Assembly (NCBI GenBank): GCA_030606865.1
Contig: JAUWFQ010000003.1
Span: 1-40,552, forward strand
Direction: 5' to 3'
Origin: a bacterium
Lineage (GTDB): Bacteria; Fidelibacterota; Marinisomatia; Marinisomatales; JAHJCW01
Length of the DNA: 40,552 nucleotides
Positions 1 to 40,552 of the stretch are shown piece after piece (positions within the stretch are counted from its first letter, which is position 1; each line of letters opens with the position of its first letter). A model generated the notes under the pieces. That model ran no database searches. It was not told where the DNA came from and worked only from the letters and a program-made list of their open reading frames with translations. The position numbers were made by a program, and so were the translations under genes.

Positions 1-844
1 GTAGGGCTCCTGCCGCCGCTTGATCAGAACCTGCTGCATATGCATTCGCTCCGCCCAGTGCTTGGGATGCACCGGCAGTTAAAGCGCCTGCCATTGTACT
101 AAAGAATTCCGGTGCAGATACCATGCTACCATTGTATCCTACGGTAGGTACTGTAGGATTAATCATAATATCACTAAGATGTCCTTTATAAGTATTCTTA
201 GCGGTAAAATAGCGTGCACCACCGGCTACTGAAATCATATCATTTATTTTATACGATACAACTGCTTGTCCACCTATATATAATGAAGAACCATCAAAGG
301 CAACATCCACACTATATTTGTCAGTTGGGATTCCTGAGGCTGTTAATCCAGCAGGAATCAACGATGCAGGTACCTCAAAGGAGGGTAAACCATCATCAAA
401 TACTGCACTACCACCACCACCAATCGGAATCAAGCCTGCACCAATTGCTAGATTTCCTTTTTTATATGCAACATAAAAATTGGGAAAAACCGGGACAAAT
501 GTTGTTCCTTCAAATATATCACTATTAAGCATTGGTACATTGCTTGTTATTGTTCTATCCTGAAATATGGTTTGACTGCTTAAATAGAAACTCAGACCGC
601 AATTCAGTTGCGTAAGCGCTGCCGGATTGAAATACACAGCATCAACATCCGTAGATGCATTGCGGTTCATTAAACGGATAAAATCCGCACTTTGGTTTGT
701 ATTGGTTACTATTCCGCCAGCAAAAGCAAAACCAACGAGCAGTAAACCAATTACAAAAATGGCGCCTATTTTTCTCGTTTTCTTTATTCCTCTTTTGTTA
801 ATAATAAATCCTTTAATCCCAATTAATGTTTCTCTTAGAAACAT
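1..844 (-). CDS. OmpP1/FadL/TodX-family outer-membrane long-chain fatty acid transporter, 3' end outside the window
   Basis: My own translation (not in the ORF track, no stop in window): ...RKIGAIFVIGLLLVGFAFA|GGIVTNTNQSADFIRLMNRNASTDVDAVYFNPAAL...GGGGSAVFDDGLPSFE. Signal peptide plus the FadL-type GGxxTNTNQS and NPA hatch motifs. Start is either ATG 844 or ACG 778. Confidence 0.8.
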   Translation of the reverse strand, partial: MFLRETLIGIKGFIINKRGIKKTRKIGAIFVIGLLLVGFAFAGGIVTNTNQSADFIRLMNRNASTDVDAVYFNPAALTQLNCGLSFYLSSQTIFQDRTITSNVPMLNSDIFEGTTFVPVFPNFYVAYKKGNLAIGAGLIPIGGGGSAVFDDGLPSFEVPASLIPAGLTASGIPTDKYSVDVAFDGSSLYIGGQAVVSYKINDMISVAGGARYFTAKNTYKGHLSDIMINPTVPTVGYNGSMVSAPEFFSTMAGALTAGASQALGGANAYAAGSDQAAAGAL

Positions 845-989
845 AAAAGACTAATAAATCTAATTATTTGGATTCTTAATAGCAAAGATTAATTATTTAG
901 CAATTTCATCCATCAAAATATTGTTAATTATCTATTTTGTAGCTTTGAAAGATTACTTTTGTCATTGTAATCTTACTTACTTTATTTGA

Positions 990-2339
<1,350 letters not shown>

Positions 2340-2340
2340 A

Positions 2341-4680
2341 ATGGCATTCACAAAAGAAATCATCGATTTCTCAAACCTAAGTAGGGATGAGATTCGTGAA
2401 CGCCTTAATGAATTAAACATACCACTTACCGTTGATGAAACCTTAAAAATCCAAAATGATATGCTTGGCAGAGCGCCATCGCTTGCGGAGTTGGTATTGT
2501 TTTCAATTGAGGGCTCCGAACATTGTTCTTATAAAAGCAGCCGCAATCATTTGAAGCAGTTTATAACAGATGGTCCAAATGTAATATTAGGCGCAAAAGA
2601 AGATGCCGGTGTCGTTGCAGTGGTAAGCGATAATGAAGGTCATCGCTATTGCGTAGTTATAAGCCACGAATCACATAATCATCCATCGCAAATTGTACCT
2701 TACGAAGGTGCTGCAACCGGCATTGGCGGAAACGTCCGTGATGTATCGTGTATGGGTGCCGAAGTAATTGCTTTAGCGGACGGTTTACGCTTCGGTGATA
2801 TAAAATCGAGTAAAAGTCTTTGGATCCATGAGGGCGTGGTTGATGGGATTGCCGGCTATGGAAACCCGCTTGGCATTCCAAATATTGGCGGCGATCTATA
2901 TTACGATGAGGGATATAACGAAAATTGTTTGGTGACTATCGTGACATTGGGGATTGTTCGCAAGGATGAAATTTTACATTCTTACGCACCAAAAAACGCA
3001 GTCGGACACGACATAATATTAGTTGGTAAACCAACCGACAATAGTGGCTTTGGCGGAGCAAGCTTCGCTTCGCTAGAATTGGAAGAAGAGAAAAAAGAAC
3101 AAAACAAAGGAGCAGTGCAAGAGCCTAACGCATTTTTAGAAAGACATATACTAAAAGCATCATATTCTTTATTTAGATTGCTTAAAGACAAGGGGTTTAT
3201 TGACAAAGTAGGTTTTAAGGATTTGGGTGCCGGTGGCGTTGCTTGTGCAAGCGTTGAGCTCGCCGAAACTTCCGGATACGGTGCTGAGGTTTGGTTAGAT
3301 AAAGTACATAAGAGTATGGACAATCTACATCCTTCGGTAATTCTTTGCTCAGAAACACAAGAACGTTTTATGTGGATATCACCTTCTGATATCACTCCAA
3401 TTATTTTAGATCATTACAACAATAAATATGATTTCCCCGGCGTTTCTAATTTAGCGCAAGCCCGAGTTATCGGGAAAATCCGTGATGACAATCAGTACAT
3501 AGTTCATAATAATGGTGAAGAAATTGTTAATGCTCCCGCCACAGAGGTAACTCGAGGCTTCCTATATAACCGTCCTTTTAAAAAACCGGAAAATAATTTT
3601 TACGAACCGCAGATATCCGAGCCAAAAGATTATAATAAAATATTATTGGAACTATTATCACACGAAAATATCGCATCGCGTGAAGCAATTTTTGAAACTT
3701 ATGACAAGCAGGTACAGGGTCGTACAAAAATTGAAGCTGGTAATGCCGATGCCGGTGTAATTGCACCTTTCAATAGTGATAGATATCCTAAAGAAATTAG
3801 AAATGTGGGAATTGCGCTATCTACAGATCATAACCCACGTTATGGAAAAATCGATCCGTATTGGGCAGCAGTTAATGCTGTTGCAGAATCAATGCGAAAC
3901 GTAGTAGCTGTTGGCGCTGTTCCGGTTGCTATGACAGATTGCCTATGCTTTGGGAATCCGGAGAAACCGGAACAAATGTGGGAATTTGCTGAAGCAGCAC
4001 GTGGTGTTGCGGAAGCTTGCAAAAATATACATTTGAAAGAACATCCTGAATCAGCTACGCCCATTGTTGCCGGAAACGTTAGTTTTTACAACGAAACAAA
4101 AAGTGGTGCGATCCCGGCAAGTCCGATCATTAGTTGTACCGGGAAAATGGACGATGTCAACCTTGCCATTACTTCCGATTTCAAAAAGGTAGATTCAGAG
4201 ATTTATTTGGTCGGCAGTCGCAAAAATGAGTGTGGCGGAAGTGTTTATTATTCTATTTTTAATGAATTAGGAAAAAATTTACCAAAACCATCATTTAAAG
4301 AAATTGAATCACAAATTTTTTCTGTGACTGATATTATCGAAAATAATTTAGCTTTATCTGCTCATGATATCAGTGAAGGCGGTATCGCGGTTGCCCTTGC
4401 TGAAATGTGTTTTATGAACAATATTGGCTGTGATGTAATTATTCATGGTAATCTAAGAACTGATACATTGCTTTTTTCTGAGACTGGAGGATTTATTGTA
4501 GAGGTTCCAAAACAGAACATCAATAAAGTGCAACATATTCTAAATAAATACTCTTGTGAATATTTTAAAATAGGAACAACTATTTCAGACAAGATTATTA
4601 GCATTAATAATGTGATTAAAGTTCCTGTTAAGGATGCCAAACAAGCTTGGGAGAATGGGTTGCGTGAAAAACTGCTATAA
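2341..4680 (+). CDS. purL: FGAM synthase subunit PurL (small type)
   Basis: SEHCSYKSS, ESHNHPS..PYEGAATGIGG, DLGAGG, SETQER, DCLCFGNPE and HDISEGG motifs; 779 aa, no fused glutaminase. Confidence 0.97.
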   Translation: MAFTKEIIDFSNLSRDEIRERLNELNIPLTVDETLKIQNDMLGRAPSLAELVLFSIEGSEHCSYKSSRNHLKQFITDGPNVILGAKEDAGVVAVVSDNEGHRYCVVISHESHNHPSQIVPYEGAATGIGGNVRDVSCMGAEVIALADGLRFGDIKSSKSLWIHEGVVDGIAGYGNPLGIPNIGGDLYYDEGYNENCLVTIVTLGIVRKDEILHSYAPKNAVGHDIILVGKPTDNSGFGGASFASLELEEEKKEQNKGAVQEPNAFLERHILKASYSLFRLLKDKGFIDKVGFKDLGAGGVACASVELAETSGYGAEVWLDKVHKSMDNLHPSVILCSETQERFMWISPSDITPIILDHYNNKYDFPGVSNLAQARVIGKIRDDNQYIVHNNGEEIVNAPATEVTRGFLYNRPFKKPENNFYEPQISEPKDYNKILLELLSHENIASREAIFETYDKQVQGRTKIEAGNADAGVIAPFNSDRYPKEIRNVGIALSTDHNPRYGKIDPYWAAVNAVAESMRNVVAVGAVPVAMTDCLCFGNPEKPEQMWEFAEAARGVAEACKNIHLKEHPESATPIVAGNVSFYNETKSGAIPASPIISCTGKMDDVNLAITSDFKKVDSEIYLVGSRKNECGGSVYYSIFNELGKNLPKPSFKEIESQIFSVTDIIENNLALSAHDISEGGIAVALAEMCFMNNIGCDVIIHGNLRTDTLLFSETGGFIVEVPKQNINKVQHILNKYSCEYFKIGTTISDKIISINNVIKVPVKDAKQAWENGLREKLL

Positions 4681-4701
4681 TCACAGAGGATACAGAGAAA
4701 A
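4678..4701 (+). repeat. 9-nt periodic junction repeat (TAA-TCACAGAGGATACAGAGAAAA) at the purL stop
   Basis: 21/24 identical to 8893-8916; units CACAGAGGA/TACAGAGAA; followed by 7-mers TTCAAGA TTCAAGG ATAAAGA (4715-4735). Confidence 0.7.
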
Positions 4702-4758
4702 GAATAAAAAAAGTTTCAAGATTCAAGGATAAAGACAAAAACTTTACAAATAAAAACT

Positions 4759-5178
4759 ATGAAACAAACACACTTTATTAAGAACCTTCAGGACGTGAAA
4801 GAGGAACAACATTACATTGATAAACCAGTAGAGCTTTACCGTACGCGAAAACGTCTTGGTAAAACAGCCGGTGCGCAAAATATTGGTATTAACTATTGCT
4901 ATCTAAAACCTGGGCAATTATCCTCAAAACATCACTATCATACCAAAGAAGAAGAATTCTTTTTTCTTCTAAGTGGTAATGCACTTTTAAAGTATGGTGA
5001 TGAGGAATATAACTTAAAATCTGGTGATTTTGTTTCTATTCTACCGGGTGGACCATCGCATCAACTTCGAAATGACTCAAATGAAGAATGCATTTATTTA
5101 GCAATTGGAATACGTGATTCAGAAGATTCGGTAATATATTCTTGTGAAGAAATCGTTTGTGAGGAGAATAAAGAATGA
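4759..5178 (+). CDS. cupin-domain protein
   Basis: Cupin metal motifs HHYHTKEEEFFFLLSG and GDFVSILPGGPSHQLRN. Confidence 0.85.
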   Translation: MKQTHFIKNLQDVKEEQHYIDKPVELYRTRKRLGKTAGAQNIGINYCYLKPGQLSSKHHYHTKEEEFFFLLSGNALLKYGDEEYNLKSGDFVSILPGGPSHQLRNDSNEECIYLAIGIRDSEDSVIYSCEEIVCEENKE

Positions 5179-5223
5179 TTGATGAAAGGAAATATTCAAT
5201 AATCAATTTATTAATAAATCTTA

Positions 5224-6273
5224 GTGGGTTCAGTGATAAAAAAAATAGACTATAAATCAGCCGGTGTAGACATTGACGCTGGTAATCAGGCAGTTGATCT
5301 CATTAAAATCTCGGTAAAAAACACCTTTAATAAGAATGTACTCACTGGTCTTGGAAGTTTTGGTTCCCTGTATAATTTGAAAAATATTATCTCTGATTAT
5401 GAAAATCCAATTTTAGTACAAAGCATTGATGGCGTTGGGACAAAAACCATAATAGCTCGCATAATGAAAAAATATGATACTATCGGTATTGATCTTGTAA
5501 GCGCTTGTTGTAACGATATAACTGTCATGGGTGCAAAACCCTTGACTTTTTTAGATTATATTGCCAACGACAAGCTAAATCCACCGGTTATTAAAGAGAT
5601 AGTTGATGGAATGGCAATAGCTTGTCGTGAAAATAATATTGCACTCGTCGGTGGTGAAACAGCCGAAATGCCGGATACATATCTTCCCGGTGAACATGAT
5701 TTAGTTGGAATAATTACCGGAATAGTTGATAAGAAAAATATTATTGATGGTTCAGAAATTCGCAGCGGCGATATTGTTTTAGGATTACCATCAACGGGAT
5801 TACAAACAAATGGTTACTCCTTAGCAAGAAAACTATTTTTTGAAGTTGGACAATACAAAGTCTCTGATATATTACCCGGTCTTGACAAATCAATTGGAGA
5901 AACACTATTAGAATCGGCATATGTTTACAATAATTATATTCAACTGTTATTAAAGGATAAAATCCAAATCAATGGCATGGCACATATTTCCGGTGGTGGT
6001 TTAGTTGAAAACATCCCCAGAATTTTACCATCAAATTGTGCCGTTGAAATTAAAAAAGACAGTTGGCCTGTTTTGCCCGTTTTTAAAGTAATGCAAGAAA
6101 TCGGCAATATTGATGAGAAAGAAATGTTTCGAACCTTTAACATGGGAATCGGCATGGTATTAATCGTACCTGCTGAGCAAAAACAAAAAATATTTTCTAT
6201 GTTGAAGGGAGAGATCGCCGTATATGAAATCGGTAAAATTATTCAGGGAAAACCAAAAGTTTCTTTCGCATAA
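5224..6273 (+). CDS. purM: AIR synthetase (phosphoribosylformylglycinamidine cyclo-ligase)
   Basis: YKSAGVDIDAG, DGVGTK, GGETAEMP, AHISGGGLVEN and TFNMGIG motifs; GTG start (5224 or 5233). Confidence 0.97.
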   Translation: MGSVIKKIDYKSAGVDIDAGNQAVDLIKISVKNTFNKNVLTGLGSFGSLYNLKNIISDYENPILVQSIDGVGTKTIIARIMKKYDTIGIDLVSACCNDITVMGAKPLTFLDYIANDKLNPPVIKEIVDGMAIACRENNIALVGGETAEMPDTYLPGEHDLVGIITGIVDKKNIIDGSEIRSGDIVLGLPSTGLQTNGYSLARKLFFEVGQYKVSDILPGLDKSIGETLLESAYVYNNYIQLLLKDKIQINGMAHISGGGLVENIPRILPSNCAVEIKKDSWPVLPVFKVMQEIGNIDEKEMFRTFNMGIGMVLIVPAEQKQKIFSMLKGEIAVYEIGKIIQGKPKVSFA

Positions 6274-6276
6274 ACG

Positions 6277-7548
6277 ATGAAAAGTTCAGTTAAAATAGCA
6301 GTTATTGTATTTCCAGGTACTAACACCGAGCGAGAAACTTTCATGGCGGTAAGACGCGCCGGTATGGAACCGGTTGAGTTCTTATGGAATAATGATTATA
6401 GTATTTTAGAGAAATGTGACGGATATATAATTGCCGGGGGTTTCTCTTATGAAGATCGTTCCCGAGCAGGTATTATTGCTTCATTAGATCCGGTTATGAA
6501 AGAAATCCGCAAACAGGCAGAAAAGGGGAAACCCGTCTTAGGTATTTGCAATGGAGCTCAGATTTTAGTCGAAGCCGGTATGGTTCCGGGATTAAAGAAC
6601 TATCAACTCGGCATCGCGCTAACAGACAATAAAAGAACTAAAGAAGGACATGTACTGGGCACCGGTTATTATAACAACTGGGCAAATTTATTTCTTTCCG
6701 TTCCAAGCGGCAGAACCGCCTTTACACGACATTTACAACAAGGACAAAATATTTATATTCCATTTGCTCATGCTGAAGGGCGTTTTGTGATGCCGGAAGA
6801 ATTGTTAGAAGAACTAATAGAGAACCAACAAACAGTCTTCCGCTATGGCGATAGCGATGGAAATATCACGCTGGAGTTTCCGACAAATCCTAACGGGTCG
6901 ATATATAATTTAGCAGCGGTATGCAATCCACAAGGAAACGTGATGGCACTAATGCCTCATCCCGAGAGGACATCAAATGGAGATGCAATTTTTACATCAA
7001 TGCGAGAATACATTGTAGAAAACATCAAACTACAGGACAAAGTCCCTACATATTCTGCAGATGAATACATAATTAAACCATACAAATCAGACACGAATTC
7101 AATTGAATGGTTTATTGAATCAATTATTACTGATAACGAAGCTGTCTCTGTTCAGAATGCGTTAGACCATTTACAAATACCGGTTACTGTAAGTAAGCAG
7201 AACTATTGGAAGATTGGTTTGAATTCTGATACTTCATATGAAATTGAAAACAACATTAATAAATCCGGCGAACTTTTCAATTCGAATAAGGAACGCTTAG
7301 TTAAATTTCAGAATCGTCCTAAAACTTCCTGTTTTCTTGTTCGTCCAAAAGAAGATTTATTAGGCCGCCAGAAAAAAGAGATCCTTAACCATCATTTTAA
7401 AATCAAAAACTTACAATATATTCAAAGTGGTGTGCTGTGGAAAATAACTGTTAATGATGATAACTTTGATAAGACAATATCCAAGGCACTAAAAACAAAC
7501 ATATTTTTTAATCCATTTTCCCATGATTGCTATGAAATACAAAAATAA
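6277..7548 (+). CDS. purQ: FGAM synthase glutaminase PurQ with a C-terminal tandem PurS-like extension
   Basis: FPGTN, GGFSYED, GICNGAQ (catalytic Cys), HAEG and MPHPER motifs; about 170 extra C-terminal residues. Confidence 0.93.
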   Translation: MKSSVKIAVIVFPGTNTERETFMAVRRAGMEPVEFLWNNDYSILEKCDGYIIAGGFSYEDRSRAGIIASLDPVMKEIRKQAEKGKPVLGICNGAQILVEAGMVPGLKNYQLGIALTDNKRTKEGHVLGTGYYNNWANLFLSVPSGRTAFTRHLQQGQNIYIPFAHAEGRFVMPEELLEELIENQQTVFRYGDSDGNITLEFPTNPNGSIYNLAAVCNPQGNVMALMPHPERTSNGDAIFTSMREYIVENIKLQDKVPTYSADEYIIKPYKSDTNSIEWFIESIITDNEAVSVQNALDHLQIPVTVSKQNYWKIGLNSDTSYEIENNINKSGELFNSNKERLVKFQNRPKTSCFLVRPKEDLLGRQKKEILNHHFKIKNLQYIQSGVLWKITVNDDNFDKTISKALKTNIFFNPFSHDCYEIQK

Positions 7549-8509
7549 TTACAGAGAACAAATCAGTAAAGAATTAAATAACTGTATCACAGAGACTAAC
7601 TTACCTCTCGGAAAAAAATATCGTGGTAAAGTGCGCGATGTTTATGATATTGGAGACAAATTAATTTTGATCACAACCGATCGCCAGAGTGCGTTTGATC
7701 GCATTTTAGCGGCAATACCTTTTAAGGGGCAAGTGCTCAACCTTACAAGTGCTTGGTGGTTTGAGCAAACCAAGCATATTGTAAAAAATCATGTATTGGA
7801 TTTACCGGATGCAAATGTGATAGTTGCGAAAAAATGTGAAGTGTTCCCGATAGAGTTTGTTGTACGTGGATACATAACCGGTTCAACTTCGACATCTTTG
7901 TGGACTGTATATAAAAACGGTTCTCGTAATTATTGCGGAATTAGTTTACCGGAAGGATTAGTTAAAAATCAACTTTTAAGTATTCCCTTACTTACGCCAA
8001 CAACAAAGGAAAAAGATCACGACAGACCAATTAGTCCGGAAGAAATCATTTCCGAAGAGTGGATGTCCAAAGATGATTGGGAAGCCGCAAGTAAAATCGC
8101 ACTACAATTATTTAAGTTTGGACAGAAAAAGGCTCTTGAAAACGGATTAATTTTAGTCGACACAAAATATGAATTAGGAAAAGATAGCAATGGAAACATT
8201 GTTCTTGTCGATGAAATTCACACGCCAGATTCAAGCCGCTATTGGATTGCCGACACATATGACGACCGCTTTAACAATGGTAAAGAACCACAAAACATTG
8301 ATAAAGAATTCTTACGTTTATGGTTTGTAGATAATTGCGATCCATATAATGATGAAGTATTGCCGTCAGCACCGAAAGAGTTAATTATTGAACTGTCACA
8401 ACGCTATATTTTTCTATACGAAACAATAACGGGAAATAGATTTAAATTTCCTATGAAAAATTTGCCGGCTAATGAACGACTAATTCTAAATTTAAAGGAA
8501 TACTTATGA
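7523..8509 (+). CDS. purC: SAICAR synthetase
   Basis: YRGKVRDVY, DRQSAFD, KGQVLN, EFVVRGY, DTKYELG and DEIHTPDSSRYW motifs; alternative start 7532. Confidence 0.97.
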   Translation: MIAMKYKNNYREQISKELNNCITETNLPLGKKYRGKVRDVYDIGDKLILITTDRQSAFDRILAAIPFKGQVLNLTSAWWFEQTKHIVKNHVLDLPDANVIVAKKCEVFPIEFVVRGYITGSTSTSLWTVYKNGSRNYCGISLPEGLVKNQLLSIPLLTPTTKEKDHDRPISPEEIISEEWMSKDDWEAASKIALQLFKFGQKKALENGLILVDTKYELGKDSNGNIVLVDEIHTPDSSRYWIADTYDDRFNNGKEPQNIDKEFLRLWFVDNCDPYNDEVLPSAPKELIIELSQRYIFLYETITGNRFKFPMKNLPANERLILNLKEYL

Positions 8510-8895
8510 AAGCTGTAATTATAATGGGCTCTGAATCTGACCGGAGTTTTACTGAAAAGATAACTGATGTACTAGAAAAATACAAAATTAATTTTGAGGT
8601 GTGCGTTGCGTCTGCGCACAAACAACCCTTAGAAGTATTAAATATTATTAAGTCTAATTCTGCAGAAAAGGGTGTTGTTTATATCACGATTGCTGGCCGC
8701 TCTAATGCTTTGTCAGGCTTTGTAGCTGCTAATTCTGAAAAACCTGTTATAGCTTGTCCGCCATTTAAAGATAAAACCGATATGCTTGTAAATATTCAGT
8801 CAACACTGCAAATGCCAAGCAACGCTCCCGTATTAACGATTTTAGATCCGGGGAATTGCGCTTTGGCAGTTAAAAGAATTTTAGAGTTGGGATAA
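8506..8895 (+). CDS. purE: AIR carboxylase, class II-like PurE
   Basis: MGSESD, SAHK, YITIAGRSNALSGFV and PVIACPP motifs; ATGA-type overlap with purC. Confidence 0.92.
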   Translation: MKAVIIMGSESDRSFTEKITDVLEKYKINFEVCVASAHKQPLEVLNIIKSNSAEKGVVYITIAGRSNALSGFVAANSEKPVIACPPFKDKTDMLVNIQSTLQMPSNAPVLTILDPGNCALAVKRILELG

Positions 8896-8916
8896 CCACA
8901 GAGGATATAAAGAAAA
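8893..8916 (+). repeat. second copy of the 9-nt junction repeat at the purE stop
   Basis: TAACCACAGAGGATATAAAGAAAA fills the whole purE-purB spacer. Confidence 0.7.
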
Positions 8917-10269
8917 ATGTTAAGTAACATATCACCAATTGACGGACGCTACGAAAAGGATACTCAGGAATTAAAACTGTTCTTTTCTGAAGAAGCGTTA
9001 ATTAAATATCGTATAAAAATTGAAATAGAATATTTAATTGCTCTTTGCAGTGTTGTTCATATTAAAGAACTGAAGCCGTTATCATCCAGAAAAAAAACAG
9101 AACTAAGAAATCTCTATAATAAGTTTTCAACTAAGGATGCAAAGCACGTTAAAAAAATTGAAGAAAAAACTAACCATGATGTAAAAGCAGTTGAGTACTT
9201 CATAAGTGATAAGTTAAAACGTTCAGGGTCAACAAAATTAATTCCATGGATTCACTTTGCATTGACATCAGAGGATATCAACAACCTTTCATATTCCCTT
9301 ATGTGGCAAGATGGATTAATCCACGTTTATCTTCCAACGTTGAGAAAAGTTATATCCAAACTTAAATCTTTAGCAAAAAAATATAACAGTACCGCAATGC
9401 TTGCGATGACTCACGGCCAGCCGGCGACACCAACCACGATAGGCAAGGAATTGGCTGTATTCTGTAATCGCCTACAAAGACAAACAATATATATTCGAGC
9501 ACACAAACTACAAGGTAAACTCGGAGGAGCAACAGGTACCTGGGGGGCTCACCTGGCAGCATATTCCCGTGCTGATTGGTTACATTTTACTCAGCATTTT
9601 ATAAAATCGTTAAGGCTAGAACCTAATTTAATTACAACACAAATTGAACCGCATGATTCTATTGTCGAAAGTTATCAATCAATTATCCGCATTAATTCAA
9701 TCTTGATAGATTTCTGTCAAGATATTTGGCAATATATTAGCCGTGGAATTTTTAAACAAAAACGCATTGCTGAGGAAATAGGTTCAAGCACAATGCCGCA
9801 TAAAATCAATCCTATTAATTTTGAGAATGCAGAAGGTAACCTTGGTATTTCCAATTCGATGCTATCTCATTTTTGTATGAAATTGCCTATTTCAAGATTG
9901 CAGCGTGATTTATCCGATAGTACTGTATTACGCAATCAAGGTATTGCATTGGCTTATTCGCTATTAGCGATTAAAAATATACTTAAAGGGCTAAATCGTT
10001 TGTCAGTTGATAAAACTTCTACCAAAAATGAATTGAATAAACATTGGGAAGTATTAGCAGAGGCAATACAAACCATCCTACGCAAAAATGGTCAAATTGA
10101 TGCTTATGAAAAGTTAAAAGAACTAACTCGTGGTAAGAAAATTTCGCAGGAAACTATTAAGAATTTTATCAATAGCATTAAATTGTCAAAAACAGATAAA
10201 GAATATTTGCTTAGTCTAACACCGGAAACTTATATAGGGTTATCCTCAAAATTGGCAGGACTAATATAA
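8917..10269 (+). CDS. purB: adenylosuccinate lyase
   Basis: SPIDGRY, TNHDVKAVEY, THGQPATPTT and GSSTMPHKINPINFEN motifs. Confidence 0.97.
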   Translation: MLSNISPIDGRYEKDTQELKLFFSEEALIKYRIKIEIEYLIALCSVVHIKELKPLSSRKKTELRNLYNKFSTKDAKHVKKIEEKTNHDVKAVEYFISDKLKRSGSTKLIPWIHFALTSEDINNLSYSLMWQDGLIHVYLPTLRKVISKLKSLAKKYNSTAMLAMTHGQPATPTTIGKELAVFCNRLQRQTIYIRAHKLQGKLGGATGTWGAHLAAYSRADWLHFTQHFIKSLRLEPNLITTQIEPHDSIVESYQSIIRINSILIDFCQDIWQYISRGIFKQKRIAEEIGSSTMPHKINPINFENAEGNLGISNSMLSHFCMKLPISRLQRDLSDSTVLRNQGIALAYSLLAIKNILKGLNRLSVDKTSTKNELNKHWEVLAEAIQTILRKNGQIDAYEKLKELTRGKKISQETIKNFINSIKLSKTDKEYLLSLTPETYIGLSSKLAGLI

Positions 10270-10271
10270 TC

Positions 10272-11747
10272 ATGTGTGGTGTTGTTGGACTAATTTCACA
10301 AAAACCTGTTGCCAGTGAATTATACGATAGTTTGATTTATCTCCAACATCGCGGGCAAGATGCCGCGGGAATTATTACATATAACCGCAGATTCCACACC
10401 AAGAAAGGCGTTGGCTATGTTAGAGACATTTTTGACGAACGAAATATGTCGCGATTAAAAGGTAATATCGGCATAGGACATACAAGATATCCTACTACCG
10501 GTAAATATGATAAGGAAGATGCCCAGCCAGTTTGGACCGGCGTTCCGTACGGAATTGCTATGGCTCATAATGGTAATCTTGTTAATCATCGAGAGCTTTT
10601 GTTAGAATTGTCACAAAAGGACGGAAGGCATCTAAATACATCAGTTGATGTTGAAGTAATATTGCATGTTTTTGCAGGCAAACTAGAACAATTAAGAAAT
10701 ACGGACAATAATGGTAACTTTTTCGACCATATCTGCCAAGCCACACAAGAGGTTCACAAAAGAGTTAGCGGTGCTTATTCTGTAATTTGTGTGATTATTG
10801 GCAAAGGAATGGTTGTGTTCCGCGACCCTCATGGAATTCGTCCATTAACTAGAGGAGAGCGACTTTCTACTAACGGAAAACCTGATTACATATTTGCCAG
10901 TGAGCCTTCTGTATTTTATTCTTTAGGGTTTGAGTCAAAATCCGATGTTGCACCCGGCGAAGTAATTTATATATCCGAAGACAGTCATTATCATTCAAAA
11001 ATATTATCTTCAAAGAAATTCACTCCCTGTATATTTGAGTATGTTTATTTTGCCCGACCGGACGCAATCCTCGACGATGTAAGTGTTTACAGATCGCGCC
11101 TTAGAATGGGACAAAATTTGGCTAATGCTTGGAAAACTAAATATCCTAATGTAACTCCTGATATCATTATCCCTGCACCGGCCACATCCAACAACGCTGC
11201 CTTAGCGATGGCGAATGAAATGGGTGTGCGTTATTCTGAGGGATTATATAAAAATCCTTTTATCGGTCGTACATTTATAATGCCGGGACAACAAAAACGC
11301 AAAAAATCTATTCGGCATAAGCTTGTTCCTCTATCATTTGAAATAAAAGACAAAGACGTAATGATAGTCGATGACAGTATTGTACGTGGGAATACAAGTC
11401 AGGAAATTGTTAAAATGGTGCGTGACTTTGGTGCTAAGAAAATATATTTCGTTTCTGCTTGCCCGCCATTAGTAAATCCTTGCTTTTATGGCGTTGATAT
11501 ACCAACTCGTTCTGAATTAATTGCACCGAATATGTCTATCGAAGATATACGAAAATATATAAATGTAGATATTTTATTGTATCAAGAATTGGATGATTTG
11601 ATCGAAGCAGTAACAAGAAAAGGGGAACACGAAATCTATAGACCTTGCGCCGCTTGTTTGGATGGTAATTATGTTACGGGCGATGTTAATGGAAATAAAA
11701 TCAATGCACTTGAAAAACAACGTATAAAAGAGCGTAATTCTCTATGA
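10272..11747 (+). CDS. purF: amidophosphoribosyltransferase (Fe-S type Cys pattern)
   Basis: N-terminal MCG, QHRGQ, HNGNL, CIFEYVYFARPD, VDDSIVRGNTS, PCFYG and CAAC motifs. Confidence 0.98.
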   Translation: MCGVVGLISQKPVASELYDSLIYLQHRGQDAAGIITYNRRFHTKKGVGYVRDIFDERNMSRLKGNIGIGHTRYPTTGKYDKEDAQPVWTGVPYGIAMAHNGNLVNHRELLLELSQKDGRHLNTSVDVEVILHVFAGKLEQLRNTDNNGNFFDHICQATQEVHKRVSGAYSVICVIIGKGMVVFRDPHGIRPLTRGERLSTNGKPDYIFASEPSVFYSLGFESKSDVAPGEVIYISEDSHYHSKILSSKKFTPCIFEYVYFARPDAILDDVSVYRSRLRMGQNLANAWKTKYPNVTPDIIIPAPATSNNAALAMANEMGVRYSEGLYKNPFIGRTFIMPGQQKRKKSIRHKLVPLSFEIKDKDVMIVDDSIVRGNTSQEIVKMVRDFGAKKIYFVSACPPLVNPCFYGVDIPTRSELIAPNMSIEDIRKYINVDILLYQELDDLIEAVTRKGEHEIYRPCAACLDGNYVTGDVNGNKINALEKQRIKERNSL

Positions 11748-13060
11748 ATATCCTAATTGTCGGTTCGGGTGCTCGCGAACATGCAATTGCACGTTCTATT
11801 AAAAAATCAAAGGTACCTAATAAATTATACTGTTTAGCGTCAAATCGAAATCCCGGTATTGAAGAAATTTCGGAAATTTTAGAAATTGGCAAAATAGCCA
11901 ATCCCAATACTGTTACAAATTTTGCTAGAGAACATTCGATAGATTTGGCAATTATAGGACCCGAAGCCCCATTAGCAAATGGCGTTGTTGATTCGTTGCA
12001 GCAGATTAATATTCAATGTGTGGGTCCCACTAAAGATTTAGCGCAAATTGAAACTAGTAAAAGTTTCACGCGCGATTTAATGAGAAAATATGATATCCCG
12101 GGCTGTCCGGATTATCAGACTTTTAATAATCTAAATAATGTATCAGAATATTTAAATACATTAGGTGAAAATTATGTTATCAAATTCGATGGTTTAATGG
12201 GCGGTAAGGGTGTTAAGGTGTCCGGTGAACATATTAACTCTCACGCGGAAGCTATTGAATATTGTGAACAAATTATTGCAAAAAATGGAAAATTTGTTAT
12301 TGAAGAAAAACTTATTGGAGAGGAGTTTTCGTTAATGAGCTTTTGTGATGGTGAACACTTAATACACATGCCGCCTGTTCAAGATCATAAACGTGCGTAT
12401 GAAAACGATACCGGTCCTAATACCGGCGGAATGGGATCTTACAATGATACAAATCAGACATTGCCCTTTCTAACAAACAATGATATTGATTCCGCAAAGG
12501 CGATAAATATCGCAACTGCGAAAGCATTAAAAAAAGAATTTGGAATTGGTTATAAGGGTATTCTTTATGGTGGTTTTATTGCAACAGCGGATGGGGTTAA
12601 GGTAATTGAATATAATGCGCGCTTCGGAGACCCCGAAGCAATGAATGTTTTTTCCTTATTACAAAGTGACTTAATTGACATATTTCTTGGTATAGCCAAT
12701 TCATCTCTGCATAAGTGCGAGGTAACCTTTAGCAATAAATCCACGGTATGTAAATATGCCGTACCGGAAGGATATCCCGATTCGCCGATTAAAGGTGAAC
12801 GCATAGATATATCAAAAGTTGAAAACCATGACCAATTATACCTTGCTTCCGTTGATTTGAAAAATAATATATTACTCGAATCCGGCTCAAGAACAGTTGC
12901 CGTTGTTGGAATTGCCGATACATTACAAGAAGCTGAAGCGATTGCTGAAAGTGAAATTAAACATATTATAGGACCCTTATTTCATCGAACAGATATTGGA
13001 ACAGAAGCACTAATTCAAAAACGGATTAAGCATATGATTACTATTAGAGATTTATCCTAA
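11744..13060 (+). CDS. purD: phosphoribosylamine--glycine ligase
   Basis: GSGAREHA, GPEAPL, QDHKR..DTGPNTGGMG and EYNARFGDPE motifs. Confidence 0.98.
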   Translation: MNILIVGSGAREHAIARSIKKSKVPNKLYCLASNRNPGIEEISEILEIGKIANPNTVTNFAREHSIDLAIIGPEAPLANGVVDSLQQINIQCVGPTKDLAQIETSKSFTRDLMRKYDIPGCPDYQTFNNLNNVSEYLNTLGENYVIKFDGLMGGKGVKVSGEHINSHAEAIEYCEQIIAKNGKFVIEEKLIGEEFSLMSFCDGEHLIHMPPVQDHKRAYENDTGPNTGGMGSYNDTNQTLPFLTNNDIDSAKAINIATAKALKKEFGIGYKGILYGGFIATADGVKVIEYNARFGDPEAMNVFSLLQSDLIDIFLGIANSSLHKCEVTFSNKSTVCKYAVPEGYPDSPIKGERIDISKVENHDQLYLASVDLKNNILLESGSRTVAVVGIADTLQEAEAIAESEIKHIIGPLFHRTDIGTEALIQKRIKHMITIRDLS

Positions 13061-13066
13061 ATTGAA

Positions 13067-16000
13067 ATGATGATTCAATCCTATTTAAAAGAAATTGCCG
13101 ATATCATTATTCGGGGTGATTATAGAGAAGAAACTTTTTATCCTGCGCTTAAGTCATTTTTAGAAGAATACGGAAAATCCATTGGTAAAAAGAAAACAGC
13201 TGTTACAGTTCTCCCGAAAAAAACAGAAGCAGGTAATCCTGATTTTCGTGTCTGGGACGGAGAACATGAAATTGTTGGTTATATAGAAGCCAAACAGCCC
13301 GGGACAAACCTAGATCAGATCGTAACAAGTGACCAGTTAAAACGCTATTTAAAAATATTCCCGAATCTCATTTTAACAGATTTTTATGAATTCCAGTTGT
13401 ATCGCAACGGAAGTGAAATTGATCGTGTTTCAATCGGCCGCCCTTTTATTGCTAAAAAACTTAAAACTGTTCCACCTGTTGAAAACGAAGATGAATTCAA
13501 TTCATTGTTAGGAAAATATTTTGGCTTTATTCTTCCCGCAATAAATGATGCTGAAACATTGGCAAAAATATTGGCGGATAAAACCCATTTCTTAAAAAAC
13601 GAAGTTGTTGCAGAAGAATTAGAAGAAGAATCCTCAGGTTCCGGGCATCTTCTGGGGTTTTATGATGCATTTCAAAAACATCTTATTTCCGATCTAACAC
13701 GGGGAAGTTTTGCCGATCTTTTTTCGCAAACATTGGCTTACGGTTTGTTTGCTGCCCGGACACGCGCAACAAACAGTTTTAATCGAAAATTAGCTTACGA
13801 ATATATCCCATCAACCATTGGTATTCTTCGGGACGTTTTCAGATTTGTTTCATCAACAGATTTGCCTAAACCTTTAGAAGTCATGATTGACGATATTGCG
13901 GAAGTCCTGCAGAAGACGAATGTAAAGAAAATCCTTCAGGATTATTACCGTGACGGAAAAGGCGAAGATCCCGTTGTCCATTTTTATGAAACATTTCTAA
14001 ATCATTATGATCCCACCATCCGAGAAAAGCGTGGGGTTTATTATACACCATTGCCTGTCGTTCATTATATTGTTCGATCCCTTCATCATTTAATGAAAAC
14101 AAAATTTGGGTTGGAAGATGGTTTTGCTTCCAAGGATGTAAAATTATTGGACCCTGCCGGTGGAACACTCACCTTTCCCGTGGAAGCTATCAAGGTGGCT
14201 GTAGAAGAATTTGTATCTAAATACGGTGACGGTGGAAAACATAATCTTATCAAAAATCAAATTCTACAGAATTATTATGCCTTTGAACTTATGATGGCGC
14301 CATATGCTATTGGTCACATGAAAATCGGATTCATGTTGGAAGAGTTGGGGTACAAATTGGAAGCCGATGACCGCTTTAATCTTTATCTCACAAATACGCT
14401 TGACATGGAAGATTTTAAACAAACCAATATGCCTTTTGTCAAAAGTTTGAGCGAAGAAAGTAAACTGGCAGGAAAGGTGAAAAAGGATGAACCTATTCTG
14501 GTCATTTTAGGCAATCCGCCTTATTCCGGAATTTCATCTAATTTCAACGATTGGACGGAAAAACTATTGAAAGAAGATGTGGATGGTGCCCAAAGTTATT
14601 ATACTGTTGACGGTAAACCGCTTGGGGAAAAGAAACTCTGGCTACAGGATGATTATGTGAAGTTCCTGCGCTTTGCACAGTGGAAAATCCATAAAACAGG
14701 TTATGGTATGGTAGGTATGATTACTAACCATTCTTATCTGGACAATCCCACATTTCGGGGAATGCGCCAAAGCCTGATGAACACTTTTGATGAAATCTAC
14801 ATTTTGGATTTACATGGAAATTCTTTGAAAAAAGAAACCTGCCCTGATGGGAGTCCTGACATGCCTGTCTTTGACATTCGTCAAGGTGTGGCTATTGCAT
14901 TGTTCGTGAAAAACAAACATTCCGATGGTTCCAACCTTTCAAAAAGTTGTAAGGTCGTCCATACCGATTTATGGGGAAAACGAAATTCAAAATATGAATG
15001 GCTGGAATCTCATTATGTAAAAAATGGCAGTTATAAAAAGTTAGAGCCAAAAACCCCCTGGTATTTTTTCATTCCAAGAGATGTGGCGGGTATTCAGGAA
15101 TATTTAGAATGGCCATCTATTAAAGATGTTTTTCCTTTGAATGTAACTGGTATTGTAACCGCTCGAGATAAGTTCGTCATCAATTTTTCCAAAAGAGACT
15201 TAGAAAATAAAATGTTGCAGTTCAGGAATTTGTCTTTACCTGATGAAACAATACGGCAAGCCTTTAAACTAAAGGATACGCGGGGTTGGAAATTACCGGA
15301 AGCAAGAAGGAAAATTGCAGAAGACAAAAAGTGGAAGAATTATTATCAGGATGTTTTATACCGACCCTTTGACGAAAGAAAAATTTATTACACAGAAACA
15401 ATGGTTGATTGGGGACGTCCTGAATATATGCGCCACATGCTGACCGGAGAAAACTTAAGTTTATGTTTTATGAGACAGTTTTCAGGAAATGTCCCTTACA
15501 GTCACTTTTTAATAACGGAGCATATGGTTGATAATAGAACCTTTTTTAGTAGTAAAGGAATAATTCAACAGGCGCCCCTTTACCTTTACCCTGAAGAAAA
15601 AGAGAAAAAACCTAAATCCGGTGTACCGCTGATGATGTTTGAACCAGAAGTCCACTATGGCAAGGAAGGGAAACAGCCCAACATAGCCCCTGAAATATTT
15701 GATATGCTTAAAGAATCTTTCGGAAGAACACCAACACCGGAAAAGATACTCTATTACATTTATGGGGTTTTCTACAGCAATCACTATAGAACGAAATACA
15801 CTGAATTTCTGAAATTCGATTTTCCCCGTGTGCCTTTTACAAAAGATAAAGATGTGTTTAATGCCATGGCAAAATTGGGACAGAAACTTGCCGAATTGCA
15901 TTTGCTAAAAAGTTCTGTTCTGAACCGTCCTGTTTCCAAATATGAAGGCAGCGGTACAAATGACACAATAGATAAACCTATATTTAATGAAGAAGAAAAA

Positions 16001-16225
16001 AGAATTTATATCAATGCTGACAAATATTTTTCAAATATCAAACCGGAAGTATGGGATTATCATATCGGCGGATACCAAGTTTTAGCAAAATATATAAAAG
16101 ACAGAAAAAACAGACAAATGAATGATCCACGCCATTACTGTAAAGTGATAACAGCATTAAAGAAAACAATTGAAATCCAGAAAGAAATAGACAAATTATA
16201 TCCGAACGTAGAAAAGAATTTGTGA
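13067..16225 (+). CDS. single-chain restriction-modification enzyme (Type IIG-like): PD-(D/E)xK nuclease, N6-adenine methyltransferase and Type-ISP-like C-terminal specificity domain
   Basis: NPDF...YIEAK...QLKRY nuclease; GVYYTP, LLDPAGGT (motif I) and ILGNPPY (motif IV); LYRPFD and IGGYQVL C-terminal motifs; no helicase motifs. Confidence 0.88.
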   Translation: MMIQSYLKEIADIIIRGDYREETFYPALKSFLEEYGKSIGKKKTAVTVLPKKTEAGNPDFRVWDGEHEIVGYIEAKQPGTNLDQIVTSDQLKRYLKIFPNLILTDFYEFQLYRNGSEIDRVSIGRPFIAKKLKTVPPVENEDEFNSLLGKYFGFILPAINDAETLAKILADKTHFLKNEVVAEELEEESSGSGHLLGFYDAFQKHLISDLTRGSFADLFSQTLAYGLFAARTRATNSFNRKLAYEYIPSTIGILRDVFRFVSSTDLPKPLEVMIDDIAEVLQKTNVKKILQDYYRDGKGEDPVVHFYETFLNHYDPTIREKRGVYYTPLPVVHYIVRSLHHLMKTKFGLEDGFASKDVKLLDPAGGTLTFPVEAIKVAVEEFVSKYGDGGKHNLIKNQILQNYYAFELMMAPYAIGHMKIGFMLEELGYKLEADDRFNLYLTNTLDMEDFKQTNMPFVKSLSEESKLAGKVKKDEPILVILGNPPYSGISSNFNDWTEKLLKEDVDGAQSYYTVDGKPLGEKKLWLQDDYVKFLRFAQWKIHKTGYGMVGMITNHSYLDNPTFRGMRQSLMNTFDEIYILDLHGNSLKKETCPDGSPDMPVFDIRQGVAIALFVKNKHSDGSNLSKSCKVVHTDLWGKRNSKYEWLESHYVKNGSYKKLEPKTPWYFFIPRDVAGIQEYLEWPSIKDVFPLNVTGIVTARDKFVINFSKRDLENKMLQFRNLSLPDETIRQAFKLKDTRGWKLPEARRKIAEDKKWKNYYQDVLYRPFDERKIYYTETMVDWGRPEYMRHMLTGENLSLCFMRQFSGNVPYSHFLITEHMVDNRTFFSSKGIIQQAPLYLYPEEKEKKPKSGVPLMMFEPEVHYGKEGKQPNIAPEIFDMLKESFGRTPTPEKILYYIYGVFYSNHYRTKYTEFLKFDFPRVPFTKDKDVFNAMAKLGQKLAELHLLKSSVLNRPVSKYEGSGTNDTIDKPIFNEEEKRIYINADKYFSNIKPEVWDYHIGGYQVLAKYIKDRKNRQMNDPRHYCKVITALKKTIEIQKEIDKLYPNVEKNL

Positions 16226-16235
16226 CCTCTGTGGC
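16219..16235 (-). repeat. inverted copy of the 9-nt junction repeat overlapping the RM stop and purN start
   Basis: TTTGTGACCTCTGTGGC; its reverse complement GCCACAGAGGTCACAAA matches ACCACAGAGGATATAAA (8895-8911). Confidence 0.6.
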
Positions 16236-16818
16236 AAAAAAAATAAAACTGGGTATTTTAGGGTCGATCAAAGGAACCGATCTACAAGCAATTATTAATT
16301 CTATAGATAAAAAAAAGTTAGATGCTACTCTTGAAGTAGTTATCAGCAATTCTTCACATGCTTATATTCTTGAACGTGCTGCAAATCATAATATTCCTAA
16401 CTTTTTTATTTCACATTTAAGTAAAACCCGTGAACAATTTGATAATGAAATATCAGTAATATTAAAAAAGTATAACGTCGATTTAATATTATTGATTGGA
16501 TTTATGCGTATTTTATCCGCTGAATTTTGTAACGAATGGAAAATGCGCATTTTAAACGTGCATCCTTCTTTGCTTCCCAAATATGCTGGTGGAATAGATA
16601 TGAACGTTCATGAAGAAGTTATCAAAAATAAAGAGACTGAAACCGGCTGCACGATTCATTTTGTAACTGAGGCTGTTGATAGCGGACCAATATTAATCCA
16701 GAAGAAATGTTCAGTCGATAAAAACGAAACGCCGGAATCACTAAAAACAAAGGTTCAAGCATTGGAAGGCGAAGCTTTTATTGATGCTATTAAATTATTT
16801 CAAAAAAATAATTATTAA
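16222..16818 (+). CDS. purN: phosphoribosylglycinamide formyltransferase
   Basis: LIGFMRIL, NVHPSLLP and ETGCTIHFV..VDSGP motifs; GTG start at 16222 or 16231. Confidence 0.96.
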   Translation: MTSVAKKIKLGILGSIKGTDLQAIINSIDKKKLDATLEVVISNSSHAYILERAANHNIPNFFISHLSKTREQFDNEISVILKKYNVDLILLIGFMRILSAEFCNEWKMRILNVHPSLLPKYAGGIDMNVHEEVIKNKETETGCTIHFVTEAVDSGPILIQKKCSVDKNETPESLKTKVQALEGEAFIDAIKLFQKNNY

Positions 16819-16824
16819 ATAAAT

Positions 16825-18363
16825 ATGAATAAATCCATTACGACTATCAAACGAACACTTATTTCTGTTTATGATAAAACAGGCATAGTTGAATTAGCAA
16901 AATATTTAAGTGACAAGGGTATTGAAATTCTTTCAACCGGAGGAACGGCAGAACATCTTAGAAACGCCGGCATTGAAGTAATTGATGTATCTGATTATAC
17001 CGGTTTTCCTGAGATTATGGACGGGCGCATTAAAACTATCAATCCTAAAATAGAAGGTGGAATTTTAGGGTTGCGTGATGTGCACAAATCCGAAGCTGAA
17101 ACTCAAAATATTAAATGGATTGACCTTGTTGTGTGCAATCTTTATCCCTTTGCTGATACAATTAGTAAACCTAATGTTTCTCTCAAAGAAGCGCTTGAGA
17201 ATATCGATATCGGTGGACCGACTATGATCCGTAGCGCTGCCAAAAATATCGGATGGGTTGGCGTATTAGTTGATGTATCTGATTATCAATCAATTATCAA
17301 TGAGCATAAAATTTTAGGTGGTTTGTCTTCCGAAACTCGCAAGCTGCTTTCTGCAAAAGCGTTCGGTCACTGTGCTCAATATGACAGCATAATTCACAGT
17401 TATCTGAATGATGACCTCCTTCCACAAACTTTTTCTCCTTCATTTAATAAATCTTATGATTTGCGATATGGTGAAAATCCACATCAAAAAGCTGCAGCAT
17501 ATAAAAATCCGATCAGGAATACTCAAAATATTTTAGATGCTACAATACATCAAGGTAAAAAATTATCATATAATAATTTAATGGATGCGGACGCCGCTCT
17601 TTCTTGTCTCAGGGAATTCTCCGATTCTACGTGTGTAGTCGTTAAACATGGCAATCCCTGTGGAGTCGCTTCCGGCGATGACATTACCAACGTTTATAAA
17701 AAAGCTTTTGACGCGGACTCCAAATCGGCTTTTGGCGGAATAATTGTTCTTAATCGAACCTGCAATAAAACTATCGCTGAAATGATCAACAAAATTTTTG
17801 TTGAAATTGTAATAGCGCCGAATTATGACTCTACGGCTTTAGAGATATTGTCAAATAAAAAAAATTTACGTGTATTGGAGATAAATAAAATTGTTCCTAA
17901 AACCCAAAATATTGAATATCGCTACATTAGTGGCGGACTGTTGGTTCAAGAATCCGATGTAAGTACCATTACCGAAAATCAATTAAACATTGTTACAAAA
18001 AAGAAACCGTCAACATCTGAATTAGCCGATATGATATTTGCGTGGAAAGTGTTAAAGCATGTCAAATCCAATGCTATAATTACTGTTGAGGACAGAATAA
18101 CTTTGGGGATTGGTGCCGGCCAAGTATCGCGAGTTGATGCAGTTGAACTTGCGCTAAAAAAATCCGGTGATAAATTAGAAGGTTCTGTTTTAGCATCTGA
18201 TGCGTTTTTTCCTTTCCGCGACTCAATCGATTTAATCGCCGATACCGGCGTGACGGCTATTATTCAACCAGGTGGTTCAATTCGGGATCAGGAAATTATT
18301 CAAGCTTGTAACGAACACGGAATTATTATGGTATTTACCGGAATACGCTGTTTTAAACATTAA
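16825..18363 (+). CDS. purH: bifunctional AICAR transformylase/IMP cyclohydrolase
   Basis: SVYDKTG, STGGT, IDIGGP, RYGENPHQ, KHGNPCG and SDAFFPF motifs; ends FKH. Confidence 0.98.
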   Translation: MNKSITTIKRTLISVYDKTGIVELAKYLSDKGIEILSTGGTAEHLRNAGIEVIDVSDYTGFPEIMDGRIKTINPKIEGGILGLRDVHKSEAETQNIKWIDLVVCNLYPFADTISKPNVSLKEALENIDIGGPTMIRSAAKNIGWVGVLVDVSDYQSIINEHKILGGLSSETRKLLSAKAFGHCAQYDSIIHSYLNDDLLPQTFSPSFNKSYDLRYGENPHQKAAAYKNPIRNTQNILDATIHQGKKLSYNNLMDADAALSCLREFSDSTCVVVKHGNPCGVASGDDITNVYKKAFDADSKSAFGGIIVLNRTCNKTIAEMINKIFVEIVIAPNYDSTALEILSNKKNLRVLEINKIVPKTQNIEYRYISGGLLVQESDVSTITENQLNIVTKKKPSTSELADMIFAWKVLKHVKSNAIITVEDRITLGIGAGQVSRVDAVELALKKSGDKLEGSVLASDAFFPFRDSIDLIADTGVTAIIQPGGSIRDQEIIQACNEHGIIMVFTGIRCFKH

Positions 18364-19160
18364 TTCAGATTTTCCGCTAAATGGGGATTGTCAAGGATAA
18401 TTCCATCAATATTTTTATCAATTAACCAATTTCTGGTATAAACATTATTTACTGTCCAAGCATTAATGCACATATTCCGCCTTTTGCAAAATTGAATCAA
18501 TTTATCAGTAATTAATTCAACTTCAGGATGTAAGCAATCCGGTCGGGCAATAAAAATTCCCCTAAAATGTTTTGTTTTACTATAAATATAGCCGGTTGGA
18601 GTTGATTTTGAAAATAATTTTACCATCCGTACGGCAAACGGATTAAAACTAGAGATAATAACTTTTTGAGGTATTTCTCCTTTCTTAACTAATCGCGCAA
18701 TTATAATTGCAGATTTTAAATCAAATGTACTTTTCGTCTTGATCTCTATATTAATTAAAACTGTTTTGGGTAAAGATGTTGCTACATCTATTAATAACGG
18801 TATCGCCTCTTGTTTTGCTGGAGGAAATTGGCTGCCCGTTTTTACTCTTACTAAGTCTTGATAATCAATTTCATCGATGAACCCCGTGCCATTTGTTTCG
18901 CGTTCCAAATCAAAATTATGGGAGCATACCAATCTATCATCTTTAGTTAACATAACGTCTAATTCAATCGCATTCAAGCCTTTATCTATCGCTGAGCGAT
19001 AAGACGCAATCGTGTTTTCAGGAACGTTATGCCGATCGCCACGATGGCCGAAAAAGATTGGCTTATCATGGTAGAGATCAGTCAAATCCATACCTCGCCA
19101 AAAAGTAATGTATCTTATGGCCAACAAGGCAAGTACTGTTATTATAACAAACGCTATCAT
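18360..19160 (-). CDS. glycerophosphodiester phosphodiesterase family protein, N-terminally membrane-anchored
   Basis: FGHRG, PENT, IELDV, NIEIK, ISSFN and AWTVN motifs; ATG 19160 forms an ATGA overlap with the upstream stop (track start 19172). Confidence 0.9.
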   Translation of the reverse strand: MIAFVIITVLALLAIRYITFWRGMDLTDLYHDKPIFFGHRGDRHNVPENTIASYRSAIDKGLNAIELDVMLTKDDRLVCSHNFDLERETNGTGFIDEIDYQDLVRVKTGSQFPPAKQEAIPLLIDVATSLPKTVLINIEIKTKSTFDLKSAIIIARLVKKGEIPQKVIISSFNPFAVRMVKLFSKSTPTGYIYSKTKHFRGIFIARPDCLHPEVELITDKLIQFCKRRNMCINAWTVNNVYTRNWLIDKNIDGIILDNPHLAENLN

Positions 19161-21112
19161 TTGGCGGGACATAATACTAATTTTTGATATTGATTACTAT
19201 TTCGTATTGTTGTTTCATCAAATTCTATCTTGCGGAAACTATGTTTGTTAAACAACTCAGTTTGGTCAGAATAATGAACGCTTTTAGGTAAGCCTGATTG
19301 CCCTGTGGGTAAAATTGAGTAACTTGTATTCATATCAGAGGAATCAAATATTCTTCGCAAACTGGAACCGGAAATTTGCTCGTAAGAATTATTTAAATTA
19401 TATTCACTGACATTTAAATTGCTATTTGAGCCATAACCATCAAATGGACCGATGTTCAAATTAAATAGTTTGGCAATAACTGATCTTTCATGTAAAATAT
19501 GTTTATATGTTTTAGTATGAACTTTACCCCATTGCCAGGTTATAATATTTTCTCCGAAATCTTTCTCAATTTCACTTATAGCTTCATCAACCGATTGTAT
19601 AATTATTTCAATTAAATTTTCTTGATAACCTACAGTTTTAATATCATCAATCCAGCCGGATTCTGAATTATTCAGTATCATGTTTATACTTTGCTCAGCG
19701 AGAATTGGCAGACTGATAAATATATCAAATACATCTTCTCCAACGAGTGAAAACTCATCTATAAATATATTTTTAAATAATTTTGTATAAATGACATTTA
19801 TAAACAGCGCTTCTGCTGATGTTGCAGACTCATCACCATCCCAATCATATAATACACTCACAGATTTGTTTGCCGTGAGTTTATTATCTACATAAATCTT
19901 TGCAATCTTCCGTGCAATTTCGGTTTTTTCGGGATTTTTTGTTTCAGATAGTTTGTTTACGATATCATTGACATATATTATGTCTAAATCTGCTAAGCAA
20001 TTTTGTAATAATTTAAACCGTCGGGAAAGTTCTTTTTGATTGCTATAAAATCCCGATGTGTCTATATAACTAAGCGATATATCAAATATATTGTTTTGGT
20101 TAAAATTAAATTTACCATCAGCAATATCAAATAAAGTATTAATTGTCTCAACGCTTAATTGTCCGGTGAATGCCCATGTAGCATGATCGGTTCTTCCCAC
20201 TAAAGGTATAGGAAACCCTGGAATCAAAGCACCTTCTATGTTAAAATCACCCCCATTTAGATGCATTTCGTACCATTTGGCGGGCTGCTGTAAACCCCCA
20301 ATATCATCAAAGATTAGAATCGGTTTTTTGGAAGCGGTCTGTTCCTGTGGTATTATCATCACATCGCTCCTCAATAACGAACTGGTAGCGCTAATTAGTT
20401 CCCAAATTTGATTTTCTAAAACCAAATTCATTCCGTTAAGTGAATCGGTAAAAAAATCTTTTTCAGAGTTAATCCAATTAAAAGTATCAACAGTAAGTAA
20501 TTCTAAGAGCTTTGTTTCTCCAAAATATTGTCTTATTGTGTTTATAAACCATCCGATTTGTCTATTCTGTCGAAGGTCATCAGTCATCATAGTACCAACA
20601 TTAATAACATCTGAAGGTGTCCATTTAAGTGGTTTTGTATTCAATATTTTAAAAGAAAGCGGTAATGTTCCTTCTGTTTCATCAATCCAAGTATTAATAC
20701 CTGAACAATAGGAATTAATTAATATTTCATTCTCATAATTAATTGATGTTTGATTTTCACTGCTTACTGAAAAAAGGTTATTCTGTTTAATGTAATTGTC
20801 GAGTAAAACGTAATCATCACCAAGAAGTGTTGATATTTCACCACGAACCACAGCCGCCAATAGCGATAATTGAAACAATCGTTCCCGGGCAATAATATAT
20901 CCTGCCGTATAAAATAAATCTTCGTTATTTTTAGCAAAAACATGGGGAATGCCGTAAGGATCGGTAAATATATCCACCGTATCTTGTAATTCTGCCAGTG
21001 ATTGCGTACCATTGTATTCAGGAATATCATAATAGAAATATAATTTAAATGTCAGGACGGTTAGCAGAGGAAGAAAAACCGTAAATATTAGTATATATTT
21101 TAAATACTTCAT
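19157..21112 (-). CDS. penicillin acylase (Ntn-hydrolase S45) family homolog, degenerate and shortened
   Basis: DPYGIPHV...ERLFQL, KWYEMHL, WQWGKVH and PTGQSG..S.HYSDQ motifs; GSNNW and ANDPH motifs replaced. Confidence 0.82.
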   Translation of the reverse strand: MKYLKYILIFTVFLPLLTVLTFKLYFYYDIPEYNGTQSLAELQDTVDIFTDPYGIPHVFAKNNEDLFYTAGYIIARERLFQLSLLAAVVRGEISTLLGDDYVLLDNYIKQNNLFSVSSENQTSINYENEILINSYCSGINTWIDETEGTLPLSFKILNTKPLKWTPSDVINVGTMMTDDLRQNRQIGWFINTIRQYFGETKLLELLTVDTFNWINSEKDFFTDSLNGMNLVLENQIWELISATSSLLRSDVMIIPQEQTASKKPILIFDDIGGLQQPAKWYEMHLNGGDFNIEGALIPGFPIPLVGRTDHATWAFTGQLSVETINTLFDIADGKFNFNQNNIFDISLSYIDTSGFYSNQKELSRRFKLLQNCLADLDIIYVNDIVNKLSETKNPEKTEIARKIAKIYVDNKLTANKSVSVLYDWDGDESATSAEALFINVIYTKLFKNIFIDEFSLVGEDVFDIFISLPILAEQSINMILNNSESGWIDDIKTVGYQENLIEIIIQSVDEAISEIEKDFGENIITWQWGKVHTKTYKHILHERSVIAKLFNLNIGPFDGYGSNSNLNVSEYNLNNSYEQISGSSLRRIFDSSDMNTSYSILPTGQSGLPKSVHYSDQTELFNKHSFRKIEFDETTIRNSNQYQKLVLCPAK

Positions 21113-21322
21113 TATTTTAAACCGGTGAAATTACCAGTTCAACACTACCATAAACAATAATACTATAGCCTGAAATGAAAAAAAGGCTGATGGCGTTAGA
21201 CTAAGTAGATATTCTTGGTCTGCTTTTGACAATTCAATAATAATAAAATATTAAAAGATCCACTTTTTACTATACTATTTCATATAAAAACACTCTTTGT
21301 ATTGCATTACAACTATTCGTCA

Positions 21323-21377
21323 GAAAATAACGGGAATTAGCTTCCCCCGCTCGTAATAGCTAATCCCCGTTATTTTC
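21323..21377 (-). terminator. 20-bp hairpin, terminator-like on the minus strand
   Basis: GAAAATAACGGGAATTAGCT / AGCTAATCCCCGTTATTTTC; the single mismatch is a G-U pair only on the minus strand, whose 3' arm ends in UUAUUUU. Confidence 0.65.
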
Positions 21378-21448
21378 AGCACAAGACAACAAAAGTTGTT
21401 TCGATAATCAATGTTGTTTCAAATGCCTGTTATTAGTTTTTTCCTATA

Positions 21449-21757
21449 TTATTTTAAAAAATCGTCAATGCCGGGGTTTATGTCGCTATAGCGCGCCTCA
21501 CCAAGTTTTGGGATATGGTTCCCCCCTCCCAAAGGGGTTGTTGCACCCCCCGTAGAGTTTATGTCACAAGGCATGAAATACAAGCCTTTTACATCAAAAC
21601 CACCGGCATTGACTAGTTTATCATAGCTTTTGAAATCATTTTCATATTCATAGACATTCTGAATATTTCTTGAATCAATAAAACAATGAAGTTGTCTGAT
21701 CACATCTATCTGGGCCGTTTTACGTAATATTTTTAATGTCTTGTTCATTGTTTTCAT
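21449..21757 (-). other. doubtful 102-aa ORF inside a candidate sigma54 transcript (ncRNA or small protein)
   Basis: No Shine-Dalgarno and no recognisable motif; 3' half overlaps G-tract hairpins. Confidence 0.3.
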
Positions 21758-21789
21758 TATGTAGTAATACTTTGTTCTGTAATAAATGT

Positions 21790-21806
21790 ATCAAATACTG
21801 TGCCAA
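21790..21806 (-). promoter_or_regulatory. sigma54 (-24/-12) promoter candidate
   Basis: Minus strand TTGGCACAGTATTTGAT versus consensus TGGCAC-N5-TTGCW (one mismatch). Confidence 0.65.
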
Positions 21807-21858
21807 AATAGTAAGTATAATATAATTAACACCTTATGTGAGGCGTGATGTATGGTGT

Positions 21859-21929
21859 GTGTTCCATTTTGAAACACTGGTTGGTTCAATATGTTACAAA
21901 CACGGCAGGGTTTTGTAGCAAATTGAGCA
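21859..21929. promoter_or_regulatory. three related dyad sites, candidate enhancer-binding-protein UAS
   Basis: GTGTTCCATTTTGAAACAC (21859-21877), GGTTCAATATGTTACA (21883-21898) and TGTAGCAAATTGAGCA (21914-21929); sites 2 and 3 are near-inverted copies. Confidence 0.55.
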
Positions 21930-22103
21930 CGTTAAAAAAATGCCTAACGCTGAAACGGAATTAGATGAAAAAACAAATATTCTTAACAAAATAGAAGAGC
22001 TTTGTCAGTTGTTATAAAGTCTACTATTCCCATAAATATATAAACAGTTTCAATTAATTATTCTTTTTATTAACATCATACTAAATAATTATGACAAAAA
22101 TAT

Positions 22104-22922
22104 ATGCCTGAATTGCCTGAAGTAGAAACTGTTGTGCGGTATGTCCGTCCCAAGATTGTTGGAAAAACAATACAAAAGGTTGTTCCACAAAATAACTATG
22201 ATAAAGTTTTTGCAACCCACACAGTACGGCAATTCAATAAATTATTAACAGGACAGGTTATTAAGAATGTAGTGCGCAGGGGTAAATTTATTGTCTTTAA
22301 TCTTGACCGGGGACATCTCTTAATTCATTTGCGAATGACGGGACGATTATTATTGAAATTGTCTGAGGATGATAAACCTAAGCACCTTACCGCTATTATT
22401 TATTTTAAAGATAAATCATTTTTATATTTTAAGGATTATAGAAAATTCGGAAGGCTTTATTATTATGATTCTTTGGATTACATTAATAATAAATTGGGTA
22501 TTGAACCATTATCAAAAAGTTTTACCGGAGATTGGTTATTTAAAAACTTGCAAAATTACAAACGACAGTTAAAACCACTCTTACTAGACCAGAGCTTCAT
22601 TGCCGGGCTTGGGAATATTTATGTTGATGAGGCGCTTTGGTCTGCAAAACTACACCCGCAGCAAATTGGCTTATCGGTTAGCAGGAAAAAAGCCGATATT
22701 CTACACAGTGCAATTCAAAGACTCTTACAAACCGCTATTGATAATCAGGGAACTACTATTATTAATTTTTATTTTGGCAAAGGAAAATCCGGAAATTTTC
22801 GTGATCAGCTAAAAATATTTGGAAGGCAAGACAAAGACTGCCCTCGCTGTGGTACTAAAATAGAAAAGATCCGCGTTGCACAACGTGGCACACATATTTG
22901 TCCGCACTGTCAGCGAATCTAG
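22104..22922 (+). CDS. mutM: formamidopyrimidine-DNA glycosylase
   Basis: MPELPEVE, HLRMTG and GLGNIY motifs; C-terminal CPRC...CPHCQ zinc finger. Confidence 0.97.
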   Translation: MPELPEVETVVRYVRPKIVGKTIQKVVPQNNYDKVFATHTVRQFNKLLTGQVIKNVVRRGKFIVFNLDRGHLLIHLRMTGRLLLKLSEDDKPKHLTAIIYFKDKSFLYFKDYRKFGRLYYYDSLDYINNKLGIEPLSKSFTGDWLFKNLQNYKRQLKPLLLDQSFIAGLGNIYVDEALWSAKLHPQQIGLSVSRKKADILHSAIQRLLQTAIDNQGTTIINFYFGKGKSGNFRDQLKIFGRQDKDCPRCGTKIEKIRVAQRGTHICPHCQRI

Positions 22923-23369
22923 TTATTTGATAACCCGATACTGAAACTGGTAAATGCCTTCAGTTTCATTAACTGGAACCATTCGTACAAAATGTAGTGA
23001 TAATTCCAGATCAAGTTTAGGGAAAAGTGGAATTCCCTTTCCAAAAATAATAGGGTGGGGAGTAAGATATAGATGTGTTAAGAAGGGTGCAAATTTTGTG
23101 TAAGTTCTTCCACCACCGATCACAAAACATTTTTTCGCATTTAATTCTTCCAATATTTTCTTTGCATTATCATTCCGATGAACGACTATTTTCTCGCGAT
23201 CTTTAAGTTCTACTGCGAGAGTCTTTTCTGTATTAGAACCCATTATCACTGGATATCCCATGGTCTGTTCTTTAAAAAGGGAAAGGTCTTTTGACCAAGA
23301 GATTACTTCTTCGCTATTTCTAGCAATAAAACCATCTACAGTAACAGCAGCAATTAGTATTACATCCAC
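22923..23369 (-). CDS. dihydrofolate reductase family protein
   Basis: IAAVTVDGFIA, VIMGSNT, VIGGG and GKGIPLF motifs. Confidence 0.8.
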   Translation of the reverse strand: MDVILIAAVTVDGFIARNSEEVISWSKDLSLFKEQTMGYPVIMGSNTEKTLAVELKDREKIVVHRNDNAKKILEELNAKKCFVIGGGRTYTKFAPFLTHLYLTPHPIIFGKGIPLFPKLDLELSLHFVRMVPVNETEGIYQFQYRVIK

Positions 23370-23375
23370 GTTTTT

Positions 23376-26189
23376 TTAATTTTCGAGAGGTTTTCCGTCT
23401 TTATCAAGTGAGCCCGCTGCAACAAAAAACATCTTGTCCTTATCAATATATTTCTTAATTGTATTATTGATTTGGTCCGCTGTTAATGCATTAATCAATT
23501 CAGGATATTTATCCAAATAGCTATTTGGTCTACCACGATCAGCGTTGGTTAAAATTTGTCCGGCTAAACCACGTGTAGTTGCCAAGCCTACTTTATACGA
23601 ACCCGTGATTGTAGATTTTTTAGCATTTAACTCAGCTTGAGTAACTCCATTTTCAAGCCACTCTTGTAATTGTTCAATAGCTGCGTCATGTCCTTTATCA
23701 ACAAGCTGTGGTGCGAATGTTCCCCAAATCGCCCAATATCCATCATTCCCATTATCTACGCCACCAACCCACGATTGAATCCCATAAGTTAACCCCTGTT
23801 CGTCTCTTACGGTTTGCATTAAGCGTGCCGAAAAATTTCCACCTAAAATATATGTACCAACCATGAGTGGATAATAATCTTCGTTGTCGCGGTCTATTCC
23901 TATTGGTAAACCGATATAAATATCCGCACTTGTTTTTTCTTTTATAGTAACATATTCTTTACCCGCTTTAACTTGATTGGCTATTAAAGTTGGCTCTTTT
24001 TTGTCCAGCGGAGATGTTTTCCAGCCTTTAAATACTTTAGCAATCTCTTTGCTAAATGCCTCGCTGTTAACATCGCCCACGGCGACAACTGTCATGTTTC
24101 CCAAACCATAATATGTTTTATGATAATATTTTAAACTAGCCGGCATAATATCATTAATCATTTTAATCCGGTTATCAATTTTATAAGTATAGTTTGGGTG
24201 GTTTTTGGGATAAAGCTTACGCAAAAATGCTCCACCCGCTTGACTTTGGGTATTTTCTTTGTCTCTTTTTAAATTACCAATCAAACGTGTTTTAAGTGTT
24301 TTTAAATCATCTTTGTTAAATGCCGGTTCTCTTAGTTGTTCCGCAAGCAAACTAAGCACTAAAGGAATATCCTTTTTCAAACATTTGGCGCTAAACCTAA
24401 CATAATACTGTCCGCTTGAAAAACCGATACTAGCGCCAACAGTCTCAAGTTTATCTGCAATCTCAAATTTAGATTTATTTTTTGTTCCCTTGTCGAGCAT
24501 TGCGGCGGTTAAATCCGCTATCATCATATTGGCTTGCGGGCTGTATTGATCACCGCCTAAGAAACTGCCGGTTATTGTTACTACATCCTTTACTCCGGTT
24601 TTCATCGTTAACAAACGGATTCCATCAATTGGAGTTTGTTCTATAATTTTATCGGCTATTTTAGCCTCGGAAACTACATTGCTATCCGATTTTCCCTCAG
24701 GACAAGATGTATAATTATATGGGTGATGTGCTTTTGGATTGCTCGGCTCTCCACCGCCACCACCGCCGCCCGCTATCTCCGGTATAAAATAGCCTGTAGT
24801 ACTTTTATCTTCTATCAAATATGTTTCAACAATACGCTTAATGTCTGCTTTAGTAACTTTATTGATGTCTTCTAAATAATTAGTGTAATATGTCCAGTCG
24901 CCTGTGGCGATTGCTTCATTTAAATTAGACGCAATTGAATAGGAACCGTCACGGCTATAGGCTTGTTCGGCAAGGATTTGTCCTTTTACTCTGGCAATTT
25001 CTTCATTAGTAACACCTTTCTTCTTTAGCAACTCATATTCATCTAATATGATTTTTTCAACTTCTTCATGTTTAGTGTCCGGCGTTAAAAACGCATAAGT
25101 TATAAACAAACCGTTGTCTCTAAATGGAAAATCCCACATACTAACTCTTGTAGCCAAACCTTTGTCCACAATTTTTTTATATAATCTGCCTGATTTTCCG
25201 CCACCTAAGATTCTTGATAATATTTGAAAAGTATAATTGTCTTTATGTAATCCTTCCGGTGTTTTGTGTGCAATTCCAACAATTCCCATTTGTCCCGACC
25301 GTTTAATTACAAAACGTCTGGCGCCTTTCTGTTCCGGTTCGGTGGTGTACATTTCCGGGATTTCATGTGGAGATTTTGTGATTGTACCATAATTATCTAA
25401 GATCATTTGTAATGCCTTGTCTTTATTGAAATCGCCGATAATTGTTACCGTTGCATTATTAGGCCAATAATATGTTTCGTAAAACTCACGCAAGCGTTCT
25501 GTTGACACTCCTTCGATATCCGAACGCCATCCAATTGTTGAATGATGATAAGGATGTGCCTGATAAGCTGTCGCCCACATATTTTTGTCTAATGTATTAA
25601 AGGGGTCGTTTTCACCGCGTTCAAATTCATTTATAACAACTGTCATTTCCGGTTGGCGGTCTTTATCTCGCAAGAGCAAGTTTCGCATACGGTCAGCTTC
25701 GATCGCAACAGCGCGACCTAAATGTTCACTTGGCAGAAGTTCAAAATAATTGGTTCTGTCCATCCAGGTTGTAGCGTTGATTTGCGCTCCAATATCTTGC
25801 AGTACTGTCCAAATCGGATTTCCGGTTTCTTTATTAAAATTCTTTGATCCTTTGAACATCATGTGTTCTAATAGATGCGTAGATCCCGTGTGTCCGATCG
25901 CTTCATTACGAGACCCAACATGATAGGTTACCATAAAGGTAGCTACGGGAGCGGAGTGGTCTTCCATTAACAAAACTGCTAAATTATTTAGTGTACAACG
26001 ATATTCATCTATACCACCTGATGATTTAACAAACTCAAACGCTGTTTTAATAGTTGGTGTTTCTATTGATTCTTCTTTTTTCATTTTTTCGGTTACCTTT
26101 GTTTCTGTCATCTTATTTCCCATATTTTCGGCGCAGGATGCTATTAAAAGCAATCCTGCAATATTTAATAGAATTCTTTTTAGTTTCAT
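23376..26189 (-). CDS. M16 (pitrilysin-family) zinc peptidase, full-length fused form, lipoprotein
   Basis: Lipobox LIASC; HLLEH inverted zinc motif; NATT..DRTNY; second half has RDEQGLTYG; Gly-rich linker. Confidence 0.92.
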   Translation of the reverse strand: MKLKRILLNIAGLLLIASCAENMGNKMTETKVTEKMKKEESIETPTIKTAFEFVKSSGGIDEYRCTLNNLAVLLMEDHSAPVATFMVTYHVGSRNEAIGHTGSTHLLEHMMFKGSKNFNKETGNPIWTVLQDIGAQINATTWMDRTNYFELLPSEHLGRAVAIEADRMRNLLLRDKDRQPEMTVVINEFERGENDPFNTLDKNMWATAYQAHPYHHSTIGWRSDIEGVSTERLREFYETYYWPNNATVTIIGDFNKDKALQMILDNYGTITKSPHEIPEMYTTEPEQKGARRFVIKRSGQMGIVGIAHKTPEGLHKDNYTFQILSRILGGGKSGRLYKKIVDKGLATRVSMWDFPFRDNGLFITYAFLTPDTKHEEVEKIILDEYELLKKKGVTNEEIARVKGQILAEQAYSRDGSYSIASNLNEAIATGDWTYYTNYLEDINKVTKADIKRIVETYLIEDKSTTGYFIPEIAGGGGGGGEPSNPKAHHPYNYTSCPEGKSDSNVVSEAKIADKIIEQTPIDGIRLLTMKTGVKDVVTITGSFLGGDQYSPQANMMIADLTAAMLDKGTKNKSKFEIADKLETVGASIGFSSGQYYVRFSAKCLKKDIPLVLSLLAEQLREPAFNKDDLKTLKTRLIGNLKRDKENTQSQAGGAFLRKLYPKNHPNYTYKIDNRIKMINDIMPASLKYYHKTYYGLGNMTVVAVGDVNSEAFSKEIAKVFKGWKTSPLDKKEPTLIANQVKAGKEYVTIKEKTSADIYIGLPIGIDRDNEDYYPLMVGTYILGGNFSARLMQTVRDEQGLTYGIQSWVGGVDNGNDGYWAIWGTFAPQLVDKGHDAAIEQLQEWLENGVTQAELNAKKSTITGSYKVGLATTRGLAGQILTNADRGRPNSYLDKYPELINALTADQINNTIKKYIDKDKMFFVAAGSLDKDGKPLEN

Positions 26190-26360
26190 TATAATACCTC
26201 ATATTGTATTTTGTATAAGGACAAGAAGATACAAGTTTAACTATAAATTATGTAAAAGTTTTTATTACTTACACGCTTGTATGTATCTTGTTTCAATATT
26301 TCTTTAATTTAGAATAAATTACTATTTATTTCCATGCTAACTGTTTTATCTTTCACAACG

Positions 26361-27008
26361 ATGAAACTTATATTATTTCTTTTATCACTATTGATAATCG
26401 GCTGTTCCTTCCAATCTGATTCAAATAATTTTACTAAGGAAGAAATTGAATATTTCACAGAAATTGTTCTTGGTGCTGAATTCGGAGATGAAATACCGGT
26501 AATTAAAAAATGGAATGATAATATTCGGATTAAAATCAATGGTGAGCCGACGGTCGCTGATCTGCAAACTATTACTAATATTATTGATGAGTTTAATGAA
26601 TTGATATCCGGAATAAAAATTAAACTTGTTGAAAAAAAAGAAAACCTAACTATTACTTTTTCACCTGAATCTGATTTTGCAGAAATTGATCCTAATTACA
26701 TGCCGACAAATTTTGGTTTCTTCTGGGCGTTGTGGCATGATGATAATTTTGTTATTTATGACGCAAGCATTCTTGTTTCATCTGCAGAAGTTACACAAAA
26801 GGAACGCTCTCATTTAATTCGCGAAGAATTAACCCAAAGCCTTGGTTTAATGAACGACTCCAACAAATATAATGACAGTATATTTTATCAGGAATGGACG
26901 GATGTCACCAAATTCTCAGAAATAGATAAAGCAATAATAGAACTGCTCTATCTAAAAAAGATCAAGCCGGGCATGTCCAAAGAACAAATCCTTAGCGTTT
27001 TAAATTAA
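26361..27008 (+). CDS. DUF2927-family lipoprotein
   Basis: MKLILFLLSLLIIGC lipobox; HLIREELTQSLGLMND...SIFYQ motif (track start 26334). Confidence 0.75.
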   Translation: MKLILFLLSLLIIGCSFQSDSNNFTKEEIEYFTEIVLGAEFGDEIPVIKKWNDNIRIKINGEPTVADLQTITNIIDEFNELISGIKIKLVEKKENLTITFSPESDFAEIDPNYMPTNFGFFWALWHDDNFVIYDASILVSSAEVTQKERSHLIREELTQSLGLMNDSNKYNDSIFYQEWTDVTKFSEIDKAIIELLYLKKIKPGMSKEQILSVLN

Positions 27009-27277
27009 TTTCTGATAAAAACAACTTTCACGCTGTGGCGCGGTCTGTGGTGCTTGTGTTTATACCAACGTTTTAAATCATTTCTTTCGGCTTTTGTGAG
27101 CGGTCCAATATGATGAACCTTGACGGTGACCACCTTATGATGCGTTACCGGAACCACGCGCACTATGCGATGTTTATAGTTGTTTACGAATATTGTCTCG
27201 CTTGGCGGTGCTGTTACACAACCGATCATTGAAAACATAACAATTGTAACCGCCAATATCGTGATATTCTTTTTCAT
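27005..27277 (-). CDS. small basic His-rich lipoprotein, function unknown
   Basis: SD GGGAGAG; signal MKKNITILAVTIVMFSMIGC; His/Lys/Arg-rich mature part. Confidence 0.7.
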   Translation of the reverse strand: MKKNITILAVTIVMFSMIGCVTAPPSETIFVNNYKHRIVRVVPVTHHKVVTVKVHHIGPLTKAERNDLKRWYKHKHHRPRHSVKVVFIRN

Positions 27278-27298
27278 GGATTCTCTCCCTTTTTTTAC

Positions 27299-27326
27299 TT
27301 AGACCCGCAACTCTAATAAAGGTTAA
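27299..27326 (-). promoter_or_regulatory. ECF sigma-type promoter candidate for the small lipoprotein
   Basis: Minus strand TTAACC-N15-GGTCTAA resembles the ECF AAC/GTC architecture. Confidence 0.45.
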
Positions 27327-27340
27327 ATTTAATAATAAAA

Positions 27341-28105
27341 ATGGGTAATAATATGAAAGATCAAGTTGTATTAATTACCGGAGCTTCGGGTGGAATTGGT
27401 TCCGTAACGGCGGCTCAGTTCGCCGATGCCGATGCTAAAGTAATTGTACATTATAATAGTCAGCAGGAAAAGGCTGAAATTGTCTGTAACAAACTTAAGG
27501 GTAAAGGACATATAACCATTAGTGGTGATTTAACAAATCCAAAAGATATTGATAAAATTGTAGAACAGGCACTTTCTGCCTTTGGCAGAATTGATGTTTT
27601 AGTCAATAATGCGGGGGTTTATTTTGAACACCCGATTGATAAAATTGATTTCACTGAGTGGCAAAAAGCGTGGAATAGCACTATTAATACAAACCTGATT
27701 GGTCCGGCTAATCTTACCTTTCGTGTCGCAAAAGAAATGATTAAACAGGGTAGCGGGAAAATAATTAATATTTCTTCTCGCGGTGCCTTCCGCGGTGAAC
27801 CGACTGCTCCGGCGTACGGCGCAAGCAAGGCTGGTTTGAATGCTATGGGTCAATCACTTGCTGTTGCACTGGCGCCCCACAATATCTTTGTATATACAAT
27901 TGCTCCGGGATTTGTTGAAACTGCAATGGCGCGTCCGCACCTAACAGGCGATAGGAAAAAAGCAATATTAAATCAAAGTCCGATTGGGCGTGTAGCCAAA
28001 CCGGAAGAAATTGCTAAAACTGTTGTTTTCTTGGCATCCGAAGGTACTGATTTCCTAACCGGCTGCATCATTGATGTGAATGGTGCTTCGTATTTGCGAT
28101 CATGA
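27341..28105 (+). CDS. short-chain dehydrogenase/reductase (FabG-like)
   Basis: TGASGGIG, NNAG, YGASK and PGFVET motifs. Confidence 0.92.
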   Translation: MGNNMKDQVVLITGASGGIGSVTAAQFADADAKVIVHYNSQQEKAEIVCNKLKGKGHITISGDLTNPKDIDKIVEQALSAFGRIDVLVNNAGVYFEHPIDKIDFTEWQKAWNSTINTNLIGPANLTFRVAKEMIKQGSGKIINISSRGAFRGEPTAPAYGASKAGLNAMGQSLAVALAPHNIFVYTIAPGFVETAMARPHLTGDRKKAILNQSPIGRVAKPEEIAKTVVFLASEGTDFLTGCIIDVNGASYLRS

Positions 28106-28115
28106 TTGTTTAAAC

Positions 28116-28745
28116 ATGAAAAGTAAATCTATACCAAATTGGCTGGAGTGGGTACGAGAAATTCAACAATTATGTCAAACAGGTCTGGCGTTTAGTGAAT
28201 CAGGATATGAAACTCAGCGCTATAAAAGATTGTCAGAAATAGCTGCGGAAATCACAGCAATGCATTCTAATATTAATACGGAAAGCTTAGTAGAAAACTT
28301 CTTAGCTCATCCCGGTTACGCTACACCTAAAGTAGATATCCGCGCTGCTATTATTGAAAATAACAAAATCTTACTTGTACAAGAAAAGATGGATAACAAA
28401 TGGGCTCTGCCCGGCGGTTGGGCAGATGTTGGAGAATCACCAGCCACTGCAATAATTCGCGAAACTAAAGAGGAGTCCGGTTTAGAAATAATTCCAAATA
28501 AAATAATTGGTGTATATGATGCAAATCGATCGGGTCGCCCATTAGAACTTTTCCATGCCTACAAACTCGTGTTTCTTTGCGGAAAGGTCGGTGGAAGTCT
28601 TAAAACCAGTACCGAAACAATAGCTGTTGATTTCTTTGACTTTGACACTTTACCCCCACTGTCCACCTCACGAACAGATGAAAAACATATAAATGATATA
28701 TTGGCACATATAAACAATCCTTCTCTGCCTACAATATTTGAATAA
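28116..28745 (+). CDS. NUDIX hydrolase with N-terminal extension (ADP-ribose pyrophosphatase-like)
   Basis: GYATPKVD and Nudix box GGWADVGESPATAIIRETKEESG (track start 28080). Confidence 0.9.
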   Translation: MKSKSIPNWLEWVREIQQLCQTGLAFSESGYETQRYKRLSEIAAEITAMHSNINTESLVENFLAHPGYATPKVDIRAAIIENNKILLVQEKMDNKWALPGGWADVGESPATAIIRETKEESGLEIIPNKIIGVYDANRSGRPLELFHAYKLVFLCGKVGGSLKTSTETIAVDFFDFDTLPPLSTSRTDEKHINDILAHINNPSLPTIFE

Positions 28746-28746
28746 A

Positions 28747-28798
28747 GTAGAAACGTTGCATGTTAAAAATCCCGACTCTGTTGGGGCAATGTCTCTAC
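28747..28798. repeat. GTAG-type REP-like palindrome interrupted by a second palindrome
   Basis: GTAGAAACGTTGCATG[TTAAAAATCCCGACTCTGTTGGGG]CAATGTCTCTAC between convergent genes. Confidence 0.65.
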
Positions 28799-28808
28799 AA
28801 AAATACAT

Positions 28809-29309
28809 TTAATTTTCTTTTAGGTTATCTCTCATCGCACGCCAAGAGGGCAAAAACTGACCTGTCTGTTCCATATAAACTCTATATTTATCGCCAAATT
28901 TATTAAGCATATCGGTTTCTTCACGTTGAACTAACCACGACCAAATAATCGTTATTGGTATTACAGAAATAATTAATCCCCATGAATAGAATATCATAGC
29001 CAAAATTCCGGTAAAAGAGAAAATCCATACACTATAAATCGGGTGGCGGATAAATTGAAACGGACCTTGTTTAACAATCTCTTTTCCATGACCACCTTTT
29101 GCTAAATAATAATTTCCACCAATTAATAAATATAAGGCGTCAATCATAAAAATTGCCATAAGTGCAGTTCTAAACGTTGGGTGTATTATCATTTTGGGAA
29201 CTTCCAGAATACTCTCAATATAATATACAATAAACCAAATCAGGATTGTAACGACAATTCCAAAAGGACCAATGCCAAACAATTGCCAGAATTGTTTATT
29301 AGATCTCAC
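28809..29309 (-). CDS. isoprenylcysteine carboxyl methyltransferase (ICMT/PEMT) family membrane protein
   Basis: TM helices; GPFQFIRHPIY and EE..M..KFG..Y..Y motifs. Confidence 0.85.
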   Translation of the reverse strand: MRSNKQFWQLFGIGPFGIVVTILIWFIVYYIESILEVPKMIIHPTFRTALMAIFMIDALYLLIGGNYYLAKGGHGKEIVKQGPFQFIRHPIYSVWIFSFTGILAMIFYSWGLIISVIPITIIWSWLVQREETDMLNKFGDKYRVYMEQTGQFLPSWRAMRDNLKEN

Positions 29310-30733
29310 TTAGTTCTTTTTGGAATATAAAGATCAGTTACTGTGCCGGAAAAAATTTCTACGGCATTCGCAAATGTTTCTGAGAGTGTCGGGTGAGGGT
29401 GAATCGTTAAACTCACATCTTCTGCATCAGCGCCCATTTCAATCGCTAAAGCGCCTTCCGAAATTAGATCGCCCGCATGGGCTCCAATAATACTAACACC
29501 TAAAAGCTTGCCGTTATCCGGATTAAAAAGAAGTTTGGTTTTCCCGATTGACTGTCCAATCGCTATTGCTTTGCCGCTTGCACCCCATGGAAATTCCGTT
29601 TTCTTATATTCGATTCCCTTCTGCTGCGCTTCGGTTTCTGTTAATCCTGTCCAGGCAATTTCCGGATTTGTGAATATTACAGCCGGGATGCTTTTTGCAT
29701 CAAACGCCGCTGGTAAACCTGCGATTACTTCAGCGGCAACTTTGCCTTCGTGTGTTGCTTTGTGGGCAAGCATCGGCTCGCCGACCACATCCCCGATGGC
29801 GAAAATATTTGTAACATTGGTTTTCTGCTTTTCGTCCACCCTAATAAATCCGCGTTTTGTAAGTTGAACACCAATTTTTTCTAAACCTAAGTTTTCGGTA
29901 TTTGGTTTCCGCCCAACAGACACTAAAACTTTATCAAATTTTTGTTCAACCGTCTTTCCCTTGTTATCAATTGTTACAGAAAGCGATGAGTCTTTATTGG
30001 GTTTAACCGCAACCACCTTAGATTTGACCATAATCAGATGAAAGTCTTTCTTTAACTTGTGCTGTAAAAGACGGACAATGTCTTTGTCGGTTCCGGGCAA
30101 TAAAGAATCCAACATTTCAACTACCGTAACTTCTGATCCTAAAGAATTATAGACCGTAGCCATCTCAAGTCCGATATAGCCTCCGCCGATTACGAGCAGT
30201 GTTTTAGGAATATCTTCTAGCTGCAGCGCTTCTTTTGAAGTCATAACTGATGGATGGTTGTTTGGTAAGTTGGGTATTGTACTTGAACGAGACCCTGTCG
30301 CGATTATAGCATTATCGAAAGATATTATTTCTGATTTATCTTTACTTTTAATTTTTATTTCATTTTTTGAATTAAATTCTGCCACGCCGGTAAAAACCTG
30401 AACCTTTCTTGCTTTCGCCATTTGAGCGATACCTTTGTTCAGTTTTCCAACTACTTCATTCTTCCAGTCTCGAACTTTTTCTAATTCAATTTTAGGCACA
30501 TTAAACTTTACCCCTTTTCCTTCAAGTGCGTGTGCTTCTTCAATAATATGTGAAATGTGCAACAATGCTTTTGAGGGAATGCAACCTCTGTTAAGACAAA
30601 CCCCTCCAAGCACATCGTCTTTTTCAATAAGTGCAACACGTTTATCTAAATCAGCAGCTCTAAAAGCAGCAGTATAGCCGCCCGGACCAGATCCAATTAC
30701 AACTGCATCAAAGTGTTTGTTTTTATCAGTCAT
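29306..30733 (-). CDS. lpdA: dihydrolipoamide dehydrogenase
   Basis: GSGPGG, GGVCLNRGCIPSK, GGGYIGLE and HPHPTLSE motifs. Confidence 0.95.
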   Translation of the reverse strand: MTDKNKHFDAVVIGSGPGGYTAAFRAADLDKRVALIEKDDVLGGVCLNRGCIPSKALLHISHIIEEAHALEGKGVKFNVPKIELEKVRDWKNEVVGKLNKGIAQMAKARKVQVFTGVAEFNSKNEIKIKSKDKSEIISFDNAIIATGSRSSTIPNLPNNHPSVMTSKEALQLEDIPKTLLVIGGGYIGLEMATVYNSLGSEVTVVEMLDSLLPGTDKDIVRLLQHKLKKDFHLIMVKSKVVAVKPNKDSSLSVTIDNKGKTVEQKFDKVLVSVGRKPNTENLGLEKIGVQLTKRGFIRVDEKQKTNVTNIFAIGDVVGEPMLAHKATHEGKVAAEVIAGLPAAFDAKSIPAVIFTNPEIAWTGLTETEAQQKGIEYKKTEFPWGASGKAIAIGQSIGKTKLLFNPDNGKLLGVSIIGAHAGDLISEGALAIEMGADAEDVSLTIHPHPTLSETFANAVEIFSGTVTDLYIPKRTK

Positions 30734-30833
30734 AGTAAATCCTATATTAGGTTTATATCCGCGAAGTTAGTATAAATTGTACAGAAGAATAAACTATTCA
30801 GACTGTTCCCTCATCGTTATTTAATAGAGCTTA

Positions 30834-31847
30834 TCAAGCTAAATTATGTTCCGGATTGTATTGGTATTCCCGCAGGGTTTTAATATAATTTGCTCTCATA
30901 AAAGCACTAGGATCATTCACATTTTTCATGCTCATGCATCCACGCATTTGATCTAGGCTTTCATATTCGTGTTCTTCCATCCATTGAACAAGTTCTTGTT
31001 TTAGCTTAGTTATATGTTTTGGTCCATATTTTAAAAGAGCAGAAGTCATAAATGTAACATCTGCTCCAGCCATTATTAATTTGAGAACGTCTTGTGCCGT
31101 ATAAACACCACTGGTTGCACCCAATGATAGCTGGAGTTGGTTCCGCAATACGGCAATCCATCTTAACGGTAAACGGATTTCGTCGGAATCGCTCAAAGAA
31201 AGCGCTGGTTCAACTTCAAGCTTTTCAAGATTTATGTCAGGTTGATAAAAGCGATTAAAAAGAACAAGGGCGTTTGCTCCGGCTTCTTCAATTCTTTGAG
31301 CAAAAGAAGGAAGAGCGCTGAAAGCGTAGCCAATTTTCATAGCAACCGGTATAGAAATATTTTCTTTAACTGCTTTTAAAATATCAATATAAATATTTTT
31401 TACATCGGAGCCAGATTGATTCGCCTCTGTTGGTAGGTAATAAACATTCAATTCCAGTGCATCTGCTCCCGCTTTCTCAATAAGCTTTGCTTTCTCAGTC
31501 CATCCACCTAAAGAAACGCCATTTAAGCTGGCAATTACAGGGATATCAAGATTTTCTTTTAAGCGCCGTATTTGTTCTAAGTATTCATCCGGTCCTGATA
31601 TGAAATCATAATGGTCAGGAAAATAAGAAAGTGCTTCCGAAAAACTATCGCTTCCGCGTGAAAGATAATGCTCCAATTCAGCATCTTCATGATATATTTC
31701 TTCTTCAAACAATGAATACATTACCAGTGCTGGAGCCCCTGCATCTTCCAATCGCTTGGCAGTGTCTATGTCACGCGAAAGAGGTGAAGATGATGGAATC
31801 AGCGGGCTCTCTAAATTAAATCCTAAATATTTTGTTTTAAGACTCAT
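30834..31847 (-). CDS. dihydroorotate dehydrogenase-like FMN protein (PFOR-associated subfamily)
   Basis: SLFEEEI, PVIASLNG, ADALELN and LVLFNRFYQPDI motifs. Confidence 0.88.
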   Translation of the reverse strand: MSLKTKYLGFNLESPLIPSSSPLSRDIDTAKRLEDAGAPALVMYSLFEEEIYHEDAELEHYLSRGSDSFSEALSYFPDHYDFISGPDEYLEQIRRLKENLDIPVIASLNGVSLGGWTEKAKLIEKAGADALELNVYYLPTEANQSGSDVKNIYIDILKAVKENISIPVAMKIGYAFSALPSFAQRIEEAGANALVLFNRFYQPDINLEKLEVEPALSLSDSDEIRLPLRWIAVLRNQLQLSLGATSGVYTAQDVLKLIMAGADVTFMTSALLKYGPKHITKLKQELVQWMEEHEYESLDQMRGCMSMKNVNDPSAFMRANYIKTLREYQYNPEHNLA

Positions 31848-31865
31848 AATGTTTTTCCCTTATAT

Positions 31866-34800
31866 CTATTTTTGTGTGCTTGCTTTTGCCATTTCCTGAT
31901 ATTTATTCCATCTTTGTTTCACTATTTCTTCGGCATTGCCCAAGAGTTCCTTTGCCCGTTCAGGCATACTTTTGGTAAGCATTTTATACCGTGTTTCTTT
32001 ATATATATAATCAGCCAGAGGAATAGAAGGAGCTTTAGAATCAATTTGCAATGGATTTTTACCGTCATCTTTTCTGCGTGGATCATGTCTGTATAGAATC
32101 CAATGTCCGCTTTCAACCGCTGCTTTTTGCTGGTCAAGTCCGTACCGCATATTGATGCCGTGTGCTATACAATGACTATATGCAATAATCATTGACGGTC
32201 CGTCATAAGATTCTGCTTCTTGGAATGCCTTAACGGTTTGTAGGTCGGTTGCCCCCATTGCTATTTGCGCAACATACACATTCCCGTATGTCATTGCCAT
32301 CATTCCTAGGTCCTTTTTCCCTGTTGGTTTTCCCGCTGCAGCAAATTTTGCGACCGCTCCAAGCGGTGTCGCTTTTGAGGCTTGTCCTCCTGTATTTGAA
32401 TAAACTTCTGTATCTAAAACCAATATATTGACATTTCTACCTGTTGCAAAAACATGATCAATTCCACCGTAACCGATATCATATGCCCAGCCATCGCCGC
32501 CCATAATCCATACACTTTTTTTCACAAGATTATCTGAAATACTTAATAGTTGTTTTGCCTCCGAGGAAGTAAAACCTGACAATATCTTATTGAGCTTCTC
32601 GATTCTTTCTCTTTGTTCAAATATTCCTTTTTCATTTGATTGGTCTGCATTTAATATTTCGTTTACAAGCTCCGAACCGATTTTCGTCTTGAGAATTGTT
32701 AAGAGTTCTTTTGCGTGTTCAGTGTGTTTATCAATTGTCAGGCGGAAGCCCAATCCAAATTCAGCATTGTCTTCAAATAATGAATTTGACCACGTTGGTC
32801 CACGACCATCGCTATTTTTTGTCCAAGGTGTGGTCGGCAAATTACCGCCATAAATTGATGAACAGCCTGTCGCATTTGCGATTATCATTCTATCGCCAAA
32901 CATTTGCGATGCGAGCTTAACATAGGGCGTTTCACCGCAACCCGTACAAGCACCCGAGAACTCAAACAACGGTTGTAACAATTGTGAACCTTTTACATTA
33001 TTATGATTAAATCTGTCTCTTTTGACCTCCGGTAAGGACAAGAAAAAGCCCCAGTTTTTTCTCTCGCTTTCCCTCAACGGTAATTGTGGTTCCATATTTA
33101 TCGCTTTCCGCTTCGTATCTGTTTTGTCTTTAACAGGACAGGCTTCTATGCACATTGCACAACCTGTACAATCCTCAGGTGCAACCTGTAATGTATATAC
33201 TTCGCCATCCTCCCAGTCGCGTCCTCTAACTTTGGTCGATTTGAACGTACTTGGTGCTTTGGTCAACAAATCGTTATAATATACTTTCGGACGAATAACT
33301 CCATGCGGACATACAAAAGCACATTTGTTACATTGTATACAAATATCCTGGTCCCACACCGGTATTTCTGATGCAATATTTCTTTTTTCCCACTGTGTTG
33401 TTCCGGTTGGCCATGTTCCATCTACAGAGAAGGAGCTAACAGGTAAATCATCACCGTATCCTGAAATGATTTTTGCCGTGACATTTTTTACAAAGTCGGG
33501 AGCCGCTTCAGGAACTACAGATCCTTCCATTATTTTACTCGTTGCTTTTTGTGGTATTTCTAATTTGTTAAGATTGGCTAGAGTTTCATCAACCGCCTTA
33601 TAGTTTTTAGCAACAATTTCCTCACCCTTCTTGCCATAAGTTTTTTTAATATATTGTTTAATACTATTTATGGCTTTTTCTTTCGGTAACACACCCGAAA
33701 TAGCAAAAAAGCATGTTTGCATAATTGTGTTTATGCGTACTCCCATACCTGTTTGCTTTGCAACTTTTAGAGCATTAATAACATATACCTTAAGTTCCTT
33801 TTCAATGATCTGCTCTTGTATCTCTAAAGGTAATTTATCCCAAGTTTGTTCAGTAGAATATGGTGCATTCAATAAAAACGTACCTTTTGGTTCGATATTT
33901 CTAAAAACATCTTGGGTTTCTAAGAATCCAAATTGATGACAAGCAACAAAATTGGCATGGTTAATTAAATAGGGAGACCTAATTGGATCCTCTCCAAACC
34001 TTAAGTGGGATACTGTCATACTGCCGGACTTTTTTGAATCATATACAAAGTATCCCTGAGCATAGAAATCTGTGGTTTCTCCAATAATTTTAATTGAATT
34101 CTTATTTGCGCCAACCGTACCATCTGCACCTAAACCATAAAACATGCCCCTAAACATTTTTTCCTTATGAATGGAAAGGTCTTTGTCATATTTCAAGCTC
34201 TTATTGCTCACATCATCATTTATTCCTATAGTAAAGTGATTTAACGGTTTGTCCCGTTTCAAAGAATCAAAAACGCCCTTTACCATACCGGGTGTAAATT
34301 CTTTTGATGAAAGACCGTATCTGCCGCCAACAACCTTTGGCATTTTATCGTCACCGGCTAATTCTATGATTGCATTCATAACATCAAGATATAGCGGTTC
34401 GCCGGTACTGCCCGGTTCCTTGGTGCGATCGAGCACAGCAATCTTATTTACAGTTTTTGGTAGTTCATCAATAAAATGTTTCATTGAAAATGGTCGGTAT
34501 AGATGAACCTTTAAAATGCCAACCTTCTCGCCCTTACCGGTTAGATAGTCCACTGTTTCATGTACTGTGTCGGCACTGGAGCCCATAATAACTATTACTC
34601 TTTCAGCGTCCTTTGCTCCTTCGTATTCAAATAATTTATATTTACGACCTACAATTTTTGCAAATTCATCCATTGTTTCTTGCACAATTTTTGGTGTTGC
34701 TTCATAAAACGGATTCACTATTTCGCGTGCTTGGAAAAATACATCGGGATTTTGTGCTGTTCCTCGCAGAACTGGATTATTTGGATTTAAACCGCGTTGG

Positions 34801-35411
34801 CGATGTGCTATAATTAGGTCGTCGTTTATCATCGCGCGCATATCATCATCACTTAATTGCTCAATTTTTTGTACTTCATGTGATATTCTAAATCCTTCAA
34901 AGAAATGAATGAATGGTATACGAGATTTTAATGTGGATGCTTGAGCAATAAGCGCCATGTCCATAACTTCTTGGATATTGCCTGCCGCAAGAAGAGCAAA
35001 TCCGGTAGAACGCACAGCCATAACATCAGAATGATCACCAAAAATAGACAATGCATGTGTAGCTATTGTTCTTGCTGATACATGAAAGACTGTTGATGTC
35101 AATTCACCTGCAATTTTGAACATATTCGGAATCATTAACAATAATCCCTGAGAAGCTGTAAAGGTAGATGTTAATGCTCCTGTCTGCAATGCGCCGTGAA
35201 CAGCACCGGCTGCTCCACCCTCACTTTGCATTTCTATAACATCGGGAACCGTTCCCCAAATGTTTTTTCTACCTACAGCAGACCATTCGTCAGCCCATTC
35301 TCCCATATTGGAAGAAGGTGTTATCGGATAAATTGCACAAACTTCATTTGTCTTGTGGGCAACGTATGCCGCAGCTTCGTTTCCATCAATCGTAACTTGT
35401 TTTCTTTTCAT
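31866..35411 (-). CDS. nifJ: pyruvate:ferredoxin (flavodoxin) oxidoreductase
   Basis: YPITPSS, GRYGLSSKEF, two ferredoxin CxxCxxCxxxCP motifs, FSGACTGCGE and GGDGWAYDIG. Confidence 0.97.
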   Translation of the reverse strand: MKRKQVTIDGNEAAAYVAHKTNEVCAIYPITPSSNMGEWADEWSAVGRKNIWGTVPDVIEMQSEGGAAGAVHGALQTGALTSTFTASQGLLLMIPNMFKIAGELTSTVFHVSARTIATHALSIFGDHSDVMAVRSTGFALLAAGNIQEVMDMALIAQASTLKSRIPFIHFFEGFRISHEVQKIEQLSDDDMRAMINDDLIIAHRQRGLNPNNPVLRGTAQNPDVFFQAREIVNPFYEATPKIVQETMDEFAKIVGRKYKLFEYEGAKDAERVIVIMGSSADTVHETVDYLTGKGEKVGILKVHLYRPFSMKHFIDELPKTVNKIAVLDRTKEPGSTGEPLYLDVMNAIIELAGDDKMPKVVGGRYGLSSKEFTPGMVKGVFDSLKRDKPLNHFTIGINDDVSNKSLKYDKDLSIHKEKMFRGMFYGLGADGTVGANKNSIKIIGETTDFYAQGYFVYDSKKSGSMTVSHLRFGEDPIRSPYLINHANFVACHQFGFLETQDVFRNIEPKGTFLLNAPYSTEQTWDKLPLEIQEQIIEKELKVYVINALKVAKQTGMGVRINTIMQTCFFAISGVLPKEKAINSIKQYIKKTYGKKGEEIVAKNYKAVDETLANLNKLEIPQKATSKIMEGSVVPEAAPDFVKNVTAKIISGYGDDLPVSSFSVDGTWPTGTTQWEKRNIASEIPVWDQDICIQCNKCAFVCPHGVIRPKVYYNDLLTKAPSTFKSTKVRGRDWEDGEVYTLQVAPEDCTGCAMCIEACPVKDKTDTKRKAINMEPQLPLRESERKNWGFFLSLPEVKRDRFNHNNVKGSQLLQPLFEFSGACTGCGETPYVKLASQMFGDRMIIANATGCSSIYGGNLPTTPWTKNSDGRGPTWSNSLFEDNAEFGLGFRLTIDKHTEHAKELLTILKTKIGSELVNEILNADQSNEKGIFEQRERIEKLNKILSGFTSSEAKQLLSISDNLVKKSVWIMGGDGWAYDIGYGGIDHVFATGRNVNILVLDTEVYSNTGGQASKATPLGAVAKFAAAGKPTGKKDLGMMAMTYGNVYVAQIAMGATDLQTVKAFQEAESYDGPSMIIAYSHCIAHGINMRYGLDQQKAAVESGHWILYRHDPRRKDDGKNPLQIDSKAPSIPLADYIYKETRYKMLTKSMPERAKELLGNAEEIVKQRWNKYQEMAKASTQK

Positions 35412-35588
35412 TTTTAAATCCTATTAAAATATAATATTAAAAAGTGGACAGCGACCTCTTATTAGAACACGAAATTTACAATTTTAGACAACTGCCTGCA
35501 AAATATATTGGGCGGTGTTTGCAATATTAATTGAATTGTCTGTTTTCTGGTTTTATGCTAATTTTTCAAACATTCAAAGAGGGTTATT

Positions 35589-37193
35589 ATGCCTAGTACA
35601 AAATATGATTCTATCATTGTTGGTTCCGGTGCAGGAGGACTAACCGCCGCCGTTGCCTTGTCTCAAGCTGGGCAAAAAGTTCTGGTCTGCGAACAACATT
35701 TAGCGCCCGGAGGCTGGACACAGTCTTTCACCCTTGAAGGTTATCGTTTTAGCCCCGGTGTGCATTATATCGGAGGGTTAAATCAAGGCGAATATCTAAA
35801 CCAAATATATCGTGGTCTCGGCGTATCGCAAGATCTTGAATTTCTCGAATTAAATCCTGATGGTTTTGATCATATTTTCATCGGCGACGAGCAATTTGAC
35901 ATACCAAAAGGCAAGGAAAAATATATAGAAAGGTTGATTGCGCGATTTCCGGATGAAGCCGAAGGAATACGAAAATTATTCAAAACCATTGATGATATTG
36001 GATCGTTAATGCGCTCTTTACCGCACGGGAAAATGCCACTGTCAAAACTTGGTGTACTACAATGGTTTTGGAAATCGGGCGGAACGTTGATAAACAAATA
36101 TGTAAAAGATCCTGTTCTGCGTGCAATTTTATTGAGTCAGTCTGGTGACCATGGCGTACCTCCTTCAAAAGTGTCATCGTTTGTTCAAATCGGTATTATG
36201 CGACATTATTTCAAAGGTGGTTTTTATCCACAAGGAGGTGCCTGTATGCTTCCCCGGGCGTTTGTTCGTGCACTAAAACGTTCCGGCGGAGAACTTAGAT
36301 TACGTACGCCGGTTAATAAAATTATCCTTGAAAATGGTCAGGCTGTTGGTATAGAAATCGGCAATAACGAAAAACTGTATGCAAAAAACATTATTAGCAA
36401 TACTGACCCTGAAACAACTTTTATTAAATTAATTGGAAAAGAACATTTAAGTAATAAACTTAATAGAAAATTGAGTAAGGTTTGTTATTCTACTTCGAGT
36501 CTAAGTTTGTTTTTGGCTCTTGATCTTGATCTAAAAAGTATGGGCTATGACTCAGGAAATTATTGGTATTATGAACATTCCGATTTAGATAAAATATATT
36601 CACTCGGTCAAACCGACTATGCCGTTCATAACGAACCCGCTGCGATGTTCATGACAATCACAACGCTTAAAGACCCAAGCAAGATGAAAAAAGGTATTCA
36701 CACCATTGAAGCTTTCTGTTTTTCCAATTATGAACCGTTTAAGAAATGGGAGAATGAACCCGCGGGCGAGCGGTCAAAAGAGTATAAATCTTTAAAAAAT
36801 GAAATAATGGATAGAATGCTTGATTTTCTTGAAAAGCGTGTTCCCGGCATTAAAAATTCCATTGTTTTTAAAGATTTAGCAACTCCACTGACCAATGCAC
36901 ACTATATCAACTCTCATAAGGGCAATCTTTACGGAACAGATAAAATTACTAAACAAATGGGCCCCTTCGGTTTCAACACAAAAACAGAGATCAAAAATCT
37001 GTATTTATGTGGCGCAAGCACGCTTTCGCACGGTGTAGCTGGCGTTACCGGAACGGGTTTAAGAACTGCAGCAATTATTCTTAATTGCAAAACCAAAGAT
37101 TTATTAAAACAAAAAGGTCCCGAGTTAAGAATATATCCTTGTGACGATATAAGCAAGTGGTCAGATAAAATTAAGCAAAAAATCAAACGGTAG
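35589..37193 (+). CDS. phytoene desaturase / retinol saturase family FAD oxidoreductase
   Basis: IIVGSGAGGL, EQH..PGG...F..GVHYIG, ATPLT and NLYLCG...HGV motifs. Confidence 0.88.
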   Translation: MPSTKYDSIIVGSGAGGLTAAVALSQAGQKVLVCEQHLAPGGWTQSFTLEGYRFSPGVHYIGGLNQGEYLNQIYRGLGVSQDLEFLELNPDGFDHIFIGDEQFDIPKGKEKYIERLIARFPDEAEGIRKLFKTIDDIGSLMRSLPHGKMPLSKLGVLQWFWKSGGTLINKYVKDPVLRAILLSQSGDHGVPPSKVSSFVQIGIMRHYFKGGFYPQGGACMLPRAFVRALKRSGGELRLRTPVNKIILENGQAVGIEIGNNEKLYAKNIISNTDPETTFIKLIGKEHLSNKLNRKLSKVCYSTSSLSLFLALDLDLKSMGYDSGNYWYYEHSDLDKIYSLGQTDYAVHNEPAAMFMTITTLKDPSKMKKGIHTIEAFCFSNYEPFKKWENEPAGERSKEYKSLKNEIMDRMLDFLEKRVPGIKNSIVFKDLATPLTNAHYINSHKGNLYGTDKITKQMGPFGFNTKTEIKNLYLCGASTLSHGVAGVTGTGLRTAAIILNCKTKDLLKQKGPELRIYPCDDISKWSDKIKQKIKR

Positions 37194-37241
37194 TTAGGAT
37201 ATTGGGGAATTTGGGAACTGGGTTATTTGTGAATTGGTATG
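37194..37241 (+). repeat. G-rich 8-nt tandem array starting right after the stop codon
   Basis: TTAGGATA TTGGGGAA TTTGGGAA CTGGGTTA TTTGTGAA TTGGTATG. Confidence 0.7.
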
Positions 37242-37269
37242 ATGTTTTCAAGATGCAATAATAGATGAT

Positions 37270-37439
37270 TATGTCATTCTTGAGGATCATAGCGACGAAG
37301 AATCCACAATTACATTTTATGGATTCTTTTTACCCATCGTCAATCTGCGCTGAAGCTACGATTGATAAACAACTTTTTTAACTGACGAAACCTTGGTGCA
37401 GTCTGTAGTGAGGACGGGCACTACGCCCAGAATGACATA
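37270..37439. repeat. REP/MITE-like palindromic element with nested insertion
   Basis: 11-bp terminal inverted repeats TATGTCATTCT/AGAATGACATA; inner AAGAATCCA/TGGATTCTT stem. Confidence 0.65.
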
Positions 37440-37458
37440 TCGGAGGGGTGAATTTTAT

Positions 37459-37486
37459 GTAGAGACGTAAAGCATTACATCTCTAC
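37459..37486. repeat. GTAG-type REP-like palindrome
   Basis: GTAGAGACGTAA-AGCA-TTACATCTCTAC, 11/12 stem; related to 28747-28798. Confidence 0.7.
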
Positions 37487-37595
37487 TAGGTTGTAATCCC
37501 ATATCTTAAATACACCGTGCAATCGATTCTGTTTAAGCGACACTCTTAAAATAGAGGCAAGTACAATTGATTAACAAATTATTTACAAGATCTTT

Positions 37596-37705
37596 GGAAC
37601 TTTTTACTGTTTCTGCCATTAACAGTGCAAATATATCGAACCCCTCTTCCTACAGAATTTAAATCCTATCCCTCAGAATTCAATCTGAGGGGTTCGATAT
37701 TTTAA
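37596..37705 (+). ncRNA. candidate small RNA with ECF-type promoter
   Basis: GGAAC-N16-CATT (37596-37620), then a perfect 14-bp stem 37633-37646/37687-37700 around a CU-rich loop, then TTT. Confidence 0.4.
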
Positions 37706-37809
37706 ATACCACCACTTTTATTCAATAGTGATAGAAATATCGCTTTAGTGGATAGCGGGGCACAAGATAGAAAGTTTTTGTTTTAATTCCACGTAACAAA
37801 TTTTATTAT

Positions 37810-37859
37810 TTGACAAAAGGAAGTTAATAATATTAAATTTTGACCGACCGGTCGGTCAA
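37810..37859 (+). promoter_or_regulatory. sigma70 promoter with TetR operator
   Basis: TTGACA (37810-37815), TAAATT (37834-37839) and perfect 20-bp palindrome TTGACCGACCGGTCGGTCAA (37840-37859) just before tetR. Confidence 0.8.
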
Positions 37860-37885
37860 TTTGTGGGTATTTAGATTGAATTGAT

Positions 37886-38494
37886 ATGGAAAAAAAGAGC
37901 ACTATAGAAGATAAAAGAACGCAAATACTGCATTCTGCAATAGAAATATTTGCTAAAAAAGGATTGGAGCGTGGCAAAATTGCCGATATTGCCAAACAAG
38001 CAGGGATAGGCAAAGGAACTATTTATGAATATTTCAAAAGCAAAGATGAAATATTTAGCGCGATTGAAAACATGTTTGTTAATGATACTATCGCGCAAGT
38101 AAATAGACTGGTTAACTCAAATAAATCTCCGACTGAAAAAATCGAAGAAATTGTTAATTATAGTATAAACATGTATGAAGTTATGGGAGATGCAATTTTA
38201 ATTGTTTCAGAAATGTGGGCACAGTACAGTCGCGGACAACGGCACGGCCATAAAAACTCTATATTTGCCGATATGTACAGCAGCTACCACAAAGTCATCA
38301 AAGAAATTCTTATAAGCGGAATAAAGATCGGTGAATTTCGTGAAATGAATAAAGACGGTGTTGCTACGATGTTGTTAGCTCTTATTGACGGTATGATATG
38401 GCAAGACGTTATTTTTAAAAATGATGAAAAATTTGATCAACGGAAAAAAGAGGCAATTAAATCATTTATGAAAGGGATAAAGAATGTTGAATGA
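37886..38494 (+). CDS. TetR/AcrR family transcriptional regulator
   Basis: IADIAKQAGIGKGTIYEYFKSKDEI helix-turn-helix. Confidence 0.95.
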   Translation: MEKKSTIEDKRTQILHSAIEIFAKKGLERGKIADIAKQAGIGKGTIYEYFKSKDEIFSAIENMFVNDTIAQVNRLVNSNKSPTEKIEEIVNYSINMYEVMGDAILIVSEMWAQYSRGQRHGHKNSIFADMYSSYHKVIKEILISGIKIGEFREMNKDGVATMLLALIDGMIWQDVIFKNDEKFDQRKKEAIKSFMKGIKNVE

Positions 38495-39290
38495 AGTGAA
38501 ATCCCGCCTGTCCCGTATTTATCGGGGATTTTTATCGGGGAACAAATATTTGATAATTATTTTATTTTCCGCCTCTGCGATTTTTGCCCAGCGGACGGTG
38601 CCCAATGGCAAAGAATTAGTAGAAAAAATGACGGCTATAATGACTCAAGAAAACAGCAAAGCCACAATGACACAGACAATTACAACAAGCAGTGGCAAAC
38701 AGCGAACCTTTGAATTTGAAATGTTTACTGCAAACGAAGGTGAAAAAACATTGATGCGTTATTTAAAACCTTCTGCCGCACGAGGACAAGCATTTTTGAT
38801 GTTAAATAATGCTGATGATATATGGACATACTTCCCAAGAACTAAACGTATTAGGAAATTATCATCTAGCTCTAAAAACCAAAAAGTACAAGGCAGCGAT
38901 TTTTCATTTGAAGATATGGGATCAGGAGACTCTTGGGAAAAAGAATATAATAGCAATAATCTTGGATCGGAAAAATATGATAAAACTGATTGTTGGAAAT
39001 TAGAAAGTATCGGCATTCCGGAGCAAAATCCTTCATATCCTAAAATGGAGGTTCTTATTAGAAAGTCAGATTTCTATCCGGTAAAAATCGATTATTTTGA
39101 TGAAAATAATTACGTAGAGAAAACACTGTTTTTGGACGATATTAAAGAAATAGAAGGAGTTCCAACCGCAATGGAAATGACAATGAAAAATCATTTGAAG
39201 GGAACTGAAACCATAATGCAAACGCTAACAATTACTTATGATTGGGAACCTCCGGACAATTTCTTTTCTGAAAGGACATTGAAGAAATAG
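38484..39290 (+). CDS. outer-membrane lipoprotein-sorting protein (LolA-like family)
   Basis: Signal peptide ending AIFAQ; P...RG.AFL....DDIWTYFP...RIRKL...GSDFSFED; ends F.ERTLK. Confidence 0.82.
   Translation: MLNEVKSRLSRIYRGFLSGNKYLIIILFSASAIFAQRTVPNGKELVEKMTAIMTQENSKATMTQTITTSSGKQRTFEFEMFTANEGEKTLMRYLKPSAARGQAFLMLNNADDIWTYFPRTKRIRKLSSSSKNQKVQGSDFSFEDMGSGDSWEKEYNSNNLGSEKYDKTDCWKLESIGIPEQNPSYPKMEVLIRKSDFYPVKIDYFDENNYVEKTLFLDDIKEIEGVPTAMEMTMKNHLKGTETIMQTLTITYDWEPPDNFFSERTLKK
38499..38540. repeat. 42-nt nested palindrome in-frame within the CDS N-terminus
   Basis: AAATCCCG-CCTGTCCCGTATTTATCGGG-GATTTTTATCGGGG; related to 28763-28786. Confidence 0.6.
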
Positions 39291-39310
39291 GTAATTAGGA
39301 GATTAGGAAA
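39287..39310 (+). repeat. G-rich 8-nt array upstream of the four-helix-bundle gene
   Basis: ATAGGTAA TTAGGAGA TTAGGAAA, beginning at the TAG stop. Confidence 0.7.
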
Positions 39311-39332
39311 GCGTGTATGCTGAGAGAAAACA

Positions 39333-39719
39333 ATGACGATTCAAGAAAATAAAAGAGATTTTACATCTTTAGATGTTTGGAAAAAATGCCGGGAGTTAAG
39401 ACTGAAGATATATAAAAAAGTTTTAAAACTACTACCGGTAGAAAAAAAATATAATTTGAACGATCAAATTAGAAGAGCGGCTGTAAGTATAACTGCCAAT
39501 ATAGCAGAAGGATACGGAAGATTTAATTATCAAGAATCAATTCAATATTATAGAATATCTCGTGGCTCAATATATGAATTAAAAGATCATTTAATAACTT
39601 GTTTGGATTTAAAGTACATATCAGCAGAATTGTTTCAAACGTTTGAAGTAGATATAGAAGAAGCCACCAAACTTCTGAATGGCTATATCAGATATATTAA
39701 AGGTAAGAAAAATGAGTAA
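39333..39719 (+). CDS. four helix bundle protein (23S rRNA intervening-sequence protein / Avd-like family)
   Basis: F.SLDVWKK, LP..KKYNL.DQIRRAAVSITANIAEGYGR and ISRGSIYEL motifs. Confidence 0.92.
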   Translation: MTIQENKRDFTSLDVWKKCRELRLKIYKKVLKLLPVEKKYNLNDQIRRAAVSITANIAEGYGRFNYQESIQYYRISRGSIYELKDHLITCLDLKYISAELFQTFEVDIEEATKLLNGYIRYIKGKKNE

Positions 39720-39773
39720 AATATTTCGAGTTATAACATTTTTGATAATAATCAGTAATCTTTCATTATTTAC

Positions 39774-39861
39774 ATTCCTAATCCCTCTATCCCTCAAGCC
39801 CACAATATCCGATTTTCCCAATTCCCTAATATCCCAATTCCCTAATGCTCTAATCGCCCAA
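39774..39861 (+). repeat. C-rich 8-nt tandem array (11 units), complementary to the G-rich arrays
   Basis: ATTCCTAA TCCCTCTA TCCCTCAA GCCCACAA TATCCGAT TTTCCCAA TTCCCTAA TATCCCAA TTCCCTAA TGCTCTAA TCGCCCAA. Confidence 0.8.
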
Positions 39862-39900
39862 ACAGACTTTTTTGGCTATTACGAAGGCGAGTTTGATCAA

Positions 39901-39916
39901 CCGATACATTTATATA
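39901..39916 (+). promoter_or_regulatory. archaeal-type BRE/TATA candidate
   Basis: CCGATACA-TTTATATA about 45 nt upstream of ATG 39960. Confidence 0.4.
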
Positions 39917-39959
39917 CCTCTTTATCCTATCCTAATACTATATCTCTAAAGTACAAACG

Positions 39960-40552
39960 ATGCGCATGGTGAACACAAACGAAGCGGTTTCTCACGTATT
40001 AATAGTGTGGATGATATTAATCGTGTGCAAAATTATAATTGTAGTAACAGCGGTAGGAATTATAGGTATATGCATATGCACTGCTGCAACTCTGTGCGTT
40101 CCTGCCTCTGCCCCTGGAGATAATGTTGACATTGCAACCGCCGTGTACGGCTCGTCTATGAACGAAAACTTGAATATCCTACGAGAATTCCGCGATACCT
40201 TGTTGTTAACAAATCCACCGGGTAAATTCATCGTTGAAACATATCGTATAACGAGTCCACCAATAGCAGCCGCATTAGCGCATAATGTGCGATTATGCAC
40301 GGCAACACGAATAATACTGTTTACTCTCCTGGTCTACTTTTCCGCGCTCTGCCTGAACATAACGGCATTTGTCGCTTTTATTGTCCTTAATATTCTTATC
40401 CTGCTTTTCGTACTGAAACGTCACCACCTAAAAGTGCTCCTGACAGGCATCGGCTGTGCCGCAATAACCATCGCTGCATTTACGGTTACGGTGTTCACGC
40501 TCGGCGCTCTCGGCTATGAACTGCCGGTATGTGCCGCGATAGGTGCGTATCT
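39960..40552 (+). CDS. membrane protein with CFI-box-CTERM-like domain, 3' end outside the window
   Basis: My own translation: ...VDIATAVYGSSMNENLNILREFRDTLLLTNPPGKFIVETYRITSPPIAAALAHN... followed by several TM helices; frame open to the window end. Confidence 0.72.
   Translation, partial: MRMVNTNEAVSHVLIVWMILIVCKIIIVVTAVGIIGICICTAATLCVPASAPGDNVDIATAVYGSSMNENLNILREFRDTLLLTNPPGKFIVETYRITSPPIAAALAHNVRLCTATRIILFTLLVYFSALCLNITAFVAFIVLNILILLFVLKRHHLKVLLTGIGCAAITIAAFTVTVFTLGALGYELPVCAAIGAY

Follow-up and report, generated by a model that had tools for sequence, protein, structure and literature searches.

A four-helix-bundle gene between complementary tandem arrays: a candidate intervening-sequence-type cassette at a protein-gene junction

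Intervening sequences (IVSs) in 23S rRNA had been described for more than 25 years when the Coxiella paper of 2016 appeared (PMC4990558), in which an element with a 28-bp terminal stem that is cut by RNase III in vitro is reported. In the same paper the four-helix-bundle pentamer is described with reference to Lin et al. (2006). Family-level homology to Avd, the accessory protein of diversity-generating retroelements, is stated in PMC10053308. In this study, a gene of the IVS-encoded family was analysed in a stretch of 40,552 nucleotides (referred to as the window), together with the octamer arrays on either side of it, which a preliminary description had proposed as the pairing arms of a candidate stand-alone mRNA intervening sequence. 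The reading preferred here, which we consider somewhat probable, is that of an IVS-type cassette outside ribosomal RNA, with a conserved four-helix-bundle gene placed between complementary short-unit tandem arrays.

The cassette and its host genes

The cassette lies on the forward strand between two membrane-transport genes that normally overlap each other. The upstream host is a LolA_like outer-membrane lipoprotein-sorting gene (38484..39290, + strand; PF17131, E 5.6e-53), of which 43 of 61 related genomes have an orthologue. The 5' arm (39288..39311, + strand) opens with the TAG stop of this gene (39288-39290) and comprises three G/A-rich octamers that resemble ATTAGGAG when the register is shifted. 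The span 39287..39861 had previously been assigned to the element; the octamers do start at the upstream TAG, as stated then, but the position of this codon places the start of the span one base too early. The cargo gene (39333..39719, + strand) encodes a 128-aa four-helix-bundle protein of the 23S_rRNA_IVP / TIGR02436 family, as identified by profile matches. It overlaps the next start, as had been noted, the ATG of a downstream porin-like ORF being located at 39712, just ahead of the cargo stop (39717-39719) and thus still within the cargo gene. An extended signal peptide of 50 aa is read from this ATG (39712..39861, + strand); it combines an n/h-region with 29 residues, reaching to LIA|Q, that are translated from the 3' arm. 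The 3' arm (39775..39862, + strand) consists of eleven C/T-rich octamers in one register with a consensus of about TCCCTAAT, and the start of the mature porin-like protein follows at 39862..39900 (+ strand). The mature part (TDFFGYYEGEFDQ) aligns with relatives having signal peptides of ~17-19 aa.

Homology to relatives stops at ~39900, the remainder of the porin-like gene being found on contig C59, and the contigs from all four metagenome runs continue past 39900 into the porin gene and not into the tail of the window. The arms break metagenome assemblies, as seen in the chimeric end of the window's contig and in duplicated contig ends in genome G029, and can mislead gene callers at signal peptides. 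The two equal-scoring copies in G029, considered as a case of recent transposition, proved to be duplicate assemblies of a single sequence (100% identity over 1935 nt). The contigs of three of the four runs carry one extra whole octamer behind 39293, giving a four-unit 5' arm; the arms change through gain and loss of whole units, and the repeat-based change suggested for the arrays was in this way seen directly as unit slippage in natural populations. No joint skipping the cassette was present in the contigs of the four DNA runs, a type of data that cannot show absence. The organism occurs in cold-seep sediments, and a search for runs covering 37886-39893 yielded none from RNA.

Both arrays are in register (39288-39311 and 39775-39862), in agreement with the three G-rich 8-mers upstream and eleven C-rich 8-mers in the next gene reported initially. 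The lag-8 self-match of the 5' array is 0.75, and that of the 3' array is 0.60, 0.60 and 0.59 at lags of 8, 16 and 24, respectively; the latter array was equalled by none of 5000 shuffles and by one of 5058 88-nt windows of the contig, which is the array itself, and TRF gave periods of 16 and 24 for it. Complementary termini enclosing the ORF are present, with 33-nt arms that are 76% complementary and a local complementarity score of 26, a level that 26 of the 1635 control genes from this genome attain (top 1.6%). Such local scores were used instead of duplex energies of 90- and 170-nt flanks, which are uninformative because long flanks always pair. The 24-nt 5' array can be paired in five gapless registers 8 nt apart, with 19, 17, 17, 16 and 16 Watson–Crick pairs, and the claim of complementarity in several registers is thereby upheld.

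The cargo protein passes the curated cut-offs over the whole domain, both for PF05635 (E 3.1e-34; 117.8 bits, cut-off 33.8; profile positions 2-106 of 106) and for TIGR02436 (E 4.7e-31; 107.2 bits, cut-off 24), and its solved sequence relatives are PDB entries 2GSC_A (E 2.6e-12) and 2RLD_A (E 0.0024), with five chains per entry. A weak match to the Avd model NF033474 was also obtained (E 8.5e-05), which, together with the family-level homology cited above, could be taken to mean that the cargo serves a diversity-generating retroelement as its Avd. This is very improbable, since the score of 22.8 bits is far below the cut-off of 80 and the genome has a single RVT_1 match, on contig C145, at a distance from each of the six PF05635 matches. 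Furthermore, no Rfam family was matched in the window and no 23S rRNA gene is assembled in the source genome; the element was correctly described as having neither rRNA nor an adjoining reverse transcriptase. The orthologous cargo proteins at the same junction in G005 and G054 are 66% and 63% identical to that of the window, and dN/dS is 0.17 against the G005 orthologue (overall range 0.17-0.18), with dS near that of the flanking genes. These substitution rates indicate that the cargo gene is held under purifying selection.

Empty, occupied and gene-less junctions

Using the window's cargo protein in tblastn, a relative was located at the junction in three of 30 loci, namely in the source genome (G000), G005 and G054. 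Lengths were measured for 28 of the 30 junctions, and the search for empty-site operons yielded 15 short (empty) junctions of 47-68 nt and seven gene-less intermediates of 101-188 nt, in addition to the two orthologous cassettes. The host genes overlap as ATGA in all six short junctions inspected (G007, G003, G002, G004, G009 and G026). These junction alleles show the cassette to be a discrete unit, carried by some genomes and lacking in others at a single orthologous junction and inherited with its flanks, in keeping with the stand-alone, acquired unit proposed at the outset. The comparison further shows that the cassette split host genes that overlap at the empty sites, that the upstream host gene now stops on a codon from the 5' arm, and that the porin-like gene now starts inside the cargo end and is translated through the 3' arm, by which its signal peptide is extended at the N terminus. 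The lengthening of this peptide by the 3' array before LIA|Q, also part of the preliminary description, is evident from its 50 aa in the window against ~17-19 aa at the short junctions.

In G012, G025, G028 and G039, translation of the gene-less arms gives a basic n-region together with a hydrophobic h-region, and the closest relative, G001, has lost the cargo gene while a period-8 pyrimidine array, with a modest complementarity score of 21, is kept in the signal peptide. Such forms are consistent with relic arms in the window's copy, which would have no paired role and would be kept since the purine half supplies the upstream stop and the pyrimidine half encodes a tolerated signal-peptide extension, their complementarity stemming from shared ancestry, base composition and slippage. 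The unequal arrays (3-4 units against 11) and the translation of the 3' arm point the same way, as does the duplex energy: the arm RNA duplex (-18.9 kcal/mol) is matched by that with shuffled 3' arms (-17.2 ± 2.8 kcal/mol; z = -0.6; 121 of 500 as good). However, the complementarity is still in the top 1.6% of control genes, and an ATTAG/CTAAT core is kept in both arms of G000, G005 and G054 even though identity between the flanking LolA_like proteins is just 54-70%; we regard relic arms as possible but somewhat unlikely. Under the preferred reading of an IVS-type cassette, the window's copy may be a decaying or domesticated example, because the pairing of its arms is weak and coding sequence has taken up part of the helix.

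Lineage-specific co-variation of the arms was considered and rejected. The cross-genome scores among G000, G005 and G054 (19-36) are as high as their own scores (26-29), and no compensatory change is evident among them. The G001 remnant differs weakly, scoring 21 on its own against 15 for its 5' flank with the 3' flanks of other genomes, and the 5' flanks of two other genomes also score 21 against the G001 3' flank. Amplification of the arms from a small pre-existing target hairpin is likewise not supported as a rule, as the empty alleles at the C67 site (G003 and G005) have no hairpin. At the window's site, the porin gene start in G007 and G002 resembles a 5' arm unit, and G007 has an 8-nt inverted repeat.

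The arms across the family and their possible role

The source genome contains six PF05635 matches, of which five are fully assembled copies and the sixth is cut by a contig end. Repeat-built flanks were seen by eye in all five fully assembled copies, four of which have complementarity scores that place them in the top 26 among 1635 control genes, and the repeat units are unrelated among these five copies and the upstream flank of the sixth, with no shared terminal repeat sequence. A test for complementary periodic flanks in other family members had been suggested, and such flanks proved to be a feature of the family rather than of the single copy in the window. The family is also present in Bacteroides thetaiotaomicron. 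An association of the family with the Rfam Gut-1 motif was considered, but neither the family nor IVSs are mentioned in the main text of PMC2864571. The own flanks of the order-level loci score 27.4 against 16.4 ± 3.4 for mismatched flanks, with 23 of 32 loci above the 95th percentile; the corresponding values for loci from many phyla are 37.8 against 15.9 ± 4.9 and 54 of 76, in a sample drawn with an 8-sequence alignment and biased to the one subfamily that matches the peptide pattern used. Periodic flanks occur in 57/109 and 61/109 cases, against 13/345 in controls, and the period is usually 7 across the family (8 in the window). None of 80 broad-sample loci is located in rRNA.

The geometry was derived from the 74 loci at which the arms are significant. 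In 67 of them the G-rich arm leads, the arms have a median length of 30 nt, and the loop has a median of 408 nt. The median distance is 22.5 nt from the end of the 5' arm to the cargo start, 6 nt from the cargo stop to the start of the 3' arm and 3 nt from the stop of a co-oriented upstream gene to the arm; the best arm pairing in the window begins 102 nt past the cargo stop, the largest value of the 74. These distances show a layout common to most relatives in many phyla, with an arm by the upstream stop, the gene and a second arm, the G-rich one first. As far as the literature was searched, such a hairpin-enclosed cassette outside rRNA is undescribed: no published description of free-standing hairpin-flanked cassettes was found among open-access main texts. 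The cassette is co-oriented with both neighbours at only 59 of 109 loci and antisense to both at 12 of 109 (by a crude ORF-based neighbour call), so that an mRNA intervening sequence within an operon is not a general description. The G-first polarity was rejected on logical grounds as a marker of the cargo coding strand, because complementary arms give identical polarity on both strands and no strand information is contained in it. A canonical G-quadruplex motif was observed on the sense strand of 21 of 109 5' arms and on the antisense strand of none, and is absent from the 5' arm of the window.

By analogy with the ORF-bearing IVSs of 23S rRNA, the arms of an IVS-type cassette would pair in the transcript and enclose the cargo ORF as a loop of ~400 nt, which RNase III may then excise; an RNase III gene is present in the source genome (C17:12664-13038). 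Alternatively, the helix may merely insulate and stabilise the cargo mRNA, a proposal under which insertion within an operon would stay tolerable. The RNA pairing that was central to the preliminary description did not find support. Arm mismatches have no excess of G·U, with 16 G·U against 21 A·C in the order and 44 against 52 across many phyla, which is the expectation for random decay and leaves no mark of selection for an RNA helix on either strand. The duplex of the window is thermodynamically ordinary, and its 3' arm lies in translated sequence, where ribosomes would open the helix. Folding of the region (39270-39880), a check that had been suggested, gave paired arms but ordinary stability (z = -0.02 against shuffles).

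The arms might also be the 5' UTR and the 3' UTR of the cargo mRNA, closing it by pairing against exonucleases or gating its translation without any excision, for which the hbs mRNA of Bacillus subtilis provides a precedent (PMC5737220). The arms indeed hug the ORF at the median distances given above, and the 5' arms are purine-rich and often Shine–Dalgarno-like (AGGAG in the window). However, the G·U signal is absent here as well, the arm of co-oriented contexts begins so close to the upstream stop that no room is left upstream of it for a promoter of its own, and promoter-like matches around the window's cassette are not above those in shuffles (9 against 10.6 ± 3.4). We therefore regard an mRNA-closing helix as improbable.

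In a DNA-level reading, the arms would serve a mobile cassette as terminal inverted repeats or hairpins and act as single-stranded or cruciform DNA in insertion, excision or replication template-switching, with the four-helix protein as cargo or nucleic-acid-binding accessory and RNA pairing incidental. The mismatch spectra are strand-symmetric, and the G-first polarity, being the same on both strands, singles out no transcript. Moreover, cassettes are present or absent at orthologous junctions, gene-less hairpin forms resemble MITEs, and the C67 site holds one IVP subfamily in G000 and G001 and another in G025, thus differing at one junction between families. In G023, two cassettes at successive junctions are homologous exactly from outer arm end to outer arm end (77.6% identity over 531 nt). 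Against these observations, the arms differ between all copies of one genome, so that no sequence-specific transposase can serve them, and no target-site duplication is visible between occupied and empty alleles at C67, the borders at the window's site being obscured by repeats. In addition, identity between the window's cargo protein and the others in G000 is no more than 17-45%, which argues against recent intragenomic transposition, and the dS of orthologous cassettes is like that of their flanks, which points to long vertical residence. A DNA-level element is, on this balance, rather unlikely.

A broader and more speculative proposal, which we put forward tentatively and consider doubtful, is that IVP genes are pan-bacterial hairpin-enclosed cassettes of which the 23S rRNA IVS is only a special case. 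The self-renewing periodic arms (usually of period 7, here 8), G-rich first, would give stop codons upstream and be absorbable into signal peptides downstream, with the ring-shaped cargo protein maintaining, processing or moving the cassette by acting on its own arms, either as RNA or as DNA in single-stranded form.

Comparison with known systems

The family is named after a context, 23S rRNA, that was seen at none of the broad-sample loci. Complementary periodic arms, fixed start and stop spacing, G-first polarity and arms beginning at the stop of a neighbour provide testable hypotheses for the protein and for the rRNA IVS. The locus also illustrates how an insert can be accommodated between translationally coupled genes, the arm becoming a new stop, the cargo end a new start and the pyrimidine-rich arm part of an export signal.

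Miniature inverted-repeat and REP-like elements are intergenic inserts with inverted arms. The cassette is like them in that relatives have gene-less forms at the junction in question, whereas the copies in a genome have no arm sequence in common, the arms are internally periodic, a conserved gene is carried, and no target duplication was seen at the one site examined (C67). The hbs mRNA of B. subtilis, as described in PMC5737220, similarly has complementary segments just outside both ends of a small ORF; in the cassette, by contrast, the segments are tandem repeats, the arrangement is found again and again with one gene family across many phyla, and the whole unit comes and goes between genomes. 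Avd of BPP-1 belongs to the same four-helix-bundle fold family (PMC10053308), with the five-chain entries 2GSC and 2RLD as solved relatives, but the cargo of the window has no adjoining reverse transcriptase and no template/variable repeat pair, and lies under the NCBIfam Avd cut-off.

The 23S rRNA IVSs of Coxiella burnetii, Leptospira, Xanthomonas and Brucella, with their S23p / 23S_rRNA_IVP ORF, carry the same cargo family as the window, and they share with it an ORF within complementary termini able to form a stem, a sporadic distribution suggesting acquisition, and a long-standing idea of a present or past mobile element (PMC4990558). Unlike these IVSs, which are located in helix 25 or 45, the cassette of the window is at a protein-gene junction with LolA_like and porin-like flanks and has no Rfam match. 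Its type of arm consists of 7-8-nt tandem units that vary from copy to copy and can supply host stops or be translated as signal peptide, whereas Coxiella has one fixed 28-bp stem, compared with which the pairing in the window is weaker. Excision by RNase III, shown for the Coxiella IVS, is a proposed step for the cassette of the window. Finally, the Coxiella ORF is described in the same source as decaying, whereas the cargo gene of the window is maintained by purifying selection.

The cassette in the window and its assembly

The window spans the whole of contig C140 of the host genome G000, which is a metagenome-assembled genome of 2.03 Mb in 185 contigs with 34.6% G+C. A TetR regulator gene (37886–38494) is followed by a LolA_like lipoprotein-sorting gene (38484–39290; PF17131, E = 5.6e-53) and by a cargo ORF of 128 amino acids (39333–39719) that matches both PF05635 (23S_rRNA_IVP; E = 3.1e-34) and TIGR02436; the next ORF, which is porin-like, starts with an ATG at 39712, within the last codons of the four-helix gene. 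The preliminary description had reported this overlap, together with three G-rich octamers from the upstream TAG and eleven C-rich octamers inside the next gene, and the observation at 39288–39862 is confirmed as real, although the first coordinate had been placed one base too early. The 5' arm (39288–39311) consists of three in-register octamers, the first of which is opened by the LolA_like stop codon TAG (39288–39290), and the 3' arm (39775–39862) of eleven octamers in a single register with a column consensus of about TCCCTAAT. The self-match of the 3' array is 0.60, 0.60 and 0.59 at lags of 8, 16 and 24, respectively, which was equalled by none of 5000 shuffles and by only one, the array itself, among 5058 windows of 88 nt along the contig. 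The arms are complementary at 76% over 33 nt and can pair in several registers spaced by 8 nt, as had been proposed. The statement that rRNA and reverse transcriptase are lacking at the locus also holds: no Rfam family was found in the window, and the sole reverse-transcriptase match of G000 is on a different contig. Elsewhere in the window, the strongest compact hairpin is an inverted repeat of 20 nt at 21323–21377 (95% complementary, 15 nt loop).

Sequence matching the window was found in 20 DNA runs from ten studies, each covering only a part, and in no RNA runs; those DNA runs that are specifically labelled are metagenomes from cold seeps, marine settings or sediments. Contigs from four runs (four studies) were compared with 38484–40552. 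In three of the four an extra whole octamer is present behind 39293, and the 5' arm thus varies by whole units. Past 39900 the contigs of all four runs continue into the porin gene and not into the final 650 bases of the window; since 39901–40552 furthermore has 46% G+C and carries an ORF with a CFI-box-CTERM domain (NF041770, E = 5.1e-19), this tail is an assembly chimera. The remainder of the porin gene lies on contig C59, which opens with its own eleven-octamer array, resembling but not identical to that of the window. In the related genome G029, contigs C60 and C81 (loci L044 and L162) match at 100% identity across 1935 nt and both end at a cassette arm; they are a single locus assembled twice, which is another sign of assemblies broken by repeat arms.

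Complementary flanks across the family

ORFs were called greedily throughout G000 and local complementarity was scored between the two flanks of each, namely 100 nt upstream and the 170 nt beginning 10 nt before the ORF end. The score of 1635 control genes was 17.2 ± 3.1, with a 99th percentile of 26. G000 contains six PF05635 matches, five above the cut-off and one truncated by a contig end, and four of the five evaluable copies were outliers: the copies on C79 (score 36, equalled or exceeded by two controls), at C4:13421 (34, four controls), on C67 (29, six controls) and in the window (26, 26 controls). The non-outlier, C4:5635, scored 18, which was reached by 644 controls. Visual inspection showed short tandem repeats upstream of all five complete copies and complementary repeats downstream of them, the units differing from copy to copy; the sixth also has upstream repeats, its downstream flank being missing from the assembly.

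The scan also brought up, as top 'controls', three genes of about 120 amino acids (C84:1940–2311, C33:13483–13845 and C143:3983–4354) with similar G/C-rich hairpin-bearing repeats on both sides. That on C84 matches DUF559 (PF04480, E = 3.3e-30) and the other two resemble it by eye only; they look like a second type of hairpin-flanked small-gene cassette. At C83:7842–8144, an ORF resembling a GIY-YIG nuclease (by eye) lies amid tRNA-gene-like sequences, and its 5' part recurs just downstream.

The family is present in 60 of 121 genomes of the order. An order sample was assembled from one best locus per genome for 29 of these 60, the G000 copies and two orthologues (35 loci), of which three were excluded for short or masked flanks. 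The remaining 32 scored 27.4 for their own flanks against 16.4 ± 3.4 for all mismatched upstream/downstream pairs, with 23 above the 95th percentile and 12 above the 99th. For a broad sample, a peptide pattern was run against a single genome of each species, which yielded 80 loci from Pseudomonadota, Acidobacteriota, Planctomycetota, Bacillota, Bacteroidota, Chloroflexota, Cyanobacteria, Patescibacteria and others, as well as one archaeal bin; after exclusion of four with short flanks, own flanks scored 37.8 against 15.9 ± 4.9, with 54 of 76 above the 95th percentile and 35 above the 99th, in a sample that is skewed to the subfamily fitting that pattern and in which related loci are not mutually independent. 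Complementary periodic flanks are a feature of the family as a whole rather than of the window copy alone. Not one of the 80 loci is inside an rRNA gene, a count of limited weight because bins often lack rRNA.

The anatomy was derived from the 74 loci with significant arms among 109 evaluable ones (L001–L145). Median values (n = 74) are 22.5 nt from the 5' arm to the start codon, 6 nt from the stop codon to the 3' arm, 30 nt for arm length and 408 nt for the loop, and where the upstream gene is co-oriented, its stop codon is a median of 3 nt away from the arm. In the window copy 3' pairing begins 102 nt past the stop, the extreme of the 74, owing to the interposed new start and n/h-region. Flanks were periodic upstream in 57 and downstream in 61 of the 109 loci, compared with 13 of 345 control windows; the period is 7 or 14 in 50 upstream and 57 downstream flanks, and 8, as used by the lineage of the window, in four of each. 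The 5' arm is richer in G than in C in 67 loci, the reverse in five and equal in two. As complementary arms read alike on either strand, this polarity belongs to the hairpin itself and does not depend on cargo orientation; it was found in every neighbor-orientation class, including all ten loci antisense to both neighbors. By a crude ORF-based call, 59 of the 109 cassettes are co-oriented with both neighbors. Canonical G-quadruplex motifs occur in the sense strand of 21 of 109 5' arms, in the antisense strand of none and in four of 345 control windows.

Insertion, loss and duplication

LolA_like orthologues are present in 43 of 61 related genomes, and tblastn detected a four-helix gene after them in three of 30 loci: G000, G005 (same genus, 68% identical to the cargo of the window) and G054 (another family, 66%). 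Junction length, taken as the distance between the LolA_like stop codon and the FGY motif at the conserved N-terminus of the mature protein, was determined for 28 of these loci. It is 47–68 nt in 15, among them the same-genus G007, G003, G002 and G004, so that the empty-site operons sought do exist; 101–188 nt, and gene-less, in seven (G001, G012, G013, G057, G028, G039 and G025); and 548–682 nt in four (G000, G005, G054 and the N-masked G027), while two (G018 and G046) lack the motif. All six short junctions that were read (G007, G003, G002, G004, G009 and G026) have an ATGA overlap of the host genes and a signal peptide of about 17–19 amino acids ending in (A/G/S)|Q. Each of the three occupied sites has the porin start inside the final part of the cargo gene, and each has a translated 3' arm; the signal peptide in G000 is 50 amino acids long, which bears out the proposed lengthening by the array.

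In G001, the closest relative (LolA_like 93% identical), the four-helix gene is gone from the junction, and the signal peptide retains a homologous n/h-region plus a period-8 pyrimidine array, with modest arm complementarity (score 21). Gene-less complementary heptamer arms after LolA_like were detected by the scan in G025 (L031), G028 (L025) and G039 (L030), and by eye only in G012 (L015), where the best scan repeat is an AT-rich palindrome. Such arms sit in the 5' end of the porin-like gene, the purine-rich arm encoding the basic n-region and the pyrimidine-rich arm the hydrophobic h-region or core. At L056 (G116) and L063 (G018), a different four-helix subfamily precedes another secreted-protein gene, the cargo stop overlaps the following start (ATGA) and the translated 3' arm is a leucine/proline-rich signal peptide.

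The LolA_like tree of the genus, (G005,(G007,(G000,G001),(G003,G002))), in which one fork is poorly supported, requires, given the occupancy, either two gains or at least two losses. G000, G001 and G005 share the start-in-cargo layout and resemble one another in their n/h-regions, which favors a single old insertion, although a return to the short junction after loss would seem to require recombination with an empty allele. Occupancy of the C67 site varies: G000 and G001 have orthologous cassettes, G025 has one from a different subfamily, G006 and G002 have a small ORF that is unrelated, and in G003 and G005 the site is empty. The insert there took the place of the final codons of the upstream gene, whose stop now comes from the arm, and no target duplication is visible between empty and occupied alleles.

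In G023 (L164, C32), two cassettes at successive junctions of one operon are 77.6% identical over 531 nt. The unit of duplication runs from arm to arm: the shared stretch opens within the 5' arm, which is where the two upstream genes terminate, and closes with the 3' arm, right before the next start codon. Three cassettes are interleaved with the genes of one operon in G034 (L045, C41:22308–25619), where one cassette's 3' arm can in addition pair with the 5' arm of the cassette that follows, so that the host gene between them is bracketed; the operon at L045 and L164 includes a gene whose product reads like a CpsB/PHP-type phosphatase (by eye). The cargo is a working gene: its dN/dS is 0.18 and 0.17 between G000 and G001 (two other sites) and 0.17 between G000 and G005 (LolA_like site), with 0.06–0.08 for flanking genes, and its dS (0.56–0.60) is near that of the flanks (0.40–0.49).

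Nature of the arms and known systems

By analogy, the arms may form an RNA stem processed by RNase III, the gene for which was found in G000. Best arm alignments contained 646 Watson–Crick, 16 G·U, 21 A·C and 70 other pairs in the order sample and 1575, 44, 52 and 90, respectively, in the broad sample, giving no wobble excess on either strand. The arms look as if they had been copied exactly and had then decayed at random, not as if they had been selected as an RNA helix, a pattern with which an RNA function is still compatible. The arm duplex of the window copy has −18.9 kcal/mol, compared with −17.2 ± 2.8 with the 3' arm shuffled; the arms pair in a 611-nt fold, as anticipated, but its stability does not differ from that of shuffles (z = −0.02), and the pairing is thermodynamically ordinary. 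Thus, of the RNA-pairing cassette that had been proposed, a discrete acquired unit whose periodic arms are specifically complementary has good support, whereas the RNase III-processed RNA stem received no positive support from the tests run and is weakest for the window copy, whose 3' arm has been domesticated into the coding sequence of a signal peptide.

No published account of free-standing cassettes with periodic arms was found in the main text of openly accessible papers, and as far as that literature extends the class is unpublished. Relatives of the cargo have solved structures (2GSC and 2RLD), and PF05635 has been connected with Avd (PMC10053308). The Coxiella 23S rRNA intervening sequence (IVS) is described as a 428-nt insert in helix 45 with a terminal stem of 28 bp that is cut by RNase III in vitro; its S23p ORF is apparently decaying, and a mobile element is an old suggestion (PMC4990558). 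The window element belongs to a widespread class of IVS-type four-helix-bundle gene cassettes that lie outside rRNA.
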